From the NCBI RefSeq assembly GCF_000143415.4, contig NW_003314288.1, forward strand, positions 1,550,056 through 1,614,055: DNA of 64,000 nucleotides. Reading direction: 5' to 3'. Below, piece by piece: positions 1 to 64,000 of the stretch. The position numbers and the translations under genes are program-made. Under the pieces are notes generated by a model, which was not told the origin of the DNA, ran no database searches, and was given only the letters and a program-made list of their open reading frames with translations. How positions within the stretch are numbered: position 1 is the stretch's first letter; each line of letters begins with the position of its first letter. This DNA is from Selaginella moellendorffii (lineage: Eukaryota > Plantae > Lycopodiophyta).

Positions 1-314
1 GGATCAAGCGGTGCCTGCGAAACTTTCGGGAGCGAGTGCCTGGCGCATGCTGAGGACTTCGATCTAAAAGACGTCGAGGTAGAATTTTTCTTCGATTCTC
101 TTTCGCGGTTTTGGTGAAGAAGATCGTTGCTTGATCTGTAAATGCAGCTCTGGGGTTTTGCCCATTCGTCTCAGCGAAGCAGCCTTGGCAAAACAACGAA
201 CGCCTTCGAATCTTTGTGATGATCCGTTTTTCGTGTACATATACCCGCTAGAACGAAATATAAATATAAAGAGGATCCCATGATACATTTTAGGGTTTAT
301 CAGAGGCGTCGCAA

Positions 315-1062
315 ATGGTGAGTGTTCTTGCGCGATCGATCGATCAATCCGTCACGAGCTTGGGATTCTCGTTTGCGCAGGTCTACCATTCGTCTTTCAA
401 AGATGAGAGCGGCGCCGGCCAGGCCTGCGGGTGCCCCCTCCTGCCACTCCGGACTCCAATCAAGGGCCCCGCGCCTCTCGCTGATCCTGGTGAGTGATGA
501 GCTGCATTCTCTCCCAAATCCCCGAGAAAGAATGCTGACTGCCGTGATCTTCTCAAGGCCAATTCGATATCATCGACGAGGCCATCAATTTCTTCCGCGC
601 AAACGTGCTCTTCCGCAAGTTTGAGGTGAAGAGCTCCGCGGACAAGCTCCTCATCTATCTCACCATGTACATCAACATGGCGCTCAAGCGGATCGAGACG
701 TGTAAGTCGGAGGCCGAGGGGATCAAGGTGATTATCAATCTTGGGTTGGAGAAGTTCCCCATTCCCGGAGAGCCGGATTTTCCTCTGGGAGGACTCTTCA
801 CTACTCCTGGATCACCGCAAGAAGCTGGTAAAGTCTTTGCTTCTTTTTCTCCTCTCTTCTCTATTCTTTTTTTTTTTTTTTTGGTGGTGTCTCTAACATT
901 CTTTGTGGTGCTCTAGATTTGTTTAGAAACTACTTAAAGCAGCTCAGAGAGGAAACTAGCGGCAGGCTTATGGGCCGTGTGTATCGACCCAATGGAAGTC
1001 CCAATAAATGGTGGCTAGCATTTGCAAAGAGGAGGTTTATGAACATCCTTCTTCCTTTCTAG
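315..1062 (+). CDS. ARPC3: Actin-related protein 2/3 complex subunit 3 (p21-Arc), 4 exons (315-317, 381-489, 558-827, 917-1062)
   Basis: Spliced translation MVYHSSF...ACGCPLLPLRT.IKGPAP...DIIDEAINFFRANVLFRKFEVKSSADKLLIYLT...FRNYLKQLREETSGRL...PNKWWLAFAKRRFMN; GT-AG introns; telo-box TAGGGTTT upstream. Confidence 0.95.
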
Positions 1063-1298
1063 AACAACGTAAGTTCTGGTGACAAAAGTTCCAAAACCTC
1101 ATCGTATTTTGTTTTACAGTTGAAAGATATCTTCTAGGAATTCTATCCGTGAACCATCATCTCCCGGTATGCTTTAGCTCGATTTTATGCCGGTTGCAAA
1201 AGGTTTTAAAACGTTTGCAACTTTATAATTACAGAAAAAAAAGAGTTCTCTTGTTTGTGTGTAAAGAATGGGCCTGCTCTGTACATCAAGGCCAAAAC

Positions 1299-4200
1299 TC
1301 ATTGATCATCATCTCGCGTACTCAGCAAAACAAATGAACGGCTATGAATAAAAGACCGAAGGCTCCTCAACTTGGCAGCTCCAGGCTCTCGTCTGATGCG
1401 AGACAAGACTTCGACGATGTCTTTCATCGAGGGCCGTCTTGCTGGGGACGGATCCGTGCTAATCAGAGCTATCTTGAAGACGCTGCTGATTTCTTCCTGG
1501 AAAGGCCCGTTGACGTTCCTCAGGATGGGATCTACGATGTCACTCAAAGGCTGGTCGTCTGCAATGCTGTTCCTGACCCACGAGACAAGGCTCGTACCAT
1601 CCTCCATCATCGGACGTTTCCCAGTCAAGAGCTCTAGCAGGACTACTCCAAAGCTGTAAACGTCTGCTTTCTGGCTCACCTTCGCTGATTCTGCAAGACA
1701 TAGAAAGGCATTTCAAGGTGAGAACTTGAAAAGTTGATGAAGCTCTTTTAACTAACTAGTGCGTACCAGGTGCTGTGTAGCCGAAGGATCTGTTCAAGCA
1801 GGACAAGTTTCTCGAGTCCCCGATGAGCTTGGCTAGTCCGACATCCGCAATGCGAGCGCCAAACGCCGAGTCTAGAAGTACGTTGTTGGACTTGATGTCG
1901 CAGTGCACGATTGAGTACTGATGGTGCAAATATGACAGGCCTTGAGCAGCTCCCACGGCAATTTTGTACCGGGTGTTCCAGTGAAGCTTGGGTCCCGAAG
2001 GCCTGTGGAGTGCCTCGGCAAGGCTCTTGTTGGGCATGTACTCGTAGAGGAAGATTTTTGCGCCTTTGTAGACGAGGAAATCCTCCAGCTTCACAACGTT
2101 TGGATGGCGGATGCGGTTGAGCTTCCTGGCGGCGGAAGTGTAGTAGTACGTGTTCTTGGTGTCGTCGGCATCTTGCTCGGTACGTACTACTTTCACTGCT
2201 AGGATCTTCTCCCATGCAAATATGCCTCTGAACACTGATCCATATGGTCCCGTGCCAATAACATTACCATCACTGAACCCCTCTGTTGCCTTTTCAATTT
2301 CTGTATAGAGCGTAGGAACTCTGTCTGCGAACTTGTTCTCCTGCATGACGGTGGACTTCTTTCGTTTCAGAGCTCTATAGGCGCACAACAAAAAGATTGC
2401 CGTAGCCGCAAGGAAGACTCCTCCAAGGACGAGAAAGACAAGGCCTACTGTCCTTCCAGCGGACCTTCTTCTTCGGGATCGAGGTGTGGCAGGAGAAGTA
2501 CCAGCAGGAGGTTGGCTGCCGCAACTTGCCAGTGGAGGCCCACACAAGTTCAAGTTGTTCATGAAGACACTTGGAGAAGCGCCAGTGAAGAGCGTTATCT
2601 GAGGTATCTCGCCACTGAGTTGATTGTTCGAGAAGTTGAACTGATCAAGACTTCTCAGTTCTCCGAGGGATGGAGGAATCGGTCCAGAAAAGCTGTTGCT
2701 GGAGATATCCAACACTGTCAACGACGTAAACGTGCTGAAATAACCGGGAATGGTGTCACTGATGTTGTTGTGGCTCAAGTCGAGCGTGTGGAGTCCCGTC
2801 AAGCTGAGCAGAGTTGGAAGGCTTCCTTGGAACAGGTTCCTGGACACGTTCAAAGCCTCTAGAACAGGTAGCCGATAGAAGTCGTTCGGCATCGGCCCCG
2901 AGAAGCGATTACTTCCGAGAAGAAGGGACTTGAGATGTTCCAGCTCGTTGCTCAGCGATAACTGGCCTCCCATCTGGTTCATGGAAAGATCGAGGACCTC
3001 CAACCGAAGTGACTGGAACTGTGGAAAGCTGCCGGAGATGAAGTTGTTGGAGACGACCAACGTTTGCAGCGACGAGCAGTTCTCGACTGTGAGCAGTGTT
3101 CCTTCGATCCTGTTATTCGAAAGATCGACCAGCGATAGATTCCCGCTGCTGCACAGCCTCGGAGGTAAGCCTCCGGAGAACCTGTTGTTGGAAGCATTTA
3201 ACACACGTAGATCGCTCGTCATTCCCAGCGCAGGTGGCAAAGGCCCTTGAAACCGATTCCCCGAGAGACTCAACACGGACAAGCTGGAAAGGAGACCGAT
3301 CCGCAGCGGCAGCTCACCTGTGAAACTGTTGAGAGACAAATCCAGCGCGTCCAGCGTCACCATCGCCCCAAACGAATCCGGTACGCTTCCTGTTATGTTG
3401 TTGGAGCTCAAGTTGAGTGACAGCATTTGCCTCCAGGTGCTTCCCAGGCCCAGCGGCAATTCTCCCGACAACCTGTTACGCGAGACGTCGAGGCTGGAGA
3501 GGCTGGAGAGGCTGCCAAGCTCCACCGGAAGGCTCCCGGTGAAGTTGCAACTCGACGCCTGGAACTCGTTCAAGTTGACGAGCCGGCCAAGCTCGCTTGG
3601 AATCTGCCCCTGGAACAAGTTACGGTTGATGGTCAGCCGCTTGAGCGCAATGCAGCCTCCGAGCTCCCTTGGAAGCGGCCCGGAAAGTCTGTTGTTATAC
3701 AGCGCCAAGTGCGTGAGCCGCTGGAGCCTGCCAATCGTAGCCGGGACGCCACCTCGAAGACGGTTGTTATAAACTTGGAAGAACGTGAGCGACGAGCAGT
3801 TCCCGATCTCGCTGGGGATGAAACCATCCAGCTCGTTGTCATCGACTCTCAGCCTGGTCAGGAGACGGAGAGAACCGATCGAGGCCGGGATGGAGCCTTG
3901 CAGCCTGTTCATGAAGAGCCGGAGGCTGGTCAAGTTCGGCAGCAAGTCGAGGCGCTGAGGTATGGTTCCGGTCAACGAGTTTTGGCTGAGATTGATATCC
4001 GTGAGTTGTGTGCAGCTGGTGATCTCGCTGGGGATGAAACCGGAGATGCTGTTCCTGGACAAGTCGAGAGCCTGGAGGCCCAGGAGCCTCCCGATCGCCG
4101 GAGATATCACACCTTGCAACGATCTCCCTGACAGAGAGATCCCTGTCACCGTGCCGGTGCCGTTTCGACAGCGAATCCCCTGCCATGAGCAGTAGCTCGT

Positions 4201-4383
4201 CGATCGATTCCAGTCTCTCAAGCTCCCCAATGGATCGGTGAGATTGCTCCGGAGCTCCAGAAGCACGGAGCCATCGTCGCTGGTCTGAGCTGCGACGAAT
4301 CTAGTAGCTACGAGGAGGAGGGAGACCAAGGAGCAAATCAGTACCGAGTTGCAGCGCTCCCTGCTCGTCCGGAGAAGACCCAT
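1299..4383 (-). CDS. LRR receptor-like kinase (about 20 LRRs, TM helix, degenerate kinase domain); one intron 1691-1766
   Basis: LRRNT (DPLGSLRDW...CSWQGIRC), repeated LxxLxLSxNxLxGxIP, NLCGPPL cap, TM TVGLVFLVLGGVFLAATAIFLL, kinase motifs GTGPYG/AVK/HCDIKSNN/DVG/GYTAPE/DVYSFG; first ATG at 4383. Confidence 0.93.
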
Positions 4384-5716
4384 CAGAGTTGCATCGCTCG
4401 CTCGCTCCTGCCGCAAACACCAGCGCCGCTCTTTGTCCACCCAGGTGATTTAAGGCTACCTCTCTATCAATCAATCACAAGTACTGACTTGTTTCGTTTG
4501 CGCAGCCTTGGATTGCCGCCTTGGATTGATTTGTTGGAACGCAAACCTCACTGTGAGGGGCCGCAAAAGATAGCAGCGCGATTGGTTTGGTGAGGAGCGG
4601 GTCGTGTGAGAAAGCGTGGACTTGAGAAGGTTCGTTGTGGTACGTGCCCGATTCTTTGATTTTTTCTACTTTTTTCTCGTGTTTTTTTTTCTTTCTTTTT
4701 TATTCTTTCTAGTCTGATAAGATGTAAGATGGCACATCTTTGTTATGCTATTAGTCCCTCCTGGCCTTGCTTATCTCTATGCTTTACTAGTGTGTGCCGC
4801 GTGCCTTTCTTCTTCACATCTCTCACTCGCTCTTACAGGTTCTCTCACAAGGCGCTTCCAGGAGAGTTTTTCAAAGAACGCGGAAAGCAGCGAGAAGACG
4901 ACCGAATCGTGGCCGTCGGTGATGCCCCGTGACGTCACGCGCGTTTTGTGATTCGCTCAGCGCTTGTGAGGTGGAATGCGTCGCCCTCTTGCTGCATTTT
5001 CGACGTTCTTTTCCATTTTTCCATCTGTTTTTCTAGGTGGCCAACCCGGCCCAGTCGCAAGGGAATGATACAAGAAAAACATGGCCACGAAAGGAAATGT
5101 TCCCGCTTGGAGTTATTAGAGCGTGGCAGCCAAGGAGTTGAGCACAAGCGCGATGCTTTTTCCCCTCTCGATTCCAGCTCCAAGAATTTTCAATACTTCC
5201 ACTTGACTTTCCATCTGGAATTTATGTCCAACCAAGTCAAATTGCTGGGGCTGGAGGAAGCTAAACTCAGACTTTGACATTATAGCTGTAGCATCATTCA
5301 GGAGACAAGAGAAAACCCTACTTTTAACTTGCCAGTCCGATTTGAGGGATTGGTCACGCTCCAATTCCAAGAGATAGGCCTTTCAACGCAAATGCATACC
5401 AGGCGGGCGGCGATTTTTCCCTGTATTCCGGAGCATCGTCGTCGTGCTTGGTGACAACATTCCACGCCGCATTCTGTGCACCAATCAAACTCCCCTCGTG
5501 GTCTTTTCTACCAAGATTTGTCAACATGATTGTAAAAGAGAGGCTTTTTATACTTTTGTTTAGAATCCATATCCCCTGCACTAGCTGTCCTTTGATTCTT
5601 TTGAATCTGGAAAAATAAAAGAGGAGATATATCTCATAAATTTATAATTTATAATTTTACGAATTTCCAGTAATATAATAATCTATAGCTGGTATTGACA
5701 AAATAGAGAATAATCA

Positions 5717-5789
5717 GGGGTTGTAGCTCAGATGGTAGAGCGATCGCTTTGCATGCGATAGGTAAGGGGATCGATGCCCCTCAACTCCA
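5717..5789 (+). tRNA. tRNA-Ala (anticodon TGC)
   Basis: Acceptor stem GGGGTTG/CAACTCC with G3:U70; D arm GCTC-AGATGGTA-GAGC; anticodon arm ATCGC-TT-TGC-AT-GCGAT; T arm AGGGG-ATCGATG-CCCCT; AT-rich flanks. Confidence 0.97.
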
Positions 5790-5902
5790 TATATTTAACT
5801 TAATACAATTTATAATTTAAATCATATATTTCATTTAATTTTATATTTTTAAATTATATTTTCACACTGTGAGTACATCTTGGACCTCACAACACATATA
5901 TA

Positions 5903-6977
5903 TCAATAAACCAGTTTGAAGCTGGTTGACACCAACGCGGTCACCGCGTTCATGAGCCGGGGATACGCGCAGCCCGTACAGGGTGGCGCCTTCTCCTTGC
6001 AAATGGCCATACCCGTACCGAGATACAGATCCGGCTCGGTGGTGTACGTGGCCCACTTGTTCTCCAATCTCCACCGTCCATCCTGGAGCCGGAATATCGT
6101 AAACTCTGGCCAATAGTTGATCTTAATGTACTGCTTTGCGTCCACACACACAAACCTCCTGGATAAACAAAGCCAACTAAGAACCCTAATTTCCTTTTCC
6201 TTAAAAGAAGAGAACTTACCAAGCCGACTCCTGGCCACCCCAAATTGGGTCATTGTCCGCGGCAGTGATGCTCCCGTCGCAGTGGAAGAAGCGGGCCAAT
6301 GCCGGCTTGCCATGTGTCGAGGGATCTAACGAATACCAATATTGTCCACAGGCCTAGAGAGCCATGGCGAACTTTTAATCAACCTCTATTTTCTATATAA
6401 TTCTCCTTACGGGTTTAACGCGAAGCTCCCATGTACGGCTGCACATATCGCTGGAAACCAGCCGGTACTGGAAAGAAGAAATTTGTTAGAAGAAAGCTTA
6501 AGATGATATGATAGTAACAAGGCCCAGTAGTAGACGCTAGACTCTTCTGGAAACCTCTTCCACACAAACCTTGCGGGAATCGTCCATGAGGAGCCTGTAG
6601 GCCGCACGGGCAGCAATTGGGCGATGGAGGGCGAGCATCTGGAGGGGGATCTGGGCCCTGAGGCCCAGGAGCTGGGCGAGCAGGGGACGCCATAGCACGT
6701 CCGAGGATGCGAGGCCTCGCCACGATCGGCAAACCAGGCGGCATCGTGCCAAGCTCTGTGCATCCAGCCGCGACATGATGCTCCACTGCAGCAAGTCACT
6801 GCTCACGAGTTCCTCTTGTTCCTCCTCCTCCTCCTCCTCCTCTTCGGGATCATCATCTACCTTCGGATCTCCCCGATCTTCTTCTTTCTGCTCAATCCCT
6901 TCCCGCTGCTTCTTCTTCCTCCTCTTTCTCATGCTGTTGCTGGGAATCGAGCTAGCGACTAGGGCGGCGCCTTCCAT
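5903..6977 (-). CDS. F-box protein (At5g52880/At5g04010-like), multi-exon
   Basis: F-box motif DLLQWSIMSRLDAQSLARCRLVCRSWRGLASSDVLW; downstream exons YWYSLDP...RFFHCDGSITAADNDPIWGGQE and YIKINYWP...WRLENKWATY; poly-E tract. Confidence 0.85.
6744..6764 (-). promoter_or_regulatory. Putative miR536 target site within the F-box CDS
   Basis: + strand TCGTGCCAAGCTCTGTGCATC is near-identical to miR536 as I recall it (UCGUGCCAAGCUGUGUGCA..), so the minus-strand F-box mRNA is complementary to it. Confidence 0.7.
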
Positions 6978-7485
6978 TACCGCTTTACCCCTTTCCGCTT
7001 TGCGCTCTAGAAGCTAATATGCGAGCTCTACTTCCTGGGCTTTTGTCAACTTTGTAAATTCTTCTTTTTTATCTTTTAGTGTGGGACAGGTGTCGGATTG
7101 AAAACAGCGCCTTGTTTAGTGCACAAGTATAGTGGATCATTGTGAGGCTTACATCTAGCCAAAAGCACAGAAATGTAATCCAGGATATTGGATATATTCA
7201 GTATAATTATACTTTGATTTGCAAAAGTGATGGATAGTAAAGCATACGATAGAAAAGTCTGCAGATGGTTCCACATCACTCAGCCTTCCAATGGACAATG
7301 GCATAATCTCCTCAGTGCTAGCTAAGTTTTATAGCCTAACCATGCTCACTGATTCATTGGATTAGTAATTAGATTTCATAGTATATTACCTTTTTATTGT
7401 GTTAAAAATGCTATATTTTAATTATAATAATGCAAACTAACAATGTTTTGATAAGATAAATCATGTTAAGCTATTTGACATAAAC

Positions 7486-7926
7486 ATGATCTGGATTGCT
7501 GCAGTCGTCATGCTTTTGAGTGCCCCACATTCCATGGTGTGTGATACTCTATTAATATATAGTTTGAAACTCACAATTTAACCAGGCTGCTTGTGCATCA
7601 TTCTCAAGAAACTGCCCCTATTTCTACTATGAGCCGTTTGGAGGTGTTTTGTGTGCCCGTTGCGAGTGGAGATATGGCTGGCCAAAGAAGACATTTATAA
7701 ATCTCAACAAGTACCTTAGTAACAAGGATTCAGAGCTTGCCCATGGGGGAGGCTTCCTCTCCACTTGCTACAAGATGAGGGTAATCACTTTAGACACCAG
7801 CAAAGGCAAGTTTGTGGATCTTGCAGATTGTGCCGAGCATATGATTCTCTCTTGCACTGGACAGCTTTTTCTCTGGATACTCACATGACAAACATTAATG
7901 GTAACCTTTAGTGGTGTCAGAAATAA
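7486..7926 (+). pseudogene. Cyanovirin-N homologue (CVNH) copy 1, disrupted
   Basis: Paralogue of 8805-9253 with the same signal-peptide exon (7486-7536) and a 49-bp intron; 1-bp deletion near 7826 (GCAGAT vs GCAGGAT) and CAG->TAG at 7909-7911. Confidence 0.85.
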
Positions 7927-8804
7927 AATATTACAAATTAGCTTGAGTGAAATGATTAGATAAGGCAAAGGAAATTGTTTTTATGATAATTACAAATTTT
8001 TGGCTGAATAACAAAGTTTACTTAAATAATTTGTTATTACAAATATACACAATTATTTCTTTCTGGCTTGCTTAGGCAGCAATATTGTTCATCAAAATGA
8101 TTGTTAGTTTATATTTACTATACATCCCCAAGTGTTTAGGAGTATGATTGGACATGATCAAATGTATATCAGTAATATATAATATGCATATATATAATTT
8201 TTTTTGTTTTATAATTAAATCCCATTATTTATTTTTTAAATTATGGAAATCTAATAATTGATTATAATATAATTATGATTTAGCTACCTAATTAAAAGCT
8301 TAGAGGCCAAAACAAACTCTTGAATAATATCAAATCATTTTACCTCTAGTTTTAAAACCTTTTTAATGATAATTATTCATACTCAAATTTCTAATATTAA
8401 TTAAGAAAAAGAAACATTTTGAGTTCATGAGTTATATTATATTTTTCACATTTTATTTACTAGATATCTAAAATTCATAATTATTTATAATTTAATTTTA
8501 TTGTTAAATATATTTTTTATTTTCTTGAAAACTTACTTGATATTTTATTTTCTTATTTTTATAATATTTTTTGAAAAAAGGAATTGAAATTTAATTAGAA
8601 AATAAATTCTATCATAACAAAAAGCATACAAATTTTATAGAACTCTAAAAAATAAAAAATTGTTAAACACTTATAAATTTTTGTCAATTCGGACGTGCCC
8701 CGTTACTTTTTTATTAAAGAAATATTAGTATACTATAATAAAATAAAAAACATAACAGAATATACTTGTATATTTAAGAGATTTGCGAAGCTATTTGACA
8801 TAAA

Positions 8805-9253
8805 ATGATCTGGATTGCAACAGTCCTCCTGCTTTTGAGTGTACCACATTCCAAGGTGTGTGATACCCTATCCATATATCCATATATAGCTGAAACTCAT
8901 AATTTAATCAGGCTGGCTGTGTACCATTCCCGATAAATTGCCCCACTTTCTCCTACGAACCATTCGGAGGTGTTTTGAACGCCCGTTGCGAGTGGGGATA
9001 TGGCTGGCCAAAGAGGACATTCATAAATCTCAACTACCACCTTAGCAACAAGGATTCGGACCTTGTCCCTGGTGGAGGCTTTGTGTACAGTTGCTACAAG
9101 ATGAGGCTAGTCACAGTGGATGCCGACCAAGGCAAGTATGTGGATCTTGCAGGATGGTGCCGGGGATATGATTCTCAATTGCACTGGACAACTTTCCCTC
9201 TAGATACTAAAATAACAAACGTCAATGGTAACCTTCAGTGGTGTGAGAAATAA
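8805..9253 (+). CDS. Secreted cyanovirin-N homologue (CVNH) lectin, 130 aa; exons 8805-8855 and 8912-9253
   Basis: MIWIATVLLLLSVPHSKAGCVPFPINCPTFSYEPFGGVLNARCEWGYGWPKRTFINLNYHLSNKDSDLVPGGGFVYSCYKMRLVTVDADQGKYVDLAGWCRGYDSQLHWTTFPLDTKITNVNGNLQWCEK: two CV-N-type half repeats (F..xC...L.A.C...I.L...I.N.D/NG.L). Confidence 0.85.
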
Positions 9254-9565
9254 AATTTTTCACAAATTAAAAAAATACAAAGCCAAGCTTGAGTAAAATG
9301 CAAGCAAAGAGCAGGGCTTCGGGCAAAGCAAAGCAATTGTCATTGTTTTTATGGTAAAGGCCAACTATAAAGGAAGTTCGCTTAAATAGTTTTTTATTAT
9401 CGCTAAACGGTATCTACAAGACGTCACAAAGCATAAGAATTACGTACATCCGTTATTTGCGTCTTTCACTTGCTTAGGCAGTAGCGTCGCTCATCACAGT
9501 GTCCTTGGTAGCTTCTGAAAATAGTTTCACAAAAGTTAGCTCCAGGGAAGAGAATAAAACCAAGC

Positions 9566-11581
9566 TTAGTATTGCAAGTTACCCGAGGATGTTTTCTCGT
9601 CCGGTTGCTTCTTGCCTAGGAACGATCCCATGACACCGGTTACTTTGTCCATAACACCTTTTCCCTGTTGGTTTGTAGCACCCGGACTCGCTGGTGTAGC
9701 CTCCGGCGTAGTAGCCTGTGGAGATGAAGCTCCAGTGTTCTTCGATCCGCCACCCAGGGTCAACATGTCAGTGATCTTCTGCGACAAAGCCGTGTCGTGC
9801 TCGTCCGGAGTGAAAAGCTTCGTGTTCTTGCCCTCGCCAGCACCTGTTTCGGTCTCGGTTCCAGCACCGGCACCGTAGCCAAGTTTCGCAGCGACCGCAT
9901 CCTTCGCGCCCATCACCTTCTGCGTTATACCGGACTGAGGAGACTGCGTTGTCGAATCGACGTCACTCGCGGGAGTAGTCTGGGGCGTCTGAGCACCGGT
10001 TCCACCGTATCCCAGCTTCGAAGCAACGGTGTCTTTGACAGCGGTAGCCGAGTCCATCGCCCGGGACGTGACGCTCGGGGTGGTACCAGTGGCGGACTCG
10101 GTTTGCTCGGTGGTTTGTCCCGAGGCTGGTACGTCCGTCGGCCCTGTGCTCGAAGGTAGCTTGCTGCTGACTGTATCCTTTGCAGAGACTGCGGCATCTC
10201 GAGCCTTTTCTGTCCAAGTTTTGGAATCCTGTCCGGTACCTTCCGTGACACCCGTTGGAGCCGTGGGAGAGGTAGTGTCCGTTGTGGATGCCTTGGGCGA
10301 TCCCATAAGAGCGTTCTTCACCGAGAAGACGCTCTCGGAAGCTCTCTGCATCCAGCCCTTCTGTGAGTCACTGGTTTTGAGCTGCGGATCCGATGGAACT
10401 TCGGTATCAACCTGGAGCAAACGTTAATAAGTCTTGAAAACTTTGCAGTTTTTCCACCGTCACAAACCTTATCGCTTGGCGACTTATCGACGACTTCGGA
10501 TGACAAGAGATCACTGCCGCTGCTGTCCACGCCGTCCACAACAGGCTTGGCCTCGTCCTGTGACGCCGAGGGCTTCATAATACCCTCGGGAATCTTCTCC
10601 TCCGTCTTCCCGGCTAGAGCTCCAGCCGCAAGAGAAGACGAATCAGTTTCTCCTCGAGGCTTGCTTTCAAAGCCGCTAGACTCCAATCCTGACGAAAGTC
10701 CGGACGATTCTTGACCTGAAGAACAAAAAAGCTCGAGTCAGAAATATCTATCCCCAAGTTGGTTTCTCATGAGTTACTGACCATGAGCGGCCGGAACTTC
10801 CTCCTGCCTCTTCTTAGTTTCGTCCCATGATGGAGCTTCGCTAGTCGCCGAGCGAGGCTCATCATCGCTGCGAGGCCACTCGGATCCAGGAGCAGGAGCA
10901 CTTGGATCGGCCTGGCCATGCACTCCGCCGCTCAAAAGATCACCACTTTCCTTCTTCTCTGGGCCGAGATCAAGTTCTCTGGATTGGAAATCATGTTCGC
11001 CACCATGAACAGCACCCTCTAGAAAAACACGCAATGAATCTCATCACCAACTTAATTCTATAAACAACGGAAAAGGAAGAACAAAGCTTTACCATGGCGA
11101 GCCTCTGGAGTAGCGGCAGCTCCCTGGTATCCCGTTTGCTGCTGTTCCTGCCAGGCCAAAACAAATCATTAGCAATTCGATGGATCCATCGAAAAGTATC
11201 AGCCAATTTCCTTCCAAGTTACCTGATCATAGCGAGGAGTATCGTCTCCCTGCTCGTCCTCGCTGCTGCTGCTACTGGTGTCGCCGCCGGCGCCCTCGAC
11301 ATTGTCTCCCTGCCCCTCCTTACGCTTCTTGGACTTTCCCTTGATCTTGCCAGTGAGCTTTTTCGCCTTGTCCTTGACCTTGCCCACAACGGATTTCTTC
11401 TTGTGATCGCCCTCCTCCTGAGAGTGCGGAGACTCAGCCTCTTGCTCGCCTGGATGGATCGAGAGAGAAAGAGGGTGAGAACCGAAATCTAGCGAGAAAT
11501 TCTTGCTTTGCTCTGCTTACCGGGTGACATCTTCATGTAATCCCCGCCCTGCTCGCCCGATGGATACGCCTGCGACTGCAT
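9566..11581 (-). CDS. LTI65/RD29/CAP160-like dehydration/cold-induced hydrophilic protein, multi-exon
   Basis: Exon 1 MQSQAYPSG..., exon 2 HKKKSVVGKVKDKAKKLTGKIK, repeated AKDxVASKLGYG, PDEHDTALSQKIT, C-terminal KGVMDKVTGVMGSFLG. Confidence 0.8.
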
Positions 11582-11778
11582 TCCTGCTAGATCTGGACCG
11601 ATCAACCACAAATTCGCTTAGAATCACCGACGATCTCTCTCTTTTCTCTCTCGAGACTCTCTCTTTGCCTTTCGCTATCCCGCTGCGCCCTGCGATTTTA
11701 AGAGAGTGGACGAGCTAAACCTCACACACTAGCGGACATATACAGTTGGCGAGTGCCACTCGTCCCCTTGGCGAGCCA

Positions 11779-11830
11779 CCGCGTGGCGAGGAAAGGACAC
11801 GTAACGCATGACGCGTGTCGTTGTGCCGAC
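11779..11830. promoter_or_regulatory. ABRE/CE3/DRE cluster upstream of the RD29-like gene
   Basis: CCGCGTGGC (11779), ACACGT (11797), ACGCGTGTC CE3 (11811), GCCGAC DRE/CRT core (11825), about 200-250 bp upstream of the ATG. Confidence 0.65.
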
Positions 11831-12138
11831 AAGCCCAGAACAGAAAAAAATCCGCCACCTTTCGGTGGGCGCTGCTGCTGCTGGTGGCCCCTCCAAAAAT
11901 GTCAAAGAATCTGATCTTAGATTCCGGGCCATCCAAATAGCCGGAAGATTCTCGTCCATTTTGCTGTGAGATTCATGATATTATTTTCTGCCAACTTTGA
12001 CAAGTTTTGTTGCCTACCCAATACAGGACGATTATGACACTTTTTTATTGGGTCCGATGAGCAAAAACGAGATGAAATGGATTGAGATAATGGAAAGAAA
12101 GAGAAGATCGATCAAGCAACAAGTAAGATTTGAAGTCC

Positions 12139-12390
12139 ACCGACGAGAACGAAAAAACTAATAGCTCGAGGATTGATCCAATCCCGTCGCCACCTTTCTG
12201 CCCAATCAATTGTTTCAGTGCCTAGCTTCATCTTGTAGCAACTGTACGCATCCAACTATACTTGCATCGGTCCGCATCCACAGTGACTAGCCTCATCTTG
12301 TAGCAACTGTACCGACGAGAATGAAAAAACAAACTGCTTGAAGGATTTGATCCAATCCCATCGCCACCTTTCTGCCCAATCAATAGCTTC
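12139..12390. repeat. Direct repeat of about 78 bp (12139-12216, 12311-12390) flanking inverted CVNH-derived filler DNA (12217-12312)
   Basis: ACCGACGAGAA.GAAAAAAC...GATCCAATCCC.TCGCCACCTTTCTGCCCAATCAAT occurs twice; reverse complement of 12258-12312 matches 9085-9139 at 51/55 nt. Confidence 0.85.
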
Positions 12391-12558
12391 ACAACCAGAA
12401 TTCCATTCTGTGACGTGTGGGGTTTCGATTCATGGCTCGGTCTCCACCACCGTGAAACTCGCTTCTCTCGCGTTAGAACTCTGGCTTCCCCTCGGAGAAA
12501 AGCCTGGGAGCTATCAGAGTTTCTCGAGCGCGCGCTCTCTCTCTCTCTCGCTTCGGAG

Positions 12559-13396
12559 TTAAGTTGCTGCTTTGTCAATGGAGGCTTCGTTTCCTGCGAG
12601 GCCAATCTCTTTGCTGGCCACGGCCAGAAACGCTGCTGCTGCGTCAGCCACCGATTCGCCAGACTTGAGCCTCTTGCTGGAGGAGTGATCGGGTCGCGGC
12701 CGGTTGTTCTTCTTCGTCGTCGTCCTCATTCCAGCTTCTCTCACAAGGAGCTTTTGTTCTGAACGAACGCAGAACAGCGAACGCGAGTGAGAAGCGAAGT
12801 CTTCTCTAGCTATTCTGTATATGTCACCTTCTGTGAGATCAGGAATCCCGTGCTCGATGAAGCGATTCGCGGCCTTGACGTCCAAGCTCAACGTTGGTCG
12901 CGGGGCTGCAAGGAGCGATAAGAACACAACGTAGCACGCAAAAGTTTCATAGACAAAGTCTCGCCTTTGCTTCTATCGCAGGCGTACTGGACCTTCTCGT
13001 CGTAGAGATTCACTCTGTCCTGCAAAACATATAGAGGGCGATCACAAGGAAGAAAGAAAAGAAGATAGAGATAGAACCAACCAGCTCGGATTTCACGGGA
13101 TGATCCTCCGGGCATTCTCCCCGCGTCCTCAAGAGCACTGCCGCAAAGGAGAAAATCTTGCAAATGGAATGAAGAGAATGCGCGATTTCGCGAAGAGCAC
13201 ACTTACAGCAATAGACGGCATTGAGCGCCTTGGACACGGCCATGTAGGCCGAGGCGCGATCCGCCGGCGCCAGCAGCGCCAATGCATCCGGCGACCAGGA
13301 ATTCAGGAGCTTCTTCATGTGCTGCTCCAGCCGCTCCAATCGATCGTCCATGCCGCTCACGCCCTCCATCACTTCCTCCGGGATAGGGGCCGCCAT
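12559..13396 (-). CDS. C1D: C1D/Rrp47 (Sas10/Utp3/C1D family) nuclear exosome cofactor, multi-exon
   Basis: LAPADRASAYMAVSKALNAVYC-LLRTRGECPEDHPVKSEL-DRVNLYDEKV...RPTLSLDVKAANRFIEHGIPDLT. Confidence 0.9.
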
Positions 13397-13488
13397 CGTC
13401 TCCTCTAAAACCTCCAGGGTTAGGGCTTCCAAGTTCTTGCGATTTAAAACCCTTCGCTCTTTACCTTTAGGTTTGTCTTTGCGTGGAA

Positions 13489-15886
13489 ATGGAGCGATCT
13501 GGAAATGGCGCCAGCTCCAGCAGCTCCGGGAAGGAGATCGCGGATGCCGCCAGCGATCAGGGCTCCATCGATACGTCGGAATCGGTGCAGGAGCCCGGAT
13601 CCTCAGGTAATCTTTCCTGGACAAGGGCTTTGGCTATCGGATGCTACCGAGATTTTGCCCGAATTCCCGCATTTCTTGCGTCCTCGCAGACGGCGAGGCC
13701 AAGCAGGCGATGGAAAACAAGGAAGACGAGGAGCTATCGCGAGGCGTGAATGAGATTTCCATTGCCAAGGGTCAGAGTGACGGAGATCCAAATCGCAGCT
13801 CATCTGGGGAATCTTCTGGAACAAATGGTGCTGGAGGAGAGGAGATCGCGCGTCGTGTTTCACATGATGGAAATAGCTGGGTCCCTGGAAAGAGACATGC
13901 AGACGAGGTGAGAATTCATCCTTTGTTTCTCTTTTCACTCTCTCCTTCTCAAAATTTTATTTTATTTTCTGGCACAGGATGATAGTAGCGAGTCATGGCG
14001 TAAACACAAGAAGCACTTCTTTGTTCTCAGCAATGCCGGAAAGCCTATATACTCCAGGTGTGGTTTTTCTCTGTTGCTACGCTGTTCTTGATCTTCGTTG
14101 TTTAGATATGGAGATGAGCACAAGTTGGCTGGCTTCTCCGCAACACTACAGGCAATCATGTCGTTTGTAATAACTAGGTACATTCCATGGCTTCCTTTCT
14201 TCTTTTCCTTCATTTTGATTCTTTGGATTTACAGCGGAGATTGCCTGCAACTGGTGCGTGCTGGAAATCATCAGGTTGGTTTGTTTTTCTGAAGGGTTTA
14301 CTTCAAGTAATTTGCTTGCAGATCGTTTTTCTAGTAAAAGGACCGCTGTACCTTGTATCGATTAATTCCACGGAGGAGCCGTATCAGGCTATGAAACGTC
14401 AGTTAGAGCTCCTTCATGGCCAGGTATGCTTCCTTGACGATACTGTTGCCACTAACCGGGTACAAGCTTAGCTTTTTCTCATCCTCACGAAAGCTGTGGA
14501 AAGATGTTTCGCGAAGCATGCCACCTTTGATATGAAGACCTTGTTGGGAGGAACGGACATCGTGCTTTCGTCCTTGGTGCACTCATTTAATTGGTAAGGT
14601 GCATCGTAAAAGGTGAAGAAAGCTGATTGATTCGCTGTTCATGTTCAGGAACTTTACTGTATTCCTCCATGCGTATGCCTGCTTGCCACTGCCATATGCT
14701 GCGAGGCAGACCGCAGGAGCCGCATTACAAGATATTGCAGAATCCGGCGTGCTGTTTGCACTTCTGATGTCGGGATATAAGGTCGTACGCTCTGTCTTAT
14801 TGCGGTTGTAATCTCCATTTTCAGGTCATCAACATGGTGGGACCTCGCAAGGCTTCTCTTCACCCGGACGACCTGTTCCTTCTTTCCAACTTTGTTTCGT
14901 CGTCGGATTCATTCCGGTAATCTTACATATACTGGCGTTGCTTGCTGATATTCACCATTCTGCAGAACAACAGAGTCCTTTTCTCCAGTATGTCTGCCAC
15001 ACTATAATCCGAATGCGTTTGTGTATGCGTATGTTCAGTACCTTACTGTAAGGACTGCCTGACAATGGGATCTAGATACTATGTCATGATGTTCCTGCAG
15101 GAGAGCGTTTATCTTGTGCTGATTTCAACATCCTTGGATAGCTTCTATCATTTGAAAGATTGCAGGTTTGTGAAGGGATTATGTTATGGTTTATGAGTCT
15201 AATGAGCCTTTCAGAGCGCGAGTTGAGATGATATTGAAGAAGTCTCGAGTTCTAGGCGAGATGAGTCGTTCAGTGGAACGAGGGGGCTTACGTGTGAAAG
15301 ATCTGTCTTTAGACTCACAGAACGGATTTACTACGAGGAAGCCAGATGTCGTTCGTGAGAATACCAAGACGCTTTTGGGGGGTCCAGCAGGCCTTTGGCA
15401 CTTTCTATACAGGAGTACCTATCTCGATCAGTATGTTGCTTCCGAGTTTACACCGCCGTTGCATACATACGCAGCCCAGAAAAAGTACGTAGAAGTTTAC
15501 AGTTGCTGTTCTGACTAGCTTTCAATGGCCTCAGGTTGTTTAGAGCGTACCAACGCATCCATTTCTCTATGCATGACGAAAACGGGGGTCATCACAAGAT
15601 GCAGTACAGGAGAGACGAGAACTATGGTCTGTTCCGTTCTGTAAATATTAAAGTAGCTGTCACATTTGTGCTTGCAGTGCTGATGTACTGGAGAACGTCC
15701 GATTTTGAGCTCTACGCGGCTTTTGATCCCCTGGCAGAGAAGGTAAAGCTCGGTTGGTTTTCGTGCTCTGTAACATTCTGTGTAACGCAGAGTGCGGCCA
15801 TCAGAGTTTCGAACCTCGTCTGTCAATGGCTTCGAAATCTAGAAAGTGAAGTGTTTTTGCTAGGTGCAACTTCATTTAACTGGTGA
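13489..15886 (+). CDS. MON1: Vacuolar fusion protein MON1 (SAND family), many exons
   Basis: [42 protein letters not shown]; [12 protein letters not shown]; LHPDDL; [12 protein letters not shown]; GGPAGLWHF; [13 protein letters not shown]. Confidence 0.95.
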
Positions 15887-16683
15887 CAGTTTTTGCGAAT
15901 AAAACTTAACGAGAGGTTACCATGCCAAGAGGTATTCCCGAGACTGTTATATTGTTCAAAGATCAAGGGATTTGAGTATTCAAATCCACCAGGTATGATC
16001 ATTTCACTTGGCACGTCGATCTCTTGCTTTCAGTGACAGCTACTTTTGATATCAACAGCAGGAAGACAATGCAAAGAGCCTATTTGGTCACTCGTTTCTA
16101 TTGCGTGTGCGAGCGTGTTAAGTACAAGATTGAGATTTGTGCTCTTGGCAACATCGTTGCGACTGGCCTTTTGCTACAGTGCTGGCTGCTGAATTGAAGG
16201 TACTCAGAAAGTACACAGGAATCATTTCAGTCTGGTCGCACTTGTTTGAGCATGTTCTTTACCGTATAGCTTTGAGTCAGAGCGTCTTGTAGTAGTCCAA
16301 AGCGACTGTGTGTGTTTGCTGGTTCATTCCAGGCTATGCATGGTTGGATCTGTCCTTGCAAGATGCGTCTTTTGCTTGTCGCATTGAATGAGCTCGGATA
16401 TCAGGTCCATGCATCATGCATGCATCCGCGCGTGCAGTGTTGGCTCGATCCTGTTGGTAAGAGCGTCTGTCATTATGCTTTTGTGTTGCTAGCCATGCAC
16501 ACGAATGATGAACAGCTTTTCTTCGTGCTCCGCAGATCTGGATCCAAACCATGAGCTCAACAGTTTCTAAAGCGTCGAATTAAGGAAGGAGAGTCCGCTC
16601 TCCCGTCGTGACATAGCAAAAAATTTCTCGGTATGGACAACTCAAGATTGAAACCAAAAAGCTAACGTGATCCTTTCTCTCTT

Positions 16684-17041
16684 TCACGGGAACCCGAGCT
16701 CTGGAGGAGATCGTCGGACTAAGTACCTCCCGGGCAACATGTTACCGACGGGATTGGGACCCGACGGCACCTCGTGAAGCATCCTCCGGAATTCAGCATC
16801 ACTCAAAGCAGCAATGGTCGAGGCAGGGGGTCCGGACGGAAAATAGTGGAGACGATGGTCAGCTGGGAACAGGAGATCAGAAAAGGAAAAGCAGTGTGAG
16901 CAGCATTGGATCAAGCAGGTAGAGAAAGAAAGAGCTCGATCAAGTACCTGGAGGAACCAGTCTTGCCGCTCCAAGCGTAGCAGCAGAGAAGATGATCACA
17001 AGGACAAGTAGGAGGCGCGCACGCATTGCGGATTGATCCAT
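16684..17041 (-). CDS. CLE peptide precursor, H-type (TDIF/CLE41/44-like), about 90 aa; exons 17041-16948 and 16862-16684
   Basis: Spliced: MDQSAMRARLLLVLVIIFSAATLGAARLVPPADHRLHYFPSGPPASTIAALSDAEFRRMLHEVPSGPNPVGNMLPGRYLVRRSPPELGFP; signal peptide plus CLE box HEVPSGPNPVGN at 16776-16741; GT...CAG intron with a pyrimidine tract. Confidence 0.9.
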
Positions 17042-18091
17042 TGACGTAAAAAGCAAGGATCCACGATCTCACACGACGATAAGAATGCGAGAGACAGGAC
17101 ACCAGCTTGGATCGCTCGAGCAAAGTTCTTCCGTTGGTAGTACAACTCCTTGGCCGTGAATGGAGCTCAAGGCAACGGGATCAAACGGGAATTTATACTG
17201 GACGATCGATCGGAACAAAACAAACGCGACGCTGCAAGGATATATAGCGAGCAACAGTATTTGAGAGGTCGACACTTTCAATCCTCCTTCGTGCCTCGAA
17301 ACAAGGCCGCGTCGGCCGTCGGATGTGCTCCTCCAGTGCCTCCAGGGCGTCACATCCGACGGCCCGCAACGCCCGGGGCTTGGGTGCCTGCCATGTGGCG
17401 GGCCGTGACTGCACGGACGGCAGTTTGACAAGTCGTCCGGGAGGGAACGTACGGAAGGAGGAACATAGCCTTGTCGGATTAAAAGATGGAACGTCTAGAG
17501 AGGATTTGGGCGCTCCAAATGCGAGGGGCCTGTTTAGTATTTTTCCAGCATCAAATCACCCAAACCCAACATTACAAAGAAAGAATAGACAAAGCTTTGG
17601 GAACATCAAACGTGTTCTTCCTTGTTTTGTGCCCCCTTCTTTTATAACCAAACATCATTGGGAGTAGCAAAAGATTTAATCACGTCGATCAATCACAAGA
17701 TCAATCACAAGCAGGAGGTTGATTGATTTTGCTATTGTTTATTGTGGTGTTTTACACAAACTTGATGAGTGTTGAGCAAAAGTAGCTTTGCGAGACTGTT
17801 GGACCCTAAAAAACAAGATGTGATATATTGCTATTCTGTTTTACACAAACTTTACATTGAAAGAAAATGGGGGAGCACTTGGGAAAGAATACAAAGGTAT
17901 TGTGGCGAAACTTTGGCTCCCTCTTGTGCTTACTCTCATAGTACAGACGATATTTTTCCATCCACCAGGAGTTGGAGGTGAGCTTTTAGTGAGCTCTTCC
18001 TGCGATCAAAATAAGAAAAAAGAGAAAAAAAGAAAAAAAGAAAAAAAAGGGAGAGAGGAGACAAAAGTGTGAACGAAGAAGCAAGGAGCTC

Positions 18092-19669
18092 TCAGCGCTC
18101 GATCTGGATTGTGTGCTCGGCACTGTCTTTCACGGCTTCCTCCATCGAAGAAATGCTTCTGTGGCTCGGACCTTCCATAACTTGTTGTTCTTGAGCTTGA
18201 GTTTCAGTAGCCTTGCCTGGTAGATTGTCTTGTTTAGCAGCAGCTTTGTCTGGTAAGTGGTCTACCCCAGCGGTAGTAGTCACTTCGGTGACCTGAGATC
18301 CATTACCACTGCCACTAGTTCCGCTACTGCTGCTGCTAGTCGATCCATTCCTGTTGCTTGACTCGCACCCTGTTATAGTCACTGCCGTGTGACCCCTGTC
18401 CTGACCGTGAGGATCCACTTGGCCTCCAAGACTTTCCATAGGGACCAGCTTCCCGTGATGCAACGAGCCACGGCAGATCGGGCAAGTTGAGTTGTTTGCA
18501 AGCCACTCATCTATGCACTCGACGTGGAAGATGTGGTCACACACTGGAAGTTGCTGCAGCTTTTCGCCGGGCTGGTAGTCTGACAAGCAAACTGCGCACC
18601 TAGAGAAAACAAAAAGAAAAGACGAGATGTTAGTGATCAAGAGCTCGTCAAATGCGAATCCAAAGAGAAAAAACATATCAGGTTGAAAATCAAACAATAC
18701 AAAAACTGGAGAAGAGATGTTAGCGATTGGGTGAGAAAACTTTGAATCAAACATGCGCAGGAGCACAAAAAATGTTGTGGGATTTGGAGACAACCCCCTG
18801 TGGAACATGCAGATGGGCTGAACTATGATACCACGAGAACACAGTCTAGGATGGCTGCAAAAGGGGCATCACACGGAAAACCCGTATGAAAAGTTTAGAG
18901 CCACGAGAAGAGCAACAGAACCCTGTAGACTCAAGCTCTACCCGCAAAAGCAACATCCACAAGAGACGCAAGCCTTTCATGCACAAAACAGTAAAATTCT
19001 CACTCGAGCCACAAAAAAATAAAAATAACAAGATCTAGGAGATTGGAATCACTGGAATCAGAGCTCGCAAGACACCACTGTCAGTCACTAGGAACAGCGC
19101 ACGCAACTCTATGCAAGGCAGATGGAACAGTGCCGAGGAAAAAAGAAAAAACTCGTGGCAGTAAAGTCAAACCTAGGAGGTGGATTTCAAACGAGATACT
19201 TACTGGTTATCTTCCCTGCTGGCCGCAAAGCTCTCGTCAAAAACAATGGTCGGTAGCGTCGCTCGAAAGGACTTGGTTAATCCATGGTCGACTGGCCACT
19301 GCAAAACAAACGCCATTCCAATCGAGCTTAGAAAGGCCGAAGGAGAAACCAAGAACTCTTGTCTAGCAAACAAGCAAAAGAACAAAACCAAAAAAAGCAA
19401 AGGAAGAATGGAAAAAAGGCCTCGCTCCAATCAATCCAATCCTCTCCTCTCGCATTTCCCTTCCTTACCGCGGAGAAGATCCCTCTCGCGAAGAACTGGG
19501 CGCGGAGCTGCGACACGGCCCTGGCGGTCTGGCGCCGCCGCACATAGAGCACGCAAAAGAGCAGCAGCAGCACGAGCGTGAAGATTATCGGCGTCGCGAA
19601 TGTGAAGGCCTGGTAGAACTTGAGCTGGGGCGCGCAGCTCGGCGTCGTGCAGGGATTCTGATCTGACAT
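18092..19669 (-). CDS. ATL-family RING-H2 E3 ligase (ATL7/ATL59-like), 3 coding exons
   Basis: LKFYQAFTFATPIIFTLVLLLLFCVLYV TM; GLD-like GLTKSFRATLPTIVF; CAVCLSDY...LPVCDHIFHVECIDEWL...TCPICR. Confidence 0.92.
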
Positions 19670-19949
19670 AGCCGCCGCTTGCTTGTTCGATCCGAGCTCC
19701 TAGCCTACAGACCTGTGAGAGGGATTCGAGATTTTCACTCCAAGAATCGTCGCTGGCTCCTCCTCCTCCTCCCGTGCTCCATCGCGCCAGAGCGCCAGTG
19801 ATTAGATCTGGGCGCAGCAGTGAACAGCAAGAATGGGACCCGGGCGGCCGCGCCCAAGCGATTCGATCCCCGGACCTCTTTAAGCGGCGGCAAGGAATCG
19901 AACCGCCTTCCACGGTGCCCTAGAATAATTCTAGGGTTTATCGTCCTCG

Positions 19950-20518
19950 ATGAAGAGAGGGCGCGCGATCGTCCAAGACGAGGATAGGAGGAGGAAGAAG
20001 AAGAAGAACGTGATCCAGAAGGTAAACCCTAGTGATCCAGAAAGCGGCGATCAATCGAAGAACTCGTCTGCGAGAGGATTCTACTGCATTGCGCCTGGCG
20101 ATCAGCGCTTCGGGCTCCTTGCTACATTCTTGAAGAAGAATCTCAAGAAGAAGGTAAGCTACTCCCTCTCTCTCCAGAGATTTATTTTTTCTCCTCGCTC
20201 GCAACGAAGAGGTTTTAACTGTTTTGTTTTTGTGTGTGGAAGATTGTCGTCATCTTCTCAACTTATCGCTCGCTACTGTTCCACAACCAAGTCCTTATCG
20301 CGCTGGGTATACCAAACCTCTCCATTCACGAAAAGCTAGACGATGCCAAAGCGCGCAGCACTATCGACCAATTCCGGGATGCCGACAGGGGTTTGCTACT
20401 TACCACGGATGCTGTCTTCTACGGTTTGATCATCTCTCCAGTGGTACGTAAATCTCTCCTCTCTTCCTTTTTCTTTTTATTTGCTTTGTTCGTCTGGTTC
20501 GATCTAGATGAAACGTAA

Positions 20519-20563
<45 letters not shown>

Positions 20564-21383
20564 GGACCATTCCTCCACTTTGTTCTTTGTGTTGGAGCAG
20601 GCCACTCTTTTAGTTGCTTTCTATGCTGTGTGGCTTCTTTCTCATACTTTTCCTTTTTCTTTTCTCTTTTCGAGAGTGACCGATCTAGAAGCTTATGTTA
20701 CTTGTCCGATCTCTGCCTGACACCACACCTTTGCTCTCACCTACAGGACTGGATTCTGCAATTTGAGCCTCCGGATGACGTAGAGGTATGCTTTGACGCT
20801 TCAAAGAACAAAGAAAAAGTGCATCCTTTCTAAATCTCGAGTGCGATCGCCCATTGCAGAAGTACAAGCAGCGACCGGGACAGCAACAAGGGGGCAATAA
20901 TAGAGGCCTGCTCTTCCTCCTCCCGCAGGAGATCAGTTTCCTTAAAGTGAGTGATACGATCCACGGAACTTTACTCATGATCGTCCGTGCTTACTTTTCC
21001 TCTTGCTCCGCGCTCCATCAGGGTGTCCGGGATAGCGATTCTTTTCTTCAGTGCGAGTTCTCCGATATCAAAACCGGGATTTTTCAGTCGCAGATGGTGC
21101 GTGGGGTCCTCTTATCTTGGTAAAAATTCTCTCATATCTTTCGTATTCCCTACAGGAGAAGCTGGTACAGAAGAACTTTCGCATACACCAGCTCTCAACC
21201 GAAGGATACAGATCTTACTTCCACGCCTACGCATCAAATCCTCACAAAGCGATCTTCAACGTGAAAAACCTTGATCCACAGGTTGGCCGAAAGAATGTTA
21301 TTAAAAACTCTAAACTATGGCTTCTATTCCAGGCCTCCTCAGCATCGTTTGGAATTAAAAGACCACCAAAGATTCTTGTTTGA
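19950..21383 (+). CDS. Truncated HAS1/DDX18 (RH27/RH51)-like protein: RecA2 plus C-terminal extension only, about 260 aa, 7 exons
   Basis: GFYCIAPGDQRFGLLATFLKKNLKKKIVVIFST..., DWILQFEPPDD, GLLFLLPQE..FL, EKLVQKNF.IH....GYRSY.HAYAS...K.IFNV..LD.....SFG...PP; all introns phase 0 GT-AG with the frame intact; no DEAD domain upstream. Confidence 0.8.
20520..20560. repeat. (GT)n microsatellite in an intron
   Basis: About 20 GT units. Confidence 0.95.
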
Positions 21384-21398
21384 TCTTATCAAGAAGAG

Positions 21399-21690
21399 AT
21401 GGTGGCCACGTTTTGTTTCATGGAGAGCTGGTACCTGTTTCATGGAGACAGTGGTGGCAAAGTTTTGTTTCATGGAGCGATGGTGCCAAAGTTACGTATC
21501 TTGAAGAAAGATGGTACCATAGTTTGTTTTCATGAAAGTTTTGTTTCATGGATAGATGGTACCAACATTTTGTTTCATGGAGAGATGTTTCATGGAGGCA
21601 AAGTTTTGTTTCATGGAAGAAGGATGGTGGCAAAGTTTTGTTTCATGGAGATGGTACCAAAGTTGGAGAAAGATGGTACGAAAGTTTTGC
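21399..21690. repeat. Minisatellite, unit of about 28-30 bp (ATGGTGGCAAAGTTTTGTTTCATGGAG-like), about 9 degenerate copies
   Basis: Recurrent TTTTGTTTCATGGA and ATGGT(G/A)(G/C)CAAAG. Confidence 0.85.
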
Positions 21691-21764
21691 AAACATCTAG
21701 AACAAAAGGTTTTCAACACTAGCTTGATTGAAATCCTCACTCTTCGATGCAAAACGATTCTTTC

Positions 21765-23381
<1,617 letters not shown>

Positions 23382-23926
23382 TCACTCAAGAACAAGAACA
23401 AACAAAGCGGGGGTATAGGAAAATGGAGGGAGATTTAAACGCTACCGCCCAAATAGAAAGTTGCCGTTAGGAACGGCGCAACTGGGCGAATCCCAGCCAA
23501 TCGCGACCGCCGTAGTGGGTTCTTTGGAATGATTTGGGTGACATCCTCGCGCTTTGGAATCGTGGACATCATACAAGGCCCAAAGGACGACGGTGATTAG
23601 AGTATATTCACACGAAACTATAAGAAATTATTTACGGGCAGGACCCTCGTACCACAACAAGATTCCCCGCTTGGAAAAATAATAGAGACAGCGCAATGGC
23701 CATTGGCCCATGTACGGCAAGAGAGATACGACGCGAATATGCGCAAGCTCCATGGACCGTTGGATCCTCCCTTCCAACAGCCCCGATTGACGCATTCCCA
23801 TGACAACAAGGCGTATAAAAGCCCTAAGGCGTGCTCTCTCTTGGCAGCCGATCGCTTGTTTCAAATCGGTGGAAGCGCTGCCTAAGTTTCTAGCTCGGGA
23901 TCGCGGGATGCTGCCGTGAGCTCGCG

Positions 23927-26549
23927 ATGGCGCTTCTGAAGTTCAAGCGCCCGGATCTAGGCGTCACAGGTTTGAAATTCCGATAGGAAATCTCTGTGGC
24001 TCACGCTCTCGATCCTGAATTTCCAGTTTCTCCTGTGCAAAACGGTGATTTGGACTGGGAATTGTCCCCGTTTCCCAGGGAGCCTCTAAACTCGCCGTCG
24101 TGCTACTTGGCGGAGGAGCATCCCTTGACATGGGCTTCTTCCAAGTGGAATGGAGTTGTGGATTCCAGCAAGCATATTTTTTGCAACAGGTCCTTAAATA
24201 TGAAGAGCATTGTGGCTGTTGGCTTCGATATGGATTACACTCTCGCACAGTACAAGCCAGATACGTTTGAGGTTCTTGCTTACCAGGGAACGGTCAAAAA
24301 GCTGGTCTACAATCTCGGCTATCCCACTGATGTTCGTGCTCTCGTCCCAAAATCTCGTTTTTATATGTTCACTTGTTACTAAATGCTCCAATTTGCAGCT
24401 ATTGCAATGGACATTCGACTGGAAATATATGATCAGAGGTCTAGTTCTCGATAAAAGGCGAGGCAACGTTCTGAAAGTATGCTTTGGTTTCCCCCAGCTT
24501 CCATTTTGTTTATAACTCTTGACAATGCATCCGCAGATGGACCGTCACAAGTACGTCAAGGTTGCCTACCATGGGTTTCGAGAATTACCCCGTGAAGAGA
24601 GAATGGCTACTTATGGCAACACACTGTCCCGTGAAGCCTACGACGAACCTGACTATGCGCTTATCGACACCCTCTTCTCCTTGGCGGAAGCATATCTTTT
24701 TGCGCAGCTCGTTGAGTACAGAGATAGTTCTCCTAGCAAGCTTCCGGCAAAAGAGTACGACTTGTAATCATTGTCTGCTTCTGTACTTATTCCGTTGTGA
24801 TCTCCAGCATTCATTCTGAGGATGGCATGTTTGTACCAAGGTAAAGCGAAGTTGTGATCCTTTGAAGAACGCTCATGTATTTTGTTTCCACAGTTATGCC
24901 CAGATTTACAAAGATGTACGGTCTGCTGTGGACTTGTGCCACCGTGATGGCACACTTAAGCAAGCTGTTTCTCTTGACCCTGGAAAGTGAGTGCTGTTCT
25001 CCCCACTTAACTTTTATTCTGATTCCTTTGAAAAACCTCACAGATATATCCACGAAGATCCGCTGCTGGTCCCAATGTTTAAAATGCTGCGAGACTCTGG
25101 CCGCATGACTTTTCTCGTAACAAACAGGTACCTTTACTTTTTTTCTAAGATTGTAGCGAATGTGAGCGCTGTTGCAGCCTCTGGGACTACACACACGTGG
25201 TTATGAACTATTTATGTGGAAAGACTGGTAACGAAGGTGTACCTCGAGACGACGAATGGCTTTCCTATTTTGACCTTGTCATTACTGGCAGGTGTGCTAG
25301 CTCCATTGTTTTCATTGTTTCTTGTTCTAATGTACTACTACTCCTGCTCAGCGCAAAGCCTGCTTTTTTTGCTGATAGCAATCGAGCCCCTCTTTTCGAG
25401 GTTGACATCGAAACTGGGATGCTCCAGAACACAGACAACGGAACGCCTCTCATGCAGGTGTGTGATCCTTGTGTTTTTTGAGAGTAATGATTCTGATTGT
25501 CACCTCAGGTTGGCGGTTTGGGAGTTGGCCTGGAAACTCAAAAGAAGAAGAACAGTCAGCACTGCAGAGCTTTTCAAGTACGCTGAATCGGTTTCTTATT
25601 TTTTTCTTAATCTGGATGATTTTGGCTTTGTAAAACAGGGAGGAGGAGTTGCGCACCTACATAAACTGCTGGCCATCGAAGCAGGGGCCCAGGTAGCCGC
25701 AATCTGTGCTTTAGATTTTTTGTAAAGATACTGATTCATTATTGGCGAATAGGTGCTGTATGTAGGTGACCACATCTACGGAGACATCTTGCGGAGCAAG
25801 AAACAACTTGGTAAGATACTCCTCAACGAGTGAATAGTCTTCAATCGCGAAAAACTTATGCAGATTGTAATAGGGTGGAGAACGATGCTTGTCATTCCGG
25901 AGCTTGAGAGTGAGCTGGAGCTACTGAAACAGAACCTCAAGCTTCAAAAAGTAAGTCGTGAATTACGGTCACAAGTTTCCATTAAATGCACAAGTCTGCC
26001 TCAGGAGTTTCGCAAATTCCGTCGAAAGCGCGAGGAATTAGAAGACCTGCTCCAGCGTGCAAAGTGGAAGCTCAGGTGGGCTCTTATCTGGAAAACCATT
26101 CCATAAACGCCAGTAAAACTCTTCTTTCAGGCTAGAACACCAGAATGAAGAAGAGCTCTTAACGAGAGCCAAGTCTTTACAGCAGGACAGGGACTCCATC
26201 CGAGATCTTCAGCGCCAAACACACAAAGATCTCCACCAAAAGGTACTCGAAACTTCGCTCCAACTCATCCCTGGCTCAAATTTTCTGTCGTCTCTCCAGT
26301 TCCATAGCGTCTGGGGACAGCTCATGAAAACTGGCTATCAAAACTCCCGATTTGCTCACCAGGTTTGGGTTCCATCCAAAGGTTTTCAATCCATCTCCAT
26401 CGTTTTCGTTCGTTTTTTCCTTGTAGGTGGAACGATTCGCGTGCTTGTACACAAGCCAAGTTACTAATCTCTGCTACTACTCTCCCGACAAAAGCTTTAG
26501 AACCACGGAAGACTTCATGCCGCATGAGCTGGAGTTCGCGGAGTTTTAA
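23927..26549 (+). CDS. HAD-superfamily cytosolic 5'-nucleotidase (cN-II/NT5C2 family), many exons
   Basis: IFCNRSLNM..I.AVGFDMDYTLAQY; FLVTNS.WDYT; VLYVGDHIYGDILRSKK.LGWRTMLV; VWGQLMKTGYQNSRFAHQVERFACLYTS. Confidence 0.93.
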
Positions 26550-26663
26550 ACCTGTATTAATTAGTATATTAATTACATATTAATCGAAAAAGGTGAAAGT
26601 TTAAATCACTGGTTATTATAGCACTGCCAAAGAAAAATAGAGGGAGAGAGTAGCGGGAGTTGC

Positions 26664-28376
26664 ATGGAGATGGCGCGCTCCTCCCATTTTTCACCGATTC
26701 TTCGCCGCAGGATCGCGCATTGTCTGGTGGATGGGATCCAGGCTTGGAATTTCGGCGCCCGCCTTGCTCGCCGCGCTGATCCTCTTGTGTGATCGAGGTA
26801 CGTGATAAGCCCTAGCGACATTTTCCTATTCCTCCCTCTTCTCTTTAGTCCAAGCATTCGATCCTCTCGATCCGGAAGGAAATATCACTCTGAAATGGGA
26901 TATCATCAGCTGGACATCAGATGGATACCAGGTAGATCGAAGAGATCGAAGATTTTCTTCTCGTTTCTAGACTTACTGTGATCCTCACAGGCTCTAGTAT
27001 CGATCATAAACTACCAGCGCTATCGCCACATAGAATCGCCGGGATGGACTCTGGGATGGACGTGGCAAGGAGGAGAAGTGATCTGGGGAATGGTTGGAGC
27101 TCAGGCAACGTACCAAGGAGATTGCTCCAAGTTCCATGGAACGATTCCGCACTGCTGCCTTCAAAGCCCGACCATTGTGGATTTGCTTCCGGAAGCTCCT
27201 GCCAGCATGAAGTCGGCCAACTGCTGTAGGAATGGTGTGCTGAGCTCGCTTCTCCAAGACCCGGAGAATTCAGTGGCGAGCTTTCAGCTCACGGTTGGCC
27301 AGTCCAGCAATGCGAGCGACACAACTTCTCCTCCCAAGAGCTTCCTTCTCGGCGCTCCCGGCCCCGGCTACGAGTGCTCTCCTCCCAGGAGAGTGAACGG
27401 GAGCTTGTTCTTCACTCCGGATCATCGTCGAGCGACTCAAGCCTTGAGTAAGTGCTTGGAACTGGAGTTTCTTCAGGGAATTCCAGACTGACTTGGTTGT
27501 GTGGCAGTGACTTGGAATGTTACCTGTAGGTACTCACAGGCCGTGGCTCAGCGAGCACCATCTTGCTGCGTTTCTTACTCGGCTTTTTACAACGCGACGA
27601 TCGTTCCTTGCCCGACTTGTGCGTGCCAGTGCTCCTACAACGCGACACAGCCGATCCAAAATGCCCAGCCGATGTGCATGCAAATGTAAGCTTTTGGAAC
27701 TTTTCTTCCCAGGCCTTGATTGTTCTTATGCTACTCTCAGGAGCTCTGCTTATATGAACTCCCCGGGCTATAGCACGGGCAGGACTAGAGATCCACCGGA
27801 GCTTTACTGCTCCACCGATATGTGCCCGGTGAAGATCCACTGGCACGTAAAGACGAACTACTACGACTACTGGCGAGCCAAGCTCACCATCATCAACAGG
27901 AGCCTCCGGAAGAACCACACGCAGTGGAACGTCGTCGTCCAGCACCCCAACCTGGACAACCTCACCTCGGCATTCAGCTTCAACTACATGAGCTTGCCGC
28001 GAGGACGCACTAGTAAGCTTTCCTTTTTCCCTCTCGCTCCATCGCTCTTGATCAGTAACTTGAGTGGTGATTTCCAGATGACACAGCGATGTTTTGGGGG
28101 ATCCGCTTCTACAACGACGAACTCCTCACTGCCGGCCCCGTTGGAAACGTCCAGTCGGAGCTCCTCTTCCAAAAGGATCCCAGCTTCACTCTCGACAAAG
28201 GCTGGGCATTTCCCCGCAGGGTGTATTTCAATGGCGAAGAATGCGTTTTGCCGCCTCCTCACTCGTATCCTTTTCTTCCCAGCGCGGCCATCCATCGCCA
28301 AACTCTCGCTTGGAAAGCTCTCGTCCTCCCAGTTTTGTTAAATATGATAGGAAGGAATATTCTATCTCTTTTTTAA
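26664..28376 (+). CDS. COBRA-like GPI-anchored protein
   Basis: DPLDPEGNITLKWDIISWT.DGY; YRHIESPGWTLGWTW..EVIW.MVGAQAT.QGDCSKF; CCVS motif; HWHVKTNY..YWR; QSELLF.KD..FT...GWAFPRRVYFNGEEC. Confidence 0.95.
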
Positions 28377-28728
28377 ATATCTAGCGAGATTAAATTAGTT
28401 TTCGTTCATTAACGTTGCTAGTCTCGAGAGCCTTTCATACAGGTGCCCTGTCGTCTTGTTTCTTGGCAATCCCGTCTTTAGGTCATCTCTTAGTTTGCCT
28501 AGGATGTGGAACGAGGTGGTGCTCGCTCGGCTATCTCTCGCCTAGGGCACGGCGATCTCAGCCACGGCGGGGCGCCCAAGCGCCAGCATTCTAGCTGGAT
28601 CTGGCCTCTCTAGATCAGCTGCCTCTAGGTCTCTCTCCCACTGGAATGCCATCTCCTAGGGCAGCAGCGGCGGATTGTCTCGGCGCGTTGTAGCGAGCGG
28701 GAGGGTCGATCGAGCATTCTTCTCCGCC

Positions 28729-29429
28729 ATGGCTGTAAGTAATTTCGTCCAATCCGCGACGGCGGGGCAAATGCCGCTGGATGGATGGATTGAACAGAGT
28801 GGTTTTTCGAGTGATTGATTGTTTTTTCTTCTGTGGTAGAAGAAGGACCAGAGTGATGTGCGCCGGCACTTGGACCATTCCTCGCGGAGGCAAAGCAGCA
28901 CCGAGCGCTCGCCTCTCCACCCGCAAGTAAGAAACCATAGCAGCAGCAATAGAACGTCGACAGGATCTCCTGCATGGGAGAAGAAGAACGAAGGTGGCAA
29001 TAACTTTGCGCCCTCCACACCCGGGCGGAGTCGAATGAGAGCCAATCCCATGCAGGAAGACCAGGTAAAAATCTCTCTTTTTAATTCTTCCTTCGTGCTC
29101 TAGCGAGCCATAGTTATAACTTAGCGTCGTTTCTCAACAGGAGAAGGGACAGGGGCCACCGCTACCAAAATTCGGTGCCTGGGATCCAAAAGATCCCTCC
29201 TCGGCCGATGGATTTACCATCATCTTCAACAAAGCCAGAGACGAGAAGCGAGCCGGATCCGGTGGCCGACCGGCGTCCCCCGTGAAGAACGACAACGAGC
29301 TGTACAAGAACAATCCGGACCGGTCCTCGTCCAATGTAATGCAAAGCTCTCTTTTCCCTCTTCCCAGCCGCTGATCGTGTTTTGATGCAGAAGAAATGGT
29401 ATTGCTGCTTCGGAGCCGCGGAGACGTGA
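28729..29429 (+). CDS. RIN4/NOI-family protein, about 154 aa; exons 28729-28734, 28840-29064, 29141-29335, 29391-29429
   Basis: NOI domain [33 protein letters not shown]4-like ERSPLHP and STPGRSR motifs, C-terminal KKWYCCF lipidation motif; all introns phase 0 GT-AG. Confidence 0.9.
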
Positions 29430-30814
29430 TCGAAGGAAAACTTCTCTAGGTAGTAACAGGGGTCGACGACGACGACAAACTTTGGTGATTTGATGATGCT
29501 TGGCACCATCGTTTTGGCTACAGGACATCAGGTGGTACCTTTGTGATACTGTCTGGTCTGTGTGGCTTCTATGGGCTTTGTATATTCTCGTCGCTAACGA
29601 GCTCTATCTTGTGCTCATGCTTTTTTTTACTTTCCTATACTTTTTTTTTACCAGAGGAACGCTTGCTTAGCTCCGCGAGATCTTTTCTAACCGCTTCCAA
29701 ATGCAAAGATTTGCTCGCAGGGCCAGAGATCAAGCAGAGATTACGAGCACCCAAAGTGAAAAGTACGAGAGATTCTCGGCTGCCGTCCATATCAACACTC
29801 TACAACGCCTCCTGCCAAAATGCTTATATCTGGCGCTCGCTACAGAATCTCAACAGGTCTGGAAGAAGGAGGCAAGGATTTTTTTCCTTCTTTTCTCCTG
29901 GTTTTCTGTTCACTCTCTAAATAACGTTTGAACTTCCAGCCTCGATCGTACTCCACTCCCCTCGCGGTAAGAGTTTTTTACATCATTGGATCCCTTTTCA
30001 CTTTTTTTTTTTTCCTAGGCTTGCAGACACATTTATTTTGGGCCAATGAGCGGCTCTGCGCTTTTATCCCGTGGAGATAAGGCTCTCTCTCTCTCTTTCT
30101 CCCGCAAAACGATCCAATCAATCCAGCATTTGTGGCACACCAGGAAGGACCTGAGCACTGTGGCACTCGTTTTCACTTCCTGGGGTGGAAATGCAATGCA
30201 TCGGACAAGCCTGCTCGACCTGCCCGGCTCCACACACTCACACAAGGCACGACGACGCAAAGCCAGCGCTAAAACGCTCCTGGAAAGAAAAGTCTCTGCT
30301 CGATCCAACGGAGAAGGCAATGCAAAACGATCAAACAAGGGAATCCACTGGCAGCAACGCTAACGGAGAAGGCAATGCGAGGCGAGCAAACGAGGGACAG
30401 CAACGAGGTGGAAAAGAAGACGCAAACACGCCAAGCAAGCAACAAAAACAAGACCAAGTTGACAAGCTTACTCCGCGCTCGTCCAAATGCCAGTGGAAGT
30501 TTTGGGAGCTTCTAGCGGAGTGGCCAATGAATTTTTGGACGAAGGAAAAGAAGAAGACGAGACCAATTCAACGAGAAGACCATAAAACCCAGAACCTTTA
30601 GAAGGGAGACAAAACGAAAACGAAAACAAAGACAAAAAACGAAAGCAAAGAAGCGACGAGCGAGTTGTGAGTGAATTGATGGTGGTAAAATATTTCAAAG
30701 ATGCCCACAAGCGGCATATGCTTTCTAGCTTCCTCTTGGAAGATCGAAACCCTCCCCTTTGCTTCTCCTGAGACCAAAGTTCTTCCAAAACAAAAATAAG
30801 AATTTGACGCTCTG

Positions 30815-32185
30815 CTATGATCGATCCTTGAAGCTTGTGGCGTGGACCGGGAATAGATCCAAGAGCTCGGGCTCCCGCTGGAGATGGTGGTGCTGGAACT
30901 GTTGGTGGTGCTGGATCTCCTGGAGCTGCTGGTGGTGGTGCTCGTAGACAAACTGTTGATTGGTGGCGGCGACGTGGTGGTGGTGGAGATGGTGAGCGGC
31001 GGCCGCGGGGTGGTGGTGGAGGTGGTGAGGATTTCCGAGCTGGAGATGAGTCGCCACCACCGCTTGCGGCTGCTGCTGCTGGGTATGGAGAATCATACCG
31101 TGGTGGTGGAATGGGAAGCGCTCGAAAACGCCGCCACCGTTGGCCGCTGGCGACGCCACGATCCCGTTTGGCTGGTGGTGGACCGGCGGCGGCGGGGGTG
31201 GCGGTGGCGGTGGAGACTTGAGATCATCGCTGCAATGCAAGCTCCGATCGAAGCTCTGGCGGAGGAGCTCGGTGGGCGTGAGCGGCGGCTGCAAGTGGTG
31301 GTGCAGCCGCTGGGGATTGCTCGTCTCGAACGAGGCCTCGGAGGAGAGCGGCGTGACGGGGCTGGGGAGGAGCCCGCCGGCGGCGGCGGCGGCGGTGTGC
31401 AGCGCGTCGCTGTAGACGAGCTTGGGCGACACGTCGGACGTGCCGCGCGGCGAGCAGCCGGTGCGCTTGAAGGGCGACCCGCGGTTGATATCCAGGTTGC
31501 GCAGGTTGTTCTGCTTGCGCTCGTGCAACCGCGACATGTGGCGCCGCAGCGGCATGCCGCCGGCGGTACCGTGCGGTACCGCTCCCGCTCCCGCCGCCGA
31601 CGTTGCTACCGCATTGCCCGGCGGATCCGCGGGCTGGGAAGCGATTTGCTGCTGCTGCTGCTGCTGCTGTTGCTGCTGGTGTTGGTGGTGGTTTTTGGAT
31701 CCGCCGGATTGCCTCGCGGGGACGGTGACGGGCATCTTGTCCTGGGCATCCTCCGCGGCGCCCGTGTGCTTCTGGACGACCTCGCGGAACGTGAGAACGT
31801 CCGCCTGGATGAAAGTGGTGGCGGCGAGCTGCTGCTTGATGGCCTCCGCCTCGGCAGCCACCGGCGAGGCGGGCTTCTTCGCGGGCTGACAGGTACCGCC
31901 ACTGGCAGCGCCGCCACCGTTGGCGGTGCTGGGCTCGGCCTCCGCCACTGCGCCGCCGCCGCTACTCCGCGGGGGACTGCTGCTGCTGCTGCTGCTGCTC
32001 GCGCGGCTGCTGAGGCGGCTGGGCGGCGGGCTGTTGAGATCCAGCGCGGCGGCGGAGGACGGTGGTGGCGGAGGTGGTGGCGGAGGAGGAGGATTCACGA
32101 GCGTGGAATCGGAGGAGAAGCACTTGTTGTTGGTGGTGGTGGTGATGGTGGCAGTGGTGGTGGTGGTGTTGGAGACGCCACCCAT
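30815..32185 (-). CDS. VQ motif-containing protein (VQ4/MVQ1-like), intronless, low complexity
   Basis: TTFIQADVLTFREVVQKHTG; RLHERK; LPSPVTPL; C-terminal LLDLFPV; poly-P/Q/H/S/T tracts. Confidence 0.88.
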   Translation of the reverse strand: MGGVSNTTTTTATITTTTNNKCFSSDSTLVNPPPPPPPPPPPSSAAALDLNSPPPSRLSSRASSSSSSSSPPRSSGGGAVAEAEPSTANGGGAASGGTCQPAKKPASPVAAEAEAIKQQLAATTFIQADVLTFREVVQKHTGAAEDAQDKMPVTVPARQSGGSKNHHQHQQQQQQQQQQQIASQPADPPGNAVATSAAGAGAVPHGTAGGMPLRRHMSRLHERKQNNLRNLDINRGSPFKRTGCSPRGTSDVSPKLVYSDALHTAAAAAGGLLPSPVTPLSSEASFETSNPQRLHHHLQPPLTPTELLRQSFDRSLHCSDDLKSPPPPPPPPPPVHHQPNGIVASPAANGGGVFERFPFHHHGMILHTQQQQPQAVVATHLQLGNPHHLHHHPAAAAHHLHHHHVAATNQQFVYEHHHQQLQEIQHHQQFQHHHLQREPELLDLFPVHATSFKDRS

Positions 32186-32358
32186 TTTGATCTCCTCCGC
32201 ATTCCACTGCCACCGATTTCTCTTCCTTCGCTGCTCACCGGAGCAGCATCACTGTCGCAAAGAATTCGTGAGGATGGAGAGCAACGGAAGAACACAAGAA
32301 CGAAGAGCAGCGATAGATTTTTTAAACCGCCCAAAATCCGATCCCCGAATCCGCCCCG

Positions 32359-32374
32359 AGAGATCGAGATCGAG

Positions 32375-32409
<35 letters not shown>
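32359..32409. repeat. (GAGATC)3+(GA)n microsatellite upstream of the VQ gene; further simple repeats near 34158 (ATCA)n, 34931 (AG)n, 35055 (AGAT)n and 36362 (GA)n
   Basis: Direct inspection. Confidence 0.9.
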
Positions 32410-32412
<3 letters not shown>

Positions 32413-35400
32413 CCCACCAAAGCGCTGCGCTGCTAAGCGTGAATGGGCGACAAACGCATTGACGCGGCGGCCATAGCGATAGCTTCTTCGCGTAAGCTAT
32501 CCTTTCCGTTCTCCTATCAAGGCATTGGCTGGCGCTGTCTTCGTTCACTCTATCTATCTAGGAAGGGGAGAGAGAGTGAGAGAGGAGGGAGAAGACTCTA
32601 CAGTGTGGAAGCGCTAGCGGGGGCGCGGCGAAGCATTAGCAGAAGATGGAGGAGAGGGGAGAGATTTGCGGGCACGCAATTCGACGACCAAGGAAAGGCA
32701 TGGGCCTGTCTCTGATCTGCCGAGGGACCTGGCGGAAGCAGCAATGCACCAAACAACAACAACGAGGAAGGGCAAGAACAGGGGAGAGAGCCTGGCGCTG
32801 GATCCAGCGGTCAACCCGCTGCCCCTCGATCAAATTTGATCCATCCCGCAAGAGGGTTGCTTATCCTCGATCGCCTCCTCCGAATTCCGCGCTACAGCTG
32901 CCAAAATTTGGGCCCAGACACCCAGGATCTCTAGCTCGAGCCCCGCCCTCCTCTCCTCTCCTCTCCTCTCCTCTCCCCTGTTTCCCCTTGTTTATCGATC
33001 GCTCGCTCGCTTTCTTTCTCTCCCTCTCTCCCCCTCCCGAGAGATCGAGACAGGGCAGGAGCGAGGTAGGAGGAAGTAACAGTGTACTGTAGGTCTGTGG
33101 ATTTCTCTTCGTTTTTAGAGTCGTGTGGAGAAGTGGAGCCTCGTGTTTCTAGAGGCCGGTGTCCCTAGCAGAGGCGCGGTGGAAACGCAAGGGCGTGTGG
33201 GGGCGGTATTTATTCCCCGCGATTCGAACCCGGCCCCAACGGAAGAAAGATAACGGCCACGGCAGCCCTAGAAACAGAGGCTTTTAAGAACCCTAAAAAC
33301 CAGGCCACGCCGGAAGCGATCATGAACATCGCCCCCCCGGATTGAATGGGGGGAAAATTTCTCGCGCAAGGGGGGCCGCCACCCGCCAGCCCAATCGCCC
33401 CAGATCCGATCCACTCTTCCTTTCACCGCAAGAAACTTTAATGTATAGATATAGATAGCTTATAGTTCTCGCTCACGAACCAAGCATGTGACACGGTAAG
33501 TATCAATGTTCTAAATGGCCAAAGTGCACAGGACGAGGAACAATGCCACCTTTGAGTTAGGGCAAAATTCTATTGCACGGCGCATTCGCCGTAGCTTTCC
33601 GGCCGTCTGTACTCATGTCGGCGAAGTGTGTTTCCAACAAGGGAAAAAAAAGAGAACAAGAAAAAAAGTGTTTGGAGTGCATGTGATCATTCTTTGCAAA
33701 ATCAGTATATACGGAAAAAAAAAGAGAATTTCCCCTGTTTGATTTGTCTTCGATCTAGGTAGTGCTCCATGGTCGAATGATCCCCCAATATGGCATCTAA
33801 AAGAGCACCTTGGATCAATCTATCACTTCACTATATGCTGGGAGAGGGAATCTTTGCCGTACATAGGATATGCCTTCGCATTTTCCCGCCATTTTGCAAG
33901 GGCAAAACTGGAAGCCATTTAACGAAGCCAAGGAGCGTGGACTAGTCATTTAAAGAAGGCTGTGTGACGTTGACCGCCACAGCTGGGGTGGTTCGGGGGA
34001 ATTCATTCCATCCGGTCAATGGATTCATCAATCCACACGACAGTGTCACACAGTTTTTCTTTGTGTGTGTGTGTCTGTGTTCTTCTAAAGAGCTTCTAAA
34101 GTGTGCCGCCATGCTTGCCCTTGTTTCGCCCGTGATTCTTCTTCTAATGGAAGCCATTCAATCAATCAATCAATCAATCAAGGCTCCAGAATGGACGGGC
34201 ATGGCTTTGCGGAATTCTGGGCTGGAAAGATGATAAAGCGAAGGGATTGTTGTCATTGTCTATGGATTGCTTGCTTTCTTGGTGTGGCGGTGAGATGGTG
34301 GTGGTAGTGGTGATGGTGGCGGCTATGGTGGTGTTTTAAGATCTAAGATAGAAGCCACTCTTTTGTGGTCAAAGAGCCACACCGGTATTATTTGCGAGAG
34401 CGACAACAAGCCTTCCCCTTTGTGGATTGAAAATCTGGAGAGATTTGTGTGATCTCGCTTGATCTCTCTAGAAATTCCTCCTCTATCCTCATACTTTCCA
34501 AATCTCCCCGATCAACTTCCATGATCAAGGAAAAATAAGAAGAAAAAAAATCTAAACAACCAGAAGGATGGAGACAATATGGATGTGGGCCAAAGCGATG
34601 CTCCCAAGTTCGCATAGAGTATTTATGTTTTGCCGGAGCTCATGGAACACTGGAGGTGGAATATTGAATGGATATGCCAGGGAGACCTTGATGGAGGGCA
34701 CATGGCGTTGACGCCGACAGACAATGGTGGGGTTTGGGTTTCGACTCGCTTCCCCGCCAGAAAGATCTAGGGCCTGAGCCGGCAGGAATCGAGCAGGGGA
34801 TCGATCGGCTCGCTGCTTTGCAGCAGCGCGTGGCCCAAAAGCCAGACAATCACGAGCAAGAGGGAAGAAATGGGATTTTGGGCTCACAAGTGGAGCAAAC
34901 ACTTTAGACCCTTCCATATATTCTCACACAAGAGAGAGAGAGAGAGAGAGAGAAAAGGGGATCTTTGGAAAAGAAGAAAAAGAAATTAAAAAAATTGTTC
35001 TCCACCACCTTTGTAAGTTATCTCTTTCTTCCGCCACCTTTGTAAATTTGTTCCGAGATAGATAGATAGATAGATGTCCTTACAATCACCACAGCGCCCG
35101 TTTGGGCATGGGACCGGCTCCGAAGAGCCATGCATATTTGATTTCAAAGCATGAACACGAAACAAAATACGAATGAATGCGAGGAGGCGGCGGTGGCCCA
35201 TAATGTGGATTACGAGGATTGTGACAAGGATCACATATAGAAACAGTAATGGAATCACATTCATCATACCTTCACCTACCACCACCCAGAAACTCTTAAA
35301 AGAAAAACAGAGATTGTTTGACCATAGGTTGGTTTCACTTCGGGCCGCCAACTTTTTTTCCGGGAGGGACGCAAAGACGACTATTTGGCCGCTTTGACTC

Positions 35401-36358
35401 GGCCATTCCATAATATCGTCGCTTTGCTAGTAAAGGTAACTCGAGGAATTCAATGGAAAGGTAGGTTGGGGAAAGAATTGTTTGCCTGAAATCCTTTTGG
35501 CTTTTGTAAATTTGGGAGGCAGAGGAAGAAGAAAGAGCCAAGCAAAAGGCTGTCTCGTAGTTGAATTGGAGGGAGTGCACATTTTTCTCCCCTCGCTGTG
35601 GATTGACGCGGACTTTGCAGCTTTCAGGTTTATATCGTAAATCGTCCCCAAAGCGACAAAACGATGAGCAGGGCCTTGCTTTGCTGCCTCTGACTCGCTG
35701 AGCTGCATACCTGTTTTCATTGGTCCCCGGGCAGCAGCAGCAAAGAGGGCGAGAACAAAGAAAAAAAAGAGAAAGACAGAGACTTAAATCTCTAATTTGG
35801 AGTAACAGGTAGGAATCAGTTTTTACAAGGCCCGTGAAACATGAGACCGAAGGGTTCCAAGTCCGTTGTCCTGAGTTTTGGTCATTCGCTGTGTGAGACT
35901 CTTCGTCCGCACTTCAAACGATGAAATGAACGTATAGTAATGAAAACAAGCTTGGATCTGGAGAGCACTGGCTTGGAGAGAAAAGATTCCACGATTTCTC
36001 CAAGGGAACAGGATGGGGATGTCAGCCTCGTAATGCCACAACTGGATGATGCCAACAACCGCTTGTTTGTTGCCTTGAAATCGCATTTTTGACGAAGACT
36101 ATGCCCCCAAGAGCGACAATGAAAGAAAAGGCGCAGAAAAAGGCTCCTCCACTTCTTCCTGCTGCAGCTGCGAGTTTGGTGACAGACAAACAATGTGTGT
36201 GATTTGTGTTGGTCCCTCTCCTCTCCACCAACCTTTTGGATACTTGTGCTTGTTTCTCACTCCTTTCTACAGTTCTTTTAGGAGCAAGAGTTGTAGAGTT
36301 GGGAAGGATAGAACGAACACTCCCATCCCTTTCTGCATGCTTTTGCAGGTCATGAATG

Positions 36359-36394
<36 letters not shown>

Positions 36395-36719
36395 ATTTTC
36401 TTATTTTATATGAAGTGTTTACAATCCCAACTAAGGAACAAAGGACCCTATTCTTAGATACATGCAATGCATTTTACTTCTGATGTTGAGAGCTGATACT
36501 CTGGGACTTCTGGAAACTCCCAGCTGTGATGTTGAGCTTGAAGATCAAGTCCATCATCTCTTTTATTATGTTCTTTATTTGCTCTTTGCCGGCTTGCCAC
36601 TTTTTTTCTATTAAGAACATATAAGAAAATACTTGAAGGAATCGCTCTTTTTCCTGGAAAACCCTCAAAACTGTAGCACCAGAGGTTATATATGAAAGAA
36701 TTTTCTTTAGAATTTTCTT

Positions 36720-39556
36720 TCACCCATTCTTCATCAAGCCTGCTGCTGCCTCAATTTCTTCTATAGTTTTTGCCTGCCCATCAAAGAAACCGTGTCCAAT
36801 GCAGCAAACTGGCTAAACAAATCTTACCTGGAGACGATGAAGCAAGTACATCAAGCAGAAGTGAACAAACACCTGCAACAAAACTGTCAGCCCGACAGCG
36901 CCGAAACAAGATGTTTGATCTTACCAAGTAGCACACTACAAAAAGCCTTGCAAGGGGTCGACGCCACAAGTATCGACCAGCAGTGACAGCTCCAGAGTCA
37001 AGGAACTTAGCAGCTGCCTGAAATCAACGCAAAGAAAAGAGAAAATCTGAAACCAGGTCGGCACTAGAGACGAACCTGAATGCTCGGTCCAACAAAACGC
37101 TGTAAACTTGGTACCATCCGACGTTGGTGAAGGCCCAAAGTCCTGGGGAAACACCATTTGCTCAAAGGGCCAAAAAAGAAAACAAAGAAAACGTACTCAA
37201 AAGATTTCAATTCGTTGTCATCGTCAACTCCGATCGAAGAGAATTGACGTCTGCTTCTTTCCACCTCGGCCTGCAAATACAGGTGCTATCAGTAAGAATC
37301 GCATCCGGCCGCATCTTACGTTCGCGTCTCTGAATTTCTTCGACTCCTTCTCCAACTGAAATTGCATGGCTGCCTTCTCGGAAGACACTTTCTCGAGTTG
37401 TGCCTGCTTCAAAAACTGAAACAAACAAGTTGCAACGCAAAAAGAACATTTACTTCGGCCATACCAAAAGCTCCATCACTTCCTTGTACTGCTTCTGCAG
37501 CTCGATATGTGCCTGTAAGCCAGAGTCCATGAGAAACTTCAGAAATATGACAGGGACATATGTTTCAACACCAAGCTGCATTTTCACACACCACATGACT
37601 TACAAAATCTGCACCTGAGTTGAGCTGACATCAAAGTCCTGCTTAGCACTGGCAAGGTCCACTCGCAGCTTTTGACACTCCGCCTGAAACAGAAAAGGCA
37701 CCTGTCAACATCTTGCCAAGTCCTTGCAGTAGCTCACCTCCAAAATGGATAGTTTGGTTTCTGCTTCTCTTTGAGCAACTCTTGCACGCTCCGCCTCTTC
37801 TCTCCAGGCCTGCAGGATCGGGGAGTGTTACGGCATACGTTTCCAGACTGGCTATGAACTCATTTACGCTTTGACTAAATTCTTCAGATGGCTTCTTTTG
37901 TTCTCGTCGCGCTCGCAATTCCATTTTCTGTAGCTCTTGATTCAGAGTAGCACATTCCACCTGCAATGCAATGTCAAAACAGATGTCAAAATTGAATTTG
38001 CTTACTTCAAGCATCGCTGCCTTCTGCTCAAGCTCAAATGCTTTTTGAGATCTTTCATCCACTATTCTCTGCGCATAACTGTGAGTATCTGAAATCAACA
38101 TAGATATACACCTGCATTCTGGTAACTGCGGTTGTTGATTCTGCCATTTGCTGCTCAAGCTCTGCCTCCCTCTGGACTGCAGCCTATCGAGGAAAATACA
38201 TGTCGGCGAAACAAAAAACGAAAACCGGAACAAACCATTCGACTGGCACTATGAGCAACGCGTTCTTCCTCTACCCTCCGCTCCGCCGAGGCAAGATCGA
38301 GACGAAGAGTCTGTTCAAAACGTATCTAGTAGTCCACGGAAATAGGAAGACACCCACCTGTATCATTCTTGTTTCAGTTATTTCCCGGTTCTTCATTATG
38401 GACTCCATTCCTGCCTGAATAACACGATATAAAGCACGCTAGATTTGATATAGGATGACAAACCTGAACCAGCGCCAGTTTTTCTTCGGCGGCCTGAGCT
38501 TGCCGATTGGCAGTCTCCAAGCTGATTGAGAGTGCTTCAATCTCTGAATTTTTTGAAGCCAAAGCAGCCGCCATTTCTGATTCCGCCGCATTTGTCCCTG
38601 ACCTTGCAAGAGCTAGCTCTCCTTGAAGTAGATTTAAGGTAGCGCTAATAGAACTTTTCGCTTCTTTCTACAGAATGATTGTCAGTCGTATTCTCATCTA
38701 GACAACTTAGTTACCTCTAGCCGAAGTAATTCCTCCAGCTGAGCATTTTCAGACTTGAGTTCCTGAAGCCTTGTCGAAAGTCCAGCGCACACCTACAAAG
38801 AAAAAACTTCAAAATTTAGACGAGAAAAAGACAAAGCCACCTTCGCGAGACGAGCTTCTTTTGATTTTCCGGATGTGGCAGAAGATTGCAACAGCCGGTT
38901 AGCCTGCAAGAATGGTATTCAAACTCGCTCCTCATCTAAAATGCATATGAATCTCACCTCTTCCACCTGAGAATCAAGCGTTCCAAACTTGCCTTCGTTG
39001 GTGTTCGGCTGTTCTTTCTCTTTTGTTGATTCCGCAATAGTCGACAGATTCACACTAACAGTCCCATTCTCCGTCGTCATATCACAGTTGACACGCTCGT
39101 CACTGCTCGAGACGGTTGTTTCATCGGCTGCTCCACTTGACTTCCGAGGCTCAGCAACAAAACCATCTCTCGCCGAGTAAAAACCATTCTCGACTCCTCC
39201 ATCACCCTTCACTAGTGCCTCTGCCAAGCCGGAGCTTGTTTTCTGGAATAACACGGACAAGCGCAAAAGAAAAACAAACTCAAAACTTCCAATGCCAAGA
39301 ATTTAAGTACCTCTCTCAAATGTGTGGAAGTAAGAGCCTTTCGTTGCCCCCCATCGGACACTAAGCAAACAAGGACCGAGAAGTTACCATCTAAAACATG
39401 AGCCCAGACTCACCTGTAACCGGTACCGCTTGCTTGGCAGTGCGATCCACGACCTCTAGAAGCTCTGACGATAGTTTGTTTTGGAGAGTGAGGCCGCAAT
39501 GCAGCTGACAGATAGACAAAGAATTTACCTTCCGCTGCACGCAGCCAGGAAGCCAT
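36720..39556 (-). CDS. GC1: Golgin-84 (golgin candidate 1), coiled coil with C-terminal TM, many exons
   Basis: MASWLRAAE-LLEVVDRTAK; SGKSKEARLA; ALASKNSEIE; LEVECATLNQELQ; KQAQLE...SEKAA..FQLEKE; AAKFLDSGAV.AGRYLWRRPLARL. Confidence 0.9.
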
Positions 39557-40057
39557 GACGATCGCGGATCTAGCCCAGGCGCCTCAATTGGAAATCAAAA
39601 CCCTCGTGAACCCTAATTTGCATACTAATAGCACTAATGTAATTACTAATTGATAACAGAACCAATTTTATTGATATTGTTGCATGCTTAACAAATTGGT
39701 TTTGACTGGACATCAGAGATCTTAAGCCATACGTGGGATTAAGTTGCAAAGGTCATTCTTTTGGTGGGATTGCAGACATTGGACCTCAGTAAAATATGAA
39801 GAGTGGAATTCCTAAATTTGTAATGATATAGCCATTACTATGAGTAGCTTAAAGGAGAGTGGCTTTATGATTTGATTATTTAACTTTAATTTATTAATGC
39901 ATAATAAAAAAAAATAGATCAAATATAAGTATTAAAAAACAACTTGATTTATATTTTTTCTACTACATATTTTTTTAAAAAAGTTCATTCAAAAAGTGTA
40001 GAGAAACATAAAACATGACAAAAGGAAAAGCTTTTGCAATAACAATAAAATTCATCT

Positions 40058-40221
40058 TGTGAGTGCATAGGGAATACAGAAATGTGCATATTAATTAACC
40101 CAAAAACCCTAACTTATATACAGGAGCGAGTGGTCCGGATTGAAACTAATCCGACGACTACCAAAATCCTACTACGCTAATATTAGTATACGGCATCATA
40201 GCCATACACTTGGCCCTCACA
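40058..40221 (-). repeat. 3' LTR (164 bp)
   Basis: Aligns to 46592-46766 with 13 substitutions and one 11-bp indel. Confidence 0.95.
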
Positions 40222-40339
40222 TCATCCCCTCCTCTCGGAATAATGAAAGACCATCAAGGTTCTCTTGTAGATGGGCCGGGATCTGGAGGAACATTAAGAG
40301 GAGGCATCGGCGGATTTGTATATGGTATTAACCGCTCCT

Positions 40340-43300
40340 GATCCCTTTGTATGAATTGTTTCAACCGCTACACATGCACAATCTCTGGAGGATCGGCTTG
40401 CTAGACGTCATGCCGAACTTCATAAACTTGTGGTCCAACTTGTTGTAACACCTGATACGGTCTTTTCCACTGTGCAAGGAGCTTCTTAGATAAACCACGT
40501 ACCGTAAGATGGGGAAAACGGACTAACACCAAATCATCCACTTTATACTCCACAGGTGGACGATGATGGGAGTTGTAGCGCCGTTGTTGTCCCACTTGTA
40601 CGCGGCCTAAGTGTTCGGCAGACTCCGCTCGGACAAGTGGAAGAATGCTTGTCAAATATTGATCCCAGGACCTAGCATTTGCAGCTCGCGGCAATCGCGA
40701 AGGTAAACCCAACTCTGTTGGTAATATTGGATCATGACTATATAGGAGTTTATATAGTGAAGCATCAACAGAACTCTGCACCCTAGTGACATATGCATAC
40801 TGAAGAGATGGCAAATAACCATCCTAATCCGAATGCTAAAAGTTCACATACTTCGCAATCATCCCCTTGAACGTCCGAACGAGCCGTTCCACCAGACCGT
40901 CTGATTGTGGATGATAAGCACTTGTGAAAGTGTGGCGAATCCCCAACCGAGAGGTCAAAACATGAAATGCCTCAGCCATAAATGCGGGACCATTATCCGA
41001 AAGAATCCACTCTGGACAAGAATGCTGGAACACCACTCGATTGAGGAGGAAGTATCCAACAGCAGTTGCAGAGGCGTTAACAAGAGCACCAACTTCCACC
41101 CAACAAGTCAAATAGTCAGAAGCAATAATAACGTACTCATTGCCAGCAGTCGACTGTGGAAAAGGTCCCATAAGATCAAACACCACCAACTCAAACGGAT
41201 GGGAAACTGCAATTGACTCCAACCGTCCTTCTGCAGCCCGAGGGGGAGTATTACGAGCTTGGCACCAAACGCAGCTACGCACATACCGGATACTATCACG
41301 TCGCATCTCCGGCCAATAGAAGACTTGCGTAGCTTCTCAATTACACGACGATGTCCCATATACCCACCTAGAACAGGAGAATCATGGTAGGCATGGAGAA
41401 ACCGCGGAATAAATATAGAAAGCACCACCAGCCGTAAATGATCATCAGGATCTGTCCCCACAAAATAAAGAAGGCCATCTTCAAGACAATATTGAGAATG
41501 TAAATGCCAGAAAGGCAAGTCATCAGCAAGTGATACAGGGTTCTCAAACCCATCTCGAAGCCTTCGAATCCATGGCTCAATCTTTTGAGCCTTACGAACC
41601 TCATCAAGCGAAGGTAGATCTTGCTCTGCACCTTGTGGACACTGAACATCAAGTACAGCAACCGCCGACGGCACAGAATCCTTGTCTAGAAAATCCACAG
41701 ATGCTGGAACGACAGGGTCGTCAGAAACATGAGAAGAGAGTGAAGACGGAAGAGGAGCTCGAGAAAGAGCATCAGCCTCAGCCATAGAACTCCCTGGGCG
41801 GTGAACAACATCAAAATCATATATCTGAAGCTTTAAAGCCCACCGAGTAGTACGACCAACCAGGTTCTTCCACTTTAATAATGAAGTAATAGCAGCATGG
41901 TCACCTTCAAGTAACGTCTGAGAACCATGTAGATATGCATGAAGTTTCTCGAAACCCCAGACTGCTGCTAAACACTCCTTCTCTGTCGTGGAGTAGTTCA
42001 TCTCCGCTGGTTGAAATGTACGACTTATATATGCAATGGGATGGCGCTGACCAGGCACACTCGAGCTCTCTTGCATTAACACACCTCCAATACCAATGTC
42101 AGAAGCATCCACGCGCAAAATAAAAGGTTGAGTGTAGTCAAGATATGCCAAAACCGGAGGAGTTGTCAATAACTCTTTGAGATCCTCGAATGCCCGCTCA
42201 CAATCCGGAGACCAAATGAAAGACGACGTTGATGATTTCAGCAACGCTCGCAATGATGCAGTGCGATCAGAAAGATGATCCACAAAATGCCCGAGATACT
42301 GCACCTTGCCCAAGAAGCCCTGCACATCATTCACACACTTCGGAGTAGGGAACTTTAGAATAGCCACAAGTTTGTCAAGATCAACTTGCAAACCCTCATG
42401 AGAAATACGGTACCCAAGATAAGTTGTGTCCTTGGATCCAAACACGCACTTCGACCGCTTCAGCTTTAAACCAACGTCGCGTAGCCGATCCAACACTTTA
42501 CAAACATCACGAACGTGCTCCTCCCATGTCCCCTCCGAGTGGATCAAGACATCATCAATGAAGTCAGCAGTCACTTCTGGCATATCGCAAAAAACCTCAT
42601 CCATCATCTGTTGAAAAGTTGCTGGAGCATTGTTCAAACCAAATGGCATCACCAAGACCTCATACAAACCAAATGGTGTACGAAAAGCAGTCTTAGGAAT
42701 ATCTTCTTCGGCCATTGGTACTTGCCAGTACCCAGAAGCAAGATCTAGCTTGGTGAACCAACGACTTCGCCCGAGACGATCCAAGAGATCAGCAGTGTGA
42801 GGAAAAGGGTACACATCTGGAATCGTTACATCGTTTAACGGACGATAGTCGATGCAGAAACGAATACTCCCATCAGGCTTTGTCACAAGATGAGGTTCAC
42901 ATGCCCAAGGACTCTGCGACTTTCGAATAACACCCTTCTCCAACATCTCCTTGACATTTGCACGTAAAATTTTGATATCCTTTGGTGACCGACGACGAAC
43001 AGGAACCTTGATTGGACGAGCATCCCCAGTTGGAATCGGATGACGTGTGGCAATCTTGGCTCCAGACGATAGGTCAAAGTCAAAGAGATCAGAATACTCC
43101 TTCATGAGCCGGTCAACGACTGCAACACAAAGATCGTCAGAGGGATCGGAAAAGGGAAGAGCAAAACAAGATGGAAAGACAGGAGGAAAGAGTGGGGAAA
43201 CAAAAGTAATGGAAGCAGAGGTAGAAATAGAGGGATGAAGAGGTACGGAAGTGAGAGGAATAGATGAAACATAAGGAAGTATAAGACAAGGGGAGAAGCC

Positions 43301-43740
43301 TCAAAGTCACACTTGGCATAATTGCGCTGCAACCAATCCATACCAAGAATGAGGTCAAAAGCTTGACTCGGCACCACCCGCAACGACTGCAACTCAAGCT
43401 CGAGATCGCCCACACGCACAACCAGATCTGCCTCATCCCGTGCACATGCATGTGTACGGCCGTTGCCATAAAGAATGAAAACTGGTTCCGCCGCACGACG
43501 CAAGTGTAGACGACAACGTGTGGCAACAAGTCGAGCAATAGAAGATAAACTCGAACCTGTATCCACCAACACGGAGAGAATAATAGGAGACCTCTTGTTA
43601 TAAAGACGAGCTTGGAAAGTAAACACTGGATGAACTGGTGCCGAGTGAACCCCTTGATGATACTCCCGAAAGAAAGATGGAGGGGTCACTGACTTATTCG
43701 CGCAAGGTCCCTCCATTACTCGTGTGACTCCTCGTTTCCC
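40340..43740 (-). pseudogene. Retrotransposon pol (protease, RT, RNase H, integrase), broken by frameshifts and stops
   Basis: VLVDTGSS protease; RFCIDYRPLN, KLDLASGYWQV, MPFGL.NAPATFQ, FIDD; VDASD.GIGGVL, NYSTTEKECLA; SDNGPAF, AYHPQSDGLVER; WKRPYQV GPY-like motif. Confidence 0.93.
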
Positions 43741-44131
43741 GGATGCATCTCGGTGTCCAAACCTTCCATTGCAACAGCACCAACGGGACGTTGCTGACGC
43801 CAAGGTCTCCACCTAGGAAATGGAGGTCGCCAATCCGGAAAACGCAGACAACCCCGATAAGTATGACCAACTTCATCACATGCCCAACAGCGAATATCAT
43901 GGCCATGACCACGTCCTCGCCCTTGACCTTGGACTCGAGCAGCGGCAGCATCAACCTCCATTGGAACATGACCATCACCCACAGGAAGTGGAGCTGAAGG
44001 ACGTGTAGCGAGAAGTGGAAGAGGCGACATCTCATAACGTTGTGCCAAGCGAAGAGTATCGTCAAGGGTGGTGGGAGCAAGTGCATGCACAAGTCCGACA
44101 AGATCTTGACGAAGTGCTGGCCACAACATTC

Positions 44132-45862
44132 TGTGAGACACAAAATCCCTAGGCCCCAAAGTGGAGCCAGAAAGGATGCCACGTGGTAGTGGCTAAAGCG
44201 AGAGCCAAACGAGCGTAACACGTTTGGACCAGAAGCTCCGACTTGAAAAGTCAAGAGTGGGAGTGGAACTCCCAACGAAGTGCTCAAGGAACGAGCACGA
44301 AGCGAGCAAAAAGCGAGGCTCCAAAAAGGGACCCAAAAGGACCAACACATGACACGTGGAAGTGTCTGAGATGGACTCGAGTTGGAGTCCGAAGTGGAGT
44401 CCGAGATGGACTCGAGTTGGAGTCCGAAGTGGAGTCCGAGATGGACCCGAGTTGGAGTCCGAAGTGGAGTCCGAGATGGAGTCCGAGGTGGACCCGAGAT
44501 GGACCCGAAATGGAGTCCGAGGTGGACCCGAGATGGACCCGAAATGGAGTCCGAGATGGACCCGAAATGGAGTCCGAGGTGGACCCGAGATGGACCCGAA
44601 ATGGAGTCCGAGATGGAGTCCGAGATGGACCCGAGATGGACCCGAGATGGACCCGAAATGGAGTCCGAGATGGACCCGAGATGGAGTCCGAGATGGACCC
44701 GAGATGGAGTCCGAGATGGAGTCCGAAGTCGAGACTGAGACCGGGACCGAGACCGAGACCGACACCGAGATCGGGACCGAGAACGAGACCGAGGCCGAGG
44801 CCGAGTCCGAGTCCGAGTCCGAGTCCAAGTCCGTGTCCGAGTCCGAGTCCAAGTTCGAGTCTGAGAGGGTGAAAGCCCAAAGCGTTCGTCTCCCAGACCC
44901 TGGGGGGTTTGGTGAGCTCCAAAAGTATAGTAGGGGGAGGACTGCAGTGGAGCCAGTTTGGCCAGGAAAGGCCAGTTTGGCCCAGGAAGGCCGGACCCAG
45001 TGTTGGGTGATGAGCTGCCCACTGGGAAGTCCAAGACTAGAGTGAACACGGACCGACAAGCGGGGTAGCTTGGTGAAGTGTTCAAGAGCCGGCTCTAGTT
45101 CCCCCGGGAGATCGACTGGCCGATGCTCCCAGTCCAAGTGTGGGTGGCACTACCTACTTGGATACCAGGCATGGCTCAACGGAACCTCGCTCTAAGCCCA
45201 TGGCTAGAGCACCTAAAGGCAAAAGGCAGGGAGAGTACCCAGGTGGCTCGCGTAAGGCCACGGTGTTCCGAAATGTTGTCCCAAAGGCCTAGACTGTGGA
45301 AAGGAAGAGGAGGAGTCCTCTGGGGTAGTGACCAAGGACACAGTCGTGTGGTGAGGAAGTCCCAGAGGACCATGGGACTTAGGGGTCGGGCCTGTGGGCC
45401 TCGATCCAGTGGCAGTGTTGGCAAACACGGCCAGGGGCAGAAAGGGACTTGGTAGGAACTGAAAAAGGGGACTTTGGGGAAGGCAATTCCCCAGGTCTGT
45501 GGGCATCCTAAGGATGCTAAGGAGTGGATCTAGGATGACCACTCGTGGATAGATGGCCCAGTCTTGGAGAGACGGGATTGTGATGCAAGTGGTATTGGAC
45601 CACTAGTGCAGCAAAGGTGAATGGGCATGGCCTTAATGTAACAGGCCGAGATGTCAGTGGTACCTTTGGGTGTCGGTCTTGGGACCGGGCACGAGGAGCA
45701 CTTGGACCAGGTGCAAGTGGTGAGTGGCATGGATGCCATTCTTGGGGCTAGCAAGTCCCAAGTCCTGAATTGGACTGATGGAGGTTGTGAATGAGACTCC
45801 TCCAAGTGGTCGGAGGTGTGGTTAAGTGACTAAAGTAGAATGGAAAAATTTAGTCACTTACA
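44132..45862. mobile_element. Nested 1731-bp TG...CA element, probably a solo LTR of another family, 5-bp TSD CATTC
   Basis: CATTC at 44127-44131 and 45863-45867; termini TGTGAG...CTTACA; no recognisable coding capacity. Confidence 0.85.
44368..44862. repeat. Tandem array of 11-12-bp units (GGAGTCCGAGAT/GGACCCGAGAT) grading into hexamers (GACCGA/GTCCGA)
   Basis: Direct inspection; explains the low-complexity ORFs on both strands. Confidence 0.93.
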
Positions 45863-46572
45863 CATTCCTAGCTTGATCCGCTTCGACATATTTGGTTCCG
45901 CACGAAGCAAAAGACTTTGGAAACAAACACCAAATTGCATCACTAACTCAGATGGCCCTTAGTGAAGACGATGCAATTGTTGGAAAGCATCATCACAGTC
46001 ATCGGCATGTCCGAAGGCACGTTTGAAGACATCTGGAAGAACACTATCCTCGCGAGTAGCTGCTCCCAAACCGTTGTACCACTGCAACGCCGTCCCTTGG
46101 AGACACGTGGGAAACTCACGCAAACGTCGAACATCATCCCAAGAATGATATATGGCAATCACCGTAAAGTGATCGAACCAATGATACACATCATCCTCAG
46201 GATTCCCGCGAAAGAACTCCGGCCGAACGCGAGGATTGGCACCAAGAGCAGGAGGAGTTGTACCATGTGCCATGAATGCCACCATCAATTGAGTTTTGTT
46301 GTTCAATTGCAAGCGCATAGCATCAAGCAATTGTACCAATTGCTGCTCCAGAGTCAAAGGAGGAGATTGCTAATCTGCCATGGAGACGAATGAAAAAGAA
46401 AGAGCAAAAGAAGAGAAACGACAAAAAGCTAGAAGGAAATGGTAGATCTAGACAATGCAAAAAGCTAGATCTAAACCAAAATTCTAAAGGAAAGAACAAA
46501 AGAAAGGAAATGAAAAAAACTAGATCTAAACTGAAATCCCAAATCTAAGCACTCCCTAGGGACAATCAAAGG

Positions 46573-46590
46573 TGCCCCTCACCTCCACCA
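46573..46590 (-). other. Primer-binding site complementary to the tRNA-Ala 3' end
   Basis: + strand TGCCCCTCACCTCCACCA vs tRNA-Ala 3' end plus CCA TGCCCCTCAACTCCACCA (17/18), 1 nt from the 5' LTR. Confidence 0.9.
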
Positions 46591-46591
46591 A

Positions 46592-46766
46592 TGTGAGTGC
46601 ATGAAATATGGAAAGGGAATACAGAAATGTGCATATTAATTAACCCAAAAACTTTAGCTTATATACAAGAGCGAGTGGTCTGAATTGAAACCAATCCGAC
46701 GGCTACCAAAATCCCACTATGCTAATATTAGTATACAGCATCGTAGCCGTACACTTGGCCCTCACA
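46592..46766 (-). repeat. 5' LTR (175 bp)
   Basis: Paired with 40058-40221; adjacent to the PBS. Confidence 0.95.
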
Positions 46767-49160
46767 ATCTATTAAATATCTTATTATATACTAAAAAATA
46801 ATTGATGAAATATTTACTAGACTTTTGTGATTATTTTTATAATCATAACCCAATAACTTAGCCTTAAGTATCTTTTAATATATATGGCTAAATATATTAC
46901 TATAAACTATTTTATTTAAACTAAATAACATAAAAATACTGATATGATTACAATTATATACAAGAAAAGATGAACTAGATTATCCTAATAAGTATATAAT
47001 ATATAATATATAGAAAATAAAGGATAAAAGACTTTGTAAATTCCTAAATTTAAACTTCCCAAGATGTTATAAGGCCTAATATTAATCAAAGCCAAGGATC
47101 ATTAACCATAAATATTCCAAAGCTTTTAATTGATTAAGAAAGTGGATACACTTTTGTTCATATGCCTTTTCTTTCTATATTTAAGCCCTTGTGGATTGTC
47201 TCTTAAATCATTCCTTTTAGTTACTTACAAAATTTATCAGATCTAAATATTATTAAAATGATTATTTTTATTAATTACTTATTTACTAAAAATATTGCCA
47301 CTAAAACCTTAACAAAATATTCTTTATTGTTTTAGAATATTCTAAAATATTCTTATTATTAACAAAAGCTCTCTTGGCTCCTTGTTGACATGGCTCCCTA
47401 TATTGGAAAATCCCTCCCTACTCATTTGATTAAGATAGCGTCGTTAGGACATATGCAGAGTAATATCTATATGTGCTTGTAACAATGTGCACTGTGTACA
47501 AATTCCAAGGTGTTATATAGATTTAGCATAATGGACCTCAAGCAAGCTATGACCATGCTAATCATCCCTTATATCAATCAAACATTAGCACTTTATAGTC
47601 AAAATTATCATTTTGAAATACTAAGCCACCTTGCACCACACCTCCCCTACAATCTATTGTAAACACATTGTTATTGATATGTATAAAAAGACATAATTTT
47701 CACTTAATTGTAAACTAAGAAACCAAGCAAAAATACTATATTATGGCCCTCCCACACATTCATTATATCCTCTATTTCATTGAACTCCTTTGCCTAATTG
47801 CCTCGCATGTGATTAGGCCAACAAAATTGTAAAATTACCCTATAATAATATTTATATGGAGTTGGTCCTCTTTTGTTTATTGTCACAAGCATACTTCTGA
47901 TATATAGATAAATAACACTACCAAGTATGCAGTATTATTTTGACCCTCTTTAAACGCTTACATGTGTAAATAATTCTATGTAAATAGATGCTTTAATGCT
48001 TTAGCTTGCAATATGTAAAAAAGAAGTTACGTCAAAATCATATATTCGATATGGCAGAGAAAATTTACTTTCAATGCACTATAGCTTTACAGGTGATTCC
48101 ACATTGAAATGCATGTGGGGAATTAGCTCTTTCGCAAAACTCATTTTAAACAAATACAAGCTAATGTACCTTTTATTAATTTTCAGCTCACTCTATATCT
48201 ATATCTTTTAATTTACCATTGATATACATAAGCCCTACATTATCAAATTCTGACATTGTGAGAGAAGTTTTTCAAAAAGCATTTCAATTATAACAACTTT
48301 TAGAAAACTAATTCTCTTGATATAATTTTGAAGTAAATATATAACAAACTCCTTTGCCTTTAGTTACTCCGTCCTTTGTTTTGCATCTCTCTAATTTGTT
48401 TGTCCCACTTCCACTTGCTGTGGCTGTGTGTCTTGGATCGAGATTGCCTTGAATTTTGGACGATTCCCGTGCACCAACCACCCGGCAGCTTCACCTGGAG
48501 TGCAGTTAGCCCGCCCACAAGCTTGACTTCATACCTCATGCGAGGAAGACATACGGTCTTCCTCGCTTCATGCTATGCTCCATGTGCATGTGCTGTTCTT
48601 GATTGCTTACTTGGATAGCATTGTACGCCCTGATACAAGAAAACAATCTGAGTTACAAAATCCTCTCGATCTCGTTGGAAGATTCAGTGATCGTACATGT
48701 TGATTGATTCAATCATGGATTGAAACTTAGTGAAGATTTAGAGTTGGAGGGAGCTTGGGAGTTTCAGTATCGTGGCTCCTCGCACATGAGCGTACAAATT
48801 CAGTTCCCTATCGATCAATCAAACTCCCTCTCCTCTCTTAGCTTTCAAGTCTAAACCAGACTCCAATAAAGGTTTTCAGGTGGATAGATGGCATTGTTGT
48901 CTTCCAGGATTCCGGCTGAGAATACGCCATGGCTAGATCCGCTTGAGAGTGGCAGAGGTTTTTGAAGGGAGCTTCATGCGGGCGCTAGAGGAGCTTCTCC
49001 TCACAGCCTCGAACAGATGCATAGTGGCGAATGCATTATGCACAAGTCCCTGGTAAGTGAGGTGCATATGCTGAACTTTATTATCAAACAGTGATAGTTT
49101 AAGCTTGCAAACATTCTATTCACTCGAGCTCATGATATACCATTGGTCTCACTTGGGATT

Positions 49161-49733
49161 CTACGTTGTCTTGCATGCCATTTGTTCACAGTCACTCACC
49201 CACACACTATCTGATTTTCGTCCGATCAGCTCAGTCGACAGGTATTCTCCAAACCCGCCAAAGCTACATGCATATCTTGAGATCTCTTCCCCATTGCTCT
49301 TGCAAACAATAGATGCACCACGAGGCTCCCATTGTCTTGGCCAACAATCCCTAAGGGTGAGCTTGAAACCACAGATATTTCTCAAGCATGAACCCTGTCG
49401 ATGATACTCATCATTGGTATGAGCCTTGAAATCATCCCCCGGATTGTCCAGATCTAGAAATTGTGGACCAATTCTAGATGTGTTGTTGAAAACCGATATA
49501 TCCACTGTTCCGTCAGTTCCCCATTTTCCTGTTGTAATTGTCAGCGTATAATCGCACACCTGGTCATTGAAATCAAGCACATCGTCACATATATATGCAG
49601 CAATATAGAATTTTACCTCTGGCTGTGCATTGGTCACTGCTTTCTCAGATAGCATGCATACTGCAGCAACAAGAAGGAAGGAAACGAGATTCAATTCTGC
49701 AAACCTTGTTGTACGCTTTCTGTGCTTGTGCAA
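49161..49733 (-). CDS. Secreted-type PLAT/LH2 domain protein; probable in-frame 57-bp intron 49616-49560; start codon unclear
   Basis: Hydrophobic leader LVSFLLVAAVC; CDYTLTITTG..GTDGTVDI...LDNPGDDF.....DEY...GSCL..IC..KL...W; TATAAATA at 49754-49747. Confidence 0.65.
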   Translation of the reverse strand: MHKHRKRTTRFAELNLVSFLLVAAVCMLSEKAVTNAQPEVKFYIAAYICDDVLDFNDQVCDYTLTITTGKWGTDGTVDISVFNNTSRIGPQFLDLDNPGDDFKAHTNDEYHRQGSCLRNICGFKLTLRDCWPRQWEPRGASIVCKSNGEEISRYACSFGGFGEYLSTELIGRKSDSVWVSDCEQMACKTT

Positions 49734-50064
49734 GAGCCATGGAGCCTATTTATATTACAAATTGGAGCACATAATCAACTATTTTACGTCATGAGCACAT
49801 GTATGCTTAGAAAAATCTTAATTTTTCGTTTGATAAATGATAAAAATCAGTTAAAAGTTGACTAACCAATGTATCCCGCGGAAGTGAACTTCCTTTGAAA
49901 ATGCCGCCACAGAAGCTAGCAAATAATAAACAACACCAACAACTCACCACAAGCTCACTCGCATTGGATTTGAGTAAAAGTACAAAGATCTCACAGCCTA
50001 AAGGTGACTATAAACATGTAATCTAGTTATAAGTGGTGGATGAACCCTAGTTTTTAGTTTGAAG

Positions 50065-52824
50065 ATGGCCCTCGAGGGTCTCACGCGCGCTCAGCTCATC
50101 AATCGCATCAACAGCGAGACTGGCGACAACAGGCGATTCATTGGCTACACCAACGAAATGCTCATCGATTGCGTTCGTGGATTCAATGCTCCTCCTCCTT
50201 CCGCTTCTCCCCATCCCCCTCCTCCTCCTCCTCCTCCTCCTCCTCCTCCTCTTCCTCCTCCTCCTCCTCTAGCTCCTCGCATTTCTCCCTCTCTTCCTCT
50301 CCCGGCCAGGCGCAGGAAGAAGCTCGAAGCGGCAGGCGCGCAATCTACTGGCTGCAGCAGCCCTAATCCCGCCCGCAGTGCGAGCGCGGCGCCGACGATG
50401 CGCTGTGCGAATCCTTCGTGCCGCGCGGTCCTCCACCAAGCCGGCGGCTTCTGCAAGAGGTGCTCGTGCTGGATTTGCAGGAAATACGACGACAACAAAG
50501 ATCCCAGCTTGTGGTTCGTGTGTGGCGACGGCGACGGCGTTGTCGTCGCGTCCTGCGCCTTGAGCTGCCACATTCAGTGCGTCCTCAAATCCAGCAGCGA
50601 TGCCATCGTCGACGCGAGCTACCGGTGCTTGAGTTGTGGAGCAATCACTGGCCTGCTCGGGTACGTCACAGAGATCTCTGTTCTCCACGAAGAAGATTAT
50701 AACTTCGTTCTCTTGTAGGACCTTGCAGAAGCAGTTCTTACGGGCCAAGGAAGCTCGTCGCGTGGATGTTCTCTACGAGCGTCTGACGATCGCTACCAAG
50801 CTTGTGAGTGGAAGTGAGAAGTATAGACATTGTGGTGAGAATGCCCAGAGTGCTCTCGACAAACTCTTGCTAGATATCGGCCCTTTCTCGGCTAGAGGAC
50901 TTGTGAGCCGCCTCTCGTCAGCTACTGTGATTTTGGATTCCATAAGGCAAGCTCTCGAGTCCTTGGACGTTTTCGACGTGAAGCCTCGGCTTCCAGGTAA
51001 CAGAGTTTTTGTGTTTGGTAGTATTGACGCTTTTCTTTCGCAGAGCCTCCGGTGTTTCAGTTCGAATTTATGGAGGTCTCTATGAATTCTGTGCTGCTCG
51101 CGGTGATCCAGAAAACGCCTGGAAGTTCCGGGGAGAGTATACTGGGCTTCAAGCTCTGGCATAGAAAGAATCGGGGCACATACCGCTCTGTGCCAACGAC
51201 AACCATTTCGGTCTTGCAGAAGGCCCTGGTAACCGACTTAAAGCCGGGTACAGGCTACATGTTCAAGGCCGTAGCTTTTTCGGCCAAGGGTGACGAAGGG
51301 TTTTGCGAGTCCAGGTGCTACACGAAACAAAAAGAGGAAGCTTGTGCCGATCCTTTAATGAACTGTGGCATGAGCTCGGGCCAGATAGCTAAAGAGGGAG
51401 CGGTGCTGCTCAACCCGAAGGCTGAAGTGGTGGACGACCAAGCCCATGTCCAAGAAACTTGTTCGATCAAGTGCATGGAAAGCTGCAAGCCTGAGACTCT
51501 TCTTCCAGAAACGCAGACGGCATTGGAAACTGGGATCAGTGCCTGCTCCGAGGAGAAGGCTAGTGCTACATCATCAGCTTCAGGTGTGGTGGACGCCAAT
51601 TGTCCTTCGACAGCTGCAGAACCAGCGAGCTTGCCATCGATGAATGTCAAGCATACTGCACAGCAGGAGAACTTAATAGATTGTGCGCAACGGAAGGACG
51701 ATGTGCCTTTTCAAACAGTGACTACGACGGCACCGGAAGATAGTGTATATCGAGAAGTTCCTTCAACTACAGGTTTGGAAGCTGCTCCAGGGGTTCAACC
51801 AGTCAGGTTGCAATTTCACAACTTGATGAAGATTTCCGAAGCAGTAAGGATGGCAACTCCAAAGAATTCAACAACAGCAAGGAACTCAAGTGCCATTTCT
51901 GATGTACCGAACACAACAGCGAAGAACTTAACTTCTAAGTTGGAGACACCATCATCAGATTCAGGTGTGGTGGACGCCGAGCTGAATTGTCCATCGACGG
52001 TTGCAGAACCGGCGAGTTCGCCATCGATGGATGTCAAGCATACTGCACAGCATGAGAACTTAATAGACAGTGCGCAACGGAAGGATGACGTGCCTCTTCA
52101 AACCGTGACGACGGCGCTGCAAGATAGTGTAGTTCCTTCAACAGGCTTGGAAGCTGCTTCAGGGGTTCAACCAGTTAGCTTGCAATTTAACAACTTGATG
52201 AGGATTTCCGAAGCAGTAAGGATGGCAACTCCGAAGAATTCAAGCCTGGGCTTGGAGACAACGGCGAAGAACTCAATTACAAACACCACAGCGAAGAACT
52301 TAAGTACTGACTTGGACTTGGAGACAAGGGGGAGAGACTCAGAGACAGAGACGACGAATTTGACATGCTCGACTACAGCTGCAAAGAACTCGAGCGCTAG
52401 TTCGCAGACGTGCAAGTCCAAGTCGGCTGTTGAGCATCCTTTCGTAACTGGACCAAGGAATGCGGACGACGATTCAGCGTCCAAGAAACGAAAAGCTGAC
52501 GAGCCTGCGGCGGCGAAAATAGTTCACGCCGGGGACAGGGACAACACGAGCTATAAGAGTGCGTGGAGGTGGACGGACAAGATATTCGAGCACTGTGTGA
52601 AGATGGTGCGGTGGCTCGAGTGCCAGGGCCACATAAAACCCGAGTTCCGGATGCGTTTCTTCACTTGGCTGGGGCTGAAGGCCAGTGATCAGCAAAGGCG
52701 TGTCGTGAGCATCTACATTCAGTCCATGATTGACGATCCGGTTGGTCTTGCCGCACAGCTTATGGATGCTTTTGAGGAGGCGATTGCTATTTCCAGGCAT
52801 AGCTCTAACCACGATCGGCAATGA
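50065..52824 (+). CDS. VIN3-like (VEL family) PHD-FN3-VID protein, 3 exons
   Basis: CANPSCRA...FCKRCSCWICRKYDDNKDPSLW..C...SCH..C; AKEARRVDVL..R; FN3 GFKLWHRK...DLKPGT.Y; VID FEHCVKMVRWLECQGHI...FRMRFFTW...DDP..LA.QL.DAF. Confidence 0.93.
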
Positions 52825-52960
52825 AAGTTCTAACCGAAGTCTCTTCTTCAGGAACTGCTAGATGGTTTTTTCTTTAACAGCGCGGAGTGACAAACAATGT
52901 GGGATATGCAAAGTAAGTTATCTTCGTTTTTCTTTTCCCCTTTCGATCTAACTTAAAAGC

Positions 52961-53753
52961 TTACATAGGCTCTGCGAACTCAAGCGCGTTGCCGTCTGGA
53001 TCACGGGTGAAAAGAGCAGGTCTTCCGGATTTGCTTGCAGTGTAAACAATGCCTTGCCGTCACAGCAAGAAAGAGATCATGTCAGGAATCAGGGAAATTC
53101 AAGAGATACCTGCGCTGTCTAACGCAGCCTGAAGTTTAGAGACGTCTTTAATGGTGACGCACGCGTGACGATCTCGTCCACCATGCTCCGGTCGACCAGT
53201 TAAAGGATCCGGATTTGGAAGCTCCATGAGATGAATCATACCAGGACCAACCCACAACCATGCTCCACGATACGGTAACTTCTTTTCGGGTCTCTCTGGA
53301 TTCAGCTCTAATCCTGAAACTCTTTTTTTTTCCAGAGCACATACTGGGAAATAATTGAACACTCACCTAAGACACCGCAGTAGAATTCCAGCGACTTTTC
53401 CAGATTGCTGCAAAGGAACCCAACATGATGCAAGTCTATGTACTCAATTGCTACACAGAGACAAGGAGATGGCAAGAGTCAGAACAAGCTAGCTATAAAT
53501 CAACCGCTTTTCGAGGACGAATCCTTAGGTGAGATTGCAGAACTGGATGTTGCTGCTGACCGGCAAAGAGTTTTTGCAGTCTTTTGTGATACGACACTCT
53601 GAATTGCTGGTGATTGGAGCTGCTGGATTGAAAGCAATGGGTGAACACACAGACGATAGAGGATACGATGGGGATACTTACGGTTCGAGCTTGCAGTCTA
53701 GGAGCCCTGGTACTTGCGCCGATGCAACCGTAGGTATGCAAGCCAGTCGCCAT
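52961..53753 (-). CDS. Glyoxalase/VOC superfamily protein (lactoylglutathione lyase-like), multi-exon
   Basis: LHHVGFLCSNLEKSLEFYCGVLG; KLPYRGAWLWVG..MIHLMELPNPDPLTGRPEHGGRDRHAC; SKSGRPALFTRDPDGNALEF. Confidence 0.92.
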
Positions 53754-53907
53754 GCTAAACTTGTGGCGAGAGAATTAAAAGCCAAAGACCAGTCTCGAAC
53801 CCTCGAATTTATTTCCGAGTTCAGCATCAACAACAGGTTCACCATTTTGGATTTGTAGAGCCTCACAATTATACAAAAGACTGCACGATTTACACACCGC
53901 GAAAACT

Positions 53908-56276
53908 TTACTGAGACGGATAGATGCACGAACCAGAGCCTGCAAAACCAACAACGACGGGGTAAGTCGCGCAAAATTTTTATTTTCTCTTCCTTTTTTG
54001 TTTTCAACTTACTTGGATCCGATACTGTGACCAGTGCATTCCCATCGAAGTAGCAGTTCCAGTAATTCCGACCGTGTTTCTGGTAGTAGCTGTTAAAGGC
54101 ATACGAAGCATGGGCATCGACGGTATTTGGCTGGAAGCAGCTTCCACCGGGTTGAATTGCCGAGCAGTCTGCTCCTCCTTCACCACAGGCGTAGTTGAGA
54201 GCCGACATGAGCGTCGCAGTATCACCTCCCGGTTTTGCTACGCACCAGATGTGAGTTCCTCCGCCTTGGCCTGGAGATGGAGTCGTCGGAGCCGATGGAG
54301 GTGGTGGCAGCATGACAACCGGAGCAGGATTCACCGGAGGATAGTAGTATGGAGGCCGGGGTGATGGAACGTAAACAGGTGTTGGAGGTGGCAGCATTGG
54401 AGAAGGATAAACTGGAGGATAGGATGGTGAGGGAGGATAGACAGGCGGTGGACGATAGACGGGCGGCCATGGAACCACAGGAGGATGTGGAGGAGGTCTT
54501 GAGATGACTGGAGGAGGGGAGTAAGATGGTGGTGGTGGCATTGGTCTTGATGGAGGACAAGTGGGAAGAGGCGGTGGCGATGGTGGTGGTTTCGTTATGT
54601 GTGGAGGTGGTGGTGAAGGAGAGCGCGATGGCGGTGGATAAACTGGTCTATATGGAGATGGAGGCGGTCTTGGTGGCGGTGGCGGTCTTCTAGTCGTCAT
54701 TGGTGAAGGTGGTCGTGGTATTGGAATGGTAAATGGTGATGGAGGTGGCCGCTGGATGGGAATTTGCAAAGGTGGTGGAGGATTGCCGGAAGGAGATGTG
54801 GAATGGCCCTGGAGAATTCCAATGTCGTAGACGGTGGAGAGATCACCCGGCCTGAAGAGTCCGAAGTTTCTCTGCGAGGTCGGGCCGGGCTTCTGGTTCT
54901 CGTTGAAGAGAGCGAAGATGAAGACTTGAAGCTCCTGCTTTGGTCGCATCGGTGTTCCGGCCCCCGATTGTATGTGCTTGACGAGGTTCCGGTTGTAAGT
55001 CATCGCGTTGGAGACGCTGGCCGCCAGCTCGATGGGAGAGCCGTTTGACGGCCAGCCCGTCTCGGAGACGAGGACAGGGATGTTGGTGAAGCCGAGCTTG
55101 CTCATGGCCGAGTAGACAGCGTCGACTTGTGCATCGAAGAGATTGTCGTAGTGGAGCTTCGACTTTGAATCGGTGACGCCGTTGTTGGTGAGGAATAGCG
55201 CGTACGCCAGGGAAATGTCGAGCGGCTTGGCCTTGTAGGAGAAGTAAGGATAGATGTTCACCATGAACGGGGCGCCGGTCTGGTTGAGGAAGCGGAGAAG
55301 CGGCAGCATGACCGGCTTGGTGATGGAGTCCTTGAACTCTCCAGCGGAAGGAGGGAAGCTCTTGCCGAGGATGGCCATGGAGTGGGAAGTGGAGACGAAG
55401 ACCCGGTGGCTGAGCTTGAGGTCGTCGAGGGCCGTGTGCAAGTTGGTCATGACAGTGACGAGCTGCGTGTGGACGGAGGAGGAGACGTTGGCCTCGGTGA
55501 GCACCTGGTTGCCGACGGAGATGATCTTGATGGGGGAGGACTGCATGTAGAGGGCGACGTTCTCGCTGGCCCATTTGAGCGCGACTTGGTAGTCGAGGAG
55601 GCTGGTGATGTCCTCGTTCTTGACCGTGACGATGAACTCGACGCTACTGCCGGCAAAGGCACTGAGGACGAGGGGATTGGCATCGTAGAGCTTGACTTTG
55701 CGGATGGTGGTGGAGCGGATGAGCTGCACGACTCGCTGCGGAGATGGGAGGTTGTTTGCGACTTGGCCGTAGTTGATGCCAATGTTGGCGCTGGTGGCGG
55801 CCTGAGCACCTGGTGGAAGAGCAGGACGGTATCAGAAAGAGGAAACCGGGTGACCAAGCACAGGAATGGAATGAGAATATGGAAGCTTTCACAGGAATGA
55901 GAAGATGGAGGTTTCCCAGGAATGAGAAGATGGAAGCCTTCTGACGCACATTGACGGAGCAGTGGTCACAAACTCACAGGCTTGGGAAGGTAGAGAGACG
56001 AGAAGAACTTGCGAAAAGTTCGCAACATCGACGGAGCAGTTGTCACAAACTTACAGGCTTGGGAAGGTAGAGAGACGAGAAGAACTTGCGAAAAGTTCGC
56101 AACATCGACGGAGCAGTGATTGCAAACTCACAGGCTTGGGAAGAGCGAGAGACGAAAAGAACTCGCGAAAAGCTGGAGAGCTTTCACTTACATCTTGGCG
56201 AGTGGAAGACGGCGATGGTGGAGGAGACGATGGCGAGCGTCAGCAGCCAGCCCAGCGAGGAAGCTCTACTTCGCAT
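53908..56276 (-). CDS. GH17 glucan endo-1,3-beta-glucosidase-like protein with a long Pro-rich linker and X8 (CBM43) domain; 3 exons
   Basis: Signal exon MRSRASSLGWLLTLAIV... (56276-56192); IGINYGQVANNLP; VGNQ; SETGWPS; FALFNENQKPGP.SQRNFGLF; X8 WCVAKP...ALNYACG.GGADCSAIQPGGSCF.PNTV.AHASYAFNSYYQ; last exon ...GSCIYPSQ*. Confidence 0.93.
55862..56171. repeat. Intronic tandem repeats: about 25-bp unit x3 (55862-55937) and 77-bp unit x2.8 (55953-56171)
   Basis: GACGGAGCAGT starts at 55953, 56030 and 56107; CAGGAATGAGAAGATGGA repeated. Confidence 0.9.
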
Positions 56277-56681
56277 TGCGGGAACTCAAGCGGATCTTCC
56301 TCCAGGTATCATTTCAGCTCAGCTCTTCTGGATTTTTCCTTTCGGTTTTCGTAGGATCTTGTCGTGCTGCCAAAGCGACGATTTCTCACCAATGCGTCTA
56401 AACAAGGGGATGAAAAGCGAGCACTTGCTTGGTAGTGGGTTCCCTCCGTAGCAAAAGCAAGACGAAAAGAAAAGCAGAGACAGTGAGGAAAAAGCAGCCA
56501 CTTGAAAATTCATTCTTTCGCACATGGTTCTAGTCTCTCAAGGCGCGGGCCGTGGCCGCCGTTGGATCGGCTCATTGCTCAGATGTTTAAACGTGAGCCG
56601 CTGGATCCAGCATATTCGTGCAGTTTGAATTTGGGCCGTTGGATTCCATGATGGGATAGGGTTTAGGGTTCTTATTCGGCT

Positions 56682-57878
56682 ATGGCGATGGCAGCAGTGC
56701 CTTACTCTTGTCTCGTCCGTCTCCAGCGTTCCAGGCCCCACATTGTGCCCGCAAGATGCTCTTCTCCCGGCCCTGCGACGATCGGATGCTGCCGCTGGAA
56801 GAAAACGTGGTATTTCTCCGGATTTCTCAGCAGGAGGCCGCTCGATCCGGCTAGGGCTCTCGACGAGGAGGGATACTACGTCCAGGAGGAGCAGGATTAC
56901 ATCCATCCCAGGTATCCTTTCAGCAACCAGTTCAATCCCGTGGACGACCGGACGCTGCTCGAGAAGGCCGCGGACGAGCTGGAGAAGATCACCCCGCTCA
57001 AGGCCGTCAAGATCGCGACGCTGGCGGCGCTGGTCTGGACGGCCGCGCAGTGGTTCCTTGGCGCGGTGGTTTTCAACTCAAGCTTGTGGATGTACGCGAG
57101 CTGGGCGCTCATCTTCTGGCCATGGCCGGCTGCGCTGCTCGTCGGCGCTGGCGCGTGCTTCCTGGCTCACAAGCGCTACACTCGGTGGGACGATCGAAAG
57201 TACCGGACAAGAGCTCGCGACAGAGATGCGCTGATAATCATCGCGGGGGCGCTGCTATGGCTCATCCTCGTCCCTCTCGGCCACTTCCAAGGCTACGTCG
57301 AAGGCTTCCCGGCGATCTTCTATGGCGTCTACTGCGCCTTCTTCATGTTTGAGAGGATGATCCGGATGAGAGTCTATGGCAAGACTGATACAGGCCCAGA
57401 GGACAAGGACTGGGCTCTTCCGGTGAGCCGCGCGACTTGGATTGGGTTCGCGGGATCGGTGGTGGCGGGGCACTGGCTGGCGGCGTTTGAGTCGCCGCCG
57501 CTGGTGGAGAGCTGGAACCTCGGGTGGCAGGCAAAGGTGGCGGCGGTGATGGTGCTGGCGGCGCTGGCGCTCAAGTACTACGGGACTTACTTCCTTCTCA
57601 AGTTCTCCAAGAAGGTGGACAGTCCAAACATCGTGGTGCCGTTCGGGCCTTACCGCTGGGTGAGGCATCCCATCTATGGCAGCAGCATTCTCCTCTTCTC
57701 GGCGTTTTGCCTGGCGCTGCGAGCCTACGGAAGTATGGCGCTCATCCTCGCCGGCTGCCTCTTCTACTACGAGCAGCTGGTCCAGCGCGAGGAGGAGCTA
57801 CTACTCAAGCATTTTGGCGAGGAGTATGGAAGCTACAAGAGGAGTGTGACCAAGAAGTACGTACCTTACTTGTACTGA
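56682..57878 (+). CDS. Isoprenylcysteine carboxyl methyltransferase (ICMT/PEMT)-family membrane protein, intronless, possible plastid transit peptide
   Basis: Multiple TM helices; C-terminal GPYRWVRHPIY and EE..L...FGEEY..Y...V motifs. Confidence 0.85.
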   Translation: MAMAAVPYSCLVRLQRSRPHIVPARCSSPGPATIGCCRWKKTWYFSGFLSRRPLDPARALDEEGYYVQEEQDYIHPRYPFSNQFNPVDDRTLLEKAADELEKITPLKAVKIATLAALVWTAAQWFLGAVVFNSSLWMYASWALIFWPWPAALLVGAGACFLAHKRYTRWDDRKYRTRARDRDALIIIAGALLWLILVPLGHFQGYVEGFPAIFYGVYCAFFMFERMIRMRVYGKTDTGPEDKDWALPVSRATWIGFAGSVVAGHWLAAFESPPLVESWNLGWQAKVAAVMVLAALALKYYGTYFLLKFSKKVDSPNIVVPFGPYRWVRHPIYGSSILLFSAFCLALRAYGSMALILAGCLFYYEQLVQREEELLLKHFGEEYGSYKRSVTKKYVPYLY

Positions 57879-58023
57879 GACAGCCTTGGTTTTTTTTCTT
57901 TCAGCAGGGGTGGGAAGAGTAGGACAGACATGTTTTGCGAGCTTTCCATGAACTTAGGAGAGTCAAAAGCGAGAAATTGCGGCGGGAGTGACCTAAGGAT
58001 CTGAGGGGTGAGAGAGACGAGAG

Positions 58024-58857
58024 ATGGGAAAGATGGGCTTGCGGAACAACTGGTTGGTTCGTTGGATGAGACGCCGCATTGTGGATCCCGTGCTCGGCTT
58101 CGTCCGGAGGTAAGCTCTTCTCTCGTTCTTCTTTTTGTTTCGTTCTCGAATTGATTGGGTCTTTGAACATCAGGGGAACGGAACCCAAACAGCTCGCCTT
58201 GTCCGGTGCTCTCGGGATCACGCTCGGAGTCTTCCCAGTCTATGGCAAGTTTCCTAAGCTATCTAGAGAGCTCGTTTTTAATCTTTGCTACCTTCTTGTA
58301 GGTGCTACTGCGTTGCTGTGTGCTCTTGCTGCTCTGGTCCTTCGATCTAAGTGCCATGTCCCGTTGCTAATGCTGGCAAATCTCGTAGCTACACCGATAG
58401 AACTGAGGTAGGCCATCCACTGCCCGCTTTGAAGCTCCATCTTCTTTGAAAATCTCAATTCCGCTACTTTCATATATTCTCAACTTTACTTTCTCGTGGA
58501 CAGCTTGATTATCCCGTTTTTGCGAGTTGGAGAGTACGTTCTCGGAGCGGAGCACATCGCTCTGACAACAAGCACATTCAAAGAAGCCTTCTCTGGCCAT
58601 TTGCCTCGACAAGTGATCTTTGGCCTTTTGTACGCAGTACGTGTTTTTTGCTCAGTTCTCTTGCTGTAACTATCTGGTTATTGATTCTTGATTCTTTGTT
58701 TGGTGAAAAGGTGCTGGGATGGATCGTTGCCTCGCCCTTCATCTTCTGCGGGCTGTATGCAGCCTTCCTCCCGATGTTCCAGAGCTTGAGCCGCAAAGTT
58801 AGAAGCGAACCATTGATCCGGCAAGGCCGTTCCTCGTCCAGGCCCCTGAGCGTTTGA
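58024..58857 (+). CDS. DUF2062-like membrane protein, 5 exons (intron 2 is GC-AG)
   Basis: W.RRRIVDP.....RRGTEPKQLALSGALGITLGVFPVYG...MLANLVATPIELSLIIPFLRVGE...AVLGWIVASPF. Confidence 0.8.
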
Positions 58858-59311
58858 ATCTCTTGGCAATGCAAGTCAAATGCAGCGAGGTTTAACTCTA
58901 AAAAAGCTCGCTATGAGTCTTGGTACTAGTGTTGTAACCTTTAGTCTTGTATTTTTCGCTTCAGCCTGCCTGCCTGGTTGCTGGCAATTTTCTGACAAGC
59001 GCTTTGGTGAGAAAAAAGATCCACTTTCCAGAACTGTGTTGTGTACATGAAAGCAAGACTACGCAACTTTTTCAGAAACATTGAATGCCGTGTAGAGCGC
59101 TCGTTGAACGGCTCGCTCGTTCAACATTTCAACATTCCGTGCCGCCCTCCAAATTCCAATCATCCTCCGGCTCTCAAGATAGAAAGCGAATCCACGGATC
59201 ATGAGTGAAGATCTAGTGCCTATCTAGATCGCCATGACAGGAAACCAGAGTATATATATATATATTGTAAACATTGATCAGCGTACATAGAACAGTGCTC
59301 TCCTCGCTCGC

Positions 59312-59729
59312 TCAGTGCCCCACAACGTAGTCTGGAAACAAAAAAGCAAGAGACTTTAGCACACAAGTAGAAGAAGATCGAAGTGAAAGAAAGAGAGAGG
59401 TGGAGGAGCTCACTTCCACACTTGTAGTGCGGCGGGATCTCGTTGGCGTAGCCGCAGCGCTCGGGGATGGTGAAGGCGTTGGGGACGGAGAAGGTGAACT
59501 GCTGGCGCGCGGTGAGCATGGTGGAGCACAGGCAGTCGGGGTTGCCGCGGAAGCGCGTGAGGGAGGAGCAGCACTGCGCGCCCGGGTACGAGGTGCTGCT
59601 CTGCGTCGCGGGCAGGCAGCTGGCCAGCATCGCCGGGCTGCCATTGCACTGCGCCGCCTCCACGCGCCCAGCAATGGCCGCCAGCAGCGCCACCACAGCC
59701 AAGACCACTCCGATCTTCACCGGCGCCAT
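59312..59729 (-). CDS. Non-specific lipid transfer protein (8-Cys motif, type D-like); intron 59413-59332
   Basis: Signal peptide MAPVKIGVVLAVVALLAAIAGRVEA; C..C..CC..CLC..C..C; ends YKCGNYVVGH. Confidence 0.92.
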
Positions 59730-59832
59730 CTTCTTCCTCCGATCAGCAATGACCAGCGCGCTCGAACTGGAGACGATGAATGGATGGATCCAAACGAGGC
59801 AGTGGAGTAAAGAGTGGTGATCCAGTACTGGG

Positions 59833-60068
59833 ATTTTATAATCGCCTCCATCCGGTCTCTCTCTCTCATTGCGTTTTGCGCTGCCTGGAGCTGCCAGACT
59901 TCGCGGTCCATTGAATGAAAGCCGTACAACCGACACGTGGCGTGTCGGTCATTAACTCCGGAGACCAGCATATTCCGGCGCATGCGGGGTGACGCGGCAG
60001 GACCGTACTATACAGGACACCTGGGCGGGACCGCTGGCAGGCCACGTGGCGGCGTTAAAACACGTGTA
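59833..60068 (-). promoter_or_regulatory. TATA plus DRE/ABRE (G-box) cluster upstream of the nsLTP gene
   Basis: TATAAAA (minus strand, about 59834-59840), ACCGAC 59929-59934 overlapping ACACGTGGC 59933-59941, GCCACGTGGC 60041-60050, ACACGTGT 60060-60067. Confidence 0.7.
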
Positions 60069-60141
60069 TTTACAGCTCGGCAAGAATTGTGGAAAGAATC
60101 GTTGTGTGATTTTTTTTTTTCTGGTTCTTGTTCTTGTTCTT

Positions 60142-63100
60142 CTAGTTCATGAATCGTCGGCACCGTGACGAGCCGCACAGGCACAGGACCTTCTTGTCTT
60201 CCTTGTCGAATTGATAATCGTACCTACACAGGCCACACCAAAGAGAATCGATTAGAAAACCACGAGACGAGAAGAGAGATCTAGTTCTCTGTTGTTTTTG
60301 CCAACTGGATCTTCTCTCACTCACGTAAGTTCCTCGCCGACTGAGACGTCTTTACGTGCAATCAGCACAATGTGGCTCTCGCCTTCGCCTTCTACGCTCA
60401 CAATCCTCGCATAGCAGTTTGGTTCGCACTGTGGAAACAAAACAAAGATAAACATCGTGATGATCATTGGAAGAAAGAGTGACATACCGAGTGGTTGATC
60501 AGCCGTCCAATGTTGCCGTTCTCCGTTGCATCAATGACGACTTCTTCGCTTATCTTGAACAGCTGGTTTTATAAATCCAAGTCCATGCAAAGTTAGAGTG
60601 GGAGCAAAAGTCGAAGGCTGAGGTTGTACACTTACATAGCAGTGCTTGCCTTCCAAGCAATAACGCTTTTCCCGCAAGTCTGCCACGCTACGGCGAATCC
60701 TTTCCCCTCTGTATTCCACCACCTGGCATCCCGAACGACATTTAGCAATCAACTCGAAGTAATAGTACGCAGGGCGATGATTTACCATCTCTCCTTCTTT
60801 GATGTATCGCCTCGCAAAGAGTCCCCATCCATGGATGCCTGATTTACCAAAGCAAACTCTCGTTTTCTCAGTTTTCTGCACCAGGCACGGCCACATATAT
60901 ATCCTGGAAATTTAGACGTGTTCGAACCTGTAGAAACGACAGACGCTCCTTCATAGACATTACTTCGCCATGATCTGGTTCTAGGTAGTCCTGTGCATTG
61001 TACACCATCAGAATTTAGAGGACAGGTCTGAAAAATTCTCGAACCCTCAGTGAGCTGATCCAGTCTAGGGAGTTCTTGGTGTATCCCATCACCCTGTAAG
61101 CTATCCCAGCTCCAGTCGGTTTCTAGAATCCCACCACAAACACATATTAGAAACACACGACCAATGTCAATTCTGTCGTACCTTGTGAGATGTATCATCA
61201 GGGTTGTATGCTTGGCATCTGGCAGCAGGAAGCATCCTCCAGCGCTTGAATTTTTCAAACGAGATCTCAAGACTGCGAGACAGTTCGTTGGCAGCGAGAA
61301 GGCATCCTAGCCTTTCCGTCTCCACGCAGGGAACTTCTTCTGTGGGGACAGGGGCCAGTGGAAATTTGGTTGCTGGAGGCTTCTTTTGCGTAATATTGTA
61401 CTGGAGAAATGCATCAGGGCTTGGAGTTCTGCAAGAGTTAAATGTGCTTAGCGAAGTAAAATTGATTCGTAGGCAGCTTAACTTGTGTGCAGCGCAATAT
61501 GATAGCATCCTCGTAGACGGTACATTTTTCTTCTTGGATATTTGCAGCTGAAACAAGTCCCGTTAGTTATCGGGCATCTCTTGCTGAGCGCTTTTACCTC
61601 CATATGATATCCCGCCCTTGAGGCACACATAGGATGGTATGTGGTGCGACATTTTGTGCATTGTATGCAGGCTCCGTGCACTTGTTCACAAACTACACAT
61701 GCCTGTCACACACACAAGGTTTGGCATTGTTCTGGTTCAAACAGAACGAGAACACACCTGAGAAAAACGGGTGGTGTCCACCCCTTGCAGACCAACCGCC
61801 GGTTCCATCTTATTTATATCCTTGAACGCTACCTCTGGCGTGAACCAGGCGCAAGTAACGTGGACCCAAAATCCAGGAATATCAGAAGGTTTGAGCGCAC
61901 CACCTGTGGCAAAATCACGAACGTTTTATCGCGGTAGAGTCTAGGCATGACGAAGTACCTTTTACTGGACAAAGGCAGCATTCTCGTTCTATGTCAGGAG
62001 TTTGACAGACTCGGCACACCCAGGAACTACTTATTTCGGATGCTTTGACCCCATAACACTCCTCGTGCACAGCTAGTTGGCACCTGCTCGCGAGTTTAAG
62101 AATAGAACAGTGAGAAAATGTGTCATACCTGTTACAAATGATGATCTTGTTATATTCATAATCTTCAACCCAACGACACACGGCACATCTTTCTGACGTC
62201 CAGTTGACTATTACCGGTGTGTACGGCTCTAACAAAGGAAGAAAGAGTATGAAGACTGGAGTAAAATTGAAACGCAATATCTTACCTTGTAGGCAAGCGG
62301 TGAAATCCTTCACCGCAAGCTTCCGAACATTGTGCGAGTTGTAGCCGATGCCTGGTGCGCCACTCTCAATCATTCTTTGAAGCTGCAAGTGTACGCTCTT
62401 TCAGAATTAAATGTTTCCAAGCCCCTTACACTCACCCATAAGTAAAGAGACTGCTGTGTGGTTTTTATCTTAATAGTTGATTTCCACCGTCTGCTTTTAC
62501 AGCCTGCGTGCCGTTCCCACTCTGATGGGGGCATGAATTTACCATCTCCACATAGTTCACATTGACAAAAGACCCTGTTGGACATAAGAAAACTGAGAAA
62601 ATCAAGCACAATAAACAGAGTTATTCCAGCTTACTCGTGGCGTTTTGGTCGATACTCAGCTTCTTTTGTACCGCAGTAAACAATTAAACATTCAGGGATG
62701 AGATAAGTGCTCCACTCCGCCAGCATCCTAAACTCCGGTTAGCAATGCAATATGTGAAAGACGAGAAAAATCTGTTACCCTTGCCGTGTTTTACTTTTGC
62801 ATATGTTACAAGTGTAAGAAGAAGCAGTCTGCCGGATTGACAAGGTGAGATTGACAAAAATAAATATCACAAGATACCTTCGATAGCACCTTGCTAACTT
62901 TTACGCAGGCTGCATGCATCCAGACTTGACAAGCACCACAACGGACCTGAAAAAAAAAAAAGTTAATTAGAAAAGGAATCCAGGAAGACAGAAACTTCTT
63001 ACCCAAGAAACTTGTTCGAACAAGGATCGGGGTTCTGTACACACGCTGCAGTGCTGTTCAGGTACCCGTTCTTAGGCGCGAAAAAGTGAATATTCTAGAC

Positions 63101-64000
63101 GTACCTGATCTTCTTCTGCAAAATTATTAACGTCTTCAAGAAGAGGCTGATCGGTATCACTAGTTGATGTTTCGGGTTTAGCTTCACAGACAACCGGCTG
63201 CTTCTCAACTTCTTCTTGCTCAAAACCAGATTCCGCAAGTATAGCCTCCTCCATTGCAGAGCCGAAGGCTTTTTCTTCATCTTCTTGCAAAGTTTGATTT
63301 TGATACCTGGCACATGATCAATTGAATTGAGAAGTCTTGCAAAGGATAGGACACACCTTTCGAGCTCATCCATGAATGGAAATATCATGCTCCCTTGAAC
63401 CCACGAAAACTCCTTTTAGAAAATAAAACACGTCAGAATCTGGACTGGAGACTGGAAAAAGTAAATGCTTACCCGCTGCTTTCCAGTCCCGAAGAACATC
63501 ACGCAGACGGAGCTTGGGACACGAGAACTTTGAACTGCCGCTGGTGGATACTTCACAACCTTTGCCGGCCAAAAGAGATCGGCTCTTTTTCCAGACTTTG
63601 CCCACACAATGACACCCTCCTCAAATTTCTCTGCTAGATGCTGAGCCATGATTGTTGCCACAGACATGTCGCTTGCATCACTGTCATAATCTTGGGCCTC
63701 CGGCTCGTCAAATTCTTGGTTTGTCGATAACAAGCAGTTCATCTTCTGCGTCTTACGAGCTGATATCTCATCGTCTTCTGAGTCACTCTCCACGTCCTTT
63801 GCTCGCTTCACAGGCTGAGTAGATTTTGCATCCGCGCGTGCCTTCGTTGGTTTCTTACACTTCGGGGTCATTTCCCGCTTGGCCGTCTTAGCTTCGTCTT
63901 TTGGCTTCTTCAAAGGCTCCACTACCGAATCTCGAAGCCACACTGGACGGGTTTGAGTCCTGCCTCTCTTCGTTTGAATAAGGGGACCTTCCGGTTCTTT
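60142..64000 (-). CDS. Trithorax-like histone H3K4 methyltransferase (ATX3/4/5 clade), 5' end outside the window
   Basis: PWWP ([12 protein letters not shown]), PHD fingers ([31 protein letters not shown]), ePHD, SET ([38 protein letters not shown]), post-[15 protein letters not shown]. Confidence 0.93.

What the first reader, a model, noticed from the sequence alone, without database searches (positions are those of the whole stretch)
7468..9500. Tandem pair of secreted cyanovirin-N homologue lectin genes in an AT-rich island, one live and one dead
Seen in sequence: after splicing a 56-bp intron, 8805-9253 gives a 130-aa protein with a signal peptide and two internally similar halves. The four core Cys align with the two CV-N disulfides, and an extra N-/C-terminal Cys pair could form a third bond. 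An upstream paralogue (7486-7926) has a frameshift and a nonsense codon, and the 3' flanks are duplicated too. Established knowledge: CV-N is a cyanobacterial high-mannose-binding antiviral lectin, and CVNHs are patchily distributed (cyanobacteria, ascomycetes, seed-free plants), which is usually read as horizontal transfer. Inference: a fast-evolving apoplastic defence-lectin locus undergoing birth and death, with divergent binding loops and possibly new glycan specificity.
Basis: partly seen in the sequence, partly recalled or inferred. Interest (0 to 1): 0.8.

Follow-up and report, generated by a model that had tools for sequence, protein, structure and literature searches.

The report
Unannotated cyanovirin-like lectin gene pair, Selaginella
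Two side-by-side copies of a small secreted cyanovirin-type sugar-binding protein gene in the spikemoss Selaginella moellendorffii, one intact and one broken differently on each parental chromosome; they are missed members of a lectin family already known to be large in this plant.

Summary
Copy 2 (8805-9253, + strand) is a two-exon gene. Its second exon (113 aa) scores above the Pfam CVNH cut-off (37 vs 24.5 bits). It folds with high confidence (pLDDT 91.6), and the 25 best PDB fold matches are all cyanovirin-N homologues (22 of them at TM 0.73-0.83).

Copy 1 (7486-7926) is 82% identical in DNA and carries a 1-bp deletion and a TAG.

New here:
- The window is Selaginella moellendorffii, the alternative haplotype of GL377569.1.
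- On that other haplotype copy 2 is also intact. Copy 1 there lacks both lesions but has its own 10-bp deletion at the intron/exon-2 border. So copy 1 was disabled independently on both chromosomes.
- The intron position and the extra N-/C-terminal cysteine pair are shared with annotated Selaginella CVNH genes.
- The nearest relatives are Selaginella paralogues at about 30% identity, so this is not a recent transfer.
- The coding sequence is not AT-rich (47% GC). Only the 878-bp spacer is (20%).
- No gene is annotated at the allelic locus.

Expression is nearly nil in the RNA sampled, and no junction reads were found.

The family is already known to be expanded in this species (27 models). The scan also noted other hidden CVNH genes elsewhere in this genome. 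Lectin activity and glycan specificity remain untested.

The parts
8788..8804 (+). copy 2: conserved leader just upstream of the ATG; 5' limit of the detectable duplication
   Evidence: blastn copy2 8788-9269 = copy1 7468-7940, 82%; alignment
8805..8855 (+). copy 2 exon 1: 17 codons, hydrophobic signal-peptide-like leader
   Evidence: translation; protein identical on the other haplotype; same 17-codon exon 1 in paralogue P0003
8856..8911 (+). copy 2 intron, 56 bp, GT..AG, phase 0
   Evidence: sequence. The unspliced frame stops at 8936. The copy 1 intron is 49 bp, yet the frame is kept after splicing. Same intron position in L001 and L002. Expressed neighbour introns are 56 and 68 bp. No junction reads.
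8912..9253 (+). copy 2 exon 2: whole mature CVNH domain (113 aa) plus TAA; AATAAA overlaps the stop
   Evidence: Pfam CVNH 37 bits, E 6e-9; PDB phmmer; AF2 pLDDT 91.6; Foldseek TM 0.79-0.83 to the best-ranked monomeric CVNH structures; intact on haplotype 2 with 3 aa changes
7468..7536 (+). copy 1: conserved leader and exon 1 (ATG at 7486)
7537..7585 (+). copy 1 intron, 49 bp
7586..7926 (+). copy 1 exon 2 remnant. In this haplotype it has a 1-bp deletion between 7825 and 7826 and a TAG at 7909-7911. On the other haplotype a 10-bp deletion corresponds to window 7585-7594.
   Evidence: Pfam CVNH 18 bits on the first piece
7927..8095 (+). copy 1 3' flank, patchy collinear copy of 9254-9500
   Evidence: local alignment 7962-8039 = 9325-9399, score 44 vs 20 +/- 2.8
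8096..8787 (.). AT-rich spacer between the copies (about 20% GC), no repeat elsewhere in the window
9254..9500 (+). copy 2 3' flank. From 9380 it overlaps the last exon and poly(A) sites of the convergent CAP160-repeat gene.
   Evidence: read starts at 9379/9380/9401 and intron 9515-9582; Pfam CAP160
12218..12312 (-). two short relic fragments of CVNH exon 2 (55 nt at 92.7% and 33 nt at 90.9% to copy 2) inside a ~172-bp tandem duplication
   Evidence: also present on haplotype 2

Best explanation
This is a tandem duplicate of a small two-exon gene of the plant branch of the cyanovirin-N homologue (CVNH) lectin family, in Selaginella moellendorffii. It is absent from the annotation examined.

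Shown: Copy 2 encodes a 17-residue hydrophobic leader, then a phase-0 intron, then a single 113-residue CVNH domain. The domain has the two family disulfides plus an N-/C-terminal Cys pair typical of plant CVNHs.

Inferred: The leader directs the protein into the secretory pathway. There the three disulfides form, and the pseudo-symmetric two-lobed domain binds glycans outside the cell. Mannose-containing oligosaccharides of microbes are the default expectation from characterised CVNHs.

Shown: Copy 1 arose from a duplication old enough to reach dS of about 0.4. It stayed under purifying selection for most of that time (dN/dS 0.42, all Cys kept). It is now a pseudogene, with different disabling lesions on the two haplotypes of the sequenced plant.

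A third, fragmentary relic 3 kb away fits repeated gain and loss at this locus. Transcription of copy 2 is very low or conditional.
For: Family and fold:
- Pfam CVNH 37 bits against a cut-off of 24.5.
- phmmer to solved CVNHs 2jzj, 2y1s and CV-N at E about 4e-6.
- ESM Atlas: 27 of 30 nearest clusters are CVNH.
- AF2 pLDDT 91.6, pTM 0.83.
- The Foldseek top 25 are all CVNH structures; 22 have TM 0.73-0.83, and the rest are three domain-swapped CV-N crystal forms at TM about 0.4.

Organism and haplotype:
- Exact match of window ORF 56682-57875 to an S. moellendorffii protein cluster.
- RLK ORF 99% identical to SELMODRAFT_81328.
- L003 is collinear with the window at 97.8%.

Splice model:
- Same phase-0 intron one residue before the first Cys in P0003 and P0012.
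- The two copies' introns differ by 7 bp, yet both restore the frame.

Third disulfide: co-presence or co-absence of the terminal Cys pair across homologues.

Constraint:
- dN 0.17, dS 0.40, Fisher p = 0.003.
- Copy 2 is intact on both haplotypes.

Pseudogene: a 1-bp deletion plus TAG in this haplotype, and a 10-bp deletion plus M9K in the leader on the other.

Unannotated:
- No protein in the word search shares words with exon 2.
- No hit closer than 44 bits among 1.84 billion representatives.
- No gene is called between the CAP160 and F-box genes in L003.
Against: - Two raw RNA-seq libraries that cover the neighbouring gene at 400-1000x gave no reads on copy 1. On copy 2 they gave at most one partial read.
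- The only other transcript hint is a 178-nt contig of depth 4.5 in one further run. No read spans 8855|8912.
- Between haplotypes, copy 2 exons (98.5-100%) are no better conserved than the spacer (98.75%). Its five exon-2 differences are 3 non-synonymous and 2 synonymous, so allelic data give no sign of constraint.
- The leader has no basic n-region, and no signal-peptide predictor was run.
- Six of about ten CV-N domain-B sugar contacts are replaced (alignment mapped to residues partly from my own knowledge). Sugar binding is therefore not assured.
Confidence: 0.78

Rival explanations
1. Both copies are dead or dying. Copy 2 would be a silent, unannotated relic whose reading frame has simply not been hit yet.
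For: Near-zero RNA in two deep libraries. Allelic divergence in copy 2 exons equals that of the neutral-looking spacer, with 3 non-synonymous and 2 synonymous differences. The 878-bp spacer also has no indels between haplotypes, so an intact 393-bp frame is not surprising by itself.
Against: All six Cys and the family motifs are kept. The AF2 fold is confident from a shallow alignment. dN/dS of 0.42 over dS 0.40 shows long-term constraint. A 178-nt exon-2 contig appears in a run that otherwise shows only spliced exonic contigs in this stretch. The sister copy collected three separate lesions over the same period while copy 2 collected none.
Confidence: 0.17
2. Copy 1 is functional, and its lesions are sequencing or assembly errors.
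For: Each lesion is seen in only one assembled haplotype. The 1-bp deletion sits in a G/GG context. The TAG would remove only five residues.
Against: Each haplotype has its own disabling change, including a 10-bp deletion that is not a typical base-calling error. The other haplotype also has a Lys in the hydrophobic core of the leader. No RNA reads at all.
Confidence: 0.04
3. The locus is a recent horizontal acquisition from a fungus or cyanobacterium, marked by its AT-rich setting.
For: CVNHs are patchily distributed, and transfer between fungi, bacteria and an embryophyte ancestor has been proposed (PMC6362431). The spacer is 20% GC.
Against: The best full-length hits are S. moellendorffii, Diphasiastrum and Ceratodon proteins. 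No cyanobacterial hit reaches E 1e-3. The pair groups with Selaginella paralogues (82/93 support). The spliceosomal intron position is shared with paralogues. CDS GC equals the genome's. Four other islands below 30% GC lie in the same 64 kb.
Confidence: 0.02
4. Copy 2 is expressed, but its CVNH scaffold no longer binds mannose oligosaccharides. It would act through another ligand: a different glycan, a protein partner, or direct antimicrobial action.
For: Positions aligned to CV-N contacts E41, N53, E56, T75, R76 and Q78 are S, G, Y, G, Y and S (alignment; contact list partly from PMC11952781, partly my own knowledge). Both contact loops carry Gly-Tyr and flanking Trp. 18 of 113 residues are aromatic. 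CVNHs are reported to vary widely in binding-site residues.
Against: Characterised CVNHs with divergent sites still bind Man-alpha-1,2-Man in at least one lobe (established knowledge: Koharudin et al. 2008, cited). E27, N46, D48 and N103 match CV-N E23, N42, D44 and N93.
Confidence: 0.2

Closest known systems
Annotated Selaginella moellendorffii CVNH proteins (XP_024533524.1 = P0003, SELMODRAFT_406066 = P0012, SELMODRAFT_406500 = P0013, SELMODRAFT_429951 = P0005)
   Same: Same species. Signal leader followed by a single CVNH domain. Same phase-0 intron just before the mature N-terminus. Same C-x6-C start and W-C end (except P0013). A longer hairpin between the third and fourth core Cys than in CV-N.
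   Different: Only 26-29% identical to these four. The window pair sits on a long branch of its own. It is not annotated. Loop residues differ.
CrCVNH of the fern Ceratopteris richardii (PDB 2jzj) and CtCVNH of C. thalictroides
   Same: Seed-free plant CVNH with a predicted signal peptide (PMC3645700). phmmer gives 30.6 bits, Foldseek TM 0.79. The C-terminal Cys aligns with C111.
   Different: 29% identity over the Foldseek alignment. The seven-residue hairpin extension at V67-Q73 is lacking in the fern protein's alignment.
Cyanovirin-N of Nostoc ellipsosporum
   Same: Same fold (TM 0.80-0.82, rmsd 1.5-1.8 A to monomeric crystal forms). Both disulfides (C8-C22, C58-C73) have aligned Cys. The [ND]-x-x-[IL]-x-N-x-[DN]-G-x-L motifs are present in both halves.
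   Different: CV-N is bacterial, has no intron or eukaryotic leader, and has two disulfides rather than three. Identity is 23-28%. Most domain-B sugar contacts are replaced here.
Microvirin of Microcystis aeruginosa (PDB 2y1s)
   Same: Monomeric single-domain CVNH lectin of similar length. phmmer 30.2 bits over residues 6-108. TM 0.79.
   Different: Cyanobacterial; lacks the terminal Cys pair context and the plant gene structure.

Membership tests
CVNH (Pfam PF08881, cyanovirin-N homologues) | Sequence match to the family profile above the curated cut-off | tested here: met
   Copy 2 exon 2: 37 bits vs 24.5, E 6e-9, profile positions 15-102 of 102. Copy 1 first piece: 18 bits, below the cut-off as expected for a fragment.
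CVNH (Pfam PF08881, cyanovirin-N homologues) | CV-N fold: two pseudo-symmetric lobes, each a triple-stranded sheet plus a hairpin | tested here: met
   AF2 pLDDT 91.6 with ten strands. Foldseek top 25 are all CVNH structures; 22 have TM 0.73-0.83 and three domain-swapped crystal forms score about 0.4.
CVNH (Pfam PF08881, cyanovirin-N homologues) | Internal tandem sequence repeat of about 50 residues | tested here: inconclusive
   Pairwise local alignment of the halves scores 19 against 21.8 +/- 4.6 in shuffles. Only the shared T-F-x-L-[ND]..N-x-[DN]-x-[DN]-L motif is visible by eye.
CVNH (Pfam PF08881, cyanovirin-N homologues) | Two intradomain disulfides equivalent to CV-N C8-C22 and C58-C73 | tested here: met
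   C26, C61 and C83 align to C22, C58 and C73. C10, C26, C61 and C83 are nearly invariant columns. Bond formation itself was not tested.
CVNH (Pfam PF08881, cyanovirin-N homologues) | Binding of Man-alpha-1,2-Man / high-mannose glycans | not testable with these tools
   Several aligned contact residues are replaced. This needs a glycan array or NMR titration.
Secreted plant-type CVNH (lycophyte/moss/fern group) | N-terminal signal leader, phase-0 intron before the mature domain, terminal Cys pair | tested here: met
   Leader and Cys pair are shared with P0003, P0004, P0005, P0007, P0008, P0010 and P0012. The intron position is shared with P0003 and P0012. No signal-peptide predictor was run.
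Processed or unprocessed pseudogene (copy 1) | Disabling lesions in an otherwise alignable paralogue, no transcripts | tested here: met
   Unprocessed, since the intron is kept. 1-bp deletion and TAG in this haplotype; 10-bp deletion at the acceptor/exon 2 start on the other. Zero reads.

The most novel reading that the evidence does not exclude
The window pair, together with the other 'hidden' CVNH genes the scan noted in this genome, would represent a very divergent, unannotated lycophyte CVNH lineage. Its aromatic Gly-Tyr/Trp contact loops and extended hairpin would give a glycan specificity unlike the oligomannose binding of known CVNHs. It would be expressed only under particular conditions such as infection. 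That would make it a new lectin reagent and a conditional defence gene missed by annotation.
Probability: 0.12. Interest if true: 0.55.

Novelty: new member of a known kind. Interest (0 to 1): 0.3.

Why it matters
It adds an unannotated locus to a lectin family already reported as unusually large in S. moellendorffii: 27 cyanovirin models, 11.8% of its lectins (PMC6362431 supplement). With the scan's other notes, this suggests that small two-exon CVNH genes are under-counted in this genome.

The two haplotypes carry different null alleles of copy 1. That is a tidy snapshot of gene death in progress after a tandem duplication.

The protein is only about 30% identical to any known CVNH, so its sugar specificity is worth a glycan array. 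Nothing here changes what is known about the family's fold, origin or mechanism.

Tried and rejected
- The word-indexed protein search with exon 2 found nothing. With the family alignment it found only four Selaginella proteins, so no deeper alignment or broad phylogeny could be built.
- The three top-scoring or longest hits of the exhaustive search (P0001, P0002, P0011; 638-6116 aa) are repetitive proteins without a CVNH Pfam match. I set them aside as compositional matches.
- The internal-repeat test by pairwise alignment was not significant.
- Homology of the two upstream regions beyond about 18 bp before the ATG was not convincing: score 45 vs 33 +/- 4.4, non-collinear. The promoter may not have been part of the detectable duplication.
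- The spacer has no repeat elsewhere in the window, so a transposon origin could not be shown.
- The bacterial-type promoter/terminator scan is irrelevant for a plant gene.
- Cyanobacterial and fern sequences were not added to the tree.
- The single read-laying run gave no junction reads. No further runs could be laid.
Full report
**What is in the sequence**

On the + strand, an ATG at 8805 opens a 17-codon hydrophobic leader. It ends at a GT at 8856. A 56-bp intron ends with AG at 8910-8911. From 8912 an open frame of 113 codons runs to TAA at 9251-9253. Without splicing, the frame from the ATG stops at 8936, so the intron is needed to join the leader to the domain.

A second copy lies upstream, from the ATG at 7486 to 7926. 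blastn aligns 7468-7940 to 8788-9269 at 82% identity, and MAFFT shows the same. Copy 1 has a 49-bp intron, a 1-bp deletion between 7825 and 7826, and a TAG at 7909-7911 where copy 2 has CAG. The introns differ by 7 bp, yet both copies return to the same frame after splicing. That comparison supports the intron model.

The 3' flanks are homologous in patches as far as about 8095/9500. The block 7962-8039 against 9325-9399 scores 44, compared with 20 +/- 2.8 in shuffles. Upstream, similarity stops about 18 bp before the ATG.

**Family and fold**

- Exon 2 of copy 2 matches Pfam CVNH at 37 bits (cut-off 24.5, E 6e-9) across nearly the whole profile.
- phmmer against PDB sequences finds the fern CVNH 2jzj, microvirin 2y1s and cyanovirin-N constructs at E about 4e-6.
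- In the ESM Atlas, 27 of the 30 nearest clusters are CVNH.
- AlphaFold2 with a 13-row alignment gives mean pLDDT 91.6 and pTM 0.83, with ten strands.
- The 25 best Foldseek matches in the PDB are all CVNH structures. Twenty-two have TM 0.73-0.83; the other three are domain-swapped CV-N crystal forms at about 0.4.
- C26, C61 and C83 align with CV-N C22, C58 and C73. With C10 they form nearly invariant columns. CV-N's bonds are C8-C22 and C58-C73 (PMC3645700).
- The two halves are not significantly similar by pairwise alignment. The internal repeat is seen in the fold and the motifs, not in a statistical test.

**Organism and haplotypes**

The neighbours are an LRR receptor kinase and a CAP160-repeat protein. 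Window ORF 56682-57875 is an exact match to a protein in the cluster of XP_002964474.2 of Selaginella moellendorffii. The kinase ORF is 99% identical to SELMODRAFT_81328.

The locus around that kinase on scaffold GL377569.1 (L003) is collinear with window 4400-14444, at 97.8% identity in aligned positions. RNA reads over the neighbouring gene show second alleles at about 40%. The window is therefore the alternative haplotype of the sequenced heterozygous plant.

**The allelic comparison**

On L003, copy 2 is intact. Its exon 1 protein is identical, the intron is 56 bp, and exon 2 has three amino-acid changes (F18L, T68I, Q73E) and two synonymous changes. All six Cys and the stop are unchanged.

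Copy 1 on L003 has neither the 1-bp deletion nor the TAG. Instead it lacks 10 bp corresponding to window 7585-7594, at the acceptor and the first codons of exon 2, including the first Cys. That puts the rest of exon 2 out of frame. It also has a Lys in the middle of the leader.

Each haplotype therefore carries its own disabling change. By parsimony, copy 1 was still intact when the haplotypes diverged. Copy 1 is dying now, in two different ways.

Between the copies, dN is 0.17, dS is 0.40 and dN/dS is 0.42 (Fisher p = 0.003). All Cys are kept. So both copies were under purifying selection for most of their history.

The allelic data alone do not show constraint on copy 2. Its exons (98.5-100%) are no more conserved than the spacer (98.75%).

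**Relatives**

- The exhaustive phmmer search of 1.84 billion representatives gave only 13 hits at E <= 1e-3.
- Three of these are large repetitive proteins with no CVNH domain and were discarded.
- Most of the rest are small proteins with a leader and one CVNH domain (P0006 and the fungal P0009 hold two). They come from S. moellendorffii (four clusters), the lycophyte Diphasiastrum, the moss Ceratodon and unnamed assemblies. P0009 is from Hyaloraphidium. Identity to the query is 26-35% in the family alignment and up to 39% in the search.
- In a small maximum-likelihood tree, the window pair sits with the Selaginella paralogues (support 82/93) on a long branch.
- Paralogues P0003 and P0012 have a phase-0 intron at the same place, one residue before the first Cys. 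P0003 even has a 17-codon exon 1.
- The N-terminal and C-terminal Cys are both present in the window's two copies and eight other homologues, and both absent in P0013/P0018. This fits a third disulfide tying the termini, and shows the feature belongs to the plant group rather than to this gene alone.
- None of this points to a recent transfer.

Published work already lists 27 cyanovirin-domain gene models in S. moellendorffii and records the family in bryophytes, lycophytes and ferns (PMC6362431).

**Annotation and expression**

No protein in the 5.8-billion-cluster collection shares words with exon 2. No gene is called between the CAP160 and F-box genes on L003. The pair is therefore unannotated there.

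Two raw RNA-seq libraries cover the convergent CAP160 gene at 400-1000x and show its 56- and 68-bp introns. They give no reads on copy 1, and at most one partial read on copy 2.

A third run, which shows spliced CAP160 contigs, has one 178-nt contig on 8972-9149 at depth 4.5. No read crosses 8855|8912. Expression is thus very low or conditional, and the splice junction rests on comparative evidence only.

**Composition**

Copy 2's coding sequence is 47% GC (GC3 of exon 2 is 51%), against 48.6% for the window. The AT-rich feature is the 878-bp spacer (19.7% GC) and, less so, the region upstream of copy 1 (33.7%). Four other stretches below 30% GC lie in the same 64 kb. One annotated paralogue also sits beside a long AT-rich stretch, while another does not.

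**Sugar sites**

I used the CV-N alignment. The contact list comes partly from PMC11952781 (Ser52 and Lys74 in the main site; Lys3, Gln6, Glu23 and Thr25 in the second site). The rest comes from my own knowledge of the CV-N/dimannose structures.

- Matching positions: E27, N46, D48 and N103 correspond to CV-N E23, N42, D44 and N93.
- Replaced positions: E41, N53, E56, T75, R76 and Q78 correspond to S, G, Y, G, Y and S.
- Both contact loops read x-G-Y with flanking Trp.
- Seven of 19 mapped positions differ between the copies, against 34 of 113 overall. There is no enrichment.
- Specificity cannot be inferred. CVNHs are known to vary in these residues.

**Mechanism proposed**

- Shown: the gene structure, family, fold, duplication, lesions and relatives.
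- Inferred: the leader takes the protein into the secretory pathway. Three disulfides then lock a monomeric two-lobed domain, which binds glycans outside the cell, most likely on microbial surfaces, as in other CVNH lectins.
- The defence role is a guess from family and location only.

The joined 130-residue protein was never submitted to any tool, so no whole-protein look-up or signal-peptide test was done.

**Verdict**

The 'live and dead' reading is confirmed and sharpened by the second haplotype. The AT-rich island, transfer and fast-evolution parts of the interpretation are not supported. It is a new, very divergent, unannotated member of a family already known to be expanded in this species.

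Noticed in passing
window 12139-12391 (- strand sense): A ~172-bp tandem duplication carries two short pieces of CVNH exon 2: 12312-12258 at 92.7% and 12250-12218 at 90.9% to copy 2. These are closer to copy 2 than copy 1 is. The structure lies just 3' of a - strand ORF and is also present on the other haplotype. It may be a third, fragmentary relic or a captured gene piece.
   Followed up: partly
window 9380-10500+ (- strand): A CAP160-repeat (cold-acclimation/LTI65-like) gene converges on copy 2. It is very highly expressed. RNA shows introns at 9515-9582 and 10409-10464, poly(A) sites near 9380 and 9401, and about 40% second-allele reads. Its last exon overlaps the duplicated 3' flank, so a piece of its 3' UTR was copied along with CVNH copy 1.
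   Followed up: partly
tree; window 7586-7926 vs 8912-9253: With Selaginella paralogues as a distant outgroup, the intact copy 2 lineage has the longer branch (0.37) and the pseudogene copy 1 the shorter (0.13). This hints that copy 2 is the more derived protein. The outgroup is too distant to trust the polarity.
   Followed up: no
window 5601-5900, 39701-40200, 46601-47500, 47901-48400: Four other stretches below 30% GC lie in a window that averages 48.6% GC. I did not examine what they are.
   Followed up: no
L003 7401-8482 (window about 5900-7000, - strand): An annotated F-box gene lies head-to-head with CVNH copy 1. The 470-bp region between them (34% GC) would have to serve both promoters.
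   Followed up: no
window 16684-17041: Another first-stage note (s1-405417) proposes a hidden two-exon TDIF-like CLE peptide gene here. I did not examine it.
   Followed up: no
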